Assembly (NCBI GenBank): GCA_913045935.1
Contig: CAJWSY010000004.1
Coordinates: 578-64,577 of the forward strand
DNA from: an uncultured Chloroflexota bacterium
GTDB lineage: Bacteria; Chloroflexota; Dehalococcoidia; Lucifugimonadales; GCA-002694895
Reading direction: 5' to 3'
Length of the DNA stretch: 64,000 nucleotides
The notes under the pieces were generated by a model, which saw nothing but the letters and a program-made list of their open reading frames with translations, did no database searches and had not been told where the DNA came from. The stretch's first letter is position 1. Each line of letters opens with the position of its first letter. Position numbers and translations under genes: made by a program. Of the stretch, positions 1 through 64,000 are shown piece after piece.

Positions 1-26
1 TTATTTAATTGATTTTGTAACATAAG

Positions 27-902
27 TTGGAAAATAATTCTCTAAGATTAGGTGGACAAGCTTTACCTGAAGGAATATTAATTAAAGGCCCAATATTTAC
101 TGTAATTGCCTACAGAACCGAAAATGAAATCGAAACTGTATCTATAAAGTGGGGATTTAAAGTTGTAAACCAATTAAAGACTATTCCTTTTTTAAGAGGT
201 TTAATTACAATTGTTGAAACCATATCTTTATCTTTGAAATCAATATTTGTAATGGCCGAAATAACTGACGAAGAAGTTAATACAGATTCGGTTTTTTTTA
301 AGATTATCATTGGATTGATGTTTATTATCGTAATGATATTTACTATTGGTTTAGTGATTTTTATACCTAAGTTGGCTTCAAATGGATTAGTAAATCTGTT
401 GAATATAAAAGTATTTTTAAGTACTTGGATAGAGTTACTTATAAGATTTATGTTATTTTTTGTTTATATATATTTTTATAGATTTTTTTTAATAGGAAAG
501 AAAATGTTTAAATACCATGCTGCCGAGCATATGGCAATTCATGCATTTGAACATAAAAAAAAGTTAACAATTAACAATCTTAGAGAATTTCATAAAGAAC
601 ACCCAAGATGTGGCACAGCATTTTTAGCCTTTGTTTTTATCTATGCCAATATTATTTTCCATACATTAGTTTTTGATGTGAATTTTTTATTTATGATTAG
701 ATTATTTATATCTTTATTTGTTATTTCTCTAACTTATGAAACATTACTTGTTGGATGGAAATCAAATAATTTAATTGTTGGTAAAATTTTGAATTTACCG
801 GGGTTTTTATTGCAGAAAATTACCACTATAAAACCTGATGATAGCGACTTAGAATTGGCAATAATTGCTACAAAAAAATGTGTAGAATTACATAATGAAT
901 GA
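27..902 (+). CDS. DUF1385 family membrane protein (YqhQ-like)
   Basis: N-terminal GGQALPEGILIKGP plus HAAEHMAIH and HPRCGTAF motifs are typical of DUF1385. Several hydrophobic segments. TTG start. Confidence 0.75.
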   Translation: MENNSLRLGGQALPEGILIKGPIFTVIAYRTENEIETVSIKWGFKVVNQLKTIPFLRGLITIVETISLSLKSIFVMAEITDEEVNTDSVFFKIIIGLMFIIVMIFTIGLVIFIPKLASNGLVNLLNIKVFLSTWIELLIRFMLFFVYIYFYRFFLIGKKMFKYHAAEHMAIHAFEHKKKLTINNLREFHKEHPRCGTAFLAFVFIYANIIFHTLVFDVNFLFMIRLFISLFVISLTYETLLVGWKSNNLIVGKILNLPGFLLQKITTIKPDDSDLELAIIATKKCVELHNE

Positions 903-920
903 AGTTAACTTACGGTAAGA

Positions 921-1403
921 TTATTTGTTGATTCTGTAATTGTATAGTTTGTATTTTTGATTGATATATATTTCTGAATCTTTTTTTAAATTTTTAAAGA
1001 TTTTAATAAATTCACTTGATTGATCTTTTTCGCTAAGGATAGAAACCCACGTGTTTTTATTTAAGTTGTTTTCAAATTCAGTAATAAGTTTTTTATATGA
1101 ATCCCATTTGGTAATAAAAATTCCATCGACTAATATGTTATCTAATTTTTTTTGACCAGGCATTTGGTTTAATTCGACGTTTCCTAAATTTATTTTTTTT
1201 AACAAATTTTTCGTTATGTTAATTTGTTTTTTATCGGATTCATAAGCAATCACTTTCCCATCAAAAACAAATTTACCAAATAAAATAGGAAACAATCCCT
1301 CCTCAGCTCCAAGACATGCTATATTTTGATATGGCATTATTGGAATGGTAGCCAATATCTTATGCGTATCTATGCTATTTATGGACTCATTACTTTCAAT
1401 CAT
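921..1403 (-). CDS. hypothetical protein (weak class I methyltransferase / Rossmann-like pattern)
   Basis: 160-aa ORF packed between neighbours. IACLGAEEG followed by an acidic beta2 end (VIAYESD) and VDGIFI loosely resemble SAM-MTase motifs I, II and IV. No firm family call. Confidence 0.45.
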   Translation of the reverse strand: MIESNESINSIDTHKILATIPIMPYQNIACLGAEEGLFPILFGKFVFDGKVIAYESDKKQINITKNLLKKINLGNVELNQMPGQKKLDNILVDGIFITKWDSYKKLITEFENNLNKNTWVSILSEKDQSSEFIKIFKNLKKDSEIYINQKYKLYNYRINK

Positions 1404-1420
1404 TATTTAACCTCTTTAAG

Positions 1421-1984
1421 TTACTTGTTTGGTTCGAAGTATTTTCGTTCTTTTTCATTTTCAGGGATTCTTGCTAAATAAAACAATAAATCTGACAGTC
1501 TGTTTATATATTTTATTATATTTACATTTATTAGTTTTTCATAATTATTTAATTTTGCCAATGTTCTTTCTGCAGATCTTGTTTGTGCCCTTGCAAGATC
1601 TATAGCCGCTGATTGAATATTGCTGCCTGGAAATATAAATTTTGGTTTTAATTTGACTTGTTTGTCAATTTTATCTATTAAATTTTCTAATTTGATTACA
1701 GATTTTTCATTTACAAACTCTATCCCCCAATTAGTTTTCGATATTTTATAGTGGTCTTTGTTTGCAACAGATACTTCAGTAGATATAGTAAAAATATCAT
1801 TTTGTATATCTAATATTGTACTCGAAATAAATTGATTATCAGTAATCGCTCTGCACATTCCTAGATGAGAATTTACAATATCTAGCATCCCGTAAGCTTC
1901 GCATCTAATATCACTTTTGGATACTTTTTCCCCAAATAAAAGACTAGTATTTCCTTCATCGCCTGTTTTTGTGTATATTTTCAA
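1421..1984 (-). CDS. ATP:cob(I)alamin adenosyltransferase, PduO type
   Basis: N-terminus MKIYTKTGDEGNTSLLFG...VSKSD.R.EAYG is the hallmark of PduO/MMAB-type adenosyltransferases. Length 187 aa fits. Confidence 0.9.
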   Translation of the reverse strand: MKIYTKTGDEGNTSLLFGEKVSKSDIRCEAYGMLDIVNSHLGMCRAITDNQFISSTILDIQNDIFTISTEVSVANKDHYKISKTNWGIEFVNEKSVIKLENLIDKIDKQVKLKPKFIFPGSNIQSAAIDLARAQTRSAERTLAKLNNYEKLINVNIIKYINRLSDLLFYLARIPENEKERKYFEPNK

Positions 1985-2047
1985 ATTTAATCCTTTATAT
2001 TATTATTAACCTATTGAGATTAATAATATATTTTACAGGAGTTTCAA

Positions 2048-3385
2048 ATGTCTGAACAGAAGGTTGTTAAAGCAAAGTGGTTATTTGACATGGTAAGTGA
2101 TAAACCTATTGAAGATGGCGCTGTTATTTTTCAGAGCGGTGTTATTACTTTTTCAGGTAACTATGAAAAAATTAAGAATAAAATTCAACCCGATGCGAAA
2201 ATATATGATTTTAAAGATAAAATAATTATCCCTGGTATGGTTGATTGCCATACCCATCATAATGGATTTGGAGATGGCAGAAGTGGTGATGATGTAGGAT
2301 TAATTCCTGATGATGTGCTAGCAATTAAATCAGCTAAAAATGCTAAAACTAGTCTTTATTCAGGAGTAACCACTATTAGAGAAAATGGCCCTAAAAATAT
2401 GACTATGATGAGACTTAGAGATGCAGTAAATGGTGGATTAACAATCGCACCAAGGATGGTTTTATGCGGAAGGCCAATTTCAATTATTGGTGGACACATG
2501 GGATATTTTGGAGGAGAAGTTACAGGTGAAGATGAAAGCTTAGCTTTGGCAAGACAACTTATAAAAGAAGGTGCAGATTACTTCAAAATTACTGCAACTG
2601 GGGGATCTACAGCAACATCATTTCCTTTGAGGCCAAGTTTTTCAAAAAGTGAATTGTTTGCTGTTACAAATGAAGCAAAAAATTACGATATGCTTACAGC
2701 TACACATTGTTTGTCTACAGAAGGAACGGACTACTCTTTGGATGCTGGTGTAGATATGATTATTCATTGTAATTTTGACTTACCAAACGGGGAATCGAAA
2801 TTTGATCCTAAATTGACCGAAAAAATTGTTAAAAAAGATGCTTATGTTAACCCTACCCTTCATGTTGGAAGGGCAAGAGTTTGGAGTTTGATGGAAGGAA
2901 AAGATGCTGCATTAGGAGGATTTGAGAACAAAAGGCTTAATTCAATAAGTATAACCAAGGATAGGAAAAATATACTAGATGCTAGATTAGATATGGCTAA
3001 ATATGGATTGGAAACCAAATTAGACCATTGCAGACAAATGATTGATATGGGAGTAAAAGTTATTACGGGATCCGATTCTTCTTGGGGTGATTATGCTTTA
3101 GGAAACACTGTGCATGAGACTGAATTATTAGTGGAGGCTGGATATTCTAATATGGAAGGTTTGAAATCAGTAACAATAAACGCAGCAAAAGCATTAGGAC
3201 TTGAAAATCAGGTTGGAAGTATAGAAGTTGGAAAATCTGCGGATTTGGCAATATTAGACAAGAATCCTATAGAAGATATTAAAAATTTGAATTCAGTAAC
3301 AGAAGTGTTTTTCATGGGACAAAGTATAAGAAGAGGATCTGAAGACTCAAACAATTCTTATATTCAAAAATCACCTCAAATTTAA
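2048..3385 (+). CDS. amidohydrolase family protein (metal-dependent hydrolase, COG1228-like)
   Basis: PGMVDCHTH metal-binding motif, later HC and GSDS motifs, good SD (caggag). Substrate unknown. Confidence 0.8.
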   Translation: MSEQKVVKAKWLFDMVSDKPIEDGAVIFQSGVITFSGNYEKIKNKIQPDAKIYDFKDKIIIPGMVDCHTHHNGFGDGRSGDDVGLIPDDVLAIKSAKNAKTSLYSGVTTIRENGPKNMTMMRLRDAVNGGLTIAPRMVLCGRPISIIGGHMGYFGGEVTGEDESLALARQLIKEGADYFKITATGGSTATSFPLRPSFSKSELFAVTNEAKNYDMLTATHCLSTEGTDYSLDAGVDMIIHCNFDLPNGESKFDPKLTEKIVKKDAYVNPTLHVGRARVWSLMEGKDAALGGFENKRLNSISITKDRKNILDARLDMAKYGLETKLDHCRQMIDMGVKVITGSDSSWGDYALGNTVHETELLVEAGYSNMEGLKSVTINAAKALGLENQVGSIEVGKSADLAILDKNPIEDIKNLNSVTEVFFMGQSIRRGSEDSNNSYIQKSPQI

Positions 3386-3396
3386 AGGAGTATATT

Positions 3397-4662
3397 ATGG
3401 ATAAAATAAATAATGATATGTTAGTAATTCAGGTTGGTGAATTGATAGATGGGATATCAAGCGAATCAAAAAAGAATATAAGCATAGTAATTAGTGGGAA
3501 TTCAATTGTAGATATTAAACCAACTGGGGAACTTTCTATTCCATCTGATTTAGATCATAAATTAATTGACTATTCAGATAAAACTATTTTACCAGGATTA
3601 GTTGATTCGCATGTACACTTAACTGGAATAGGAGACGGGAGAAGCGGTGATGAGTTATCAACATTACCAGACGAGGTTTTATCGATTAATATGGCAAATA
3701 ATGCAAAAAAACATTTACATTCTGGAGTAACAACTGTTAGAGATTGTGGAGCTAAAAATGATACTGCATTTCATTTAAGAACTGCTGCGGAGATGGGGAT
3801 TATTGATACCCCTAGACTAGTTTTGAGTGGCAGACCTTTAGCAATCATTGGAGGACATCTAAGTTATTTTGGAGAACAAATAACGGGTGTAAATGAATGT
3901 CGAGCTGCTGTGAGATATTTGATTAAACAAGGAGCTGATTTTATTAAAGTTACAGCTTCCGGTGGAAGTACGAAAACATCTTTTCCCCTTAAACCAAGTT
4001 TTTCGCAACAAGAATTAAATGTAATTGTTGAAGAAGCGCACAAATTTGGGAAGCATGTTGCTGCACATTGTCATAATTCTGAAGCAATGGTCAGATCTTT
4101 AAATGCAGGAGTTGATACTATTATTCATGGAGTTTTTAAAGAACCAGATGGAACAAATAAGTATAGGGAAGATATTACAGAATTGATGTTAGAGAAAAAT
4201 ACTTATGTTAATCCTACTTTAGGTCCAGGAATGATGAGAGTCCAAGTAATGGAAAATAAAAAACAACAAGGGAATTTTTCAGAATTTGATCAAGAAGAAA
4301 TGGATCAAATCTTATTTGAACATGAATACAGAATGAAGTGTTTTAGTAAAATGCATGAATCTGGGGTACCTATGTCAGCCGGGTCTGATTCTGCTTGGGG
4401 AGCTTATGAGATGGGTAATTTTTTCTTAGATATTGAAGGTCATGTTATCGGTGGTCAAACTCCTATGCAAGCAATTCAATCTGCAACAAGTATAGCTTCA
4501 AAATCTTGTTGGATAGATGATAGTCTTGGGTCAATCGAAACAGGCAAACTCGCTGATTTGATTGTATTAGATGAAAGTCCAATAAATCAGATAGAAAATT
4601 TACGAACTGTATCTGAGGTAATAAAGAATGGAGAATTTGTAGATAGAAATAATTTATTGTAG
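3397..4662 (+). CDS. amidohydrolase family protein (paralog of the preceding gene)
   Basis: PGLVDSHVH, GDGRSGDE, IKVTASGGSTKTSFPLKPSFS and AGSDSAWG align block by block with the upstream paralog. Confidence 0.8.
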   Translation: MDKINNDMLVIQVGELIDGISSESKKNISIVISGNSIVDIKPTGELSIPSDLDHKLIDYSDKTILPGLVDSHVHLTGIGDGRSGDELSTLPDEVLSINMANNAKKHLHSGVTTVRDCGAKNDTAFHLRTAAEMGIIDTPRLVLSGRPLAIIGGHLSYFGEQITGVNECRAAVRYLIKQGADFIKVTASGGSTKTSFPLKPSFSQQELNVIVEEAHKFGKHVAAHCHNSEAMVRSLNAGVDTIIHGVFKEPDGTNKYREDITELMLEKNTYVNPTLGPGMMRVQVMENKKQQGNFSEFDQEEMDQILFEHEYRMKCFSKMHESGVPMSAGSDSAWGAYEMGNFFLDIEGHVIGGQTPMQAIQSATSIASKSCWIDDSLGSIETGKLADLIVLDESPINQIENLRTVSEVIKNGEFVDRNNLL

Positions 4663-5478
4663 TCCGCAAAAATTTTCGTAGTTAATTAATTCTTTTACGC
4701 TTGGTTTTTGTCCACATAGAACACAATCAGGATTTTGTTTGTATTTTATTGTTTTAAATTGTATATTGAGAGCGTCAATCAATAATAGTTTATTCGTTAA
4801 ATTTTCTCCAATATTTAGAATTAGTTTAACTGTTTCAGTTGCTTGAATACTTCCAACAATTCCAGGTAACATGCCTAATACTCCTGCTTCTGCACAGCTT
4901 GGAACCTCTCCCGGCTTTGGAGGGTTCGGAAATAGGCACCTATAGCATCCTTGATTTGGTTGGTATGTGCTTAATTGTCCTTCAAAAAGTAAAATACTTC
5001 CATCAACTAATGGTTTTTTACTGAAATATGCAGCATCGTTTGCTAAGTATCTTGCAGGGAAATTGTCAGCTCCATTTATGATTACATCGTAATCAGCAAA
5101 AACTTCCAATGCATTTTCGGAAGAGAGAGCATAATCATAGGTTTTAATTTCCAAATCACTGTTATAGGAAAGTAGCGTATTTTTAGCGGATTGTGTTTTT
5201 TTAAGACCTATATCTTTTTCAGTATGCAGTAACTGTCTTTGTAAGTTTGATATTTCAACTGAATCCATATCAATTATTCCAATTTCTCCTATCCCAGCTA
5301 GTGCTAAATATATACTAACAGGAGATCCCAGCCCTCCTGCACCAATTATCAAAATTTTAGAATTTAATAATTTTCTTTGACCAATACTTCCTATTTGCGG
5401 CATTACAATATGCCTGCTATATTTTTGTATTTGTTTGGGTGTTAATTTATAATTTAATTTACTATTTTCTTTATTCAC
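4654..5478 (-). CDS. moeB: MoeB/ThiF/HesA family adenylyltransferase (molybdopterin-synthase or sulfur-carrier activating E1-like enzyme)
   Basis: YSRHI...IG..GQ..L, Rossmann GAGGLGSP, and two Cys pairs (CYRC and CVLCG) typical of the MoeB/ThiF zinc site. GTG start. MoeB versus ThiF cannot be resolved from sequence alone. Confidence 0.75.
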   Translation of the reverse strand: MNKENSKLNYKLTPKQIQKYSRHIVMPQIGSIGQRKLLNSKILIIGAGGLGSPVSIYLALAGIGEIGIIDMDSVEISNLQRQLLHTEKDIGLKKTQSAKNTLLSYNSDLEIKTYDYALSSENALEVFADYDVIINGADNFPARYLANDAAYFSKKPLVDGSILLFEGQLSTYQPNQGCYRCLFPNPPKPGEVPSCAEAGVLGMLPGIVGSIQATETVKLILNIGENLTNKLLLIDALNIQFKTIKYKQNPDCVLCGQKPSVKELINYENFCGLQ

Positions 5479-5488
5479 TTTTATATTT

Positions 5489-6259
5489 TTGATTAAAACA
5501 AGATTTACCTTAATTATACTTACTTTAGCAATAGTTACCGTATTGTTAACTTTATCTTCCTTTTTTAGTAAAGAAGATAAAAAAGTTTTTATATTTGCTG
5601 CTGTGAGTTTAACAGAACCATTAGAGGAAATTAAAGATATATTTTATCAACAAAATAATATATCAATAATATTAAACTTTGGAGGCTCACAAACGCTAGC
5701 TGCTCAAATATCAAGAGGAGCCTCTCCTGATATATTTATACCTGCAGGAATGTCTCCTTACAAATTTATCAAAGAAAAAGATATTAAAATTTATTCTGAC
5801 AATGTTTTAATTTCAAACAAATTAATTTTTGTGTCAAATCAAAGTATAAACAATTGGGAAAACTTGAATGTTGAAGAATTATTGACTTCTGCAAAAATCA
5901 ATAGAATTGCTATTGCTGATCCTGAGTTGGCACCTGCGGGCCAATATTCTTTTCAAGTTTTAGATAATATGAAGTTATTAACAAAAATAGAAGATAAAAT
6001 CATTAAAACTAAAAATGTAAGAGATGCTGTTAATTATATGAGATTAGGTTTGGCAGAAGGTGTCTTTGCGTACAATACAGATTTTAATGATTATCAACAG
6101 AATTTTAATAAAAAATTAATATCTGAAGAATTATATAATAAAGTTCAATATCCTTTAATTATTTTGAATAATTCAAAAGATATTAATGAATTTTTATATT
6201 TTTTAAATGGTAGTATAGCAAAAGATATTTTTATCAAATATGGATTTAGTAACCCTTAA
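5489..6259 (+). CDS. modA: molybdate ABC transporter substrate-binding protein
   Basis: Signal/anchor peptide, then FAAVSL...NFGGSQTLAAQI..GASPDIFIPAG, characteristic of ModA. Followed by modB and modC. TTG start. Confidence 0.85.
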   Translation: MIKTRFTLIILTLAIVTVLLTLSSFFSKEDKKVFIFAAVSLTEPLEEIKDIFYQQNNISIILNFGGSQTLAAQISRGASPDIFIPAGMSPYKFIKEKDIKIYSDNVLISNKLIFVSNQSINNWENLNVEELLTSAKINRIAIADPELAPAGQYSFQVLDNMKLLTKIEDKIIKTKNVRDAVNYMRLGLAEGVFAYNTDFNDYQQNFNKKLISEELYNKVQYPLIILNNSKDINEFLYFLNGSIAKDIFIKYGFSNP

Positions 6260-6266
6260 ATAAATT

Positions 6267-6932
6267 ATGGTAATAGAATCGCTTATATTAACTTTAGAGA
6301 TAGCTATAATTGCAACATTTATTAATATCCCAATTTCATTTTTATGCGCTGTTATTGCTACCAGATCTAATAATGAAACTGCTAAATTTTTGATTGATAT
6401 AATTGTTTCTCTTCCTTTGGTTTTACCTCCTGTGGTTTTAGGTTATTTTCTTTTGATAACGTTTAGTCCCTCAGGTTTAATTGGTGGGATGCTCGATGCG
6501 TTAGGTTTTGAAATAGTATTTACAAAATTTGCTGCTGTATTAGCCTGTGCCCTAGTTTCATTTCCTTTGATGTCTAGGGCGTTTATTATTTCCATTCAAT
6601 CCGTAAACAAAGATCTTGAAAAAATAGCAAGATCATTAGGATCTAGTAATATAAATACATTTTTTACCATAACAATAAGAGAAAGTAAATTTGGAATATC
6701 AGGAGGTATACTTTTAGGTTTCGCTAGAGCTTTAGGAGAATTTGGAGCTACGATTATTTTTGCAGGAAATATTGAAGGAGTTTCCAGAACAATTCCATTA
6801 GCAATATTTCAATCCATTCAAACAGGTGATGATCAAAATTTGACATTACTTATTTTGTGCTCAGTTATTTTGGGAATACTTTCAGTTTCTATCAACAATA
6901 TATTAATTCAACGTTCAAAAAAAAATAAATGA
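6267..6932 (+). CDS. modB: molybdate ABC transporter permease
   Basis: Multi-TM protein with EAA-type loop (ARSLG....FF.IT) and FAGNIEGVSRTIPLAIF as in ModB. Confidence 0.85.
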   Translation: MVIESLILTLEIAIIATFINIPISFLCAVIATRSNNETAKFLIDIIVSLPLVLPPVVLGYFLLITFSPSGLIGGMLDALGFEIVFTKFAAVLACALVSFPLMSRAFIISIQSVNKDLEKIARSLGSSNINTFFTITIRESKFGISGGILLGFARALGEFGATIIFAGNIEGVSRTIPLAIFQSIQTGDDQNLTLLILCSVILGILSVSINNILIQRSKKNK

Positions 6933-7957
6933 GTTTAATAAATATAAATATTAAAAAATACTACAATAATTTTGGCTTAACATGTGATTTTAGTATAAGT
7001 AATGGTATTACTGGAATATTTGGACCTTCCGGTTCAGGTAAATCAACTTTACTAAATGCATTAGCTGGATTTATCAAACCTGATTTAGGCCAAATTTCAA
7101 TTCAAAGTCAAAGTTTTTTTGATTCAAATAAAAAAATTAATATTCCGCCCGACAAACGAAATATTGGATATGTTACTCAAAAAGCTAATTTATTTCCTTC
7201 TATGAGTGTTGATGAGAATATTAATTATGGTTATAAAAAACAAAATAAAATCAAATTAAATAGGATAATAGATATTATGAACCTAAATAATTTAATGGAA
7301 AAGTTACCGGGAGAAATTTCAGGTGGGCAATCGCAAAAAGTTGCAATTGCAAGAGCATTGGCTAGCAATCCTAGTGTTATTTTAATGGATGAACCATTAT
7401 CAGAGTTAGATTTAAATTCAAAACTTATGATTTTAGATTATTTAAAAAAAATTCACATAGAATATAAAATTCCTATTATCTATGTTTCGCATGATATTGC
7501 AGAAATGATTGCTATTTGTGACAATGTATTTTTAATAAACAGAGGCTCAATTACAAAAAACATATCACCTACTGAGTTGATTTATGAAAATTCCAACGAA
7601 TCTGATTTTCAAAATATATACAGTGTAGTTTTGGATAATGAAAAAAATTTAAAACTTAACAATCAAACTATACAAATTAACGAACCTGTTGAAAATAATC
7701 ATTTAACTATTATGATTCCGTCTTCTTCTGTTATGGTCGCAAATATTGAAAACAATTTTTTGTTATCAGACAATGTTTTCGATGGCATTTTAAAAAATAT
7801 CGTTGAATTTGATTCTCATATAAAATTAGTATGTGACGTTGGTTTTGAAATTATTGCAGATATATCAAAAGAATATTATCAAAAATCAAATATGAAATTG
7901 AATGATAAAATATGTGTTATATTTAAATCTATTAGTGTAGTTATATCTAAAAGTTAA
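6929..7957 (+). CDS. modC: molybdate ABC transporter ATP-binding protein with C-terminal Mop/TOBE-like domain
   Basis: Walker A GPSGSGKST, signature ISGGQSQKVAIARAL, Walker B ILMDEP. About 120 aa C-terminal extension as in ModC. 4-nt overlap with modB. Confidence 0.85.
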   Translation: MSLININIKKYYNNFGLTCDFSISNGITGIFGPSGSGKSTLLNALAGFIKPDLGQISIQSQSFFDSNKKINIPPDKRNIGYVTQKANLFPSMSVDENINYGYKKQNKIKLNRIIDIMNLNNLMEKLPGEISGGQSQKVAIARALASNPSVILMDEPLSELDLNSKLMILDYLKKIHIEYKIPIIYVSHDIAEMIAICDNVFLINRGSITKNISPTELIYENSNESDFQNIYSVVLDNEKNLKLNNQTIQINEPVENNHLTIMIPSSSVMVANIENNFLLSDNVFDGILKNIVEFDSHIKLVCDVGFEIIADISKEYYQKSNMKLNDKICVIFKSISVVISKS

Positions 7958-7968
7958 ATTGTTATATT

Positions 7969-8817
7969 ATGGAATTTAGTAAAAAACTTTCAAACATTGT
8001 GAGAAAAAATTCTTCAATACTTGTTGTTGGCTTGGATCCCGATCCTACAAAAATGCCAGTCTCAAATATTTTTGAATTCAACAAAACAATAATTGACAAC
8101 ACGATTGATGTTGTTTGTGCCTATAAACCGAACTTTGCATTTTATGAGAGTAGCGGATTAGAAGGAACCAAAGCACTTTATAAAACTGTTGAATACATAA
8201 GATCTAAAAACTCAAATATTGTAACCATTGCAGATGCTAAAAGAGGAGATATTGGAAATACAAATAAAAAATATGCTTTTTCCATATTTGATGAAATGGG
8301 ATTTGATGCCGTGACATTAAATCCATTTGGAGGTAAAGAATCCCTTGATCCATTCGTTGATTATGTTGATAAAGGTATTTTTATTTGGTGCAGATCTTCT
8401 AATCCATTATCTGAAGAACTGCAAAAGCTAAAACTAGATCAATCATATGGTGTTAAATATTTTTATGAATATTTATCCATTTTGATTTATAAATGGTATG
8501 GTACGAATGATAATGTTGGATTGGTAGCTGGTGCCACTAATGTTGGCGATATTTTAAATTTAAAAAAAATTAGCGAAAAATTTGAAAGCAATCCAACATA
8601 TCTAATCCCAGGAGTAGGTAGCCAGGGAGGAAGCTTGGAAGAAGTTGTCAGTGTATTGGGCAAAATCAAGATTTCAGATCAACAATTAAAAATCCCTTAT
8701 TTGATTAATTCTTCCAGATCAATAATTTACGCGTCAGTTGATGATAATTACGCTAAATCTGCAAGAAATTCTGCTTTGAAATTTGTTGAGAAGACAAAAA
8801 AAATAGCATTTGAGTAA
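7969..8817 (+). CDS. pyrF: orotidine 5'-phosphate decarboxylase (type 2)
   Basis: VVGLDPD, KPNFAFYE and ADAKRGDIGNT motifs. The 282-aa long-form length fits. Confidence 0.9.
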   Translation: MEFSKKLSNIVRKNSSILVVGLDPDPTKMPVSNIFEFNKTIIDNTIDVVCAYKPNFAFYESSGLEGTKALYKTVEYIRSKNSNIVTIADAKRGDIGNTNKKYAFSIFDEMGFDAVTLNPFGGKESLDPFVDYVDKGIFIWCRSSNPLSEELQKLKLDQSYGVKYFYEYLSILIYKWYGTNDNVGLVAGATNVGDILNLKKISEKFESNPTYLIPGVGSQGGSLEEVVSVLGKIKISDQQLKIPYLINSSRSIIYASVDDNYAKSARNSALKFVEKTKKIAFE

Positions 8818-8934
8818 GGTAAGTTTGTAAAAAAATTGTTTAAGCTTTTATTCTTTTACAGTCTCTATTGTTCAGATGAAAAAAATGGAATATACTAAAC
8901 CATAGATTTTACTTAATTCTATAGGGTATTTTTA

Positions 8935-9468
8935 ATGTTTGAAATGGTAATAGACAGTATTAGAGTTAGTCTAATGAATTACCAAAGAGTTGTTATTTTG
9001 AAAGAAAAACATTCTAAGAGATATCTTCCAATGTGGATTGGGACCAATGAAGCTGAAGCTATAGCTTTGAAATTAGAAGATGTTTCAGTTCCGCGACCTA
9101 TGACTCATGATTTGTTGTGTAATTCATTTGAATCTTTAGGAGCAAGACTGGATTATGTTGTTGTGAGTGATGTGAACCATGAAGATACATTTATGGCTAA
9201 ATTAGTCTTAGATTTTAAGGGGGACTTGATTGAAATAGACTCAAGACCTAGTGATGCGTTAGCATTAGCAGTAAGAACGAATGCTCCTATTTATGCTGAA
9301 GATAAGGTACTTGACAAAGCTGGGCTTGAATTAGATAAAAATGAGGAAGGACTGAAATCTACCGAAAAGTTTCCAAATACCAATGATAAAAAAACAAGTG
9401 ATCAAAAAGAGTTAAAACTATCTGCTTTTGATGAATTTATGGAAGAATTAGATTTAGACGATTTTTAA
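8935..9468 (+). CDS. bifunctional nuclease (BFN/DUF151) family protein
   Basis: LPMWIG..EA.AI and RPMTHDLL...DSRPSDALALA motifs of the BFN domain. Acidic C-terminal tail. Confidence 0.8.
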   Translation: MFEMVIDSIRVSLMNYQRVVILKEKHSKRYLPMWIGTNEAEAIALKLEDVSVPRPMTHDLLCNSFESLGARLDYVVVSDVNHEDTFMAKLVLDFKGDLIEIDSRPSDALALAVRTNAPIYAEDKVLDKAGLELDKNEEGLKSTEKFPNTNDKKTSDQKELKLSAFDEFMEELDLDDF

Positions 9469-9494
9469 AAAATGTATTTGTTTGACCGTGCCAA

Positions 9495-9755
9495 ATGTAT
9501 ATGATAGGATTTAAAAGTTTTGAGGAGAGTGATTTGGGGTCTAGGAAACTAATATTAGCTTTTCAATTAATAGGAATTGGGTGGTTTGTTGCTGTGTGTT
9601 TAATAGGAGGAGCCTTAATAGGAAAATGGATTTCAGGATTTTTTACCTTCTCAAAATCTGAACCTGTGTTTTTAGTAGTAGGATTGCTTTTTGGAATATT
9701 TACTGCAGGATGGGGGACATTTAAATTAATTAATATTTTATTGAAATCAGATTAA
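9495..9755 (+). CDS. atpZ: AtpZ/AtpI-type small membrane protein of the ATP synthase operon
   Basis: 86 aa, two TM helices, immediately upstream of atpB. The exact start is uncertain (ATG at 9495 or 9501). Confidence 0.65.
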   Translation: MYMIGFKSFEESDLGSRKLILAFQLIGIGWFVAVCLIGGALIGKWISGFFTFSKSEPVFLVVGLLFGIFTAGWGTFKLINILLKSD

Positions 9756-9761
9756 GAATTA

Positions 9762-11006
9762 ATGAGCAAAATTTATTCAACGATATCTAAAATTATTTTA
9801 AATCCGATATTTTTGGGAGTTTTATTTGTTGTCTCAATTCTTGGAGGAGGATTAGGGACTGCCTTGGATTTAGGTTTTCTTAGCGCTCCTTTTGCATATA
9901 TTTCCATCCCGGCTGAAACTTTGTATTACTTTAAAGGCAAAGGCTTCTTATATGAATTTCTGAATAAAGCGTTAACAAATACTTTGCTCATGTCTTTATT
10001 ATCAATATTGATATTAACACTAATTTCAAGGCGTGCCACAAAAAATATGAAAGTGGTTCCAAGTGGTTTGCAAAATCTGATTGAATTTGCATTGGAAGCC
10101 ATGTATAACACGTGTAAAAAAATCGCTGGAGATGACAAAGGAAAAGTTTTCTTTCCGTTAGTAATGACAATATTTCTCTTTGTTGTTATATCAAATTGGA
10201 TTGGTGTGCTACCTGGAACCGGTACCATAGGTCGAATTGAGACAGCTGAAGAATATTGTCACCACCAAGAAGAAAAAAACAATTTAGGACATGATGTGAA
10301 ATTTAATATTTATAAAACTAATGGAGTTCTTGCCTCGACAATGTTTGGGTATGGGAAAACTGATTATTCAATAAAGTCTTCAGACAAATCACTTTTTTCT
10401 GATTCTTACTCAAAGTCAGATTCTGTGCAAAGCAAAGATTCACATTCTAAATCTGATTCAGGGCATGGTCACGATTCGCACTCAGGAAGTATTGTATGCT
10501 CTCATCATTGGTTGGAACATGATTTTGTTCATGCAAAAGAAATCAAGGCTAAAGAACTGGGAGTAGCAAATTTCGATGATAATTTTAAGGTTGGAATTTT
10601 AGTTCCATTTTTCAGAGGTACTAATTCGGATATGAACACCACTTTAGCATTGGCATTGATAGCTATGGTTTGCATACATTGGTGGGGATTCAAATATTTG
10701 GGACTAACAGGGCATGCAGGGAAATTCATCAATTTTAAAAACGGTCCAATAAACTTTTTTGTTGGAATTTTAGAGTTGGTTGGAGAATTTGCTAAAATAT
10801 TAAGTTTTACTTTTAGGTTATTTGGGAATATTTTCGCAGGAGAAGTGTTATTATTTGCGATGGCATTTTTATTACCATTAATTGGAATTATTCCTTTTAT
10901 AGGCTTAGAATTATTCGTTGGATTAATTCAGGGGCTTATATTTTCAATGTTAACTCTAGTTTTTGCTTCTATATCTACTGTAGAGCATAATTCAGATGAT
11001 CATTGA
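9762..11006 (+). CDS. atpB: F0F1 ATP synthase subunit a, unusually long (414 aa) because of an internal insertion
   Basis: Conserved C-terminal region LSFTFRLFGNIFAGE (essential Arg) and MNTTLALALI. Operon position. Insertion about aa 156-285. Confidence 0.9.
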   Translation: MSKIYSTISKIILNPIFLGVLFVVSILGGGLGTALDLGFLSAPFAYISIPAETLYYFKGKGFLYEFLNKALTNTLLMSLLSILILTLISRRATKNMKVVPSGLQNLIEFALEAMYNTCKKIAGDDKGKVFFPLVMTIFLFVVISNWIGVLPGTGTIGRIETAEEYCHHQEEKNNLGHDVKFNIYKTNGVLASTMFGYGKTDYSIKSSDKSLFSDSYSKSDSVQSKDSHSKSDSGHGHDSHSGSIVCSHHWLEHDFVHAKEIKAKELGVANFDDNFKVGILVPFFRGTNSDMNTTLALALIAMVCIHWWGFKYLGLTGHAGKFINFKNGPINFFVGILELVGEFAKILSFTFRLFGNIFAGEVLLFAMAFLLPLIGIIPFIGLELFVGLIQGLIFSMLTLVFASISTVEHNSDDH

Positions 11007-11033
11007 TCAAATTTATGATAAATTATTAATTAA

Positions 11034-11285
<252 letters not shown>

Positions 11286-11320
11286 TTGTTTTTTAGATTA
11301 ATAAAAATTAGGAGTTTTAT

Positions 11321-11818
11321 ATGGATGCATTAGGCATTAATTGGCCTGGTCTCTTAACTCAGGTAATTAGCTTTGTTATTCTTTTTACTTTGTTAAAGAA
11401 ATTTTTGTATGCTCCTGTAGTAAAAATGCTTGAAGACCGATCTGAAAAAATCAAATCAAGTCTAGAAACTGCAGAGAGAGTTAAACAAGAAGCAGAAAAA
11501 ACTACAGAAGTGAATGAATCATTGATGATTAAGGCTAGAGAAGAGTCTCAAGCTCTCATTTCTGAAGCTCGGGAACAAGCCAAGAAAATCAAAGAATCTG
11601 AAATGGAAAAAAGTAAAGAGCAAATTGATAGCGAAAGAAAGAGAGCTCTTGATGAAATAAATTCAGAGCAAGAAAAAATAATTAATAATATTAGATCAGA
11701 GTTTTCAGGGCTAGCAATAGCTGCTGCAGAAAAAATTGTCGAACGAGAAGTAAACGAAAAAAATCATGATCAAATTATTAGTTCTTTCTTAGATAAAGCA
11801 AAAAAAATTAATAACTAA
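11321..11818 (+). CDS. atpF: F0F1 ATP synthase subunit b
   Basis: Single N-terminal TM followed by a long charged coiled-coil region. Operon position. Confidence 0.9.
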   Translation: MDALGINWPGLLTQVISFVILFTLLKKFLYAPVVKMLEDRSEKIKSSLETAERVKQEAEKTTEVNESLMIKAREESQALISEAREQAKKIKESEMEKSKEQIDSERKRALDEINSEQEKIINNIRSEFSGLAIAAAEKIVEREVNEKNHDQIISSFLDKAKKINN

Positions 11819-11837
11819 ATAAAGGTATTTTGAGCCG

Positions 11838-12371
11838 ATGGCTAAAGATTCAAAAACAGCAAAAAGATATGCTAAAGCAATATTCGAATTAGCTTTAGAA
11901 AGTAAAGATATTGATACTTGGTTGACAAATATAAGATTGGTTTGTGAATCTGCTAAAAATCATGAATTTAGTATGATCTTAGATTCATCTAAGATATCAT
12001 CTGAAGACAAAAATTTTTTGGTCGACAAAGTTTTAAGTTCGAAGTTAAGTGATTTGCAGTTGAACTTTGTTAAATTGCTTGCTAAAAATCAATCTTTTTT
12101 GTTGATAAATGAAATTTACAATCAATTTGAGCACGAATTTGAAAAGCATAATAATAAAGTAAAAGTTACACTTTCATCGCCATTTAAAGTTGATTCTAAT
12201 TTGAGAAACAAGATCAATGAATTGGTGAAAAATATTTCAGGATCGGATCCTCAAATAGAAGAAAAAATTGATGACACACTAATTGGTGGTATTGTAATTA
12301 AAATTGGTGACACTGTAATTGATGGAAGTTTTAAAAACAAATTGAAACAATTAAAAAGAGAATTAGTTTAA
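11838..12371 (+). CDS. atpH: F0F1 ATP synthase subunit delta (OSCP)
   Basis: 177 aa, RYAKAIFELA N-terminus and IGG.V.K.GD...DGS C-terminal motif. Operon position. Confidence 0.9.
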   Translation: MAKDSKTAKRYAKAIFELALESKDIDTWLTNIRLVCESAKNHEFSMILDSSKISSEDKNFLVDKVLSSKLSDLQLNFVKLLAKNQSFLLINEIYNQFEHEFEKHNNKVKVTLSSPFKVDSNLRNKINELVKNISGSDPQIEEKIDDTLIGGIVIKIGDTVIDGSFKNKLKQLKRELV

Positions 12372-12387
12372 CTAACGGAGGACAGTT

Positions 12388-13893
12388 ATGGCAAATGAAG
12401 ATATAACCTCAATAATAAAAGAACAAATCAAACAATTTGGTGATGATTTAAAAGTTGAACAAACTGGTACGGTAACTGAGGCAGGTGATGGTGTAGCTAG
12501 AGTGCAAGGATTATCAACTGTAAAAGCTAATGAAATTGTTCAATTTGAAAATGATGTTTTTGGATTGGCTTTAAACTTGGAAGAAGACACAGTAGGTGTG
12601 GTTATTCTAGGAGATTATCTGGGAATTAAAGAGGGTGACGAAGTTAAAAGTACCGGAAGAATAGTAGAAGTCCCTGTGGGACAAGAAATGATTGGAAGAG
12701 TTTTGAACCCTTTGGGTCAACCAGTTGACGGTAAAGGAAATATTAAATCGTCAGATACTATTGAAGTCGAAAAGATTGCTCCTGGTGTTGTAGAAAGAGA
12801 ATCAGTCAATCAGCCAGTACAATTTGGAGTTAAAGTTGTTGACGGGTTAGTGCCTATTGGTAGAGGTCAGAGAGAATTGGTTATTGGAGATAGAGGTACA
12901 GGCAAAACTGCTGTTTGTATTGATGCAATTATTAACCAGAAAGGTGGAGATTTAATTTGTATTTATGTTTCTATTGGACAAAAAGCTTCTAAAGTAGCAA
13001 ACATAGTAAATCAATTAGAAGTTAACGGAGCTATGGATCATACAATTGTTGTTACTGCTAATGCCTCTGAATCAGCAGCATTACAATATTTGGCGCCCTA
13101 TGCAGGGTGTGCGATGGGTGAATATTTCATGTCACAAGGTAAAGATGTATTGATTGTATATGATGATCTTACAAAACATGCATGGGCATATAGACAGATG
13201 TCTCTTCTACTAAGAAGGCCACCAGGAAGAGAAGCATATCCCGGAGATGTGTTTTATTTGCACTCAAGATTACTAGAAAGAGCTGTTAATCTATCTGATG
13301 ATTACGGGGGAGGATCTATGACAGCTTTACCTGTTATAGAAACACAGGCAGGAGATGTGTCTGCGTATATTCCAACAAATGTAATATCAATTACAGACGG
13401 TCAAATATACTTAGAACCTGATTTGTTTAACTCAGGTATAAGACCAGCAGTAAACTTGGGATTATCGGTAACAAGAGTAGGTAGTTCTGCTCAAACAAAA
13501 GCAATGAAATCTGTGGCTGCAAGTTTGAAAATTGAAATGGCACAATTCCGTGAACTTGAAAGCTTTGCTCAATTTGGTTCTTCTGATTTAGATGATGCTA
13601 CGAAAAAACAACTTGATAGAGGACAAAGGATATTAGAATTATTGAAACAAAACGAAGCTTCGCCTGTTACTATGCAACAACAAGTATGTTTATTCTATAT
13701 GGTTAACGAAGGAGTCTTTGATGATATTCCTTTAGAAAAAGTAAAAGAATTTGAACTTAGTTGGTATGATTACGCTGAATCTAATTTAGACAAAGTATTG
13801 GATAATATTAAGACTTCTGGAGAATTGTCAGATGATGATAAGAAGATAGTTAGCGATGTTAGTTTAAAATACAAAAAATCAATGGGTTATTAA
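12388..13893 (+). CDS. atpA: F0F1 ATP synthase subunit alpha
   Basis: Walker A GDRGTGKT and highly conserved alpha-subunit blocks ([27 protein letters not shown]). Confidence 0.98.
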
Positions 13894-13899
13894 ATTTAA

Positions 13900-14775
13900 A
13901 TGGCAAGTACTAAAGAACTAAGAACAAGAATTAAATCTATTTCAAATACTGCTAAAGTAACTGGAGCTATGCAGATGATTGCAGCTTCCAAATTAAGAAA
14001 AGCTCAAAATTCTGCTGAGGAATTTAATTTGTTTTCCAAGGGATATGATGACATTAAAAATAGTTTAATGGGATCTGTGAATTTTGATTTACTTTCTGAA
14101 ATAAGCCCATTATTTAATAATGAAGATAGTAATAAGAACGGGAACATTCTTTACATTGTTATGTCTTCAAATCGTGGATTGGCTGGACCTTTGTTTGGGA
14201 ATCTGGTTAAAATTCTTGAGGCTCAAAATACCGATCAAGCTAGCTTTATTAGTGTTGGTAAAAAAATAGAAAAATATTTATCTTCTAGAAAGCGAAATTT
14301 AATTCAATCTTATGATATGAAAGATGAATTTGACCCTTCTGAAATAGATCAATTATCAGATCTAGTTATAAATGAATTTACGAATAATGAATATTCACAG
14401 GTTAAACTAATTTACACACATTTTAATAGTGTTGCTAAACAAACGGCCCAAGTGGTTGATTTATTACCGTTCAAGGAAGAATCAGATGAATCGACTCAAA
14501 ATACCCAATTAAGCGGTCATATATTTGAACCTAATCAAATAGATCTAGTTTTAGATTTTGCACCTAAATTTATTTTGACTATTATTTTTGGTGCGATTTT
14601 AGATTCTTTAGCAAGTGAACATGCTGCAAGAATGGTAGCAATGCAAAACGCTACTGACAATGCTAACGAATTAGTGGAAGATTTAACATTAGATTTAAAC
14701 AAAGCAAGACAAGAAACTATAACTTCAGAGTTGTTAGACTTAGTAGGTGGAATGTCTGCTATAGAAGAAAATTAA
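13900..14775 (+). CDS. atpG: F0F1 ATP synthase subunit gamma
   Basis: N-terminal ELRTRIKSI.NT.K.T.AM.M.A.SKLRKAQ and C-terminal ITSELLDLVGG motifs. Confidence 0.95.
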   Translation: MASTKELRTRIKSISNTAKVTGAMQMIAASKLRKAQNSAEEFNLFSKGYDDIKNSLMGSVNFDLLSEISPLFNNEDSNKNGNILYIVMSSNRGLAGPLFGNLVKILEAQNTDQASFISVGKKIEKYLSSRKRNLIQSYDMKDEFDPSEIDQLSDLVINEFTNNEYSQVKLIYTHFNSVAKQTAQVVDLLPFKEESDESTQNTQLSGHIFEPNQIDLVLDFAPKFILTIIFGAILDSLASEHAARMVAMQNATDNANELVEDLTLDLNKARQETITSELLDLVGGMSAIEEN

Positions 14776-14782
14776 ATATTAA

Positions 14783-16195
<1,413 letters not shown>

Positions 16196-16202
16196 GATTA
16201 GC

Positions 16203-16445
16203 ATGTCTTTTGAAATTAAAATAGTATCTAAAAACGGATTAGAATTCGAAAGTGAAGTAGATTCAGTAACATTGCCAGCAAAGGATGGTTATATAACGGT
16301 ATTGAGGAGTCATGCGAGTTTGATAACTTCTTTGAATGCAGGTACAATTACCGCTCGTTTTTCTGGGCAAAAGGAAAAAAATATTGAAATCACGGGTGGT
16401 TTTTCCGAGATTAAAGAAAATAAATTAACCGTATTAATAGATTAG
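16203..16445 (+). CDS. atpC: F0F1 ATP synthase subunit epsilon, N-terminal beta-sandwich domain only (80 aa)
   Basis: MSFEIKIVS...LPAKDGYITVL..HASLIT.L..G...GGFSEI...LTVL matches the epsilon N-terminal domain. ATG at 16203 preferred over the in-frame TTG at 16173, which lies inside atpD. Confidence 0.85.
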   Translation: MSFEIKIVSKNGLEFESEVDSVTLPAKDGYITVLRSHASLITSLNAGTITARFSGQKEKNIEITGGFSEIKENKLTVLID

Positions 16446-16446
16446 A

Positions 16447-17073
16447 TTATTTATCTAAGTAATATGACATAGACTGAAGTGATAGTATCGGGTCAATATT
16501 CATGCAAGACACATTTTTCGGTATTATTGGTTTCATAGGGGCATAGTTCAAAATCCCTTTTACACCAGATTGAATAAGCCGGTCTATTACTCCTTGGGCA
16601 TCAATGGCCGGAACTGTTACTATTCCTATTTTTATATCAAGTGTTTTAATGTATTGATTCATATCTGATATAGATCGAATTTCTATATCAGATATAGTTT
16701 TTGTTTTTGGAATGGATATATCAAAAGCCACTTTAATTAAATATCCTTCATCTTTAAACCCCTGGTAATTAATTACAGCTTGACCTAATTTACCTACCCC
16801 AACAACACAGGAATTCCAAGATTTATTTAAATTTAGTATTTCTCTAAGTTCTTCAAGTAAATAATCAATATTATAGCCTTTACCTTGTTTGCCAAATTTT
16901 CCAAAGTGACTGAAGTCTTTTCTAATTTGAGCAGGTGTGGTTTGTAATAGATGCCCTAAATGCTCTGAACTTATTGTAGTTTGATTCATTGATTTGAGGT
17001 CATTTAAGGTTCTTACATAAAGTGGCAATCTGTTAATTACTATATCGGGAATATCTTGTTCAGTATTATTCAT
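16447..17073 (-). CDS. rex: redox-sensing transcriptional repressor Rex
   Basis: N-terminal winged helix RLPLYVRTL...ISSE.L, then KDFSHFG.FG..G.GY and Rossmann GVGKLGQA. Confidence 0.9.
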   Translation of the reverse strand: MNNTEQDIPDIVINRLPLYVRTLNDLKSMNQTTISSEHLGHLLQTTPAQIRKDFSHFGKFGKQGKGYNIDYLLEELREILNLNKSWNSCVVGVGKLGQAVINYQGFKDEGYLIKVAFDISIPKTKTISDIEIRSISDMNQYIKTLDIKIGIVTVPAIDAQGVIDRLIQSGVKGILNYAPMKPIIPKNVSCMNIDPILSLQSMSYYLDK

Positions 17074-17212
17074 GTTTATTAATATATATAAAAATTTTTG
17101 TTATATTAACACAGCTAAAATCATTTATATATCAATTATGCTATCATAATACTAGTAAAAATTTGGTAGAATTGAATAGCTGAGGCTTTGAATAAATAGA
17201 ACGAGGAAAAAA

Positions 17213-18343
17213 ATGGATGAAGTTAGAATTCATAGAGGTTTAAAAGAAGTTTACCTTGATAGAACTAAGTCAAGTTATGTTGATGGTAAGAATGGTAAAT
17301 TATATTACCGAGGATTTAATATAAATGAATTAGCTAACAATTCATCTTTTGAAGAAGTTAGCTATCTTTTGATTCATGGTAAATTACCAACAAAATCAGA
17401 ATTAATTCAACTAACTGAATGGATGTCAGTTAGGAGAGAAATCCCATCCCAAATTATTGATTTGATTTCATCAATAAAACATTTACATCCAATGGATGTT
17501 CTGAGGACAGCAATTTCTACATTGTCTGCTTATGATAAAGATTTAGAAGATGAAAGTATACAAACGAATATAGAAAGAGGATTGTCTATTACAGCCAAAG
17601 CTCCAACAATAGTGGCAACGCATGTTAGATTAAGAGATGGTAATGATATTATTCCTCCAAATAAAAATTTGTCACATTCTGCTAATTTTCTATATATGTT
17701 ATTTGGACAAGAGCCAGATGATTTAGATGCTAAATTAATTGATAAAGATTTGATTTTACATGCTGAGCATGGATTAAATGCTTCTTCATTTACAGCTAGA
17801 GTAGTAGCTTCTACTCAATCAGATATGTATTCTGCTATCACAGCTGGAGTTGCAGCACTAAAAGGACCTGCCCATGGAGGGGCAGCTGAAGGAGTAATGA
17901 AGCAAGCACAAGACATTGGAGACGAAAGTAATACAAAAGAATATGTTAAAGATCTATTATCTAGTGGTGGAAGAATCATGGGATTCGGGCATCGAGTTTA
18001 TAAGACAGCTGATCCGAGGGCTTTAATATTAAAAAAAGACGCAAAGAATTTAAGTGAAAGAAAAGGAAATCCAAAATGGTTTTCTATATTACAGTCACTT
18101 GCAGAATGTATGGAACCTTATGAAAAAAAAGGCATATGTGAGAATGTTGATTTTTGGACTGGTGCTATATATAACTTGCTAGAGATCCCAGACGATATTT
18201 TTGTTTCAATTTTTGCATTAGCTAGAATACCCGGATGGACTGCACAAGTCACAGAGCAATTAGATAACAATATTCTTATTAGACCTTTACTAGAATATGT
18301 TGGAGAATTGGATATCCCGTATATAGACATTGATGAACGATGA
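17213..18343 (+). CDS. citrate synthase (short, about 376-aa type; 2-methylcitrate synthase not excluded)
   Basis: LILHAEHGLNASSF, GPAHGGA and GFGHRVYKTADPR catalytic blocks. Confidence 0.9.
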   Translation: MDEVRIHRGLKEVYLDRTKSSYVDGKNGKLYYRGFNINELANNSSFEEVSYLLIHGKLPTKSELIQLTEWMSVRREIPSQIIDLISSIKHLHPMDVLRTAISTLSAYDKDLEDESIQTNIERGLSITAKAPTIVATHVRLRDGNDIIPPNKNLSHSANFLYMLFGQEPDDLDAKLIDKDLILHAEHGLNASSFTARVVASTQSDMYSAITAGVAALKGPAHGGAAEGVMKQAQDIGDESNTKEYVKDLLSSGGRIMGFGHRVYKTADPRALILKKDAKNLSERKGNPKWFSILQSLAECMEPYEKKGICENVDFWTGAIYNLLEIPDDIFVSIFALARIPGWTAQVTEQLDNNILIRPLLEYVGELDIPYIDIDER

Positions 18344-18364
18344 TCAAATTTTGAATTTATTTAT

Positions 18365-19468
18365 ATGATTCATGACAATTTAAAAAAACATTTTGGTCAG
18401 AACATTTTGAATTCTTATGATCAATTTATGAATTTTAAATTATACGATTCGCATCAAGGCTATTACTCTAAATCAAATAAAAATTTATGGGAATCAGACT
18501 ATTTTACTTCTCCAATGATTCACCCTGTTTTTGCTTATTTGATTGCTAGATATATTTATTCAACTTGGTTAACTTTAAACAAGCCTTCCGATTTCCATTT
18601 AATTGAAATAGGTGGAGGTGGTTTGTATTTAATTAAAGAGATAATCAATGCCCTTAGATTGATTGATCAAAAATTTTCAGAGCAATGTAAAATTATTGTG
18701 ATTGATAAAAATTTTCATAATACTTTAGACATTGATAACGATTTGAATTTAGTTATCGCAGACACATTTTGCTTTAAAAATATAAAAGGGTTTGTGCTAT
18801 CAAATGAACTTTTTGATGCAATGCCATTCAAACGCATTATTTATAAGAATGACAAGTATTATGAAATTTTATTCAAAATAAATGATGGATTGAATGAAGA
18901 ATTAGAGCGAATTAATTTTGAATCATTTTCTTACTTCGATGCTACAAATTACTCAATAGATAATAAAGTATATACATATTCAGATTTGCATGAAAATTTG
19001 ATTAATCAAATATGGACTGGATTGGATTTAGGTGTCGTTCTTTCTTTTGATTATGGATATACTTCAGATCAATTAAATGCCAATATTAGTTTGAATACTG
19101 ATTCCAGAGTTATTAGTAATAATAAAATAATTCGTAATTTGTATCCTAGTGAAAAGTCAGATATAAGTTGTTTTGTGAATTTTGATTTGTTAAATATTTT
19201 TTATAAAAATGCAGGTTTTGAAAGTATTTATCTTGGATCACAAGCAGACTTTCTGAATCAGTTAGGTATCAAAGAATATGCAAAAGCATATTTTGATTCA
19301 AATCGAACTATAGCAGATAAATCAAAAAACATGAGAGTTATGCAAGATTTGGTAGACGAAGAAATTTTTGGAAATTATTTAGTTTTAGCTGTTTCTAAGG
19401 GAAAAGATAACATCAATCAAAATCAATTGGTAAATAAAATAAATTCAATGGATATTTTGATTAACTAG
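18365..19468 (+). CDS. SAM-dependent methyltransferase, MidA/NDUFAF7 (DUF185) family
   Basis: YYS......DYFTSP and LIEIGGGGLYL motifs. SNELFDAMP block typical of DUF185. Confidence 0.7.
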   Translation: MIHDNLKKHFGQNILNSYDQFMNFKLYDSHQGYYSKSNKNLWESDYFTSPMIHPVFAYLIARYIYSTWLTLNKPSDFHLIEIGGGGLYLIKEIINALRLIDQKFSEQCKIIVIDKNFHNTLDIDNDLNLVIADTFCFKNIKGFVLSNELFDAMPFKRIIYKNDKYYEILFKINDGLNEELERINFESFSYFDATNYSIDNKVYTYSDLHENLINQIWTGLDLGVVLSFDYGYTSDQLNANISLNTDSRVISNNKIIRNLYPSEKSDISCFVNFDLLNIFYKNAGFESIYLGSQADFLNQLGIKEYAKAYFDSNRTIADKSKNMRVMQDLVDEEIFGNYLVLAVSKGKDNINQNQLVNKINSMDILIN

Positions 19469-20924
19469 ATACTTGTGTGTCTCGCCAGCTGAGTTTTGGA
19501 TTTCTTGCGGCTAAAGCTTCATTAAGTCTTTTGTTAGGAGTATTATGTGGAGCATTGTGTAACAGTTCAGGATCTGTTTTAGCTTCATCTACAATTTGTT
19601 TGATCACATATATAAAATCATCAAGAGTTTCTTTTGACTCAGTTTCAGTTGGCTCAACTAGTAATGCTTCGTCAACGATTAATGGGAAATACATTGTAGG
19701 AGGATGAATGTTGTAATCGATTAATCTTTTGGATATGTCCAGTGCGTTTACACCATATTTTTCTTTTATTGTTTTAGCTGAAAAAACCACTTCATGACTG
19801 CAAATTCTATTGTAAGGAAGATCTAAGGTATTTTCTAACTTTGTTCTAAGGTAATTTGCATTTATTACAGCATCTTCACTAATACTATTTATGCCTTCTT
19901 TTCCTAAAGTTCTAATATAAGCATATGCTCTTACTAACGCACCAAAATTTCCATGAAATGCTCCCATTTTACCTATTGATTTTGAAGGTTTGGTTAAATC
20001 AAAGTTATCTTTGATTTTTGTAACAATAGGATCTGGTAAAAATTCAACTAGTCTTTGACTAACCATTACTGCACCCGCGCCAGGTCCTCCGCCTCCATGT
20101 GGTTGAGTAAATGTTTTATGTAAGTTTGAATGTATGACATCAAATCCTATTTCACCAGGTTTAACTTTTCCAAGGATAGCATTTAAATTTGCACCATCAC
20201 CATATATAAGTCCGCCATTTTCATTAATTATATTTACTATCTCAACAATATTTGTGTCAAATAATCCAATTGTGCTAGGCTGGGTAAGCATTAATCCAGC
20301 TGTTGTGTCATCTACCACGCTTCTTAGAGCGTCTAAGTCAGTATTCCCATTTTTGTCTGTAGGGATACTTACAACCTCAAATCCTGCCATTACAGCTGAG
20401 GCAGGATTGGTACCGTGAGCACTATCAGGAATAATTACTTTTTTTCTTTGGAAGTCTTCTCTGTTTCGGTGGTAAGCACGAATCATTAGCATTCCTGCTA
20501 ATTCAGCTTCAGCACCTGCCATAGGGGCTAAGGAAGTACCAGCCATACCTGTGATTTCTGCTAGAAGGATTTGTAAATGATGCATTAGTTCTAATGCACC
20601 CTGAGTTGTACTAGTATCTTGAAGAGGATGTATATCATTAAATCCTGGTAGTGCAGCAATATCGTCATTGAGTTTAGGATTATATTTCATTGTGCAACTT
20701 CCCAACGGATAAAAATTATGATCTATTGAGAAATTCATTTGGCTTATTGAAGAAAAATATCGCACAATTTCATTTTCAGATACCTCTGGCATTGTAAGTT
20801 CTTCTCTTAGTTGAGAAGAATCAGGCAATTTTTGTGCAGGAATATCCATTGAAGGCATAGTTGTTCCTACCTTCCCAGTAATACTTTGGTCAAATAATAG
20901 TTTTCTTTTAGATATTTTATTCAT
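19461..20924 (-). CDS. gcvPB: glycine dehydrogenase (decarboxylating) subunit 2
   Basis: HSNLHKTFTQPHGGGGPG (PLP-Lys block). Follows gcvPA. Confidence 0.95.
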   Translation of the reverse strand: MNKISKRKLLFDQSITGKVGTTMPSMDIPAQKLPDSSQLREELTMPEVSENEIVRYFSSISQMNFSIDHNFYPLGSCTMKYNPKLNDDIAALPGFNDIHPLQDTSTTQGALELMHHLQILLAEITGMAGTSLAPMAGAEAELAGMLMIRAYHRNREDFQRKKVIIPDSAHGTNPASAVMAGFEVVSIPTDKNGNTDLDALRSVVDDTTAGLMLTQPSTIGLFDTNIVEIVNIINENGGLIYGDGANLNAILGKVKPGEIGFDVIHSNLHKTFTQPHGGGGPGAGAVMVSQRLVEFLPDPIVTKIKDNFDLTKPSKSIGKMGAFHGNFGALVRAYAYIRTLGKEGINSISEDAVINANYLRTKLENTLDLPYNRICSHEVVFSAKTIKEKYGVNALDISKRLIDYNIHPPTMYFPLIVDEALLVEPTETESKETLDDFIYVIKQIVDEAKTDPELLHNAPHNTPNKRLNEALAARNPKLSWRDTQVSS

Positions 20925-20936
20925 AATTAGTTTTCT

Positions 20937-22259
20937 TTAATTTATTTTTGCTAGTAAATTTATAAAGTTATCAATTTCATCTTTAGAATTCATTTCAGTA
21001 AATGATAATAACATATGGTTATCGGATTCAGATGACAAATCATAGCCTCCAATAACTTTGTTTTCATGTAGATAGGAATTTATATCCTTAACTGAAGTAG
21101 GGCATTTTAAAGTGAATTCCTTGAAAAAATTATTATTAACAACTTCAAATCCGTTTAGTTTAGACAGTTTATCTGCAGCATAATGTGCTTTGTGATAGCA
21201 AAGTTCAGATAAATATTTTAATCCTACTTTACCTTGCAATGCCATATATACTGTAGCCATTAATGCTATTAAGCCTACAGATGTACAAATATTTGAAGTA
21301 GCTCTGTCTCTTTTTATATGTTGCTCCCTAGTTTGAAGTGTTAAAACATATCCTTTTTCATTATCAGTATCCACAGTTTCGCCCACTATTCGTCCAGGTA
21401 GTTGTCTTAAGTATTGTTTTTTACATGCAAACAATCCAGCGTATGGACCTCCGTACGCAAGAGAAACCCCAAATGGTTGGCCTTCTGCAACGACAATATC
21501 AGCTCCATAATGATTTGGTGTTTTATACATACTTAGAAACATAGGTTCTGTTATCACAATCAATAGAGCATTGTTTAATTTTGCAATTTCAGATAATTTA
21601 GAAAAATCTTCTATTTCACCTGAAAAATTTGGTTGTTGAATTACATAACAAGCAGGAGGTTCATGGGATTCTTTTAGAACTGAATTCAAATCGTTTTGGA
21701 TTATTTCAATTCCAGATGCTTGTGTTAAAGTTTTGATAACATCCGTATATAATGGAGAAACTCCGTCTACAATGTTTATTGTTAGATTTTTATTTATTCT
21801 ACATGCCATTAATGCGGCTTCTGCAGCACTGGTGGCACCATCATACATTCCTGCGTTAGCTGCTTCCATTCCAGTAAGCTCACAAACCATACTTTGAAAC
21901 TCAAAGTGTGCCTGTAATGTACCCTGTGATACTTCTGGTTGGTATGGAGTATAAGAAGTCATGAATTCACTTCTTGAAGTGATTTGCCTTACAACACTTG
22001 GAATAAAGTGCCTGTATGCACCTGCGCCTATAAAAGAACTAAATTCTCCAGGAGTTGAGTTTTTATTGGATAGTTTGCTCATTTCATTCTTTAAGTCGAA
22101 TTCAGATGTGGGCGCAGGAAGATCAAGTGTTGGGAATCTGTATTTTTCAGGTATATCTACGAACAATTCTTCATAAGAAGATACGCCAATTTCTTTAAGC
22201 ATTTCTTTTTTTATTTCAGGGGTATTTGGTGTGTATGTTGATTGGTAATTTTTATTCAT
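20937..22259 (-). CDS. gcvPA: glycine dehydrogenase (decarboxylating) subunit 1
   Basis: SYTPYQPEVSQGTLQA..EFQSM.CELTGM block. Between gcvH and gcvPB. Confidence 0.95.
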   Translation of the reverse strand: MNKNYQSTYTPNTPEIKKEMLKEIGVSSYEELFVDIPEKYRFPTLDLPAPTSEFDLKNEMSKLSNKNSTPGEFSSFIGAGAYRHFIPSVVRQITSRSEFMTSYTPYQPEVSQGTLQAHFEFQSMVCELTGMEAANAGMYDGATSAAEAALMACRINKNLTINIVDGVSPLYTDVIKTLTQASGIEIIQNDLNSVLKESHEPPACYVIQQPNFSGEIEDFSKLSEIAKLNNALLIVITEPMFLSMYKTPNHYGADIVVAEGQPFGVSLAYGGPYAGLFACKKQYLRQLPGRIVGETVDTDNEKGYVLTLQTREQHIKRDRATSNICTSVGLIALMATVYMALQGKVGLKYLSELCYHKAHYAADKLSKLNGFEVVNNNFFKEFTLKCPTSVKDINSYLHENKVIGGYDLSSESDNHMLLSFTEMNSKDEIDNFINLLAKIN

Positions 22260-22266
22260 TTTATTT

Positions 22267-22650
22267 TTAGTTTCCGTTATTTACAAAGTTTTCATAATCT
22301 TTAGAATTCATAAGTTTTTCAATTTCAGATAGATCTGAAATTTTAACTTTTATCAACCATCCTTCTTCATATGGTGAATTGTTTAAAAGTTCAGGCTCAG
22401 TTTCTAGTTTTTCATTGACTTCGATTATCTCTCCACTTATTGGAGTATAAATCTCTGAAGCTGCTTTTACAGATTCTACTTCTCCGAATGTTGTGAACTG
22501 TTTAATTTGAGCGCCTTTGTCAGGGAGTTCGATGAAAACTATATCTCCAAGACTATCAACAGCAAAGTCTGTTATACCTATAGTTGCGATTCCGTTATCC
22601 TCTAGCAACCATTCGTGTTCTTCCGAATATTTTAAATTTTCAGGATACAT
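22267..22650 (-). CDS. gcvH: glycine cleavage system protein H
   Basis: 127 aa, YS.EHEW and lipoyl-lysine block VESVKAASEIYTPISGE. Confidence 0.95.
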   Translation of the reverse strand: MYPENLKYSEEHEWLLEDNGIATIGITDFAVDSLGDIVFIELPDKGAQIKQFTTFGEVESVKAASEIYTPISGEIIEVNEKLETEPELLNNSPYEEGWLIKVKISDLSEIEKLMNSKDYENFVNNGN

Positions 22651-22651
22651 T

Positions 22652-23734
22652 TTAACTCCTTTTATAGAATGGTGTTTTTATTATTTTAGCAGTTATATTT
22701 TTTGATCTTATATTTATTTTAACTTCAGAATTAAGGTCTGTAAAACTGTTTTTAACATAAGCTAAGCCAATGCTGGCATTCAAAGTGGGCGAAAAAGAAC
22801 CACTTGTTACTTCTCCAATGATATTATTTTCGGAATCTAATACACTGTTATGAGATCTAGCAATATTTCTGCCTTGAATTTCAAATCCAACTAATACTTT
22901 TTCTTGACCAGTAGATTTCAAAGAAGTTAGCTTTGAATTAATCAAATAGTTTTCTCTATCTAATTTTACAAACATACCAAGTTTTGCTGCGAAAGGATTT
23001 GTATTTTCAGTAATTTCATTGCCATGTAAAGGCAGAGAGGCTTCTAATCTTAAAACGTCCCTTGCTCCTAATCCTATTTCGTCTGCTCCATTTTTTCTAA
23101 AAGACTTCCATAATTCTTCAGAGAAGTTATTGTCAACTATGATTTCATACCCATCTTCTCCAGTATATCCTGTTCTAGTAATCAACATTTTTGATGAATT
23201 AAAATCATGTTCGAGGAAACGAAATCTTTTAATTTCGGAAAGATTAGGAATTGTCATATTTAAAATATTTGTTGCATTCGGTCCTTGCAATGCTATCATT
23301 GAAGTTTCTGAAGTTATAATGTTAATTTCAAAATTTAGTTCTTGAGTGTTGTCTTGAATCCATTTTAGTACGGTATCAGAGTTAGCAGCATTTGGGATTA
23401 GTAAGAATTTAGTTTCGTTAATTTTGTAAACAATACAATCATCAATGATCCCGCCTTCTTTATTGCAAATCAAATTATATTTAGCTTGAAAGTTTTTGAT
23501 AGTATTTGGGTCTACGCTAAGTATTTTATCTAATGCCAAAGAAGCATCTTTTCCAAATATTTCAAATCTTCCCATGTGTGAAACGTCAAAAATTCCAGCT
23601 TTATTTCTTACCGCATTACATTCTTGAATAATTGATGAATATTGAATAGGCATCTCCCATCCTGCAAATGGGACCATTTTTGCTCCTGATTCAACATGTA
23701 TTGAATGTAGTTGTGTAGTTTTAAGATTATTCAT
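22652..23734 (-). CDS. gcvT: glycine cleavage system aminomethyltransferase T
   Basis: FAGWEMPIQY, FDVSHMGRFE and RTGYTGEDGYEI blocks. Confidence 0.95.
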   Translation of the reverse strand: MNNLKTTQLHSIHVESGAKMVPFAGWEMPIQYSSIIQECNAVRNKAGIFDVSHMGRFEIFGKDASLALDKILSVDPNTIKNFQAKYNLICNKEGGIIDDCIVYKINETKFLLIPNAANSDTVLKWIQDNTQELNFEINIITSETSMIALQGPNATNILNMTIPNLSEIKRFRFLEHDFNSSKMLITRTGYTGEDGYEIIVDNNFSEELWKSFRKNGADEIGLGARDVLRLEASLPLHGNEITENTNPFAAKLGMFVKLDRENYLINSKLTSLKSTGQEKVLVGFEIQGRNIARSHNSVLDSENNIIGEVTSGSFSPTLNASIGLAYVKNSFTDLNSEVKINIRSKNITAKIIKTPFYKRS

Positions 23735-24839
23735 TTTCTTTTTCCATTGATTTAATTAAAGATTCAATTAACCAATCAATTTCAGCATCAGAAACTAATC
23801 CAAGATGTCCGATTCTTAAGATTTTATCACTCAGGTTACCTTGTCCTGCTGAAATGATTACATTATATTTGTTTTCTAATTTTCCTATTATTTGTTTTGT
23901 ACTTGTCCCTTTAGGTATCTTGACTGAAGTTAATGTGTCTGATGCGTGATTTTCATCATCAGGAAATAATTCAAATCCGATTTCTATTAGCTTAGTTCTG
24001 ATTTTGTACGCAACCTTCTTATGTCTTTCATAAACTTTGGGCATTGTTTCTTCTATTAGTAAATCCAAAGCTTTATCAAGTGAGTACATAACTCCAATAG
24101 CTGGAGTGAAAGGAGGCTGGCCTTTTTTAAAATAATTTTTATACTGAGAAATATCAAAGTAATATTTAGGTAACGAAGAAACTTTATGATAATTCCAAGC
24201 TTTTTTACTTACAGATATAAAAGCCAGACCAGGAGGTGTAACCCAACCTTTTTGTGATGCAGAAATTAGTACATCTATTTTTAATTTATCGGTTTCACAT
24301 GGTACCGAAGCAACACTGCTTATACCATCTACAACAAATAATAAAGAATATTTGGTAACTATTTTAGATATATCAGACAGATTGTTTTGAACGCCAGTTG
24401 AGGTTTCATTATGAGTAACATACACAGCTTTTGCTTTGGGATTTTTTTTAATACATTCTTCTAGATCTATACAATTAATATTGCTACCATGAGAAAAGGA
24501 TAAATTTATTACTTTTACATTATAAGCTTGGGCGATTTCAGTAAATCTATCACCAAACCACCCAACTGAAGCTACAATAATTTCATCGCCTTCGGATAAA
24601 AAGTTTGATACGGAAGCTTCCATCACACCAGTTCCGGAGCTAGTAGTTATATAAAGATCATTGTCAGTAGCAAAAATTTGCTTTAATTTATCTGTGCAAT
24701 TTTTTAATAAGTAAGAATACTCATTACCTCTATGATTTATTAGAGGCTTTGTTTGCTCATTTAAAATGTCAAATGGCACAGGAACAGGTCCAGGAAGTCG
24801 CAGATTTGTTTCGTTTTTGTCCGAAAGGTATTTTTGCAT
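23727..24839 (-). CDS. class V pyridoxal-phosphate aminotransferase (serine/alanine--glyoxylate aminotransferase-like)
   Basis: PGPV.VP N-terminus, TSSGTG.MEA, and PLP-lysine block SASQKGW. 8-nt overlap with gcvT. Confidence 0.8.
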   Translation of the reverse strand: MQKYLSDKNETNLRLPGPVPVPFDILNEQTKPLINHRGNEYSYLLKNCTDKLKQIFATDNDLYITTSSGTGVMEASVSNFLSEGDEIIVASVGWFGDRFTEIAQAYNVKVINLSFSHGSNINCIDLEECIKKNPKAKAVYVTHNETSTGVQNNLSDISKIVTKYSLLFVVDGISSVASVPCETDKLKIDVLISASQKGWVTPPGLAFISVSKKAWNYHKVSSLPKYYFDISQYKNYFKKGQPPFTPAIGVMYSLDKALDLLIEETMPKVYERHKKVAYKIRTKLIEIGFELFPDDENHASDTLTSVKIPKGTSTKQIIGKLENKYNVIISAGQGNLSDKILRIGHLGLVSDAEIDWLIESLIKSMEKENE

Positions 24840-24842
24840 ATG

Positions 24843-26036
24843 TTAAATTATTATTTGAATATTTTTTCGCTTTCCGATACTTAATTTATCTTTATTTTTG
24901 ATTTTAGATATTAAAATATCTTCTGTAATCAAATTACCATTTAATTTTACACCATTTTGTTTGAGTAATCTTTTGAATTCTGAATTACTCGAAACAAAAT
25001 TTTTGCTAATTAATAATTTGCTTAACTTTTCATCGGGTTGCATATTATTTATTTCAAATTTCACTTGATCAAAAGTAACATTTTTTTCTTGTACTGCTTG
25101 TCTGAAATACTCAGCTGCTTTATCGGCTTTTTTAGTGCTGTGGTATTGAGAAACAATATCATGTGCTAATATTTTTTTGTATTCCATAGGATTGGAATTA
25201 GAGTTACCCAGGCTATTCTCAAATTCCTTTATTAAATCATTTTCAATATCTGTAAGACAAAGCATGTAAAGCTTTATTAATTCGTCTGGAATAGACATTA
25301 GTTTACCGTATATTTCTTCGGGTTTTTCTGTGATGCCAATATAATTGTTTAAACTTTTACTCATTTTCTTTTTTCCATCAGTGCCTGGAATGATTTGTAC
25401 TAAGAAACATTGTTGAGGTTTTTGGTTTTCTTTTTGTTGCAAATCTCTGCCAACAAGTAGATTGAATTTTTGATCAGTGCCTCCGAATTCTACATCAGAT
25501 TTTATTACCACTGAATCGTAAGCCTGAAGAATGGGATATAAAAATTCTGTTATAGTTATGGGGTTATTTGATTTGAATCTTTTTGCAAAATCATCTCTTG
25601 CTAGAAATTGGGCTACAGTAAATTTACTTGTTAAGTTAATTATATTTTCTAATTTAAATTTGCCATACCATTCTGACTGCCATCTTATTTCTGTTTTTGA
25701 TTTGTCTACAATTTTGAAAAATTGTTTGAGATAAGTTTCTGCATTATATTTTACTTCATCATAAGTAAGCATAGGTCTTGTGTCTGATTTTCCACTAGGA
25801 TCTCCAATTTGAGCGGTCCAATCAGCAACAATTAAAACAACAGTATGACCCAAATCTTGAAGTTGTCTAAGCTTTCTAAGCCCAACAGAATGTCCTAAAT
25901 GTATATCAGGGGCGCTTGGGTCAAACCCCATTTTCAGTCGTAAATTATTGTTTGAGTCTATACTCTTGAGAAATTCTTCTTTTGGGATTATTTCTTCAAC
26001 GCCTCTATTAATTATGTTACTTATTATTTTTCTCAT
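24843..26036 (-). CDS. tyrS: tyrosine--tRNA ligase
   Basis: HIGH-type motif HLGH, KMSKS motif, C-terminal S4-like domain, GFDPSAPD.HLGH context typical of TyrRS. Confidence 0.9.
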   Translation of the reverse strand: MRKIISNIINRGVEEIIPKEEFLKSIDSNNNLRLKMGFDPSAPDIHLGHSVGLRKLRQLQDLGHTVVLIVADWTAQIGDPSGKSDTRPMLTYDEVKYNAETYLKQFFKIVDKSKTEIRWQSEWYGKFKLENIINLTSKFTVAQFLARDDFAKRFKSNNPITITEFLYPILQAYDSVVIKSDVEFGGTDQKFNLLVGRDLQQKENQKPQQCFLVQIIPGTDGKKKMSKSLNNYIGITEKPEEIYGKLMSIPDELIKLYMLCLTDIENDLIKEFENSLGNSNSNPMEYKKILAHDIVSQYHSTKKADKAAEYFRQAVQEKNVTFDQVKFEINNMQPDEKLSKLLISKNFVSSNSEFKRLLKQNGVKLNGNLITEDILISKIKNKDKLSIGKRKNIQIII

Positions 26037-27003
26037 TTTTAAAATATTCTTTTATATTAATTAAATCTTTTTGCATTTGAGTCATAAGAGTAGCGATGTC
26101 ATTGTATTTTATTTGATCTCTCATATGTTTGTAAATTTTAATATTAATAAATTCGTTGTATATGTCATCTTTAAAATTGATTAAGTGCACTTCTACTGAT
26201 TTATTATTATTGTGACCAAAAGTAGGGTTATTACCTATACTAAGAGCACCCATATATTCTTTTTTATTGATTATTACTTTAGAAGCATATATTCCGTCGA
26301 TAGGTAATATTTTTTTTAAATTATAATCAATATTTGCAGTTGGCATATTAAGATTTTTCCCTCTACCTTCTCCTTTTATCACATGACCTGACAAATTATA
26401 GGGTCTTCCTAAATATGTATTTGCCAATTGAATATCACCTTTTGATAAAAGTTGCTTGATTCTTGTGCTACTAATAATTTGTTTGTGTTTTTTTAACGCA
26501 TTAGCTACATTAAGTTCATATTTTAAAGATTTTTGATTTTCATTTAAATATTTAATATTTCCTTCCCTGTTTTTACCAAATGCAAAATCTGGGCCAACAA
26601 ATAATTTTTTCATCTTTAAATTTGAGGTTAGAATGCCAAGGAATTCTTTTGCAGAAGTTTGATTAATGTTTGTATTAAATTCAATGATAATAATTTGGTC
26701 TAATTTAAATTGATTTAAGATTTCTATTTTTTCTTCTGTTGTGGAAATATAAAAATTATTATCGTTTATTTTTTTTATAAAATGAAAAGGTGAATTTTGA
26801 AAAGTAATTAATGTTGAATTGTAGTTACTTTCTAAAAGAGAATTTTCTAAATTAGCAATAAGTGATTGATGCCCTTTGTGAACTCCATCAAAAACTCCAA
26901 TTGTTATAACATGGTTTTTATTGTTTGATATTTTTTTTAAATCATCTACATTTTTGATGTAATGAATTGATTTCATATTATTTATAACTGTGTATAGGCC
27001 CAA
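26017..27003 (-). CDS. ribF: bifunctional riboflavin kinase / FMN adenylyltransferase
   Basis: GVFDGVHKGHQ nucleotidyltransferase motif and C-terminal riboflavin kinase block (GEGRGKNLNMPTAN). Overlaps both neighbours. Confidence 0.9.
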   Translation of the reverse strand: MGLYTVINNMKSIHYIKNVDDLKKISNNKNHVITIGVFDGVHKGHQSLIANLENSLLESNYNSTLITFQNSPFHFIKKINDNNFYISTTEEKIEILNQFKLDQIIIIEFNTNINQTSAKEFLGILTSNLKMKKLFVGPDFAFGKNREGNIKYLNENQKSLKYELNVANALKKHKQIISSTRIKQLLSKGDIQLANTYLGRPYNLSGHVIKGEGRGKNLNMPTANIDYNLKKILPIDGIYASKVIINKKEYMGALSIGNNPTFGHNNNKSVEVHLINFKDDIYNEFINIKIYKHMRDQIKYNDIATLMTQMQKDLINIKEYFKNEKNNK

Positions 27004-28034
27004 TTTATCAAATCTTCAGTCTCTTCCCATCCGATGCATTCATCAGTAATAGAAACACCATATTTAAGATCTTTAGGGTCTGAAGGTATGCTTTGGCTTC
27101 CTGGATTAATATGGCTTTCAAGCATAGTTCCAAATATTGCATTTTGGCCATTTGACTTTTGATCAATAATTGATTTAAATACTTTTGATTGATTTCTATG
27201 ATCTTTGCCTGAATTACCATGGGAGCAGTCAATTACTAATTTTGGCTCCAAATTATTATTGTTTAAAGCATCCACTGCTGATTGGACAGATTTTGCATCG
27301 TAATTTGTTCCTGTTTTACCACCTCTTAATATTAGATGTCCGTATTGGTTGCCACTAGTTTTTACAACTGATGTTTGCCCTTTTTCATTTATTCCTAAAA
27401 AAACATGTTGATTTTTAGCAGCTATTATTGCGTCAATTGCTATTTGGACTGAACCCCCTGTGCCATTTTTAAATCCTATAGGCATGCTCAATCCACTAGA
27501 TAATTGTCGATGAGTTTGACTTTCTACAGTTCGAGCCCCTATTGCTCCCCAAGATATTAAATCTCCGTAGTATTGGGGCATGAATGGATCTAAAAACTCA
27601 GTGGCTGTGGGAAGTCCAATATGCAATATTTGATTTAAAAAACCTCGTGCTTTTTCTAATCCTTGATGAACATCAAATGAGTCATTCAAATTTGGATCAT
27701 TTATAAACCCTTTCCACCCAGTTGTAGTTCTTGGTTTTTCAAAATAAGTCCTCATGACGATCATTATTTTATCTTCTACTTTGTTCGATAAATCTTTAAG
27801 TTTGTTTGCGTACTCAAGGCAAGCCTGTACATCATGTATTGAGCATGGCCCGACCAGAATTAGAAATTTACTCGATTTTGAATCAATTATATTACTTATT
27901 TCACTACGAGATTGAAAAACTGTATGAATATGTTCAGGTTTTACGGGAACCATATCCATGAATTTTTCAGGTGTATATAAAGGATTTATATACTCTAAAT
28001 TAACGTTATGTATGTTTTCATTATAGGTATTCAT
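26982..28034 (-). CDS. aroG: 3-deoxy-7-phosphoheptulonate (DAHP) synthase, class I
   Basis: LVGPCSIHD, FEKPRTTTGWKG and DCSHGNS blocks of class I-alpha DAHP synthases. Isozyme (aroF/G/H) cannot be assigned. Confidence 0.9.
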   Translation of the reverse strand: MNTYNENIHNVNLEYINPLYTPEKFMDMVPVKPEHIHTVFQSRSEISNIIDSKSSKFLILVGPCSIHDVQACLEYANKLKDLSNKVEDKIMIVMRTYFEKPRTTTGWKGFINDPNLNDSFDVHQGLEKARGFLNQILHIGLPTATEFLDPFMPQYYGDLISWGAIGARTVESQTHRQLSSGLSMPIGFKNGTGGSVQIAIDAIIAAKNQHVFLGINEKGQTSVVKTSGNQYGHLILRGGKTGTNYDAKSVQSAVDALNNNNLEPKLVIDCSHGNSGKDHRNQSKVFKSIIDQKSNGQNAIFGTMLESHINPGSQSIPSDPKDLKYGVSITDECIGWEETEDLINWAYTQL

Positions 28035-28165
28035 TGCAAGTATTTTGATTTTTAATTATTGAATAGAAATTCATAAATATGCTTTCTATTGTTACAATAC
28101 GAAACATTGTATTATATTTGAGGATCTTATTAATATACTTTTTAAGTGTAGTTTAAGATTTTTTA

Positions 28166-28576
28166 CTAATCATTTCTTAAGTTTTTTGCACCTTCTTGGT
28201 ATATATATTTTGGTTTTGCTAAATTTGATTTTGATTTGAATATTAATAAAATTCTTATACATTTATCTAAAGATCCATCGATATTTGGCTCTATTGTGCT
28301 GAAAAGTGCTGTTTCAGTAAGGCCAAGTTGGGTTCTTGCCGCTGTGGCTGGATAATGAGATGTTAAGTCTGAAGTCGAAGAAAATATTACAAAAAGTATA
28401 TCTCTAATTTGTATATTATTTGAGGATAGTATTTCAGTTAATAAAATTTTTGTTTTATTTTCGATTTCTTTAATAGAATCATTTGCAACTGTAGTGGCCC
28501 CTCTTACTGAAATAATTTTTTCAGTATTGTAGGACTTAAATATATTTTTGAAAAGATTTTTTAAAAATTTTATCAT
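28166..28576 (-). CDS. aroH: chorismate mutase, AroH type
   Basis: VRGATTV near the N-terminus, small size, C-terminal (K)YIY...A..LR. Resembles the Bacillus AroH class. Confidence 0.75.
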   Translation of the reverse strand: MIKFLKNLFKNIFKSYNTEKIISVRGATTVANDSIKEIENKTKILLTEILSSNNIQIRDILFVIFSSTSDLTSHYPATAARTQLGLTETALFSTIEPNIDGSLDKCIRILLIFKSKSNLAKPKYIYQEGAKNLRND

Positions 28577-28577
28577 C

Positions 28578-29378
28578 TTAATTTTTTAATTCTTGGACAA
28601 AATCATTAATTAAATTATTTAATTTTTCTTTATTATATCCTTTATTTTTTAGAATAGAATTAATTCTATTGATTAATTCACTTGCAACTATAACTCCATT
28701 TGCCCAGGGTTTTATTTGTTTTATATGTTTTTTTGAAGAAATACCAAATCCAATTAATATAGGAATCTTTGATATGTTTTTTATAATTTTAATGTTTTGA
28801 AAGTTTTTTTCGGATAAATTTTCTCTTGATCCGGTAACACCAGTAGAGCTTACATAGTAAATGAAGCCAGATGCAATTTTACTAATTTTTTCGATTGTTT
28901 TTTTTGAGCTTGTTGGCGTAACCATGTAGATTAGATGTATATTTTGATTATCTAGGATTGTTTTTATATTTTCTGATTCTTCAAATGGTAAGTCAGGTAT
29001 AACTACAGCATCAACGCCATTAGATTTTGCTTTTTTAGAAAAATTAGTAATTCCATATTGGTATATCAGATTTAAATAGCTCATTATAATGATGGGCTTT
29101 TGTTCATTTTTCTGTCGTAAGTTTTTGATTGTATTAAATGTGTAATCAATTATTGGTTCATCAATAGCTTGTATTGCTTGATATGAGGTGTTTTGTATTG
29201 TTTGACCGTCAGCAATAGGATCACTAAATGGGATTCCTATTTCTAAGATGTCTATGTCTGATTTAAATAAAATTTCAGCAATCTCATTTGATATTTTTTT
29301 GTTTGGATAACCTGATGTTAAATATAAAGTTAAGATGCTACTTGTTTTTGTTAATATTTTATCTAATTTATTTGTCAT
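28578..29378 (-). CDS. trpA: tryptophan synthase alpha chain
   Basis: YLTSGYP, EIGIPFSDPIADG and GFGIS blocks. Confidence 0.9.
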   Translation of the reverse strand: MTNKLDKILTKTSSILTLYLTSGYPNKKISNEIAEILFKSDIDILEIGIPFSDPIADGQTIQNTSYQAIQAIDEPIIDYTFNTIKNLRQKNEQKPIIIMSYLNLIYQYGITNFSKKAKSNGVDAVVIPDLPFEESENIKTILDNQNIHLIYMVTPTSSKKTIEKISKIASGFIYYVSSTGVTGSRENLSEKNFQNIKIIKNISKIPILIGFGISSKKHIKQIKPWANGVIVASELINRINSILKNKGYNKEKLNNLINDFVQELKN

Positions 29379-29382
29379 AATG

Positions 29383-30060
29383 TTATATCCAACTTATATT
29401 TCCACTTAATTTTTTTAAATCTTTGTTTTTTTTTATGAAAATATTATACTCGTTTATTGATTGTTTGATATTTGTATCTTTACCATGTCCCGGGTGCACA
29501 ATAGTATAATCTGGCAAAATTAAAAGTTTTGTTTTTATGCTATTTAAAATAGTTTGAAAATTTTCATTAGAAGCAGTTCTACCTGGCCCTCCTGGGAACA
29601 ATGTATCTCCAGTATATATATGATCACCGATTAATATGCATGTGGATCCATCAGTATGTCCAGGAGTATGAATGAATTTTATTGCAGTTTCATTAATTTT
29701 AAAATCACAATAATTTTCATAGTTATACAGAATATCCTGGTTTTGAAATGGACCAGGTAGTTTGTTTTGATCTTTTTGACTTACCCATATTTTTACATTT
29801 TCAGCCGAACTTATTTTGTTATAAATATATCCTAGTCCATCTATATGATCATAATGATTATGTGTAATGAAAATATTTTTAATGTATAAAGAACTGTTTT
29901 GTTTTAAAACTTGGTCAATAATTTCAAAATCGGGAGGTGTATCAATAATTAATGCTTCTTGTGTATTTTGCGAATAAATTAGCCAAATATTATTTTCTAA
30001 CGGGTTCGCGATATATTTTTTAAATACTAAATCTTGATTTATGTGTGATATTGTTTCCAT
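29383..30060 (-). CDS. MBL-fold metallo-hydrolase
   Basis: HxHxDH motif (THNHYDHIDG) and later HTPGHT and GD..F blocks. Confidence 0.85.
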   Translation of the reverse strand: METISHINQDLVFKKYIANPLENNIWLIYSQNTQEALIIDTPPDFEIIDQVLKQNSSLYIKNIFITHNHYDHIDGLGYIYNKISSAENVKIWVSQKDQNKLPGPFQNQDILYNYENYCDFKINETAIKFIHTPGHTDGSTCILIGDHIYTGDTLFPGGPGRTASNENFQTILNSIKTKLLILPDYTIVHPGHGKDTNIKQSINEYNIFIKKNKDLKKLSGNISWI

Positions 30061-30141
30061 ATCTTAGTATATATATTTTTACTATTAAATTTATAGTATC
30101 TAATATGATACTAAATTAGGTGTAATTCTTTGAATTAGATA

Positions 30142-30834
30142 TTATTTTTCAGTGTCTTCATCTTCAGTTTGAAGAGTGAAAATAGAATGATGGTTTAGAG
30201 ATAATTTTTCGGAATGAGGCTTAATATATTCAGGGAATGATATTATATTAACTGTTGATTCCGATTTGTGAATTTCTTTGATATTTACGTTGATATTATT
30301 TTCGTTGGTACCAATTACTGTGCATGAGTATTGATTACCTAGGTTTGTTAGTTTTGAAATTCTTTTTGCTATGTTATTTGTGATTTCACTTAGCAATTTT
30401 TTGTTCTTGAATATTTGAATTGAATCAGATTTTGATTTGATTTCAAGATTTTCACCAGGTGTTAATGAGGTAGTTGATGATTTATGTTCAAAATTTAGAT
30501 TTATAGATTTACTGCTATCATTAACAAGCAATTTTTTGTCTATAGTATTTGATATTTTTTTGTTTTTTGCGGAATGCAATGCAGATAGATTTTTTTGAGC
30601 AATTCTGTTGTTAGGTGAAATGTGAATCACTTTTTCAAAGCATTTTATTGCATTTTGTTTTTGTGACAATTTTGTGTATGTTATGCCAAGTCTATTTAAT
30701 GTTTCGATATTATTTTTTTGCTGATTAAGTATTGCCAAATTAATCTGTTTGGCTCTTTCCCAATTTTGATTTGAGGCTTCTTTAATTGCTGATTTTTTTA
30801 AAAATGCTAAATCGTTTCTTGTTTTTAATTCCAT
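30142..30834 (-). CDS. TPR repeat-containing protein
   Basis: N-terminal half shows 34-aa TPR-like periodicity (W..A...N.AIL; LG..Y.KL....NAI..FEKV....P.N). C-terminal half unassigned. Confidence 0.55.
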   Translation of the reverse strand: MELKTRNDLAFLKKSAIKEASNQNWERAKQINLAILNQQKNNIETLNRLGITYTKLSQKQNAIKCFEKVIHISPNNRIAQKNLSALHSAKNKKISNTIDKKLLVNDSSKSINLNFEHKSSTTSLTPGENLEIKSKSDSIQIFKNKKLLSEITNNIAKRISKLTNLGNQYSCTVIGTNENNINVNIKEIHKSESTVNIISFPEYIKPHSEKLSLNHHSIFTLQTEDEDTEK

Positions 30835-30924
30835 TTAATATGTATTCTTTATAAAATAACCGATCAGATTCTATGTGGTAATTATATTGATTTGCAATAG
30901 TTTTTAAGTGTTTTTAATCAAAAA

Positions 30925-32178
30925 TTACTTATCTAATCCAAAAACTTCATGAACTTTTAATAATGCTTTATCCAAATCTTCGTTTTTTATTAGACATGTA
31001 ATTCTTATGTCAGAAGTTGTAATCATTTCTATATTTACATTAATTTTAGATAATGTGTCAAAAAATTTAGCTGCATATCCGGGAGCATTTTGAATACCCG
31101 ATCCAATAATGCTTATTTTCCCATAATCTTTTCCAGACATAATGGATTCATATTTTATTTTTAAAGATTCTTTTTCAAGAGTTTTTATGGTTTTGTCGAA
31201 GTCTTTGTCATCAATTGTAAAAGTTAAGTCAGTTTTGTTTTTATTACTTATATTTTGAACTATGACATCCACGTTAATCCCACTAACGCTCAATGGTTCA
31301 AACACTTTTGCAGCAATTCCAGGTTTGTCTGGAATATTTTTAAGAGTTATTTTTGAAATATTTCCTTCAGAGGTTACTCCTGATACTCTATTTCTGTTTT
31401 CAGTTATATTATTCATAATTATCCCTTTATTAATAAGGTTTTTAATATCGTTTGAATTACACACAAGAGTTCCTTCTTCTTGATCGTTTGAAGATTTTAT
31501 TATTAGAGGTATTTTGTAATACATTCCTAGTTCTATAGATCTTGGGTGCATTTTTGCTCCAAAATTTGCTAGCTCAAGCATGTCTTCGTAGGCCAAGAAG
31601 TCTAATTTTTTTGCATTTTTAACAATTCTTGGATCTGCGGTATAAATACCTTTAACATCTGTATAAATTTCACATACTGAAGCTTTAAGGCTTGCTGCAA
31701 TTGCCACAGCAGTTGTATCTGAGCCTCCTCTGCCAAGTGTGGTGATTTCAAGATTTTCATTAAATCCTTGAAACCCTGCAATAACCAAAGTGTTACCTTT
31801 TTTAATTTCATTTATTATTCTATCGTTATTTATTGATTGAATTTCAGCTTGACCATAGGTTGAATTAGTATCTATTCCTGCTTGAAATCCAGTCAGTGAT
31901 TTAGATTGTATACCTATTTCTTGAAGAGCCATTGATAATAAGGTGCTTGATATTATTTCGCCTGAAGACATTAATAAATCTAACTCTCTTTGATTAGGAG
32001 ATTTTGATATTTGATTTGCTTTTTCAAGCAATTCATCCGTTGAATTGCCCATAGCTGATACTACGATAAGAATCTTTTTATTATTTTTGATATCATATTT
32101 GGTTTTTTGAGCTATTTTTTTAATTTTTTCAATCGAACCTACAGAAGTTCCACCATATTTTCTAATAATTAAATCCAT
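30925..32178 (-). CDS. lysC: aspartate kinase (with two C-terminal ACT domains)
   Basis: IIRKYGGTSVGS, LGRGGSDTTAVA and C-terminal ACT-like repeats. Confidence 0.95.
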   Translation of the reverse strand: MDLIIRKYGGTSVGSIEKIKKIAQKTKYDIKNNKKILIVVSAMGNSTDELLEKANQISKSPNQRELDLLMSSGEIISSTLLSMALQEIGIQSKSLTGFQAGIDTNSTYGQAEIQSINNDRIINEIKKGNTLVIAGFQGFNENLEITTLGRGGSDTTAVAIAASLKASVCEIYTDVKGIYTADPRIVKNAKKLDFLAYEDMLELANFGAKMHPRSIELGMYYKIPLIIKSSNDQEEGTLVCNSNDIKNLINKGIIMNNITENRNRVSGVTSEGNISKITLKNIPDKPGIAAKVFEPLSVSGINVDVIVQNISNKNKTDLTFTIDDKDFDKTIKTLEKESLKIKYESIMSGKDYGKISIIGSGIQNAPGYAAKFFDTLSKINVNIEMITTSDIRITCLIKNEDLDKALLKVHEVFGLDK

Positions 32179-32180
32179 TG

Positions 32181-33095
32181 TTAATCTTTAATATATGAAC
32201 CATTTTTAGTAATTTTAGTTATTAAAAAATCACAATCTATAGATTGTTTATCGCAATAATCTGCAATTTCATAAAATATTGTCATAGGCTCAGAGTTAGT
32301 TATTGCACCAATTGTTGGTCCTGATCCACAAACAAATGATCCTAATGCTCCAACATCATTGATATGATTTAATAAATAGTTCAATTTAGGATATTTGAGA
32401 ATCCTCCGATTTTGATGAAAAACATCCTTAAATGCTTCCCTTGATTCTTCTGGTATTGGTGATTTAAGGTTCTTAATAAGCAGTCCAAACCTACTCATAT
32501 TGTGCACAAAATCTTCTATACTAACAGATTCAGGAAGCAAAGCTCTTGATTCTTTAGTGTTTGTAGTGCTGGAAGGTATTACCAATATTATTTTTAGATC
32601 ATTATCAAATTCTAAATCAGATAATAAAATGTTATCCTTATCTCTAATACAAAGCTGAATCCCGCCCATTATACAAGGAGAGATATTGTCAAGATGAGGT
32701 TCTAGTTTCTGAGATATTTTGATTAAATCTAGTTTTGAGAATTTGTTCTCAAGATAGTAATTTGCTGCTATTAATCCCGCAGAGATTGCTGAAGAACTGC
32801 TACCCAAACCTCGTTCTAATTTTATAGAGTTATTTATTTTCAAATTTATATTTGGAATATTGATATTTAAATGATCGAAAAGCAAAGAAAAAGATATGTA
32901 AACTAAATTTGTATTATCATTTGGCAACACAGATTTACCTTCACCTTCTATTTGTATAGCAGTTGTATATGTGTCAAATATGAATTCAAAGTTATTCCAT
33001 ATATCCAAAGATGCGCCGATAGAATCAAATCCCGGTCCTAAATTTGCAATTGTTGCAGGGCTATTAACAGTTATTTTTTTATTTTTAATACTCAT
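32181..33095 (-). CDS. thrB: homoserine kinase
   Basis: PATIANLGPGFDS and GHMP-kinase motif GLGSSSSA. Confidence 0.9.
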   Translation of the reverse strand: MSIKNKKITVNSPATIANLGPGFDSIGASLDIWNNFEFIFDTYTTAIQIEGEGKSVLPNDNTNLVYISFSLLFDHLNINIPNINLKINNSIKLERGLGSSSSAISAGLIAANYYLENKFSKLDLIKISQKLEPHLDNISPCIMGGIQLCIRDKDNILLSDLEFDNDLKIILVIPSSTTNTKESRALLPESVSIEDFVHNMSRFGLLIKNLKSPIPEESREAFKDVFHQNRRILKYPKLNYLLNHINDVGALGSFVCGSGPTIGAITNSEPMTIFYEIADYCDKQSIDCDFLITKITKNGSYIKD

Positions 33096-33210
33096 AAATA
33101 TATTTTTTAATTTTGCTGAGAAAACGATTCTAACATCAAGAAAAAATATAAGCTATATTATTGATGTTTAATTTTTTTGAAAAACAAATAAACAAAAGGT
33201 TGCAAATATG

Positions 33211-33239
33211 TTGACAGTGAGCTAGGAATTATGTAATGT
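33211..33239 (+). promoter_or_regulatory. candidate sigma-70-type promoter for rpoBC
   Basis: Perfect -35 TTGACA (33211-33216), 17-nt spacer, TAATGT (33234-33239) with T-12, A-11 and T-7 conserved. About 155 nt upstream of the rpoB ATG. Confidence 0.4.
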
Positions 33240-33399
33240 ATTTGTTTGGTAGATGGATAATTCATTGTCTGAACTTCAAATTTCAAAAAAATTTCTTATG
33301 TGCTTTGCTTCTTTTTGTAGAGTACAACTAAGTACTGCAAGAAAATCTTGCAGCTCATCAATTATATATTAAATTTTTGTAAACCTGAGAGGTATTTTA

Positions 33400-36300
33400 A
33401 TGAGTTTAAAAACTAATGGTCAATATAATTTTACAGAAGAAAATATAATTCCAAATTTAATCCAAGTTCAACTTGATTCTTTTGATTGGTTTAAGCAAGA
33501 AGGTATTAAAGAATTACTAGATGATATTTCTCCCATTGAAGATTCAAGATTTGAGCTTTCTTTTATAAATCATACATTTAAGGAACCTGAAAATTCTGAG
33601 GAAGAATGTCGTAAACGTGAAATAACTTATGATGCAGCATTATGGTTTACAGCACTTTTAAAAATTAAGGATCCGGAAAATGAAGATGCAGGAGAATACA
33701 AAGAACAAGAAATTTTCGTCGGGAAATTACCTGTTATGACATCTAATGGGACATTTATTATAAATGGAGCAGAAAGAGTTGTTGTAAGCCAATTGGTAAG
33801 ATCTCCTGGTGTTTACTTTAGCGTTAATCATGAGCCAATATCTGGCAGACCTCTTGCAAATGCGAAATTAATTCCTTCCAGAGGTTCTTGGGTTGAATTT
33901 GAAACAAGTAGCAAGAATATCATATCAGTTAAAATTGACCGTAAAAGAAGGATTCCAGTAAGTATATTTTTAAGAGCTTTAGGATTTGAAGATAATGAAA
34001 TACTAAACATTTTTGCAGATGTTGATTCACCTATAGAAGGATTCATTAAATCTACTATTGATAATGACAGTGATGATGTAAAAACTAAAAAAGAATCTCT
34101 TATTGAATACTACAAAAGAGTAAGACCAGGAGAACCTCCTAATGAGGCTAATGCAGAAGAGTTGATTAACACCACGTTTTTCAATGACAAGAGATATAAC
34201 TTAGGTAATGTAGGAAGATATAAATTAAATAATAGGCTTGGTAAGATTGAAAATCTAGATATCAAAACTTTGGACAAGGATGATTTTATTCAAATTATTA
34301 AAAAAATAATTTTAATTAACAATAGTGTTGAAAGTGCAGACGATATTGATCATTTGGGAAACAGAAGAGTAAGAGCTGTTGGGGAATTGATACAAAATCA
34401 AATGAGAGTCGGTCTTTTAAGAATGGAAAGAGTTGCCAAAGATAGAATGATTACAGCTTTAGAACCAAACGAAACAGCACCACAGGCGTTAATTAACATT
34501 AGACCTGTTGTTGCAGCTGTTAAAGAATTTTTTGGTGGCTCTCAATTATCACAATTTATGGACCAAACTAATCCACTTTCAGAATTAACTCATAAAAGAA
34601 GGTTGTCAGCTTTAGGCCCTGGAGGTCTATCCCGAGAAAGAGCAGGATTTGATGTAAGAGACGTGCATTCATCTCACTACGGCAGAATATGTCCAATTGA
34701 AACACCCGAAGGCCCAAATATTGGATTGCTAGGATCGCTAGCCACATTTTCACGAACAAATGAACATGGTTTTATTGAAACTCCATATAGATTGGTTAAA
34801 AATACTATCAGTAATAAAGACAATACAATAAGTGGAAGAACAGTCAGTGAAGAAATCAAAGTTGGGAAAAAAGTTTTAGTCGAAAAAAATAAAAAAATCA
34901 CTAGAAAAGTAATTGATGAAATTAAAGCTATGCCAGAACAAGATATTAATGTATATCCATATGTTTCATTGAATAATGATGATATTAAATATTTATCGGC
35001 AGATATGGAAACCGAGTACAACATCGCTCAAGCTAGTTCAACTATAGATGCTAATGGAGAGTTTTTAAACTCTGGCGTTGAAATCAGGAAAGGAGAAGAA
35101 TTTGTTGTTATACCTCCAGAAGAAGTAGATCTTATAGACATTTCTCCAATGCAATTAGTTAGCGTTTCCACATCATTAATTCCATTTTTAGAACATGATG
35201 ATGCTAACCGTGCATTAATGGGTTCAAACATGCAGAGACAAGCTGTACCTTTAATGTCTCCGCAAGCACCAATAGTTGGTACTGGGATGGAAAAAATAGT
35301 AGCTAGAGATAGTGGTCAAGTTCAATTATCTAAAACAGATGGTTTGGTTATAAGTTCAACTGGCGAAGAAATAGCCATACTTGATAAAGATAACCAAGTA
35401 CATAAATATCCATTGAAAAAGTATTTTAGAAGTAATCAGGGTACTACAATCTCTCAACGACCTATTGTTTCGAAAGGTGATATTGTATCTGAGAATCAGG
35501 TTTTATGTGATAGTTCATCAACAGAATCTGGCAATTTAGCATTAGGTCAAAATATATTATGCGCTTTTATGAGTTGGGACGGATATAATTTTGAAGATGC
35601 AATTATACTTAGTGACAGGCTCGTAAAATGTGATATTTATACTTCTATTCACATAGAAAAACTGGAAGTTGAAGCTAGAGATACAAAATTGGGACCTGAA
35701 GAAATAACAGCAGACATCCCAAATATAGGAGAAGAAGCTCTTAAAAATCTTGATGAAAATGGTATAGTTAGAATTGGTGCAGAAGTTGGCCCAGGAGATA
35801 TTCTTGCAGGTAAAATAACACCAAAAGGAGAGACTGAGCTTAGTGCTGAAGAAAAATTACTAAGAGCTATTTTCGGAGAAAAAGCTAGAGATGTAAAAGA
35901 TACGTCACTTAGAGTCCCGCATGGACAAAGAGGTAAAGTAATTGATGTTAAAGTACTTGATGCTAAGGAAGTTAAAGATTTATCACCTGGTGTTAACAAA
36001 CAAGTAAGGGTATGGATAGCTCAAACTAGAAAAATCTCCGAAGGTGACAAGATGGCAGGACGTCACGGGAACAAAGGCGTGGTTGCCAAAATTCTTCCTC
36101 AAGAAGACATGCCTTATTTAGAAGATGGCACTCCTGTAGATATCATTCTAAATCCAATAGGTGTCCCCTCTAGGATGAATCTTGGTCAGGTTTTAGAATT
36201 ACATCTTGGTTGGGCAGCAAAAGCTTTAGGTATGAAATCAGCGAATAGACCTGTATTCGAAAGTTATACTGATACTGAAATAGAAGAATCTTTATTAAAA

Positions 36301-37293
36301 GCTTGGGTTATTAGAAAATCAGGTGCTTTAGATGATAGCATTGATGATCATTTAGAATATAAAGACATTGATTATGGCATTTTATATAAATGGCTAGAAG
36401 ATAGAGGGAAAGAGGATCTTATTGCCAACTTTATTAAAACAGATAAGGTTAAAGCTAAAAAAGTTAATATCCAAGAAGAGTGTTTGAGAATATGGTTTGA
36501 AGAAGAAACTAACGTAGATATTTCCAATTGTTCTTATGAAGACCTTAAAAGTAAAGTTGAAAATTTAAATCAAGAAAACAAATTTTCATCACCTGATTAT
36601 GGAAAAGTCAAACTTTTTGACGGAAGAACAGGAGAGGCATTTGAACAACCTATATCTGTGGGATACATGTATATGCTTAAGTTAATTCATATGGTTGAAG
36701 ATAAGATACATGCAAGATCAACAGGGCCCTACTCTCTAATCACTCAACAACCTTTAGGAGGTAAAGCTCAATTTGGAGGCCAAAGATTTGGAGAAATGGA
36801 AGTATGGGCATTAGAAGCTTATAGTTCTGCGCATAATTTGCAGGAAATTTTGACAGTAAAATCAGATGATGTTGTTGGAAGAGTTAAAACTTATGAATCA
36901 ATAGTTAAAGGCGAGCCAATTACTCAGCCTGGAATACCTGAATCTTTTCATGTACTTCTCAAAGAATTACAGAGTTTAGGATTGTCTGTTGATTTGCTAA
37001 ACAACTATGCAAATGATGGTGATATTGATTTAACAGGGTTAGTGGAAGACGTAGATTTACTTACAAGTGAAGATGATGATCTTTTGCAAATTGAAGATAT
37101 ATCTAACATGACTGAAAGCATAAATGAATCTTTGGATGAATCATTATTAAATTCAGAATTGAGTGTTCAGGACATTTCAAATGAAGATAGTGTTGAGTTA
37201 TCCTTAGATGATATAGAAGACGTAGAAATTGACGAAAGTAATAATGAAATAGAAGATTCACAGCAAGAAGAAGATTCTTCAGATGAAGAATAA
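33400..37293 (+). CDS. rpoB: DNA-directed RNA polymerase subunit beta, with a 97-aa acidic C-terminal extension
   Basis: [43 protein letters not shown] and [12 protein letters not shown] blocks. Confidence 0.98.
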
Positions 37294-37322
37294 AATTTTA
37301 CCGAAATATAAGGAGAAATAAG

Positions 37323-40300
37323 ATGACACAATCACCAGCAGGTTTTGATTCATTAAAGATAGGGCTAGCAACAACTGATAAGATAAAATTATGGTCTTAT
37401 GGTGAAGTTACTAAACCTGAAACCATAAATTATCGTACTCTTCGACCAGAAAAAGATGGATTGTTTTGTGAAAAGATTTTTGGTCCTACTAAAGATTGGG
37501 AATGTTACTGCGGTAAATATAAAAAAATCAGATATAGAGGAGTTATTTGTGATCGTTGCGGTGTGGAAGTAGCTAGATCTAAAGTAAGAAGAGAAAGAAT
37601 GGGAACAATCACATTAGCTGCACCGGTTGCGCATATATGGTTTGCAAAAGGTTCGCCTAGTAGATTAGGTATGATTTTAAATTTGTCTCCAAGAAATCTT
37701 GAACGTATATTATATTTCGCACAGTATTTAGTAACTAGATTTAATGTTGAGGCAAAAGATTCTTTACTGTCTAAACTAGAAGAAGAATTGAAAGATTTAG
37801 ATAAGTCTATGATATCTGATGAAAGTGTAAAAAAACAAAAAGATAAAAATGACAGTGCAGAATTAAATCAAGATGAATCTCAGCAAGGTGAATCTCTGGA
37901 AGATGATCAATCTGAAGAAGTACAGCTAACAAAAGAAGAAATTAAAGCAAAAACAGATGAGATTAATATGATTATATCTGATCTTAAAACTTTAAATTTG
38001 GGTGTATTGTTAACTGATCAAAAGTATAAAGGCCTAAGAAATAGCTCGATTAGACATGGATTAGATGTTTTCTCAGCAGAAATGGGAGCTGAAGCCGTTA
38101 CAAAAGTTTTAAAAACTATTAATTTGGATACTCTCAGAGATGAGTTGCAAAAAGAAATCAGAGAAACAACAGGTCAAAGATTAAAGAAAGCCGTAAAAAG
38201 ACTTAGAGTTGTTGAAGCTTTTAGAAAAAGTGGAAATGCATTAGAATCTATGATTTTGGAAGTTATACCTGTTCTCCCTCCCGAATTAAGACCTATGGTT
38301 CAATTAGATGGTGGTAGATTTGCTGCGAGTGATTTGAATGATCTATATCGCAGAGTCATTAATCGAAACAATAGGCTTAAAAGACTATTGGAATTAAGTG
38401 CACCTGAAATTATTGTAAGAAATGAAAAAAGAATGTTACAGGAATCTGTTGATGCTTTGATTGACAATGGACGTCGAGGAAGACCGGTTTTAGGAAGTCA
38501 TAATCATACTTTAAAATCTTTGTCTGACCTTCTTAGAGGTAAGCAAGGAAGATTCAGACAAAACCTTTTAGGTAAAAGAGTAGATTACAGTGCCAGGTCA
38601 GTTATAATAGTTGGCCCTGAGCTAAAATTAAATCAATGTGGGATACCAAGAAAAATGGCAATTGAATTGTTTAAGCCATTTGTTATGCATAAGTTGGTTA
38701 TTCTTGGTTATGCTCATAATATTAGAACGGCAAAAAGATTAGTTGACAAAGGTAGCCCGGAAGTCTGGGAAATACTTGAAGAAGTTGTTAAAGAACGCCC
38801 AGTATTACTAAATAGAGCCCCGACTTTACACAGATTAGGTATACAAGCTTTTGAGCCAGTCTTAATTAACGGTAGTGCCGTTAGAGTTCATCCTCTGGTT
38901 TGTGCAGCGTTTAATGCAGACTTTGATGGTGATCAAATGGCAGTTCATTTGCCTTTATCTAAAACAGCTATTATAGAAAGTAGAAGATTAATGCTTAGCT
39001 CTAATAATATGCTTACTCCAAGTTCTGGCGAACCCATTGTAGCCCCTACATTAGATATAGTGCTAGGATGTTACTATCTAACCGGATTAGAGTCTGAAGA
39101 ATCCGAAAATTTAAAATTATATTCTAGTTTTGATGAAGCTTTATTGGCATATAACCTGAAACTAGTTAAATTAAGAGATAATATTAGAGTTAGAAATGAT
39201 AAATCATCTGATAAAGAAGTTATTTCTACAACTATTGGGCGGATAATATTTAACTCGTTATTACATGAAAGTTTTGAGTTTTATAATCAAACAATCGATA
39301 AAGCTCTTTTGAAAGATATAACTCTTAGATCATTTAAAGAATTAGGAAATGAAGAAACATCCAGATTATTAGATGCAATTAAATCTGCTGGTTTTGAATA
39401 TGCAACTAAATCTGGAATTACAATGGCTATTAATGATATAAAAATTCCAAATTCTAAGTATGATATTGTTAAAAAAGCCGATAACCAAATAGAAACACTT
39501 GAAAACAAGTTTAATCAGGGTTTTATCACAGAAGATGAAAAATATAGATCTGCAGTGAATATATGGACTGAAGCAAATGAGCAAGTTACTGCAGAAATAG
39601 AAGATTCCTTGTCAATTTATGGAGGTTTGTATTTTATGGCTTCTTCTGGTGCAAAAGGTAATATTGCTCAGATTAAACAAATGGCTGGAATGAGAGGATT
39701 GATGTCAGATCCAAAAGGAAAAATTATTGATCGTCCAATCAAATCAAATTTCAGAGAAGGTCTTACAGTGTTAGAATATTTTATTTCTACTCATGGAGCG
39801 AGAAAAGGATTAGCTGACACAGCTTTAAGGACTGCAGACAGTGGATACTTAACCAGAAGATTGATTGACGTTGCACAGGAAATGACAATAGTTGAAGATG
39901 ATTGTGGGACAGAAGATTTTAGACTGATAGAGAAAAGTAAACCTGAAGACCAGTTTAAAAGAACAATATTGTCTAGAATTAAAGGCCGATATATAGCAAA
40001 ACCAATTGTTGATTCTGAATCAGGTGAAATTTTAGTTGAGAAAAATACATTTATTGATGATACAGTATTATCAACTTTATCTGAGGACAAAATTGATACA
40101 GTTTCTGTTTTCACCCCATTAAGTTGTTCTACAGAAAGAGGACTGTGTATTAAATGTTATGGCGGATCATTAGCTAACTGGGATCCGGTTATGATTGGAG
40201 AAGCGGTTGGAATAATTGCTGCTCAGAGCATTGGAGAGCCAGGAACACAGTTAACAATGAGAACTTTCCACACCGGTGGAATTGCTTCTGTTGCTGACAT

Positions 40301-41330
40301 AACAAGTGGTTTACCTAGAGTTGAAGAGTTATTTGAAGCAAGAACTCCTAAAGGCCAGGCCATCTTAAGTGATATTGACGGAGTTGTTGATTTGTTAGAA
40401 ACATCAGACGGATTAGTTGTTCAAGTTAGTGATAAAGAAACAATGCAACAAGAAATACAAATCCCAAAAGGATGGGAAGTTAAAGTCAAAGATGGTGATA
40501 GTGTGATTGTTGGTACTGAGTTAATTTCACCCAAAGGTCAATCTCTAACTCCTAAAGAAATGAAAAACAATCCAAATAAGATATTAGAATCTAGCTCTGT
40601 TTATGCACAAGTTTCTGGTGATTTGAAAGTTACCAAACAAAAAATTGTTATTAATTGGGAAAACGAAGAAACTAGAGAATACTTAATACCTGCTGCTTCT
40701 AACTTAATTGTAGACAGAGGAGATTTCGTTGAAGCAGGATCACCTCTTACAGCCGGTCCAAAAAGTCCACAACAAATTTTAGCAATTCAGGATATCAATC
40801 ATGTACAAAAATATTTGATTGAAGAAGTCCAAAATGTGTATCTATCACAGGGAGTATCTATAAATGATAAGCATATCGAAGTAATAGTTTCCCAGATGTT
40901 AAGAAAAGTCAGAATAGATACTCAAGGAGATACGGATTACATTCCAGGAGAATTAATTGTCATTAATGAATTTGAAAATAAAAATGAAGAAATCATGGCT
41001 GAAGGAGGAGAGCCTGCCACTGCTACTCCAGTTTTACTAGGTATTACAAGAGCTTCTTTAAATATGGATAGCTTTTTGGCAGCAGCGTCATTCCAAGAAA
41101 CAACAAGAGTCCTCACAGAAGCAGCAACAAATGGTCAAGTAGATGATCTGAAAGGACTTAAAGAAAATGTTATTATTGGAAGACTAATTCCTGCAAGGTT
41201 TGATGAAACTGAAGAAGGTAGAAAAAAACTTGGATTAGACGAATTAATTGATAATGTTGATTTGAATTTGATTGATACAGCAGATGAAATGCCTAATACA
41301 GATGTTGAAGAATCAGATAAATCAGAGTAA
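37323..41330 (+). CDS. rpoC: DNA-directed RNA polymerase subunit beta'
   Basis: Zn-finger CYCGKY...CDRCG, catalytic NADFDGDQM, bridge-helix and trigger-loop blocks. Confidence 0.98.
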   Translation: MTQSPAGFDSLKIGLATTDKIKLWSYGEVTKPETINYRTLRPEKDGLFCEKIFGPTKDWECYCGKYKKIRYRGVICDRCGVEVARSKVRRERMGTITLAAPVAHIWFAKGSPSRLGMILNLSPRNLERILYFAQYLVTRFNVEAKDSLLSKLEEELKDLDKSMISDESVKKQKDKNDSAELNQDESQQGESLEDDQSEEVQLTKEEIKAKTDEINMIISDLKTLNLGVLLTDQKYKGLRNSSIRHGLDVFSAEMGAEAVTKVLKTINLDTLRDELQKEIRETTGQRLKKAVKRLRVVEAFRKSGNALESMILEVIPVLPPELRPMVQLDGGRFAASDLNDLYRRVINRNNRLKRLLELSAPEIIVRNEKRMLQESVDALIDNGRRGRPVLGSHNHTLKSLSDLLRGKQGRFRQNLLGKRVDYSARSVIIVGPELKLNQCGIPRKMAIELFKPFVMHKLVILGYAHNIRTAKRLVDKGSPEVWEILEEVVKERPVLLNRAPTLHRLGIQAFEPVLINGSAVRVHPLVCAAFNADFDGDQMAVHLPLSKTAIIESRRLMLSSNNMLTPSSGEPIVAPTLDIVLGCYYLTGLESEESENLKLYSSFDEALLAYNLKLVKLRDNIRVRNDKSSDKEVISTTIGRIIFNSLLHESFEFYNQTIDKALLKDITLRSFKELGNEETSRLLDAIKSAGFEYATKSGITMAINDIKIPNSKYDIVKKADNQIETLENKFNQGFITEDEKYRSAVNIWTEANEQVTAEIEDSLSIYGGLYFMASSGAKGNIAQIKQMAGMRGLMSDPKGKIIDRPIKSNFREGLTVLEYFISTHGARKGLADTALRTADSGYLTRRLIDVAQEMTIVEDDCGTEDFRLIEKSKPEDQFKRTILSRIKGRYIAKPIVDSESGEILVEKNTFIDDTVLSTLSEDKIDTVSVFTPLSCSTERGLCIKCYGGSLANWDPVMIGEAVGIIAAQSIGEPGTQLTMRTFHTGGIASVADITSGLPRVEELFEARTPKGQAILSDIDGVVDLLETSDGLVVQVSDKETMQQEIQIPKGWEVKVKDGDSVIVGTELISPKGQSLTPKEMKNNPNKILESSSVYAQVSGDLKVTKQKIVINWENEETREYLIPAASNLIVDRGDFVEAGSPLTAGPKSPQQILAIQDINHVQKYLIEEVQNVYLSQGVSINDKHIEVIVSQMLRKVRIDTQGDTDYIPGELIVINEFENKNEEIMAEGGEPATATPVLLGITRASLNMDSFLAAASFQETTRVLTEAATNGQVDDLKGLKENVIIGRLIPARFDETEEGRKKLGLDELIDNVDLNLIDTADEMPNTDVEESDKSE

Positions 41331-41354
41331 AATTTGCTTAATTTATAATGCATT

Positions 41355-41427
41355 GGGCGGTTAGCTCAGTGGTTAGAGTGCTGCGTTGACATCGCAGAGG
41401 TCATTGGTTCGAATCCAGTACCGCCCA
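41355..41427 (+). tRNA. tRNA-Val (anticodon GAC)
   Basis: Hand-folded cloverleaf: acceptor GGGCGGT/ACCGCCC, D arm GCTC-AGTGGTTA-GAGT, anticodon arm CTGCG-TTGACAT-CGCAG, T arm ATTGG-TTCGAAT-CCAGT, discriminator A. No encoded CCA. Confidence 0.9.
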
Positions 41428-41432
41428 TATTA

Positions 41433-41508
41433 GGCCCCGTGGTGTAGTGGTCAACACGCCGCCCTGTCAAGGCGGAGATCGCCAGTTCGAACCTGGTCGG
41501 GGTCGCCA
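41433..41508 (+). tRNA. tRNA-Asp (anticodon GTC), CCA encoded
   Basis: Hand-folded cloverleaf: acceptor GGCCCCG/CGGGGTC (one G-U), anticodon arm CCGCC-CTGTCAA-GGCGG, T arm GCCAG-TTCGAAC-CTGGT, discriminator G followed by CCA. Confidence 0.9.
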
Positions 41509-41523
41509 CAATCTTTTAATCTA

Positions 41524-41997
41524 ATGAAAAGACATTACACATCATCAGCAATAATAATTAAAAACAATTCAGTATTATTGCATTATCATAAAAAGATTAA
41601 ACTATGGCTTCCTCCCGGAGGTCATGTTGAATTAAATGAAGACCCAGTTCAAGCTGTACATAGAGAAGTTCTAGAAGAAACGGGTTTGAAAATCGAAGTT
41701 ATCAATTCTTCAAAAATGAATCCAAGAAATTATAAAAATGTTTATTCTATAATTCCCCCGTTTACAATTTTTATAGAATCTATTACAGATAATTCAAATG
41801 ATATACATGAGCATATTGATTTTATTTACTTATGTAAAATAGTTGGAGGTAAGATAAAAAATAATAATTGGGTGTGGTTTACAAAAAATGATATTCTAAA
41901 ACGACAAGATCAAAGTTATAATTTATCAACTAACAAAGAATTAACTGATGAATTAATTGATTTGTGTATTCAAGCGTTTAAAGTTTTAGAGGAGTAA
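41524..41997 (+). CDS. NUDIX hydrolase
   Basis: Nudix box GGHVELNEDPVQAVHREVLEETGL. Confidence 0.85.
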   Translation: MKRHYTSSAIIIKNNSVLLHYHKKIKLWLPPGGHVELNEDPVQAVHREVLEETGLKIEVINSSKMNPRNYKNVYSIIPPFTIFIESITDNSNDIHEHIDFIYLCKIVGGKIKNNNWVWFTKNDILKRQDQSYNLSTNKELTDELIDLCIQAFKVLEE

Positions 41998-42000
41998 TTA

Positions 42001-43059
42001 ATGAAAAAAATAGCAGTTATTCCGGGCGATGGTATAGGAAAAGAAGTAATAGATGGAGCCGTTAGTGTTTTGAGCAAAGCCTCAGTTGTTTTGTATAAAG
42101 AAAATGTATTTAAATTCAACTATTTTGATTGGGGATCAGAATATTATATTAGAAATGGACAGATGATGCCGGGCGATGCTTTGGATCAGCTTTCTGAGTT
42201 TGACTCTATATTACTTGGAGCAATTGGGCATCCATCAGTTCCTGATCATATAACTCTTAATGGACTATTGCTACCGATAAGGCGAAAATTTGATCAGTAT
42301 GTATCTGTTAGGCCAAGTTATTTATGGAAAGGAACTAATAGTGTTTTAAAAAACAATAATGATTTAGATTTTGTTATTATCAGAGAAAATTCAGAAGGTG
42401 AGTATGCAAACTTAGGCGGATTTGTTCATCTTGATAATGATTATGCAACTTCAATTCAAACAGCTTTATTTACTAAGCAAGGATGTTTAAGAATAATTAA
42501 ATATGCTTTTGAGTATGCTAAACAAAGAGGTAATAAATCAAAAGTAACGTCTATTACTAAATCAAATGCACAAGCTTATGGCATGGTTATGTGGGATAAT
42601 TGTTTTAAAGAAGTATCTAAGGATTATCCTGATATTGAAACAGAATCATTGTTAGTTGATGCTGCTTGTATGGATATGGTTAGAAGACCAGAAACGTTTG
42701 ACGTTATTGTTGCGAGTAATTTATTTGGAGATATTTTAAGTGATTTAGGTGCTGGAATTACGGGAGGTATGGGAGTAGCACCTAGCTCAAATATCAATCC
42801 TGATTTAGCTGTTCCTTCGATGTTTGAGCCTGTTCATGGAAGTGCGCCTGATATAACTGGTCAAGGAATTGCAAACCCTCTTGCATCCATTCTATCAGCA
42901 GCTATGATGTCGGATTATTTAGATTATAAAGAAATAAACAATTTAATAAGAAAATCTGTACAACAATCAATCTTAGATAAAATTTTAACTAAAGATTTAG
43001 GAGGAACAAATTCTACAGAAGAAGTCATAAAAGGTGTAGAATATAATTTGGAAAATTAA
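42001..43059 (+). CDS. isocitrate/isopropylmalate dehydrogenase family enzyme, tartrate dehydrogenase / D-malate dehydrogenase (decarboxylating)-like
   Basis: IPGDGIGKEV, FDWGSEYY, VPDHITLNGLLLPIR, ITKSNAQ.YGMVMWD and SMFEPVHGSAPDITGQGIANP resemble, from memory, TtuC-type rather than LeuB-type members. Confidence 0.7.
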   Translation: MKKIAVIPGDGIGKEVIDGAVSVLSKASVVLYKENVFKFNYFDWGSEYYIRNGQMMPGDALDQLSEFDSILLGAIGHPSVPDHITLNGLLLPIRRKFDQYVSVRPSYLWKGTNSVLKNNNDLDFVIIRENSEGEYANLGGFVHLDNDYATSIQTALFTKQGCLRIIKYAFEYAKQRGNKSKVTSITKSNAQAYGMVMWDNCFKEVSKDYPDIETESLLVDAACMDMVRRPETFDVIVASNLFGDILSDLGAGITGGMGVAPSSNINPDLAVPSMFEPVHGSAPDITGQGIANPLASILSAAMMSDYLDYKEINNLIRKSVQQSILDKILTKDLGGTNSTEEVIKGVEYNLEN

Positions 43060-43077
43060 TTTATTGGGGAAATTTAA

Positions 43078-45528
43078 TTGAAAGAAATTTATAATCACTC
43101 AAAAATTGAATCGAAATGGCAAATTAAATGGGAAAAAGATGGCATTTATAATGCTAATGACGAAATAGAGGGTAAGAAAAATTATTATGCATTGACAATG
43201 TTTCCTTACCCTTCAGGTGATTTACATATGGGACATTGGTATGCTTTTGCTCCTGCAGATGCCCATGCCAGATTTAAAAGGATGGAAGGTTACAATGTGA
43301 TGCATCCGCAAGGATTTGATTCTTTTGGACTTCCAGCAGAAAATGCAGCTATAGAGCGAGCTGAGGATCCTAAAAAATGGACTTATGATAATATCAATAA
43401 TTTTCGTAGACAATTTAGAGAAATGGGAACTTCTTATGATTGGAATCGTGAGCTGATTACTTCTGATTCTAATTATTACAAATGGAATCAATATTTTTTT
43501 CTACAATTTTATAAAAACGGACTGGCATACAGAGAACATGGACAAGCTAATTGGTGCCCTAGATGTAAAACTACCCTTGCAAATGAACAGGTCAAAGATG
43601 GATCATGCGAGAGATGCGATTCAAATGTTTCGAAAAAAGCACTTCCACAATGGTTTTTTGCTATAACTAAATATGCAGAAGAATTGCTTGAAATGGATAA
43701 CATTGAATGGCCAGAAAAAATTAAAACTATGCAAAAAAATTGGATAGGCAAATCTGAAGGTACTACGATATCATTTAGTATTGATGATTATGTCAAAAAT
43801 GAATTTATAGAAACTTTCACAACAAGAATTGATACAATTTATGGTGTTACATTTTTAGTATTGTCACCTGAACACTCTTTAGTTGATAAAATTGTACAAC
43901 CCGAATATGCAGATCAGGTAAAAGAATATGTTTATAATGCTAGCAGGCAAACAGAAATAGAAAGAACTTCAACCGAGAAGATTAAAACCGGTGTTCCCAC
44001 TGGAGCTTTTTGTAAGAATCCTATGAATGGAGAAAAAATTCCGATATTTGTTGGTGATTATGTTTTGTCTACTTATGGCACAGGGGCAGTGATGGGTGTT
44101 CCCGCACATGATACAAGAGATTTTGATTTCGCTAAAAAATATAATTTACCAATAAAAGTTGTAATTGCTCCTAAAGATTGGAATGGAGATGAATTAAACC
44201 AAGCTATTGTTACTGATGGTTGTCAGATTAATTCTGAAGAATTTAATGATTTAAATAATAATGATGCCAAGGAGTTAATCAACGAAAAAATTGAAAAAAA
44301 TAATTTTGGATATAAATCTGTAACTTATCATTTAAGAGATTGGTTAGTTTCAAGACAAAGATACTGGGGAACACCTATTCCAATAATTTACTGTAATGAT
44401 TGCGGCACTGTACCTGTTCCAGAATCGGATTTACCGGTTTTATTACCTGAAAATGTAAAATTTGATTCAGATGGTAAATCTCCATTAACTAAATTAGAAT
44501 CGTTTATAAATACTAATTGTCCTAATTGCGGTATTGAAGCTCGTAGGGAAACAGATACACTTGATACTTTTGTTTGTTCATCTTGGTATCATTTACGTTT
44601 TGCAAGCCCATCTACCAACCTTCAAGATAAGCCATTTGATAATAACAAAATATTATCATGGTTGCCTGTAACGCATTACATGGGAGGAGCTGAACATGCA
44701 GTTATGCATCTGTTGTATGCTAGATTTTTTAATAAAGCATTGAGAGATCTTGGTTATTTAGAATTTAGTGAGCCATATTCAAAACTTACTAATCAAGGGA
44801 TGTTGATTAAAGAACACAAAAAAATTTCAAAACGATCTAACCCCTTAACTCCTGACCCTATAGTAAAAAAATTTGGAGCTGATACATTAAGATGTTATTT
44901 GATGTTTTTAGGCCCGTGGGATCAAGGAGGCGATTGGTCTGATTCAGGAATCAACGGAATCAGGCGTTGGTTTGTAAAAATATTTGATTTGGTCAACAAA
45001 GACTATAATGTATTACAATACAATGGCTCAACTAACGAAAATAAAGAACTTATAAGGTTGTCAAATATAATTACAAAGAAAGTTATCTCTGATATGGAAT
45101 TATCCAAATTTAATACAGCTATCGCATCTCTTATGGAATATGTATCAGAACTTTCCAAAGCTTATCAATCAATGCAGATATCTCAAAAACTTTGGAAAGA
45201 CTCTATTGATAGGCTTCTTTTACATTTAGCTCCTTTGGCTCCACATATTGCAGAAGAGTTATGGCAGATTGCAGGCAATGATTATTCAATTCATCAACAA
45301 GAAATTCCAACTTATGATGAATCCTTGTTAACTTCTGATAATGTTAAATTGATTTTGCAAGTAAATGGCAAAATAAGAGACACGTTAGATATTCAAATAG
45401 ATTTGTCTGAATCAGAAATAGAAGAATTGGCATTAAAATCACAAAATCTAAATAAACATATAAAAGATAAAGAAATCATAAAAAAAATACATGTAAAAAA
45501 TAAATTACTTAATTTAGTTGTAAAATAA
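43078..45528 (+). CDS. leuS: leucine--tRNA ligase
   Basis: MFPYPSGDLHMGH (HIGH), editing-domain blocks (TTRIDTIYG, GTGAVMGVPAHD), RDWLVSRQRYWG, KISKR (KMSKS variant). TTG start. Confidence 0.95.
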   Translation: MKEIYNHSKIESKWQIKWEKDGIYNANDEIEGKKNYYALTMFPYPSGDLHMGHWYAFAPADAHARFKRMEGYNVMHPQGFDSFGLPAENAAIERAEDPKKWTYDNINNFRRQFREMGTSYDWNRELITSDSNYYKWNQYFFLQFYKNGLAYREHGQANWCPRCKTTLANEQVKDGSCERCDSNVSKKALPQWFFAITKYAEELLEMDNIEWPEKIKTMQKNWIGKSEGTTISFSIDDYVKNEFIETFTTRIDTIYGVTFLVLSPEHSLVDKIVQPEYADQVKEYVYNASRQTEIERTSTEKIKTGVPTGAFCKNPMNGEKIPIFVGDYVLSTYGTGAVMGVPAHDTRDFDFAKKYNLPIKVVIAPKDWNGDELNQAIVTDGCQINSEEFNDLNNNDAKELINEKIEKNNFGYKSVTYHLRDWLVSRQRYWGTPIPIIYCNDCGTVPVPESDLPVLLPENVKFDSDGKSPLTKLESFINTNCPNCGIEARRETDTLDTFVCSSWYHLRFASPSTNLQDKPFDNNKILSWLPVTHYMGGAEHAVMHLLYARFFNKALRDLGYLEFSEPYSKLTNQGMLIKEHKKISKRSNPLTPDPIVKKFGADTLRCYLMFLGPWDQGGDWSDSGINGIRRWFVKIFDLVNKDYNVLQYNGSTNENKELIRLSNIITKKVISDMELSKFNTAIASLMEYVSELSKAYQSMQISQKLWKDSIDRLLLHLAPLAPHIAEELWQIAGNDYSIHQQEIPTYDESLLTSDNVKLILQVNGKIRDTLDIQIDLSESEIEELALKSQNLNKHIKDKEIIKKIHVKNKLLNLVVK

Positions 45529-45540
45529 TAAGGAGTTGTT

Positions 45541-46638
45541 TTGAGTTATATAGCAGTTTTACCAGGTGACGGAATAGGCGCTGAGGTAATTAATGAGTCT
45601 TTAAAAGTTTTAAATGCTGTCGAGCAAATATCAGGAAAAAAATATGAAATAAGAAAAGGAGATGTTGGAGGTGGCGCTTATGATAAATATGGAGACCCAC
45701 TTCCTTCTCAAACCATGGAATTAATTGAAAATTGTAATTCTGTATTATTTGGCGCTGTTGGTGGGCCTAAATGGGATAATTTAGATCCTGAACTCAGACC
45801 AGAGATGGGCATATTAAAAATCAGAAAGAAATTAGATTTATATGCTAATTTAAGACCAGTTAAAATATTTGATTCGTTAAAAGAAAGTTCTCCATTGAAG
45901 TATCAACTTTTAGAAGATGTAGAAATATTAATTATCAGAGAACTAACTAGCGGCTTATATTTTGGGGAGCCTAAAACAACTTATAATGATTCTTCTGAAA
46001 GATCGGCTGTCGATACTATGTTTTATAAAGAAAGTGAAATAACTAGAATATTAGAATTAGCGTTTAAGATTTCTCAATCAAATAAATTGAAATTAACATC
46101 AGTTGATAAGGCAAATGTATTAGAAACTTCTAGATTATGGAGAAAAATTGCAGATGAATTATCAGTTAATTATCCTGATGTTCAATGCAATCATATGTTA
46201 GTTGATAACGCTGCGATGCAATTAATAACTAACCCCAAACAATTTAACGTTATTGTTTCAGAAAACACTTTTGGCGATATTCTTACAGATGAAGCATCAG
46301 TTCTATCTTCTTCATTAGGAATGCTGCCTTCTGCATCAATATCTTTTATTCCCGGAGAATCTAATTTGAATAAAAAAAGCTTATATGAACCTATTCATGG
46401 AAGTGCTCCTGATATAGCAGGACTCGGGATAGCTAACCCAATTGGAATGATATTGAGCACAGCAATGATGTTTGAATACTCATATAATGAAAAAGAAATT
46501 TCTAAAATAATTACTGATTCAGTTGAAAAAGTAATTAACGACGGGTTAAGAACAAAAGATATTACTGATTCAGGTAAATTCTGCTCAACTTCTGAGATGG
46601 GTGATGCAATTTACAATCAGATTTTATTGCTAGGATGA
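45541..46638 (+). CDS. leuB: 3-isopropylmalate dehydrogenase
   Basis: LPGDGIGAEV, LFGAVGGPKWD, NLRP, IRELTSGLYFG, NTFGDILTDEAS and EPIHGSAPDIAG blocks. TTG start. Confidence 0.9.
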   Translation: MSYIAVLPGDGIGAEVINESLKVLNAVEQISGKKYEIRKGDVGGGAYDKYGDPLPSQTMELIENCNSVLFGAVGGPKWDNLDPELRPEMGILKIRKKLDLYANLRPVKIFDSLKESSPLKYQLLEDVEILIIRELTSGLYFGEPKTTYNDSSERSAVDTMFYKESEITRILELAFKISQSNKLKLTSVDKANVLETSRLWRKIADELSVNYPDVQCNHMLVDNAAMQLITNPKQFNVIVSENTFGDILTDEASVLSSSLGMLPSASISFIPGESNLNKKSLYEPIHGSAPDIAGLGIANPIGMILSTAMMFEYSYNEKEISKIITDSVEKVINDGLRTKDITDSGKFCSTSEMGDAIYNQILLLG

Positions 46639-47082
46639 CATATTTATTATCATTTCCCATTGCTGTTTAGTAACAGGTTGAATTGATAGTCTAGACCTGT
46701 TTACTAAAACCATGTCTTTTAAATTTGTGTTGTTTTTTATATCTTCTAAGGTAACAATTTTATTAAGTTTTTTTACAGGTTGCACATCAATCATAAACCA
46801 ACGTGGGTTTTCTTTTGTACTTTTTGGATCATAATATTTATTACTTTTATCAAAAGCGTAATAATCTGGATAAGCTTCAGATGATACTTTAGCAATTCCT
46901 ACAACATGAGGTGTTTTTATATTTGAATGATAAAACAAAATATTATCATTTACTTGTACTTTATCTCTAATAAAATTCCTAGCTTGATAATTGCGTATTC
47001 CTTCCCATGGAGTTTCTTTGTCATTAATTAAGTCGTCAAAAGAATAGTCTGATGGTTCTGATTTAAATAGCCAATAATTCAT
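46630..47082 (-). CDS. EVE domain-containing protein
   Basis: MNYWLFKSEP..YSFDDL....W.G.RNYQARNF...M..D..LFYHS is the EVE/DUF55 signature. ATG at 47082 preferred to the upstream TTG at 47094. Confidence 0.85.
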   Translation of the reverse strand: MNYWLFKSEPSDYSFDDLINDKETPWEGIRNYQARNFIRDKVQVNDNILFYHSNIKTPHVVGIAKVSSEAYPDYYAFDKSNKYYDPKSTKENPRWFMIDVQPVKKLNKIVTLEDIKNNTNLKDMVLVNRSRLSIQPVTKQQWEMIINMSS

Positions 47083-47140
47083 ATAATTACCCAAATTTTT
47101 ACATATTATATTGTATTTTCATTAAATATAAAATTATCTA

Positions 47141-47170
47141 TTGTTCAAATAATTACTAGTATGTTATAAT
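47141..47170 (+). promoter_or_regulatory. candidate extended -10 promoter for the small Cys4 ORF
   Basis: TTGTTC (47141-47146), 18-nt spacer ending in TGT, then perfect TATAAT (47165-47170), giving TGnTATAAT. 36 nt upstream of the ATG at 47207. Confidence 0.45.
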
Positions 47171-47206
47171 TTTCACATGTTAAATATTTCACAAGGTTAT
47201 ATGTAA

Positions 47207-47386
47207 ATGGATACAAATACAGATGTTAATGCCAGTAATTGTGTATGTTATTGGATTATAGAAGAACCATCAGGTTCCAAAAGTGTTGGAAGGTGTAAAA
47301 AATGTGGTAAAACCAAAGAGTTTTTTAATTACACTGATACTTCTGTTTGGTCATCAGAATACAATTATGATAATTTATCTGAATAG
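47207..47386 (+). CDS. small (59 aa) Cys4 zinc-ribbon-like protein, below the ORF-track cutoff
   Basis: Hand translation: MDTNTDVNASNCVCYWIIEEPSGSKSVGRCKKCGKTKEFFNYTDTSVWSSEYNYDNLSE. CxC-16-CxxC spacing, AAGGT 9 nt upstream of the ATG, candidate promoter upstream. Confidence 0.5.
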   Translation: MDTNTDVNASNCVCYWIIEEPSGSKSVGRCKKCGKTKEFFNYTDTSVWSSEYNYDNLSE

Positions 47387-48136
47387 GTCTTTGTCCTTAT
47401 CTCGTAGAATTTCAGAAGATCCTTTAGTTGAAAATTCATAACTTAATCCTCTTACTATTACAATTGGAATATTAAGTGTTTTTTTCATTAACACTTCTGC
47501 ACCTCCCGCCAATTCGTCAACAATGCATATATTTGTAGAATTAAGTTTTTCACCATAATTGTCTTTGTTGTTTATATAGTTTTCAAATGGATCTATACCG
47601 AAACTACCAATTGAAATATTTGTTTGACCAATTCTCCATGGCCTGCCAAAAGTGTCACTTATAATCACTCCAATATTTTTTACATCAAGTTTATTTAACA
47701 AATTTTTATGTATTAATTTTGCTGATTTGTCAGGATTCTCTGGTAGTAAAGTGGCATTTGTTTTACCTTTTACATTAGAAAAATCTATTCCAGCATTTGC
47801 ACTGATATGCCCAATTTTATTTTCGGCTATTATTATTCCTCTTTTATGATCCAACTTAACTATAGATTTACTTTCATTTAATATTAACTGAACTAATTTA
47901 GGATCTTTATTTAGAGAAAGTGCTAATTTATTTGCTTCTATAGTTGGAGTTATTGAATTAATATCAACTGTTCTATTTTCTGCTTTAGAGACAATCTTTT
48001 GCGTAATCACAAGAATATCATTTTCCAGGATAGTTTCATTTTGTTTGAGTAGACAGTCTAAAACTAACTGTACAATATCGTCATTAGCTTTTATTTCAGG
48101 CATTCCCAATACTGGGATATATATTACATTATTCAT
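47375..48136 (-). CDS. cofE: coenzyme F420-0:L-glutamate ligase
   Basis: VITQKIVSKAENR, ANAGID.SN and SDTFGRPWR.GQTN..IG blocks typical of CofE / FbiB N-terminal domain. Confidence 0.85.
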   Translation of the reverse strand: MNNVIYIPVLGMPEIKANDDIVQLVLDCLLKQNETILENDILVITQKIVSKAENRTVDINSITPTIEANKLALSLNKDPKLVQLILNESKSIVKLDHKRGIIIAENKIGHISANAGIDFSNVKGKTNATLLPENPDKSAKLIHKNLLNKLDVKNIGVIISDTFGRPWRIGQTNISIGSFGIDPFENYINNKDNYGEKLNSTNICIVDELAGGAEVLMKKTLNIPIVIVRGLSYEFSTKGSSEILRDKDKDLFR

Positions 48137-48201
48137 ATTTTTATTTAACTTATAAGTTTATACTTAATAATTATTTAATATTTGTGTTATAAATAATAGT
48201 A

Positions 48202-49566
48202 ATGAATATTAATAAATCATTAGATATAGTTATATTAGCTGCAGGAAAAGGTAGCAGAATGAAATCTGTTGGATTGCCTAAGCCCTTGCATACATTAAAT
48301 GGGATCCCAATAATTTCTTATTTACTCAACCATTTACCATTATCAATTTTTAGTAATAAATTTGTAGTTATTCCTGATAATAAAAGTAAAATTAAAGAAA
48401 CAGTGTCAAATTTTGATTCTTCTTTTAAGTTTGTTTTTCAATCAGAACCTAATGGTACCGGAGATGCTCTTTTACAAGCTTTAGATAACTTAAAATCAAA
48501 AAATATTATTGTGATGAATTCTGATAACCCTTTAATTACGGAAGAGACTATGTTGAAATTTGTTGATTCTCATATAAATAATCAATCAAATCTTTCAATT
48601 TTAGTTGATAAAATTAGCGATGATATTCCAGGTGATTATGGATTAGTTAAACGTTCAAGTGAAGGCAGCATCTTAGAAATAAATGAAAATTCCAGAAAGC
48701 TTGATTGTATAGACAAAGAATTTAATGTTGGTTTGTATTGTTTTAACTTAAATTGGTTAAAAAGTGCTATACATAAAATAGCTACGCAAAATCAAGAAGT
48801 GTATATTACTGATCTTATAAAAATTTGTGTTGAAGATGGTTATGAAATAAACTCTATATTTCCAGTAACAAAATCAGAATCTCTAGGAATAAATAACAAA
48901 TATGAATTAAGTGTAGCTGAAAACATAGCTCAAAAAAGAAAAAATATGGATTTAATGCTAAATGGAGTTATAATTACAGATCCAAATACAACCTATATAG
49001 ATTTTGATTGTGAGATTGAAAAAGGTACACGTATAATGCCTAGTACTATTATTAAATCAAACTCTAAAATCAAACAAAATTGTTTAATAGGTCCTGATGT
49101 TGAGATAACAGAGTCTTGTATTGCCAATAATACAAATATAAAAAAATCTGTCATTCAAAATTCTACTATTGGAGCAAATGTTAATATTGGACCGTTTTCA
49201 CATATTCGAGACAAATCTGATATTCAAAACAACGTATATATAGGTACAAATGTTGAAGTTAAACATTCATATATAAATTCAGGAACAAAGATAGGGCATT
49301 TTAGCTACATTGGCGATTCTGAAATAGGTGAAAATGTCAATATTGGCGCAGGAACTGTCACGTGCAATTTTGATGGTAAATCAAAGCAGAAAACAATTAT
49401 TATGAATAACGTTTTTATTGGTTCTGGAACAATGATTGTTGCTCCTATAAAGATCGAAGAAAATGCCAAAACTGGTGCAGGATCAATAGTTACTAAAAAT
49501 GTTTCCAAAAACCAACTAGTATTCGGAAATCCTGCAACAAATAAATATGTGGATTGGGATCTGTAG
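48202..49566 (+). CDS. glmU: bifunctional UDP-N-acetylglucosamine diphosphorylase / glucosamine-1-phosphate N-acetyltransferase
   Basis: ILAAGKGSRMKS, GTGDAL, and C-terminal left-handed beta-helix hexapeptide repeats. Confidence 0.9.
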   Translation: MNINKSLDIVILAAGKGSRMKSVGLPKPLHTLNGIPIISYLLNHLPLSIFSNKFVVIPDNKSKIKETVSNFDSSFKFVFQSEPNGTGDALLQALDNLKSKNIIVMNSDNPLITEETMLKFVDSHINNQSNLSILVDKISDDIPGDYGLVKRSSEGSILEINENSRKLDCIDKEFNVGLYCFNLNWLKSAIHKIATQNQEVYITDLIKICVEDGYEINSIFPVTKSESLGINNKYELSVAENIAQKRKNMDLMLNGVIITDPNTTYIDFDCEIEKGTRIMPSTIIKSNSKIKQNCLIGPDVEITESCIANNTNIKKSVIQNSTIGANVNIGPFSHIRDKSDIQNNVYIGTNVEVKHSYINSGTKIGHFSYIGDSEIGENVNIGAGTVTCNFDGKSKQKTIIMNNVFIGSGTMIVAPIKIEENAKTGAGSIVTKNVSKNQLVFGNPATNKYVDWDL

Positions 49567-49635
49567 TAACTATTGGGTTGAGTTTCTATTTCTCATGTGC
49601 TCGAGTTATAAACCGAATTAAAATTTAATCTGTAT

Positions 49636-50466
49636 TTATTTATCTAATGATATTAATAATGGTGCACTAGCAGAAGATCCTTCTCCTCCCGTAGCCAATG
49701 CAGTATAAATACCCGGACTTAAATCCACAATTGATTCCAATTTAAAGGAACCAGAATTATTTGCAGACCCGCCTCCAAGAATTTTATTAGTATCTTTTGT
49801 TAATACTACAGCAATAATAAAGTTTTCATTTGGTATAAATCCTGAACCGTAAGCTACAGTTGATCCATTAGGAACTGCCGCAGCTACTATTAGATTTGCA
49901 TTAGGAGATATAAGATATGGAGGTATTATTTGTTCTGGAATGATTTTTATAGCAGTACTTGATTTACTATTCTCAGAGCCTTCAGCGAGAAGAGTATAAA
50001 TCGTATTGTTAGTTAATTGTGATTTAATTTTTGAGTTATTTGACAGAGGCTTAGTTTTGATAGAGAAAGAACCACTCTCAGTTGCAACTATAGTTCCAAT
50101 AATTACTTTTAAAGTATCTGAAAATTGCATTGAAATTGTTACTGTTTCTCTTGGATTAAATCCAGATCCCCAAATTTCAATTGATTCATTTGGAGTAAAT
50201 TGTTTATTATTTATAGTTATAATTGTAGCTTGAGGCTGAGGAGCGCTTTCACCTGCTGGCCCTTGAATACCAGAAGGACCTGGAGGACCACTGATACCCT
50301 GGATCCCGGGAATTCCCGGATCACCTTTTTCACCTATATTACCTTGTTTACCTTGTGGCCCCACAGGACCTTGAGGTCCTTCACTTGAACAAGCCAAACT
50401 AAATAAAATTGAAAATGCTATTATTGGAATTAAAAATTTTGATAATTTATTTTTTCTTTTAAACAT
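49636..50466 (-). CDS. collagen-like (Gly-X-Y) repeat lipoprotein with two C-terminal head modules
   Basis: Signal peptide with lipobox FSLAC|S. 15 uninterrupted GXY triplets (GPQGPVGPQGKQGNIGEKGDPGIPGIQGISGPPGPSGIQGPAGES). Then two modules of about 90 aa each with GSGF...SGSF...G.YT.LA.G landmarks. Confidence 0.85.
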   Translation of the reverse strand: MFKRKNKLSKFLIPIIAFSILFSLACSSEGPQGPVGPQGKQGNIGEKGDPGIPGIQGISGPPGPSGIQGPAGESAPQPQATIITINNKQFTPNESIEIWGSGFNPRETVTISMQFSDTLKVIIGTIVATESGSFSIKTKPLSNNSKIKSQLTNNTIYTLLAEGSENSKSSTAIKIIPEQIIPPYLISPNANLIVAAAVPNGSTVAYGSGFIPNENFIIAVVLTKDTNKILGGGSANNSGSFKLESIVDLSPGIYTALATGGEGSSASAPLLISLDK

Positions 50467-50560
50467 ATAAATATTATATTACTAGATAATAATTCTATTT
50501 TAGGCATTTCGTTTTGTATTTGTAATTTGTTTTAAGTTAATTATTAGCGTATTTTTTAAT

Positions 50561-50603
50561 AAAAAAGAAGCATTGCTAAATCATTTAGCAATGCTTCTTT
50601 TTT
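50561..50603 (-). terminator. intrinsic terminator (perfect 20-bp stem, A-tract/T-tract flanks, potentially bidirectional)
   Basis: aaaaaagaagcattgctaaa-tca-tttagcaatgcttctttttt lies 24 nt downstream of the stop of the 50627..51109 gene. Confidence 0.8.
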
Positions 50604-50626
50604 TATTAGTTATTAGGATTCTATTT

Positions 50627-51109
50627 TTATTCAGCAGCAGTAACTTCTAGTGCGGCAACTGCTGTAGCACCATTTTCACCGTCAGCAACTAGAGTATAAA
50701 CTCCAGCAGGCCAATCAGCAGCAATGCTTACAGTCATTTTTGCAGCTCCACTTTCATTAACTGAACCACCAACTAAGAATTTGTCCATTCCACCTTTTGC
50801 AGCTATCGCTGTAATAGCAACTGATGATTTTGATCCAAATCCAGCAACCATTATGTGAGTTTCACCACCGGCTGCAGCAGATGTTGCAGTCATTGAAGTT
50901 GATGCACCATCTTGTCCGTCAGCTCCAGGGACACCTTGTAGACCAGGAAGACCAGGAAGACCAGGATCACCTTGCACACCTTGTAGACCAGGAAGACCAG
51001 GAAGACCAGGATCACCAGCAGGACCAGCAGGACCTTGGCAAGCAATTAGTCCTACAGTAAGTACTAAGATAGTAATTGTTGATATAAATGATTTATAAGT
51101 TTTATTCAT
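50627..51109 (-). CDS. collagen-like (Gly-X-Y) repeat lipoprotein with one C-terminal head module
   Basis: Lipobox GLIAC|Q followed directly by about 15 GXY triplets ([45 protein letters not shown]), then an Ala/Gly-rich module of about 90 aa. Perfect SD AAGGAGGT. Confidence 0.9.
50932..51016 (-). repeat. 45-nt tandem direct repeat (2 copies, 40/45 identical) inside a collagen-like gene
   Basis: caccttgtagaccaggaagaccaggaagaccaggatcacc occurs at 50932-50971 and again at 50977-51016. It encodes [14 protein letters not shown] twice. Confidence 0.9.
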
Positions 51110-51145
51110 GTTTTTTTACCTCCTTAAAACAAATTATAACGAAAT

Positions 51146-51177
51146 AAAAAAAGGAACTTAATTTAGTTCCTTTTTTT
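51146..51177 (-). terminator. intrinsic terminator
   Basis: aaaaaaaggaact-taattt-agttccttttttt between the stop of the 51210..51755 gene and the start of the next gene. Confidence 0.75.
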
Positions 51178-51209
51178 ATTTCTTAAGTATTAATTATACT
51201 TTCAAAAGT

Positions 51210-51767
<558 letters not shown>

Positions 51768-51971
51768 TCATAATTCTTAGAATAATCGTAGAAATAAATT
51801 AATTATAACTTCGATAAAAATCTAAAACTCAGATAAAGTTGATTACAATATGTGAGATAAATAATATGTGTACTGAACAGATCTGTCAACCCTTCTGTTA
51901 AGTTTTTGATAGATAATTTAAAAATTAACTGATTTTTACAGGATTTTACTAATATTTTGTCCGATATATAT

Positions 51972-52616
51972 TTATTCGAATAAGTATATAATTTTTTCAT
52001 TTAGTGTACTTTTAGCTTTATTTATAGCCATGTTTGTTTCATGAGCCATCTTAGTATTATCAGTATTATTTATTCTATATTTGAATAACCAGTATGAAAA
52101 TTTTTTTAATTCATAAAAATTTAATTTATCTTTTTTAGATATTTTTTCTTCTGTATAAAACTTCGTAATCAGCGTACTTAATGATTTTCCATATATTTCT
52201 TTATAGAACTCATTTTCATAATTTGCATAAAACAAAGAGTTTTTTTCGTATTCCTGTAATTTGTAGTGATAAATGAAATTTTCGATTATAACTCCATAAT
52301 AATAGTTTCGCATTTGACTAAGTTTTAATTTTGGTAAAGAATGCTTCATATAGTGATAGGTTTCAATACTTGGAAGAAGTCCCGTATATGAACTGTAGTA
52401 GTAAGTTGATTTTGGTATTTGAGCTTTTATTGAAGAAACTAGTCTTTCTGTCAAAGTTAGCCAGTCCAAAGCTTCTTCATCAATTAAATAATTATATTTA
52501 TAGCCTCTGTAAAATTCTTCTTTTTCAGTCCATAAGGCGATAAAATCTACTATGCATTTTTCCCAATTTTTGCTTTTCCTTACTTTAGTTTGTAGATCTT
52601 TTATAATTGGCAACAT
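51972..52616 (-). CDS. hypothetical protein, Tyr/Lys/Glu-rich, no recognisable domain
   Basis: 214-aa ORF starting 4 nt after the secA stop on the same strand. No TM segment, signal peptide or motif that I recognise. Confidence 0.55.
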   Translation of the reverse strand: MLPIIKDLQTKVRKSKNWEKCIVDFIALWTEKEEFYRGYKYNYLIDEEALDWLTLTERLVSSIKAQIPKSTYYYSSYTGLLPSIETYHYMKHSLPKLKLSQMRNYYYGVIIENFIYHYKLQEYEKNSLFYANYENEFYKEIYGKSLSTLITKFYTEEKISKKDKLNFYELKKFSYWLFKYRINNTDNTKMAHETNMAINKAKSTLNEKIIYLFE

Positions 52617-52620
52617 AGTT

Positions 52621-55191
52621 TTAATTTAGCATTAGTTGTCCATCTGGGCATTTTTTCACTTTCAAACCACATCCACAAGGACATGGGTCGTTTCTTTTTA
52701 TTTTCCCATTTTTACTTTGGGTAACATTATCGATGATATTAGTCTTTTTGAGTTCTTTTTGATTGGTATTTTTATCATTAGAAGATTCAATATTAAGTAA
52801 ACTTTTTGTAATACTAATATTTATATTTTCAATTAATTCTTCGAAAAGCTTAAGACTTTCTTGTTTAAATGCCATCAAAGGGTCTTTTTGGGCATATGAT
52901 TGCAATCCTATACCTTGTCTTAGGTTTTCTATGCTAGTTAAATGATTAATCCAATAATAATCAATAATTTTTACGGACAGACTTGAAATAATACTTGTTT
53001 TATTTTCACCAAGTTTTGAACTTAGATTAAGGTATTGATCGTAGATGTTTTCTTTCAACTTAATTTCAACTTCATCTTTAGTTAAATTTTTGAATTTATC
53101 ATGTTGATCAAATTCAGAACTGAAGTAATTTTTAAACTCTGCAGAAATATGATTAGGTAAATTTTCTTTATTATCGAAATCTATAGATGAATCAATGAAC
53201 ATTTCTATGGATTTATTTAATATTTGATTTATATTCCCATCAATTTTTGTGTCAATCAAAAAATTATTTCGAAGATTGTAAATAATATCTCTTTGGGTAT
53301 TAGTTACATCATCAAATCTAACAAGATGTTTTCTTATATCGAAATTATAAGATTCTATTTTAACCTGAGCATTTTCTATTGTTTTTGTAATCATTTTATT
53401 TTCTATTGGAATGTCATCTTCTATCCCTGCCCATTCCATAAAACTTTTTAATCGTTCACCTCCAAATCTATTCATTAGTTCGTCTTCAAGAGATACAAAA
53501 AATCTTGTACTTCCGGGGTCCCCTTGTCGGCCTGATCTTCCTCTAAGCTGATTATCAATTCTTCTTGCTTCATGTCTTTCTGTTCCAATTACATGCAGTC
53601 CACCAAGTTTAACGATTTGCTCGTGATTTTCTTCCCAATTTGAGTCTGATTGTTGCTCCGATCCTCCTAAAATGATATCAGTCCCTCTTCCTGCCATATT
53701 AGTGGCTACTGTTACAGCTTTATATTTCCCAGCTTCTGCAATTATTGAAGCTTCTTTTTCATGATTTTTCGCATTTAGGATATTGTGTGGAATTTTATGT
53801 TTTTTTAACAATTTACTGATTGTTTCAGATTTATCAATATTGGTTGTTCCAATTAGTATTGGCCTTCCCTGATTATTTTTTTCTATTACATCATTAATTA
53901 CTGCTTTGTATTTTGCATGTTCTGATTTAAATACAAAATCAATCAAATCTAACCGGGTGCTTGGTTTATTTGTGGGAATTGTGATGACATCTATTCCGTA
54001 TATTTTCATTAATTCTTCAGATTCTGTAGCTGCTGTTCCGGTCATTCCTGATAATTTATTGTACATTCTAAAAAAGTTCTGAAGAGTAATAGTAGCTTGG
54101 GTAATATTTTCACTTTGAATTGGGACTTTTTCTTTTGCTTCTATAGCTTGGTGTAGTCCGTCTGAATATCTTCTTCCGGGCATTAATCTGCCTGTAAATT
54201 CATCAACAAGGATTACTTGTTTATCTTTTACAACGTAATCTTTATTTTTATAAAATATTACTTTAGCTTTTAATGCATTTTCTAAAAAATGTAATTCTTT
54301 AACATTTTCAGTATCATATAAATTGGATATCTGCATCGATGATTCAGCTTTGTTAATACCTTGATCAGTCAAATATACAGATTTACTTTTTTCATCAATT
54401 TCAAAATCTTTTTCAACAACTAAAGAGTTAGCTATTGAAGCGAATTTTAAGTAATTATTATTATTTTCTGATGAACTACCGCTGATTATAAGTGGTGTTC
54501 TAGCTTCATCTATGAGTATATTATCTACTTCGTCAACAATGGCAAAATCTAAGTTTGATTGTACCTTTTGGCTTTCATGATAAATCATATTATCTCGAAG
54601 GTAATCAAACCCGAATTCGCTGTTTGTACCATAAATTATGTCACATTTGTAGACTGATTGCCTTTCTGTTTTTATCGGAATAGCGTTGCCATCTGAATCA
54701 AAATCTAATTTATATGAATCATTGTTTTGTAAGTAACCAATTGTAAGTCCTAAAAAATTAAATATTTTCCCCATCCAACTTGCATCTCTTTTTGCCAAGT
54801 AGTCATTTACTGTTACCACATGAACTGTTTGATTATTTATAGCATTTAAATATGCAGGCAATGTTGCAACAAGAGTTTTTCCTTCACCTGTTCTCATTTC
54901 TGCAATATTTCCATTATTTAAAGCTAGACCACCAAGTATTTGGACATCAAAATGACGCATATTGAGAATTCTTTTTGAAGCTTCCCTGACTATGGAAAAA
55001 GATTTTATAATTACTTCATCGTCAATTACCTTAGTTTGATTTTTCATATCAATAGATAGGTTAATTAAATCTTTATCAGATAATTTAATTAACAAAGATT
55101 CTTTTTCGTTTATTTTTGAAAGTATTTGCTGGTTCTTGCTTATAAACTTAGAATTATTGTCAGGGAAGAGTTTTTTTATAAAATTTTTCAT
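52621..55191 (-). CDS. secA: preprotein translocase ATPase SecA
   Basis: MRTGEGKTLVATLPAYLNA, DEVDNILIDEARTPLIISG and TNMAGRGTDI blocks, plus C-terminal zinc motif CPCGCG...C. Confidence 0.98.
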   Translation of the reverse strand: MKNFIKKLFPDNNSKFISKNQQILSKINEKESLLIKLSDKDLINLSIDMKNQTKVIDDEVIIKSFSIVREASKRILNMRHFDVQILGGLALNNGNIAEMRTGEGKTLVATLPAYLNAINNQTVHVVTVNDYLAKRDASWMGKIFNFLGLTIGYLQNNDSYKLDFDSDGNAIPIKTERQSVYKCDIIYGTNSEFGFDYLRDNMIYHESQKVQSNLDFAIVDEVDNILIDEARTPLIISGSSSENNNNYLKFASIANSLVVEKDFEIDEKSKSVYLTDQGINKAESSMQISNLYDTENVKELHFLENALKAKVIFYKNKDYVVKDKQVILVDEFTGRLMPGRRYSDGLHQAIEAKEKVPIQSENITQATITLQNFFRMYNKLSGMTGTAATESEELMKIYGIDVITIPTNKPSTRLDLIDFVFKSEHAKYKAVINDVIEKNNQGRPILIGTTNIDKSETISKLLKKHKIPHNILNAKNHEKEASIIAEAGKYKAVTVATNMAGRGTDIILGGSEQQSDSNWEENHEQIVKLGGLHVIGTERHEARRIDNQLRGRSGRQGDPGSTRFFVSLEDELMNRFGGERLKSFMEWAGIEDDIPIENKMITKTIENAQVKIESYNFDIRKHLVRFDDVTNTQRDIIYNLRNNFLIDTKIDGNINQILNKSIEMFIDSSIDFDNKENLPNHISAEFKNYFSSEFDQHDKFKNLTKDEVEIKLKENIYDQYLNLSSKLGENKTSIISSLSVKIIDYYWINHLTSIENLRQGIGLQSYAQKDPLMAFKQESLKLFEELIENINISITKSLLNIESSNDKNTNQKELKKTNIIDNVTQSKNGKIKRNDPCPCGCGLKVKKCPDGQLMLN

Positions 55192-56162
55192 TTGGTATTC
55201 TTTTTATTATTAAACAATTCTCCAACAGATGAACCCTCATGTATTCTTCTAATAGCTTCTCCAAATAGTTTAGCAACAGATACTTCTTCGTATTTATTAT
55301 AGTTGGTGTAATCTTGTGGAATTGAGTCAGTTACATAATAATTTTTTACATCTATGTCAGATAATTTTTTAATTGCGTTATTAGAAAAAATACCATGAGT
55401 AGAGGCGCAGTAGATATTTTTTGCAAAATTTGCTTTTAATACATTTACAGAAGAAACTATCGTGCCTCCTGTGCCAATTTCATCGTCCACAATGAATGCG
55501 TCCCTTCCTGCAACGTCGCCAATAAGGTTATGAGACATTACTTTTTCTGAATTATCGTTTCTTGCTTTGTCTATAATTGCAATTGGTGTTTTTAATATTG
55601 TTGCAATTTCCCTGGCTATTTTAGCTCCTCCGAGATCTGTTGCAACCACTACATAATCTTTATCTTTTTTCATTATAGTTTTAAGCTTTTCTGCTAATAT
55701 AGAACTTGCGGTTAATTCATCCACAGGGATATTGAAAAAACCTTGTATTTGGCCTGCATGCAAGTCTAAAGTTAATATTCTGTCAGCACCTGATACAGTT
55801 AGTAAATCTGCTACTAATCTTGCAGTTATAGGAACTCTTGGTTGGTCTTTCTTGTCAGTTCTGCCATAAGGAAAATAAGGGATAACAGCAGAAATTCTTC
55901 CTGCGGATGCTCTTTTTGCAGCATCGATAAATATAAGTAACTCCATTAAATTGTCATTAACGGGTGATGAAGCAGGTTGTATTATAAAAACATCTTTTTC
56001 TCGAATATTTTCAAGTATTCTAACAAAAGTATTATCATTACTAAATTTAAACAATTCAGCTTTTCCTAGTTCAATTCCTAAGTAATTGCAAATTTTATTT
56101 CCAAAGTCAGGATGTGCTGTGCCAGCAAAGATTTTCAATTCACCATAAATGTTTTTTTCCAT
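55188..56162 (-). CDS. prs: ribose-phosphate diphosphokinase
   Basis: KIFAGTAHP N-terminus, YFPYGRTDKKD and VDDEIGTGGT PRPP-binding loop. 4-nt overlap with secA. Confidence 0.95.
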   Translation of the reverse strand: MEKNIYGELKIFAGTAHPDFGNKICNYLGIELGKAELFKFSNDNTFVRILENIREKDVFIIQPASSPVNDNLMELLIFIDAAKRASAGRISAVIPYFPYGRTDKKDQPRVPITARLVADLLTVSGADRILTLDLHAGQIQGFFNIPVDELTASSILAEKLKTIMKKDKDYVVVATDLGGAKIAREIATILKTPIAIIDKARNDNSEKVMSHNLIGDVAGRDAFIVDDEIGTGGTIVSSVNVLKANFAKNIYCASTHGIFSNNAIKKLSDIDVKNYYVTDSIPQDYTNYNKYEEVSVAKLFGEAIRRIHEGSSVGELFNNKKNTK

Positions 56163-56300
56163 TAATTTAATTCTATATCTTGATATATTAAAAAGGTAAA
56201 TAAATTATAACATTTTATTTGAGAAGGTTATCTTCAAATTTGTTAGAATAAATTTACATATTTAATTTTTAATATATCAATTTATTAATGAGAGTAAGTT

Positions 56301-57611
56301 ATGCAAGTTATAGATAAAGTTTTTCCAATTACAACAAATATAAACTCAAAAGGGAAACTTGAAATTGGAGGATGCGATATTGAGTCTTTGGCAAAAAAAT
56401 ATCAAACTCCATTTTACCTTTTTGATACCGCACATATTGAAAAAGTTTGTGATGAATACAAATATGAATTTAATAAAATTTACGACAACACTCAAGTTGT
56501 GTATGGTTCTAAGGCTTTTGCTAACAAGTCAATATTTAAATTAATTTTGGATAAAGGATTGGGAGTTGATGTGGTTTCAGGAGGAGAGTTAGCATTAGCT
56601 GTTCAATGTGGAATTGATCCTGACAATATTTATTTTCATGGTAATAACAAAACTCCAGTTGAATTAGAATTAGCACAAGAAGCTGGACTTACAAAAATAG
56701 TTGTAGATGGATTCTATGAATTAGAACTTTTAAATTCATTGTCGAAGAAAAAAAATATTGTTCAAGATATTATTATTAGGCTCTCTCCTGCTATTGAACT
56801 AGATGAAAGGACCCATGAGTATACAACTACAGGGATTTTAGATAGTAAATTTGGATTTGCAATAGATAATGGAGACGCGGAACGCGCTATAAACATGATA
56901 TCTGAATATGAAAATTTAAATTTAATTGGAATTCATTTTCATTTAGGCTCCCCTCTTTTTAGTACTAAGCCATATGAATTAGGTATCAGGAAAGTGGCAG
57001 AATTTATTTCTCATTTTGATAATTTTGAGCTACAAGAATTTAGCCCTGGAGGGGGGTTTGCGGTTTCTTATACAAGAGATGATTCTCCTCCGGATGTAAG
57101 TGATTACGCTTCTGTTATATGCAATACAATGAATGAAGTTATATCTGAATATAATTTACCTAAACCAAAGTTGGTTATTGAGCCTGGTAGAGCAATAGCA
57201 GGTCCTGCTGGAATTGCAGTATATACTGTGGGTGCAATAAAAAATATTGAAAATGTTAGGAAATTTATTTCAGTTGACGGAGGCATGGGTGATAATATAA
57301 GGCCTGCTTTGTACGGGTCAAAATACGAAGCGGTTGTTGTTAACAGATTATGGGATGAAAGACCTAAAGAATTAGTAACAATTGTAGGAAAATATTGCGA
57401 GTCTGGAGATATTCTCGTGAAAGATATTGAGCTACCAGAGATCAAATCAGGCGATCTTATAGCTATCCCAGTTAGTGGGGCATATTCAACTTCAATGGCT
57501 AGTAATTATAATATGAATCCTAGGCCGGAAATTATTGCTGTCAAAGATGGATTGGATATGGTCATAAGAAAAAAAGAAACGTTTGCAGATTTATTTAAAA
57601 TGGATGTTTAA
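56301..57611 (+). CDS. lysA: diaminopimelate decarboxylase
   Basis: TPFYLFD, YGSKAF (PLP Lys), HFHLGS, EPGRAIAGPAG and CESGD blocks. Confidence 0.9.
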   Translation: MQVIDKVFPITTNINSKGKLEIGGCDIESLAKKYQTPFYLFDTAHIEKVCDEYKYEFNKIYDNTQVVYGSKAFANKSIFKLILDKGLGVDVVSGGELALAVQCGIDPDNIYFHGNNKTPVELELAQEAGLTKIVVDGFYELELLNSLSKKKNIVQDIIIRLSPAIELDERTHEYTTTGILDSKFGFAIDNGDAERAINMISEYENLNLIGIHFHLGSPLFSTKPYELGIRKVAEFISHFDNFELQEFSPGGGFAVSYTRDDSPPDVSDYASVICNTMNEVISEYNLPKPKLVIEPGRAIAGPAGIAVYTVGAIKNIENVRKFISVDGGMGDNIRPALYGSKYEAVVVNRLWDERPKELVTIVGKYCESGDILVKDIELPEIKSGDLIAIPVSGAYSTSMASNYNMNPRPEIIAVKDGLDMVIRKKETFADLFKMDV

Positions 57612-57613
57612 AT

Positions 57614-58606
57614 TTGAATATTTTATCTTTTCAATTATTTAACGAAGGGGCAAAAATTATTTTAGATGACATATTGTTAAGCATACAATATAAATCTATT
57701 CCTAAACCTGTTTTGATTGCTGGCGTTAACAATGAAAGTATTAATGCAGTTGTAAAAACAACCGCAAAAAATTTATTGTGTAATAAACAAATTTGCGATT
57801 ATTTAAGCAAATGCAATGTATGTTCTCAGATAGAAAGTGAAAGCTATCCAGATTTCTATATCATTGATAATGACCTTGGAAACAATATAAAATCTGAAGA
57901 GATACAAGAAAGTATCATTGCTAAATCTTATACAACTTCCACTAATAATAATGGCAAAGTTTTTGCCATTTTAAATGCGCATACAATGACATCACAAGCA
58001 ATGAATAATTTATTGAAATTATTTGAAGAACCGTTTTCGGGCAATGTTTACATCTTGGGAACTAATAATATAAATAGAATACCTAAAACTATTCTTTCTA
58101 GATGTGAAATTTTTACAATCCCAAGTTTATCGTATGAAAATTTTATTGATATATGTACTAAAAAATTTAAGATTGATGATTTGAATTTTGTAAATGAAAT
58201 TTGGTTTTTCACAAGAGGAGAAATATTGCTTTCTGAATCCATGTTAAATGATCCTGATAAATTTGAAGAGTACAAAAGTGAAATCAAAAATTTTTTCAAT
58301 TTCATTTCTTGTCCAATTTATAAAAAAATAGAACTATCTGATTATTATTTGGATGTTTTTAAAAATGATTTTTCTAAATTTTTATATGTTTCAGAAATTA
58401 CAAAATATATTATCAGAGATTTGATTTTATACAGAAACACAAACCATTCAGATAACAACCTATTAACTTTTTATGCTAAAACTTTAGCAGATAAAGATGA
58501 TTCTAAATGTCTTGATATAATTAAAACTTTAGATGAAGTGTCTAATTATTATTATAAAAATGTTAATAGAACTTTAGTTATAGACAATTTAATTTATTCA
58601 TTATAG
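57614..58606 (+). CDS. holB: DNA polymerase III subunit delta' (clamp-loader AAA+-like)
   Basis: Cys-rich module C.....C....C..C, SQAMNNLLKLFEEP and TILSRCEIF (sensor 1 region). TTG start 2 nt after the lysA stop. Confidence 0.7.
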   Translation: MNILSFQLFNEGAKIILDDILLSIQYKSIPKPVLIAGVNNESINAVVKTTAKNLLCNKQICDYLSKCNVCSQIESESYPDFYIIDNDLGNNIKSEEIQESIIAKSYTTSTNNNGKVFAILNAHTMTSQAMNNLLKLFEEPFSGNVYILGTNNINRIPKTILSRCEIFTIPSLSYENFIDICTKKFKIDDLNFVNEIWFFTRGEILLSESMLNDPDKFEEYKSEIKNFFNFISCPIYKKIELSDYYLDVFKNDFSKFLYVSEITKYIIRDLILYRNTNHSDNNLLTFYAKTLADKDDSKCLDIIKTLDEVSNYYYKNVNRTLVIDNLIYSL

Positions 58607-58617
58607 GAGAGCGCATT

Positions 58618-59814
58618 ATTAAATCTGAATTCATTATCATTGGAGCAGGGTTAGCTGGTTTGAATTTAGCCAGGCGTTTTTCTTTAAATAATATTGATTT
58701 TAAGTTGATTGAAAAAAATGATCATTTTGGAGGAAAGATATATTCCGAGATATGTGATGATTTTATCTTAGATTATGGATTTCAAATATATTTAGATAAT
58801 TATAAATTTAGTAAACAAGTTTTAGATTTGAATAATTTAAATTTAAAAAAATTTTATTCTGGAGGGATTCTAATTCATGACAATAATTTGAAATTATATT
58901 CTAATCCATTATTTGATTTGTTTGCTAAAAACAATAATATTTGGCAAGAAATAATCCCTCTTACTGCTGTTTTTTTTAATTCAATTTTTGATAATAAATA
59001 TGAAAAATCCACAAAAAATTGGATAGATAACGACTTTAAAACATCGCATTCATTCAAACTCTTTGCAAAATCATTTTTAAGAGGAGTTTTACTTGATGAA
59101 GATTTGAAAATTGATAAATCAATTGCATTATATTATTTGAAATTATTTTCATTAGGCCATGCAACAATTCCTGAATACGGAATGCATGAAATTCCCAAAC
59201 AAATATATGCAAAAATAGATAATAAAAATAAAGTAATTTTTAACGAAGAAGTTAAATTAATTGAAAATAATAAAATATTAACAAATGAAGGAAACGAATA
59301 TGTAGCTAATAATATTATTATTGCTACAGATTTAAAATCGATTAATAATATTTTCAAATTAGGGATTGAAGATGTAGAGAGAGAGGTTACAAATTTATAT
59401 TTCAAAACTGACGAGAAATTTTTAGATTTTCCTGGCATTTATCTAAACGGCAATCAAAATGACATCATTAATCATTTTTGTATGCCAAATTTAATAAGCG
59501 AAAAATATAGTCCCGTAGATCAGAATTTACTTTCAGTAAGCTTGTTTAATTCAAAATTAAATCAAAATGAAATAATTCAGCAAGTAAAAAGAGAATTGAA
59601 AGGAGTTTTTGGTTCAGTTACCGACAGCTTAGAATTGATAAAAATTGATAGTTATTTTAATGATTGTTTTATGCCCCAAGGTATAGATGTTAAAAAGATG
59701 ATTAATAATAACAATTCCAATATATATTTTTGTGGGGGATATATATCAAACAGCTCTATAGAATCTGCTATTAAATCATCAGAAAACCTAGCAGATTACT
59801 TAATTAGGAATTGA
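58618..59814 (+). CDS. FAD/NAD(P)-binding oxidoreductase (amine oxidase / phytoene desaturase-like fold). 5' end set at a non-canonical ATT codon.
   Basis: The dinucleotide-binding motif IIIGAGLAGL is encoded at 58633-58662, upstream of the only canonical start (TTG 58660). AGGAG at 58605-58609. C-terminal FCGGY...SIE.A..S block is typical of the family. 5' boundary uncertain. Confidence 0.65.
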   Translation: MKSEFIIIGAGLAGLNLARRFSLNNIDFKLIEKNDHFGGKIYSEICDDFILDYGFQIYLDNYKFSKQVLDLNNLNLKKFYSGGILIHDNNLKLYSNPLFDLFAKNNNIWQEIIPLTAVFFNSIFDNKYEKSTKNWIDNDFKTSHSFKLFAKSFLRGVLLDEDLKIDKSIALYYLKLFSLGHATIPEYGMHEIPKQIYAKIDNKNKVIFNEEVKLIENNKILTNEGNEYVANNIIIATDLKSINNIFKLGIEDVEREVTNLYFKTDEKFLDFPGIYLNGNQNDIINHFCMPNLISEKYSPVDQNLLSVSLFNSKLNQNEIIQQVKRELKGVFGSVTDSLELIKIDSYFNDCFMPQGIDVKKMINNNNSNIYFCGGYISNSSIESAIKSSENLADYLIRN

Positions 59815-60341
59815 TTCCAAGAGTTTTGGAATTTATTTGAATATTTTAGTATATGAGTATTAAGGTTTGGGATGTGAGGTTTAATTTTTAGATTCATATT
59901 TGCTTCTTTTGGTGTACGGCCTGCTTTTTTATGATTACAGTCCATACATGCAGTAACTAAGTTATCCCAAGAGTGAGAGCCATTTTTAGATTTGGGGATT
60001 ACATGATCTAATGTTAGAGATTTTTGATCATTGCCACAATACTGGCAACTAAAATTATCTCTTGCAAAAATTCCAAATCTCGAAATTTTTTTTTCATATG
60101 GGCGTTTTATGTATTTTAATGTTTTAATTACTGAAGGTATTTTGTAAGAACTATTTACAGTGTGAATAAGTTTGTCTGATATGATTACTGTTTCAGCTTT
60201 TTTTGAAAAAAGTAAAACTATTGCTCTCTTAGCTATGCATATACCTAGAGGCGTATAATCAATATTAAGAATTAAAACAGGACTGTATACATTAGATTTT
60301 TGTATTTTGAGATCATCATTTATTATATTTGTCATCGTCAA
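59796..60341 (-). CDS. HNH endonuclease (McrA/COG1403-like)
   Basis: CQYCG....LTLDHVIPKSKNG...WDNLVTACMDCNHKKAGRTP is a canonical HNH/zinc motif. Confidence 0.85.
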   Translation of the reverse strand: MTMTNIINDDLKIQKSNVYSPVLILNIDYTPLGICIAKRAIVLLFSKKAETVIISDKLIHTVNSSYKIPSVIKTLKYIKRPYEKKISRFGIFARDNFSCQYCGNDQKSLTLDHVIPKSKNGSHSWDNLVTACMDCNHKKAGRTPKEANMNLKIKPHIPNLNTHILKYSNKFQNSWNQFLIK

Positions 60342-60943
60342 TCTATTACATTGTTGTAAAGTATTTCGAATGAATTTGAAAAATCATGAGGTATAATTGG
60401 TAAGTTATGAAGATTTAAGGATTTTATTGTGTGAATTGAAAATTTAGATATATCTGAATTTTTAATTTGTTCTTCAACACTTTTGATTTTATCTTTTACC
60501 AGTGGAGTTGTTGATGCAAATTCTGTTATTTTATTCTTTTCAGTAATTTCAAAGTGGTAAGTTATTCTAGACAATGATAACAATATCATGCTGATGATGA
60601 AAAATGATAGGATGAAACCTATTACTAACCCTCCAAGTCTATCAATAATTGATGATAATCCGAATGTAAATATAGATAAAAGTGATTTAACTGGTTTGGC
60701 TAGTAGGTTTGAAATTATAATTGTAATAGATATTAAAACAAAGTAGATTATTCCTGAAATTATATTTTGATTTAAAGAAATTTCGGGGAAAAACTTTGAA
60801 AGAGAAGGTTCGAAAATTCCTGCTAAGATCCATCCAGAAATACATGCTAAAAAAAAGAGAGTAATTTTAATTAAACCTTTTTTGAACCCAATAAAAGAAA
60901 AAAATATTAATACTATGCTTAATATTATATCTAGTATATTCAT
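60338..60943 (-). CDS. CvpA family membrane protein
   Basis: N-terminal ILDIILSIVLIFFSFIGFKKGLI and four hydrophobic helices, as in CvpA (colicin V production protein family). Confidence 0.7.
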   Translation of the reverse strand: MNILDIILSIVLIFFSFIGFKKGLIKITLFFLACISGWILAGIFEPSLSKFFPEISLNQNIISGIIYFVLISITIIISNLLAKPVKSLLSIFTFGLSSIIDRLGGLVIGFILSFFIISMILLSLSRITYHFEITEKNKITEFASTTPLVKDKIKSVEEQIKNSDISKFSIHTIKSLNLHNLPIIPHDFSNSFEILYNNVID

Positions 60944-61890
60944 TTTTTTTCTTTTGGTTCTTGTTTTGGCATAGGATTAGTTAGTTCTTTTGCAAGTGAA
61001 ATAGGTAAAATACTTGATAATTCTTGAACAGACCAGTTACCCACTTTATTTATTGAGTGAGTAACATGTCTTGGAGAATATAATGACATATTCCAGCCAA
61101 AAGTACCAAATACTTGCCCAGTGATTTCGCCTGCAGGTTCTGTGCACAAATAAACCATTTTTGGAGCATTGTTTTCCGGGTCACTTGCTTCAGGTGGTTC
61201 TTCATTTGATGGCATTTCTTGTACATCGGTACCTTTCTTTTTTGAGTCCATGGCTTTTCTTAAATCTCTAGTTGTTTGCGGTATTGAAGCTGTCATTCTA
61301 GTTGCTCCGCCTGGGTAAACAGAATTTACGTTTATACCGTATTCTAACAGTTCACTAGCCAGTGATCTTGAAAATCCCACAATTCCTTCCTTTGCAGCAG
61401 CATAGTTTGCTTGGCCTGATGATCCCAGGCCTGAAGATGATGCGCATAATACAATTCGTCCATATCTATTAAGCACCATTTGTTCCACTGAATGTTTAAC
61501 CATATTAAATGTGCCTTTTAAATGAACTTGTATTACTGAGTCCCATTCTTCTTCTGTCATGTTAAATATCATCCTGTCTCTGAGAATTCCTGCACAGTTT
61601 ACTAAAATATCTAGTCTTCCATAATTATCGAGAGCACAATCGATAATTTGTTTTGAAGAATTGTACTCAGAAACCGAATCCGAATTTGAAACAGCTTCTC
61701 CCCCTTTTTCTTTGATTTGCTCTACTACTTCTTCTGCGGGTTGTTTTGATAATCCTGATCCGTCTAAATTTGAGCCCAAATCATTAACAATAACTTTTGC
61801 TCCTTCTTCAGCCATTAACTCTGCAACAGCTTTTCCGATTCCTCTTCCAGCTCCTGTTACTATAGCTACTCTATCTTCTAATCTTCTCAT
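60940..61890 (-). CDS. SDR family oxidoreductase (MFE-2-type hydroxyacyl-CoA dehydrogenase-like)
   Basis: TGAGRGIGKA cofactor motif, NCAGI, catalytic YAAAKEG. VNDLG...DG.G spacing as in MFE-2 dehydrogenase domains. Confidence 0.85.
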   Translation of the reverse strand: MRRLEDRVAIVTGAGRGIGKAVAELMAEEGAKVIVNDLGSNLDGSGLSKQPAEEVVEQIKEKGGEAVSNSDSVSEYNSSKQIIDCALDNYGRLDILVNCAGILRDRMIFNMTEEEWDSVIQVHLKGTFNMVKHSVEQMVLNRYGRIVLCASSSGLGSSGQANYAAAKEGIVGFSRSLASELLEYGINVNSVYPGGATRMTASIPQTTRDLRKAMDSKKKGTDVQEMPSNEEPPEASDPENNAPKMVYLCTEPAGEITGQVFGTFGWNMSLYSPRHVTHSINKVGNWSVQELSSILPISLAKELTNPMPKQEPKEKK

Positions 61891-61907
61891 TATATGCTCC
61901 TTATTTT

Positions 61908-62825
61908 TTAGTAACCTAGACCAAAAGTTTTAGGTACTAATTGGTCCATTTCATCCATAGTAAAAACTCCAGCTTTATATATTTTTTTATCGGGTGTGGG
62001 ATTTGAATACACATATATACTACCTCCGTTAACCCCGAAAATATAACCGTTTACATTTGGAAGATATTCTGTTGATAAACAGACTGCAAGACTTGCTACG
62101 TTTTCAGTTCCATCTTGTAGGCTTGGATTCCACTCAAGCGATTGATCAAATACCCCTACACCTGATTTGTCATCTGAATTATTAGTCATTAGTTCAGATG
62201 ATATGAATGTACTTACTGTTCCTGGATTCATTCTAGTTTTGGCTACAGGTGATATTGCATTTGCAGTTACACCATATTTACCCAAATCAGTAGCTGTAGT
62301 TCTTGTTAAGCCTACAATGCCTTCTGATGCTGCAGCATAATTAGATTTACCAATATCGCCAAGACCTGCGTCAGATGTAATATTTACTATTCTGCCACTT
62401 CTTTGTTGTCTAAATAGGATTGCAGCAAATTTACTTGGTGCGAATACAGACTTTATATTATTGTCAATGATTGTATTAAAATCTTCTTCGTTCATTTGGA
62501 AAATCAATCTATCATTGATTATACCAGCGGAATTAATTAATATATCTAGTTTCCCGTAAGTGTCTATACAATTTTTTATACAACTTTCTGCTTCTGACAT
62601 TACACTCATATTACTATAGTCAGCATGAGCATTGCCTTTAATCGATTTTATTTCTTCCACTGTTGAATTTGCAGGATCTTTTGAAGATCCTGATCCATCA
62701 ATTTCACAGCCTATGTCATTAACTATTACATTAGCGCCTTCTTCTGCAAGTTTTATTGCAATTGCTTTACCAATTCCTCTTCCAGCTCCTGTGACAACTG
62801 CGGATTTACCTTTAAGTATTGCCAT
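61908..62825 (-). CDS. SDR family oxidoreductase (paralog of the preceding gene)
   Basis: TGAGRGIGKA, NSAGI and YAAASEG. Same overall block order as the neighbour. Confidence 0.85.
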   Translation of the reverse strand: MAILKGKSAVVTGAGRGIGKAIAIKLAEEGANVIVNDIGCEIDGSGSSKDPANSTVEEIKSIKGNAHADYSNMSVMSEAESCIKNCIDTYGKLDILINSAGIINDRLIFQMNEEDFNTIIDNNIKSVFAPSKFAAILFRQQRSGRIVNITSDAGLGDIGKSNYAAASEGIVGLTRTTATDLGKYGVTANAISPVAKTRMNPGTVSTFISSELMTNNSDDKSGVGVFDQSLEWNPSLQDGTENVASLAVCLSTEYLPNVNGYIFGVNGGSIYVYSNPTPDKKIYKAGVFTMDEMDQLVPKTFGLGY

Positions 62826-62966
62826 TTATATCTCCTTTTAATATAAAGTAATTATACAAAATATTAATTTTTTTTAACTTGAATAATTTACTAATTTCAA
62901 TTTATTTGTTCATTTATTTTGAAATTTACTTTAAAATAGTATAAAACAATTCAGAGAGTAAATTAA

Positions 62967-64000
62967 ATGAACAAAAGTAATATTGTTTTATCTAATAAAA
63001 GTTTTAACACTGTAGGGTCAAGACCAATAAGACCTGATGGATCTGATAAAGTTACTGGAATAGCTAGGTATGGGGCTGATGTATTTCCGTCAAATTATAT
63101 TCATGGCAAGATTTTACGTAGTCCTCATGCACACGCAAAAATTAAATCAATCAATTTGAAACAAGCTGAAAAATTACCTGGCGTAATAGCAATAGTTACA
63201 AATAAAGACTTTCCTGATTCTGTAGATATATCTGACAAATATTTAAGAAATAATAGTTTAGCAAAAGATAAAGTTTTGTATGTGGGACATGCGATTGCAG
63301 GAGTAGCTGCAATTAATCCTCACATTGCAGAAGAGGCTATTAATTTAATTGATGTAGAATATGAAATTCTAGATCCTGTTTTGAATGCTCCGTTTGGTGC
63401 TTCTGATGAATCTCCTAAATTACATAATGATTTAAAAACAGATTTGTTTGGAGAAAAACAAGATGGAAAAACCAATATAGCAAGCAAGTTTAAGCATTCA
63501 ATTGGAGATATCCAAAAAGGATTTGAGCAATCAGATATTATAATAGAAAAAGAATTCAATACAGCTACAGTCCACCAAGGTTATATAGAGCCGATGAATG
63601 TAACTGCTCATTGGAATAATGATTCAAGAATTCATATATGGATAAGCACGCAAGGGCCTTTTCAAGTTAGAGAAGTAACTGCCAAAGCATTGGGAATTAG
63701 AACTTCTCAAATTAAAGTGACTCCAATGGAAATTGGCGGAGGTTTTGGAGGAAAGTTCCCGTTATATCAAGAGCCGGTAGCTTGTTTGTTATCTAAAAAA
63801 GCAGGAAAGCCTGTAAAAATTATTATGACTAGAAAAGAAGTTTTTGAAGGTACTGGCCCCACTTCAGGATCTAATGTTTGGTGCAAAATTGGTAGTACAA
63901 AAGAAGGGAAAATAATTGCTGCAGAAGGTTTTCTATCTTATGAAGCTGGTGCTTATCCCGGATCACCTGTTGAAGCTGGAGGTAAGTGTATGTTTGCAAG
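62967..64000 (+). CDS. xanthine dehydrogenase / aldehyde oxidase family molybdopterin-binding subunit (5' partial, runs off the window)
   Basis: Not in the ORF track because no stop is reached. Hand translation gives MNKSNIVLSNKSFNTVGSRPIRPDGSDKVTGIARYGADV...HGKILRSPHAHAKI...TVHQGYIEPM...MEIGGGFGGK, the canonical N-terminal blocks of this family. Confidence 0.85.
   Translation, partial: MNKSNIVLSNKSFNTVGSRPIRPDGSDKVTGIARYGADVFPSNYIHGKILRSPHAHAKIKSINLKQAEKLPGVIAIVTNKDFPDSVDISDKYLRNNSLAKDKVLYVGHAIAGVAAINPHIAEEAINLIDVEYEILDPVLNAPFGASDESPKLHNDLKTDLFGEKQDGKTNIASKFKHSIGDIQKGFEQSDIIIEKEFNTATVHQGYIEPMNVTAHWNNDSRIHIWISTQGPFQVREVTAKALGIRTSQIKVTPMEIGGGFGGKFPLYQEPVACLLSKKAGKPVKIIMTRKEVFEGTGPTSGSNVWCKIGSTKEGKIIAAEGFLSYEAGAYPGSPVEAGGKCMFA

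Follow-up and report, generated by a model that had tools for sequence, protein, structure and literature searches.

The enlarged aH3-aH4 linker of a marine SAR202 ATP synthase a-subunit: a conserved scaffold, a variable histidine-rich tract and a possible role at the proton inlet

Introduction

The mouth of the a-subunit is the point of proton entry to the ATP synthase, and the supply of protons at this site in seawater is a long-standing bioenergetic question. Seawater is alkaline. The DNA studied here (64,000 nucleotides, hereafter the window) belongs to the MAG of a small-genome, 30%-GC marine SAR202 bacterium (Dehalococcoidia) and encodes an a-subunit in which helices aH3 and aH4 are set unusually far apart. 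The linker between them, which we equate with the helix 2-3 loop in the older numbering for E. coli, carries an insert of ~130 residues with a core rich in His, Ser and Asp. This locus raises three questions: is the insert a genuine part of a functional a-subunit, is it peculiar to this gene, and what could an enlarged, His-rich loop do at the proton inlet?

The gene and its operon

The atp operon spans 9495..16445 in the order atpI-like, atpB, atpE, atpF, atpH, atpA, atpG, atpD, atpC:

9495..9755, + strand: AtpI-like small membrane protein that opens the operon; Pfam ATPase_gene1 (PF09527, E = 9.9e-07, 29.2 bits versus a cut-off of 26.6)
9762..11006, + strand: atpB, F-type ATP synthase subunit a, 414 aa; open reading frame, Pfam and PDB match
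10815..10817, + strand: codon of Arg352, the essential stator arginine in FRLFGN; invariant, aligned to C. aurantiacus Arg249
11061..16445, + strand: remainder of the operon, namely atpE (c), atpF (b), atpH (delta, 177 aa), atpA, atpG, atpD and atpC (epsilon)

The atpB gene is present as a single copy in the genome. Its product matches Pfam ATP-synt_A (PF00119) in two stretches separated by the insert, scoring 144.5 bits (cut-off 33.9), and among solved structures it is closest to the C. aurantiacus a-subunit (9itj_T, E = 7.3e-53, HMMER). Arg352 is invariant among 116 relatives, as are N356, E361, E383 and E338. The AF2 model is of moderate quality (mean pLDDT 66) and predicts helices at residues 291-322, 329-380 and 382-405, which give the long aH5-aH6 hairpin fold; Foldseek matches down to E = 2.5 are exclusively ATP synthase a-subunits, with C. 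aurantiacus first and TM-scores of 0.5-0.57 on the target. With all catalytic motifs in place, atpB reads as a normal, functional gene.

The partner subunits are conventional. The b-subunit is ordinary (165 aa), with no obvious extension to match an enlarged loop in subunit a; delta (177 aa) aligns end to end, over residues 7-176, with ordinary 178-aa delta subunits; the atpC product consists of the beta-sandwich domain only. The c-subunit looks H+-type from its motifs, with Ala after the ion-binding Glu and the Na+-site Gln absent. Coupling to Na+ was set aside on the same reading, in which the Na+-site Gln and Ser/Thr are both missing.

Extent and reality of the insert

The insert is delimited by two conserved anchors:

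10197..10217, + strand: WIGVLPG, residues 146-152, the periplasmic end of helix aH3; N145, W146, G148, L150, P151 and G152 invariant in 116 relatives
10218..10622, + strand: whole aH3-aH4 linker, residues 153-287, 135 aa, within which the insert first noted (residues 156-285, 10227..10616) falls
10632..10661, + strand: MNTTLALALI, residues 291-300, the start of aH4; N292, T294, L295 and A298 invariant in 116 relatives

Measured between G152 and N288, the loop is 135 aa long. The open reading frame, the split Pfam match and the failure of residues 165-279 to align with any solved a-subunit in HMMER bear out the earlier note, which had described a 414-aa product interrupted by ~130 aa. The motifs that it quoted are all found: WIGVLPG at 146-152, CHHQEE at 166-171, the run SDKSLFSDSYSKSDSVQSKDSHSKSDSGHGHDSHSGSIVCSHHWLEHDFVH, C166 and C246, MNTTLALALI from 291, and FRLFGNIFAGE with Arg352. 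Its placement of the insert in this linker, on the P side at the mouth of the inlet half-channel, agrees with the closest solved structure, C. aurantiacus 9itj (PMC12002316), with the alignments and with Foldseek; the periplasmic side is taken by analogy from that structure. We regard it as nearly certain that the feature is a genus-specific enlargement of the periplasmic aH3-aH4 linker of an F-type a-subunit.

The loop differs sharply in composition from the rest of the protein, with 8.1% His versus 1.4%, 8.1% Asp versus 2.2% and 14.1% Ser versus 6.1%. Only 4 of the 1,267 genome ORFs of at least 100 aa hold five or more His in some 15-residue window, and atpB is one of them. Such length and composition are unusual enough to raise the suspicion of an assembly artefact, which the earlier note had allowed for, and in one long-read MAG of the genus (G006 / L015) the gene is broken in the loop region. 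Yet more than 100 independent contigs (NCBI, JGI, ENA, Logan and Tara) encode either this very protein or a 414-aa variant 96-99% identical to it (P0125 on 95, P0126 on 20), the reading frame is open and free of stops, GC content is flat across the loop region, and the scaffold that flanks the variable core is common to hundreds of relatives.

Nor does the insert look foreign. No Pfam domain was found inside it. A loop-only phmmer search of 1.84 billion representative proteins returned four proteins, all from the bacterium's own clade (one full-length a-subunit and three fragments), so the insert was not captured from another protein. An intein or mobile element was rejected for want of a splicing or transposition domain and of homologues in other protein contexts. 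In a loop-only PDB search, sub-threshold matches to designed pentatricopeptide repeats were discarded as spurious.

A conserved scaffold and a variable tract

The loop can be divided into the following segments:

10218..10358, + strand: loop part A, residues 153-199, with the strand GTIGRIE, a short helix EEYCHHQEEK (HHxEE) and the beta-hairpin DVKFNIYKTNGVLASTMFGYG
10257..10259, + strand: Cys166 codon (TGT), first of the loop Cys pair, kept in 6/6 genus members and in P0002-P0006
10359..10406, + strand: loop part B, residues 200-215, TDYSIKSSDKSLFSDS, a stretch that follows the hairpin and is specific to the genus
10407..10490, + strand: low-complexity His/Ser/Asp/Lys tract, residues 216-243, YSKSDSVQSKDSHSKSDSGHGHDSHSGS
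10497..10499, + strand: Cys246 codon (TGC), second of the pair, kept in 6/6 genus members
10503..10559, + strand: predicted return helix (AF2), residues 248-266, HHWLEHDFVHAKEIKAKEL (HHWLEHDF...)
10584..10622, + strand: FKVGILVPFFRGT, residues 275-287, strand (VGILVPF) leading into aH4; AF2 strand 275-282, aligned to C. aurantiacus 180-187, LVPLFRAP

Part A is the best conserved, with 80% identity within the genus and an AF2 prediction of strand at 156-161, helix at 162-171 and strand at 180-185. Across 116 sequences T155, G157 and E160 are invariant, and H168, E170, F184, G188 and G196 are conserved in at least 90%. The CHHQEE motif that had drawn attention is present, but it proves to be a family-wide HHxEE to which this clade has added a Cys; Cys166 is missing from relatives of ~350 aa. 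Part B averages 56% identity within the genus, aligns there free of gaps, and is missing from relatives with 77-85-aa loops. Judged by the MAFFT columns F184, G188 and G196 alone, the hairpin may be homologous to that of these shorter-loop relatives; a hairpin HMM built from them failed to score the window's hairpin. Within the genus, loop part C reaches 66% identity, and the strand before aH4 contains G278, L280, P282 and R285, all invariant in 116 relatives. H253 and D254, in the return helix, lie at or beside the columns of C. aurantiacus His170/Asp171, and chained alignments make them candidate equivalents of these residues, at which the inlet channel starts; five of the six congeners have His at 253, and all have an acidic residue at 254. 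C166 and C246 span 79 aa, enclosing both the hairpin and the low-complexity tract, and a Cys166-Cys246 disulfide probably closes the scaffold.

The tract itself behaves differently. Its length ranges from 0 to 26 aa across six congeners, two of which do not have it, and its identity is 33%. dN/dS is ~1.0 in the tract (few alignable codons) versus ~0.03-0.08 in the scaffold, values that we read as a contrast between regions only, because in most genus pairs synonymous substitutions have reached saturation (dS >1 or undefined). Within the loop, pLDDT drops below 50 only at residues 194-201 and 213-243. The earlier note's His/Ser/Asp-rich core is therefore a real composition bias that coincides with the least conserved part of the loop: alignment with relatives shows a long loop to be common in the lineage and the Cys pair to be genus-conserved, but not the tract. 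In the species-level cluster the tract is fixed in length, giving 414 aa in total in nearly all complete members, and its positions H228 and G234 vary. The tract peptide has a loose six-residue rhythm (YSKSDS / VQSKDS / HSKSDS). At the DNA level no tandem repeats were found over 10100-10700 (Tandem Repeats Finder, minimum score 30; direct-repeat search with 6-nt seeds), which leaves a recent microsatellite-type expansion unsupported. The loop is a conserved scaffold under purifying selection joined to an almost neutrally evolving tract that is predicted to be disordered. Given two congeners that lack the tract and its neutral-like evolution, selection on it is weak, if any, and it appears to be dispensable for the enzyme.

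Distribution and evolution among relatives

The insert had been presented as if it were unique, which does not hold: loops of 77-173 aa occur in 90 of 101 sampled relatives, 13 of them longer than that of the window, and the basic insertion has already been described in Chloroflexus. Ordinary-type relatives of the same order have 20-27 aa, most sampled Dehalococcoidia 77-85 aa, and the window's genus 109-135 aa. The genus forms a clade (100* support) embedded among ~82-aa-loop sequences, and it added 27-53 aa after the conserved beta-hairpin. Independent gains were counted on a tree built without the loop. By this count the enlargement arose at least 7 times and His-dense tracts at least 10 times, at two different loop positions, and acidic His-rich tracts and Cys pairs recur at least 9-10 times. 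On these data the insertion is a hot spot throughout an ocean clade of global abundance.

Two further properties recur in the family. Among 99 relatives, 74 loops have no Cys, 23 have two, 2 have four and none has an odd number; even counts fit an oxidising compartment. The loops of relatives are also acidic and His-enriched, with a mean net charge of -9.2 and 6.1% His versus 1.8% in the core. The loops of the window's genus, with a net charge of -4, are much less acidic than the family mean. His-dense tracts show an apparent excess in ocean MAGs (10 of 21 versus 1 of 35), counts uncorrected for kinship and with habitats guessed from record titles.

Possible roles of the enlarged loop

The loop would most likely act as a periplasmic cap, acidic and rich in His, for the collection or buffering of protons at the inlet. 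In the proposed mechanism the whole cap, not the tract in particular, would sit over the mouth of the periplasmic half-channel, where its carboxylates and imidazoles could raise local proton capture and buffering in seawater; captured protons would then be handed to the channel residues T155, E361, E383 and N356, and the low-complexity tract would add at most extra antenna capacity. For the full statement (identity, location and a disulfide-closed acidic His-rich antenna cap) we estimate a probability of roughly 45%, and the antenna function taken by itself is more tentative. The antenna reading and the metal-site reading considered below alike draw indirect support from the repeated appearance of acidic His-rich tracts at this site in separate lineages. 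The points that we count toward the antenna are the acidic, His-enriched loops, the 10 or more gains of His tracts, the rarity of such tracts among the genome's ORFs, the H+-type c-subunit, and the analogy with the ATP6 of ice worms discussed below. Against it stand the absence of the tract from two congeners, its neutral-like evolution and the modest net charge of the genus loops. Guo et al. also noted that the high variability of this loop argues against a core role in proton translocation (PMC6377231).

A rival explanation is neutral decoration, in which a permissive, solvent-exposed linker tolerates insertions and low-complexity tracts, and both enlargement and tract are functionless. Loop length runs from 20 to 173 aa inside one order, the tract comes and goes within a genus with a dN/dS of ~1 and predicted disorder, and in the closest genus pair dN/dS is ~0.6-0.8 in the loop versus 0.06-0.12 in the core, on small counts; Guo et al. 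held the same view of bacterial loops in general (PMC6377231). However, the parts of the enlargement outside the low-complexity tract are 56-80% identical and gap-free throughout the genus, and almost every complete member of the species cluster has the same total of 414 aa. Mutational drift at 30% GC would favour Asn, Lys and Ile, whereas His, Asp and Gly are observed. The independent recurrence of acidic His-rich tracts and of paired Cys also counts against decoration. We consider a wholly neutral origin unlikely, if well within reach.

A bolder form of the antenna idea would have marine SAR202 repeatedly and independently building disulfide-stapled, acidic His-rich caps as an adaptive proton-harvesting module, possibly metal-gated, that would allow an oligotroph of slow growth to make ATP at low proton-motive force in alkaline seawater, with the window's loop as one instance. 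This generalization is doubtful, a shade more so than neutrality.

The mention of metal leads to another candidate, a periplasmic site at which the His/Asp/Cys-rich loop binds Zn2+, Ni2+ or Cu2+ and thereby gates or inhibits proton entry or stabilizes the fold. The motifs GHGHDSH and CSHHWLEHDFVH resemble (HX)n metal-binding tracts, relatives have DHGSDHGSDHGS, HHSDDHHSDDHHDSHH and HGHGHSHDH, often inside a Cys pair, and the strongest His/Asp tract of the genome is the tail of what looks from sequence to be a ZIP-type metal transporter. But ligand geometry is not visibly conserved, the tract's His positions differ even within the species cluster (H228, G234), congeners exist without the tract, and even Cys numbers suggest disulfides over thiolate ligands. 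Free metal concentrations are very low in oligotrophic seawater, which also counts against such a site. Precedent exists in other a-subunits: zinc caps the cytoplasmic channel in P. aeruginosa, and for Polytomella a Zn2+ in the periplasmic half-channel has been suggested (PMC12796488). A metal site is, on balance, improbable.

We give the same low likelihood to a purely structural or assembly role, in which the loop would pack on the periplasmic N-termini of the b-subunits or on the c-ring rim and stabilize the stator, standing in for accessory subunits and playing no part in proton supply. The conserved hairpin and helices resemble a small folded module in the predicted model, the Bacillus PS3 loop provides an extra interface with subunit b and has been proposed as a substitute for mitochondrial subunit f (PMC6377231), and the aH3-aH4 hairpin of C. 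aurantiacus touches the peripheral stalks (PMC12002316). On the other hand, the disorder of the C. aurantiacus insertion is ill-suited to a tight interface (PMC12002316), the 165-aa b-subunit here offers no obvious matching extension, and the recurrent enrichment in His and acidic residues is left unexplained. An artefact or foreign insertion (misassembly, frameshift, intein or captured mobile-element fragment) is refuted for practical purposes by the contig, composition and homology evidence given above.

The proton-antenna idea is testable, because nature supplies a variant series: loop lengths span 20 to 173 aa, His tracts are present or absent, and some near-identical congeners are distinguished by the tract only. 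For the window itself the message is modest: atpB reads as normal and functional, and its striking His-rich core as dispensable.

Comparison with known systems

Literature searches on SAR202 with ATP synthase subunit a, and on proton-collecting antennas with ATP synthase, returned no description of such loops. The closest known system is the a-subunit of C. aurantiacus (PDB 9itj-9itx; PNAS 2025, PMC12002316), whose structure showed the insertion and assigned it no function. There the aH3-aH4 linker lies on the periplasmic surface and carries an insertion, His142-Thr172, with a disulfide between Cys135 and Cys173; the proton inlet begins at His170/Asp171, and the map leaves most of the insertion disordered (His136-Pro157 or His136-Ile169). 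The flanks of the window's insert align to C. aurantiacus residues 47-141 and 180-308, which places the insertion in the same linker, and the channel residues Arg249, Asn253, Glu258, Glu280 and Glu235 correspond, gap-free, to R352, N356, E361, E383 and E338. In both proteins a Cys pair brackets the excursion, and H253/D254 are candidate counterparts of the His and Asp that stand just before aH4 in C. aurantiacus. The differences are equally plain. Between the same anchors the window's loop has ~135 aa versus ~59 aa, and it contains a conserved beta-hairpin, the genus-specific addition and the low-complexity His/Ser/Asp tract beyond what C. aurantiacus has. C166 and C246 are not positionally homologous to Cys135 and Cys173, and Tyr46 stands where C. 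aurantiacus has His31. The delta subunits also differ (177 versus 157 aa; mutual match over residues 72-176 only). The Chloroflexus-type F1Fo architecture with two stalks and two a-subunits was set aside: delta is full length here, with its N-terminal ~20 aa present, so the feature proposed to permit that architecture is absent. The window's loop is a local, genus-level enlargement of the insertion already described in Chloroflexus, which is shorter, periplasmic, partly disordered and disulfide-stapled.

Nearer kin are the common Dehalococcoidia/SAR202 a-subunits of ~350 aa (P0012, P0031), which match the window's protein at 45-56% identity from end to end. In common with it they have the N-terminal region, HHxEE, the hairpin VKLQVFEGDGxFxxxxFGS and the AG(L/I)LVPF entry into aH4, but their loop is 77-85 aa long, with no Cys and without the segment TDYSIKSSDKSLF...CSHHWLEHDFVHAKEIKAKELGVANFDDNF.

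The ordinary loop is represented by Bacillus PS3 (6n2d; eLife 2019, PMC6377231), where the periplasmic aH3-aH4 loop lies beside the half-channel, in contact with subunit b. Its topological position is the same and it varies among species, but loops of this type have ~20-27 aa and are not His-rich.

The one comparable system with functional data is more distant. The ATP6 of the ice worm Mesenchytraeus solifugus has a His-rich C-terminal extension, and fusing this extension to E. coli AtpB raised ATP synthesis ~5-fold (FEBS Lett 2025, PMC12035521). As in the window, a low-complexity His-rich appendage is attached to an a-subunit homologue next to the proton pore. The ice-worm appendage forms the C-terminus and sits at the exit pore for protons in an animal mitochondrial enzyme, whereas the window's loop is internal and on the entry side. 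The two have no sequence relationship, and the parallel is an analogy of mechanism rather than of family.

The atpB Gene and Its Operon

AtpB is established as an ATP synthase a-subunit, and its gene is the only one of its kind in the window's genome (1.33 Mb, 30% GC, 76% complete). The Pfam ATP-synt_A model scores 144.5 bits against the protein (cut-off 33.9), its match broken into two stretches by the insert. The gene belongs to a complete atp operon, where it is followed by atpE (c, 74 aa), atpF (b, 165 aa), atpH (δ, 177 aa), atpA, atpG, atpD, and atpC.

Genes in and around the atp operon
8935..9468, + strand: bifunctional nuclease (BFN) domain protein, 177 aa, immediately upstream of the operon, with an acidic C-terminal tail
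9495..9755, + strand: AtpI-like gene, first of the operon
9762..11006, + strand: atpB, open reading frame of 414 aa
11838..12371, + strand: atpH (δ), full length, 177 aa
16173..16445, + strand: atpC (ε), only 80–90 aa; Pfam finds the β-sandwich domain only, residues 13–90
16447..17073, − strand: Put_DNA-bind_N plus CoA_binding protein (Pfam), convergent with the operon and one base from its end
17213..18343: citrate synthase-like gene (translation judged by eye), following the Put_DNA-bind_N gene

The ε C-terminal helical domain, which mediates auto-inhibition in other bacteria, is absent from the window atpC by Pfam. The listed atpC frame has a TTG start overlapping the atpD end; the true start may instead be a Met lying 10 codons further in. 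The pairing of Put_DNA-bind_N with a CoA_binding domain makes the convergent gene likely to encode a Rex-type redox-sensing repressor.

The earlier note had described an insertion of about 130 residues at 10227..10616 (AtpB residues 156–285), which we confirm, and each motif that it quoted lies at the position given. The insert is real and not an assembly artefact, since the same 414-residue protein occurs on more than 100 contigs. The exact AtpB protein is recorded in NCBI, JGI, ENA, Logan, and Tara, and 414-residue variants at 96–99% identity account for the >100 contigs (e.g., protein P0125 on 95 and P0126 on 20). Length is constant at 414 residues in the species-level cluster, with one member of 415, and variable positions are enriched in the low-complexity tract (residues 216–243; ~6 of 28 positions) relative to the remaining protein. 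GC content is flat across the insert region, and repeat searches of the region found no tandem or direct DNA repeat beneath the tract. Separately, in the long-read MAG SAR202-LRMED-127 of the same genus (genome G006), the atpB frame is interrupted in the loop region by one TGA, and the match falls into three pieces (L015, L008, and L112); this probably reflects a homopolymer error of long-read sequencing, given the A7 run at ~10272..10278 in the window.

Site of the Insertion

The best solved relative, both by sequence (E = 7.3e-53) and by fold, is the Chloroflexus aurantiacus a-subunit (9itj and related entries). The AtpB flanks align with its residues 47–141 and 180–308, establishing that the two proteins carry insertions at the same site. 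All channel residues are kept (window R352, N356, E361, E383, and E338 for R249, N253, E258, E280, and E235), and window T155 corresponds to Ser131. The C. aurantiacus insertion is partly disordered and has a Cys135–Cys173 disulfide ‘on the periplasmic surface’ (PMC12002316). Guo et al. describe the periplasmic aH3–aH4 loop as variable among bacteria, adjoining the half-channel and contacting subunit b (PMC6377231). The earlier note's siting of the loop on the P side at the proton entry is thus backed by homology to the solved structure, by which the loop would be periplasmic, at the inlet mouth. As a side observation, the Tyr46 codon (9897..9899) is the equivalent of C. aurantiacus aHis31, which is counted among the inlet half-channel residues (PMC12002316); this position is His in ~350-aa Dehalococcoidia relatives (LAH-IQ) and Tyr in the window's genus (FAY-IS).

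The C. aurantiacus enzyme has two a-subunits and two stalks, which its authors attribute to a δ N-terminal domain ~20 aa shorter (PMC12002316). In contrast to this 157-aa δ, whose shortened N-domain is proposed to permit two peripheral stalks, the window δ has 177 aa, and its residues 7–176 align end to end with ordinary 178-aa δ subunits. Hence the loop insertion and the two-stalk architecture are not linked, and the statement that a short δ is common to all Chloroflexi is untrue for the window's SAR202 genome.

Loop Length among Relatives

Taking the invariant residues G152 and N288 as anchors, we measured linker length in a-subunits from ~100 relatives. Of the relatives with a name, the closest is MAG SAR202-LRMED-127, and the rest are Dehalococcoidia, SAR202, or Chloroflexota MAGs. 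Three grades emerged: an ordinary bacterial linker of 20–27 aa (ten genomes, same order), the largest group at 77–85 aa, and a long tail reaching 173 aa. This distribution makes a-subunits of 350–450 aa the rule, not the exception, in the window's group. The window linker (135 aa) is exceeded in 13 of 101 sampled sequences.

One member of the short-loop clade (L098, G057:C1:701400-703100) carries an unrelated insertion of its own here, 109 aa long, in which a Cys pair (CTPAPC) is closely spaced; the site thus takes insertions independently in both a-subunit clades. In the same order, some further a-subunits with short loops owe their length to something else: in L099 (genome G011), ~232 aa ahead of the LPG anchor form an N-terminal extension and the loop is not enlarged, while the 437 aa of L096 (G012) and 418 aa of L097 (G050) are open-frame lengths only.

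A Conserved Scaffold and a Variable Tract

The division of the loop into a conserved scaffold and a variable tract is established. In an alignment of 116 relatives, the scaffold comprises a strand, GTIGRIE, in which T155, G157, and E160 are invariant; a short helix with HHxEE, whose H168 and E170 are each kept in at least 90% of sequences; a β-hairpin, with F184, G188, and G196 kept to the same degree; a return segment; and a last strand, (A/V)G(I/L)LVPF(F/L)R (G278, L280, P282, and R285 invariant). The AF2 prediction concurs (strands 156–161, 180–185, and 275–282; helices 162–171 and 248–266). The reading in the earlier note stands in part only: its P-side siting is supported, and the CHHQEE motif that it singled out is recast, HHxEE being family-wide and only the preceding Cys clade-specific.

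Relative to relatives with ~82-aa loops, the genus addition is inserted after the hairpin and consists, in order, of TDYSIKSSDKSLF, the variable tract, and (I/V)CSHHWLEHDFxxAKxIKAxELxxxNFDxx. A loop-only search of 1.84 billion representatives matched four proteins, all of the window's own clade, which argues that the loop was not captured from elsewhere.

Mean pairwise identity per AtpB region in six species of the genus
Loop part A, residues 153–199: 80%
Loop part B, residues 200–215: 56%
Low-complexity tract, residues 216–243: 33%
Loop part C, residues 244–279: 66%
Helices aH4–aH6, residues 280–414: 90%

Two congeners pass directly from SLFNH to NEICS, the window tract being 26 aa longer, and the other three are intermediate. 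Tract dN is 0.5–1.1 with dN/dS ~1 over few alignable codons, versus dN 0.07–0.22 and dN/dS ~0.03–0.08 in the loop outside it; because dS is saturated, these values serve only to contrast tract with scaffold. AF2 pLDDT is below 50 for residues 213–243, and both loop cysteines (C166 and C246) are kept in all six species. Judged by sequence, the His/Ser/Asp core appears to be the dispensable part. The loop as a whole is a genus-specific enlargement of the known Chloroflexota aH3–aH4 periplasmic insertion, plus a dispensable His-rich tract.

Recurrence across the Family

We built a maximum-likelihood tree from the a-subunit core, leaving out the loop columns. The genus (support 100, long stem) is nested among sequences with ~82-aa loops, so its enlargement is derived. 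Recurrence across lineages is established by the minimum number of state changes on this tree: seven for a loop of 90 aa or more, ten for a His-dense tract (five or more His in 15 aa), and nine for the Cys pair. His/Asp/Ser-rich tracts lie ahead of the hairpin in some lineages (e.g., HHLHHSDDHHSDDHHDSHH, DHGSDHGSDHGS) and past it in others (e.g., DHDDHSSDHKSDEHKHK, HGHGHSHDH, and the window), and the Cys pair encloses the His tract in five lineages. Loop cysteines number zero in 74 sequences, two in 23, and four in 2, never an odd count; this is strong indirect evidence that they form disulfides and that the loop would hence be extracytoplasmic.

Loops carry a mean net charge of −9.2 (range −23 to −2; window −4), and His makes up 6.1% of loops versus 1.8% of the core. 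His-dense tracts occur in 10/21 ocean-titled MAGs versus 1/35 long-read MAGs of habitat not known, a count that ignores kinship; this excess is a lead only. In the proteome of the window's genome (G000), only 4 of 1,267 ORFs have such tracts, atpB among them, and two of the others, with His/Asp low-complexity tracts, are as follows:

Contig C51 from base 4118, + strand: 301-aa membrane protein ending (HDDHDK)n, probably a ZIP-type metal transporter
Contig C3 from base 65365, + strand: lipoprotein with DSHDDDDDHDHDEHKDHS as linker directly after the lipobox, resembling a solute-binding protein; its tract is probably outside the cytoplasm, like the AtpB loop

Possible Roles of the Loop

Three alternatives to a proton-handling role were weighed. 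Neutral decoration is possible, if on the unlikely side, for the loop; for the tract alone, no function is likelier than it. Metal binding, for which the His-rich motifs and the metal precedents in Pseudomonas aeruginosa and Polytomella speak, is improbable. Stabilization of the stator, suggested by the contact of the Guo et al. loop with subunit b (PMC6377231), is improbable to the same degree.

Composition and precedent suggest that an acidic, His-rich cap would concentrate and buffer protons where they enter the channel. The c-subunit reads as lacking Na+-site residues, which makes H+ the likely coupling ion. Carboxylate/imidazole proton-collecting antennae are established in cytochrome oxidase and reaction centres. 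The value of these observations lies in the family-wide convergent pattern more than in the window's single gene, and the natural loop series is ready-made for tests of a proton antenna. The nearest functional precedent on an a-subunit is the His-rich tail of ice-worm ATP6, with which ATP synthesis rose ~5-fold in E. coli (PMC12035521).
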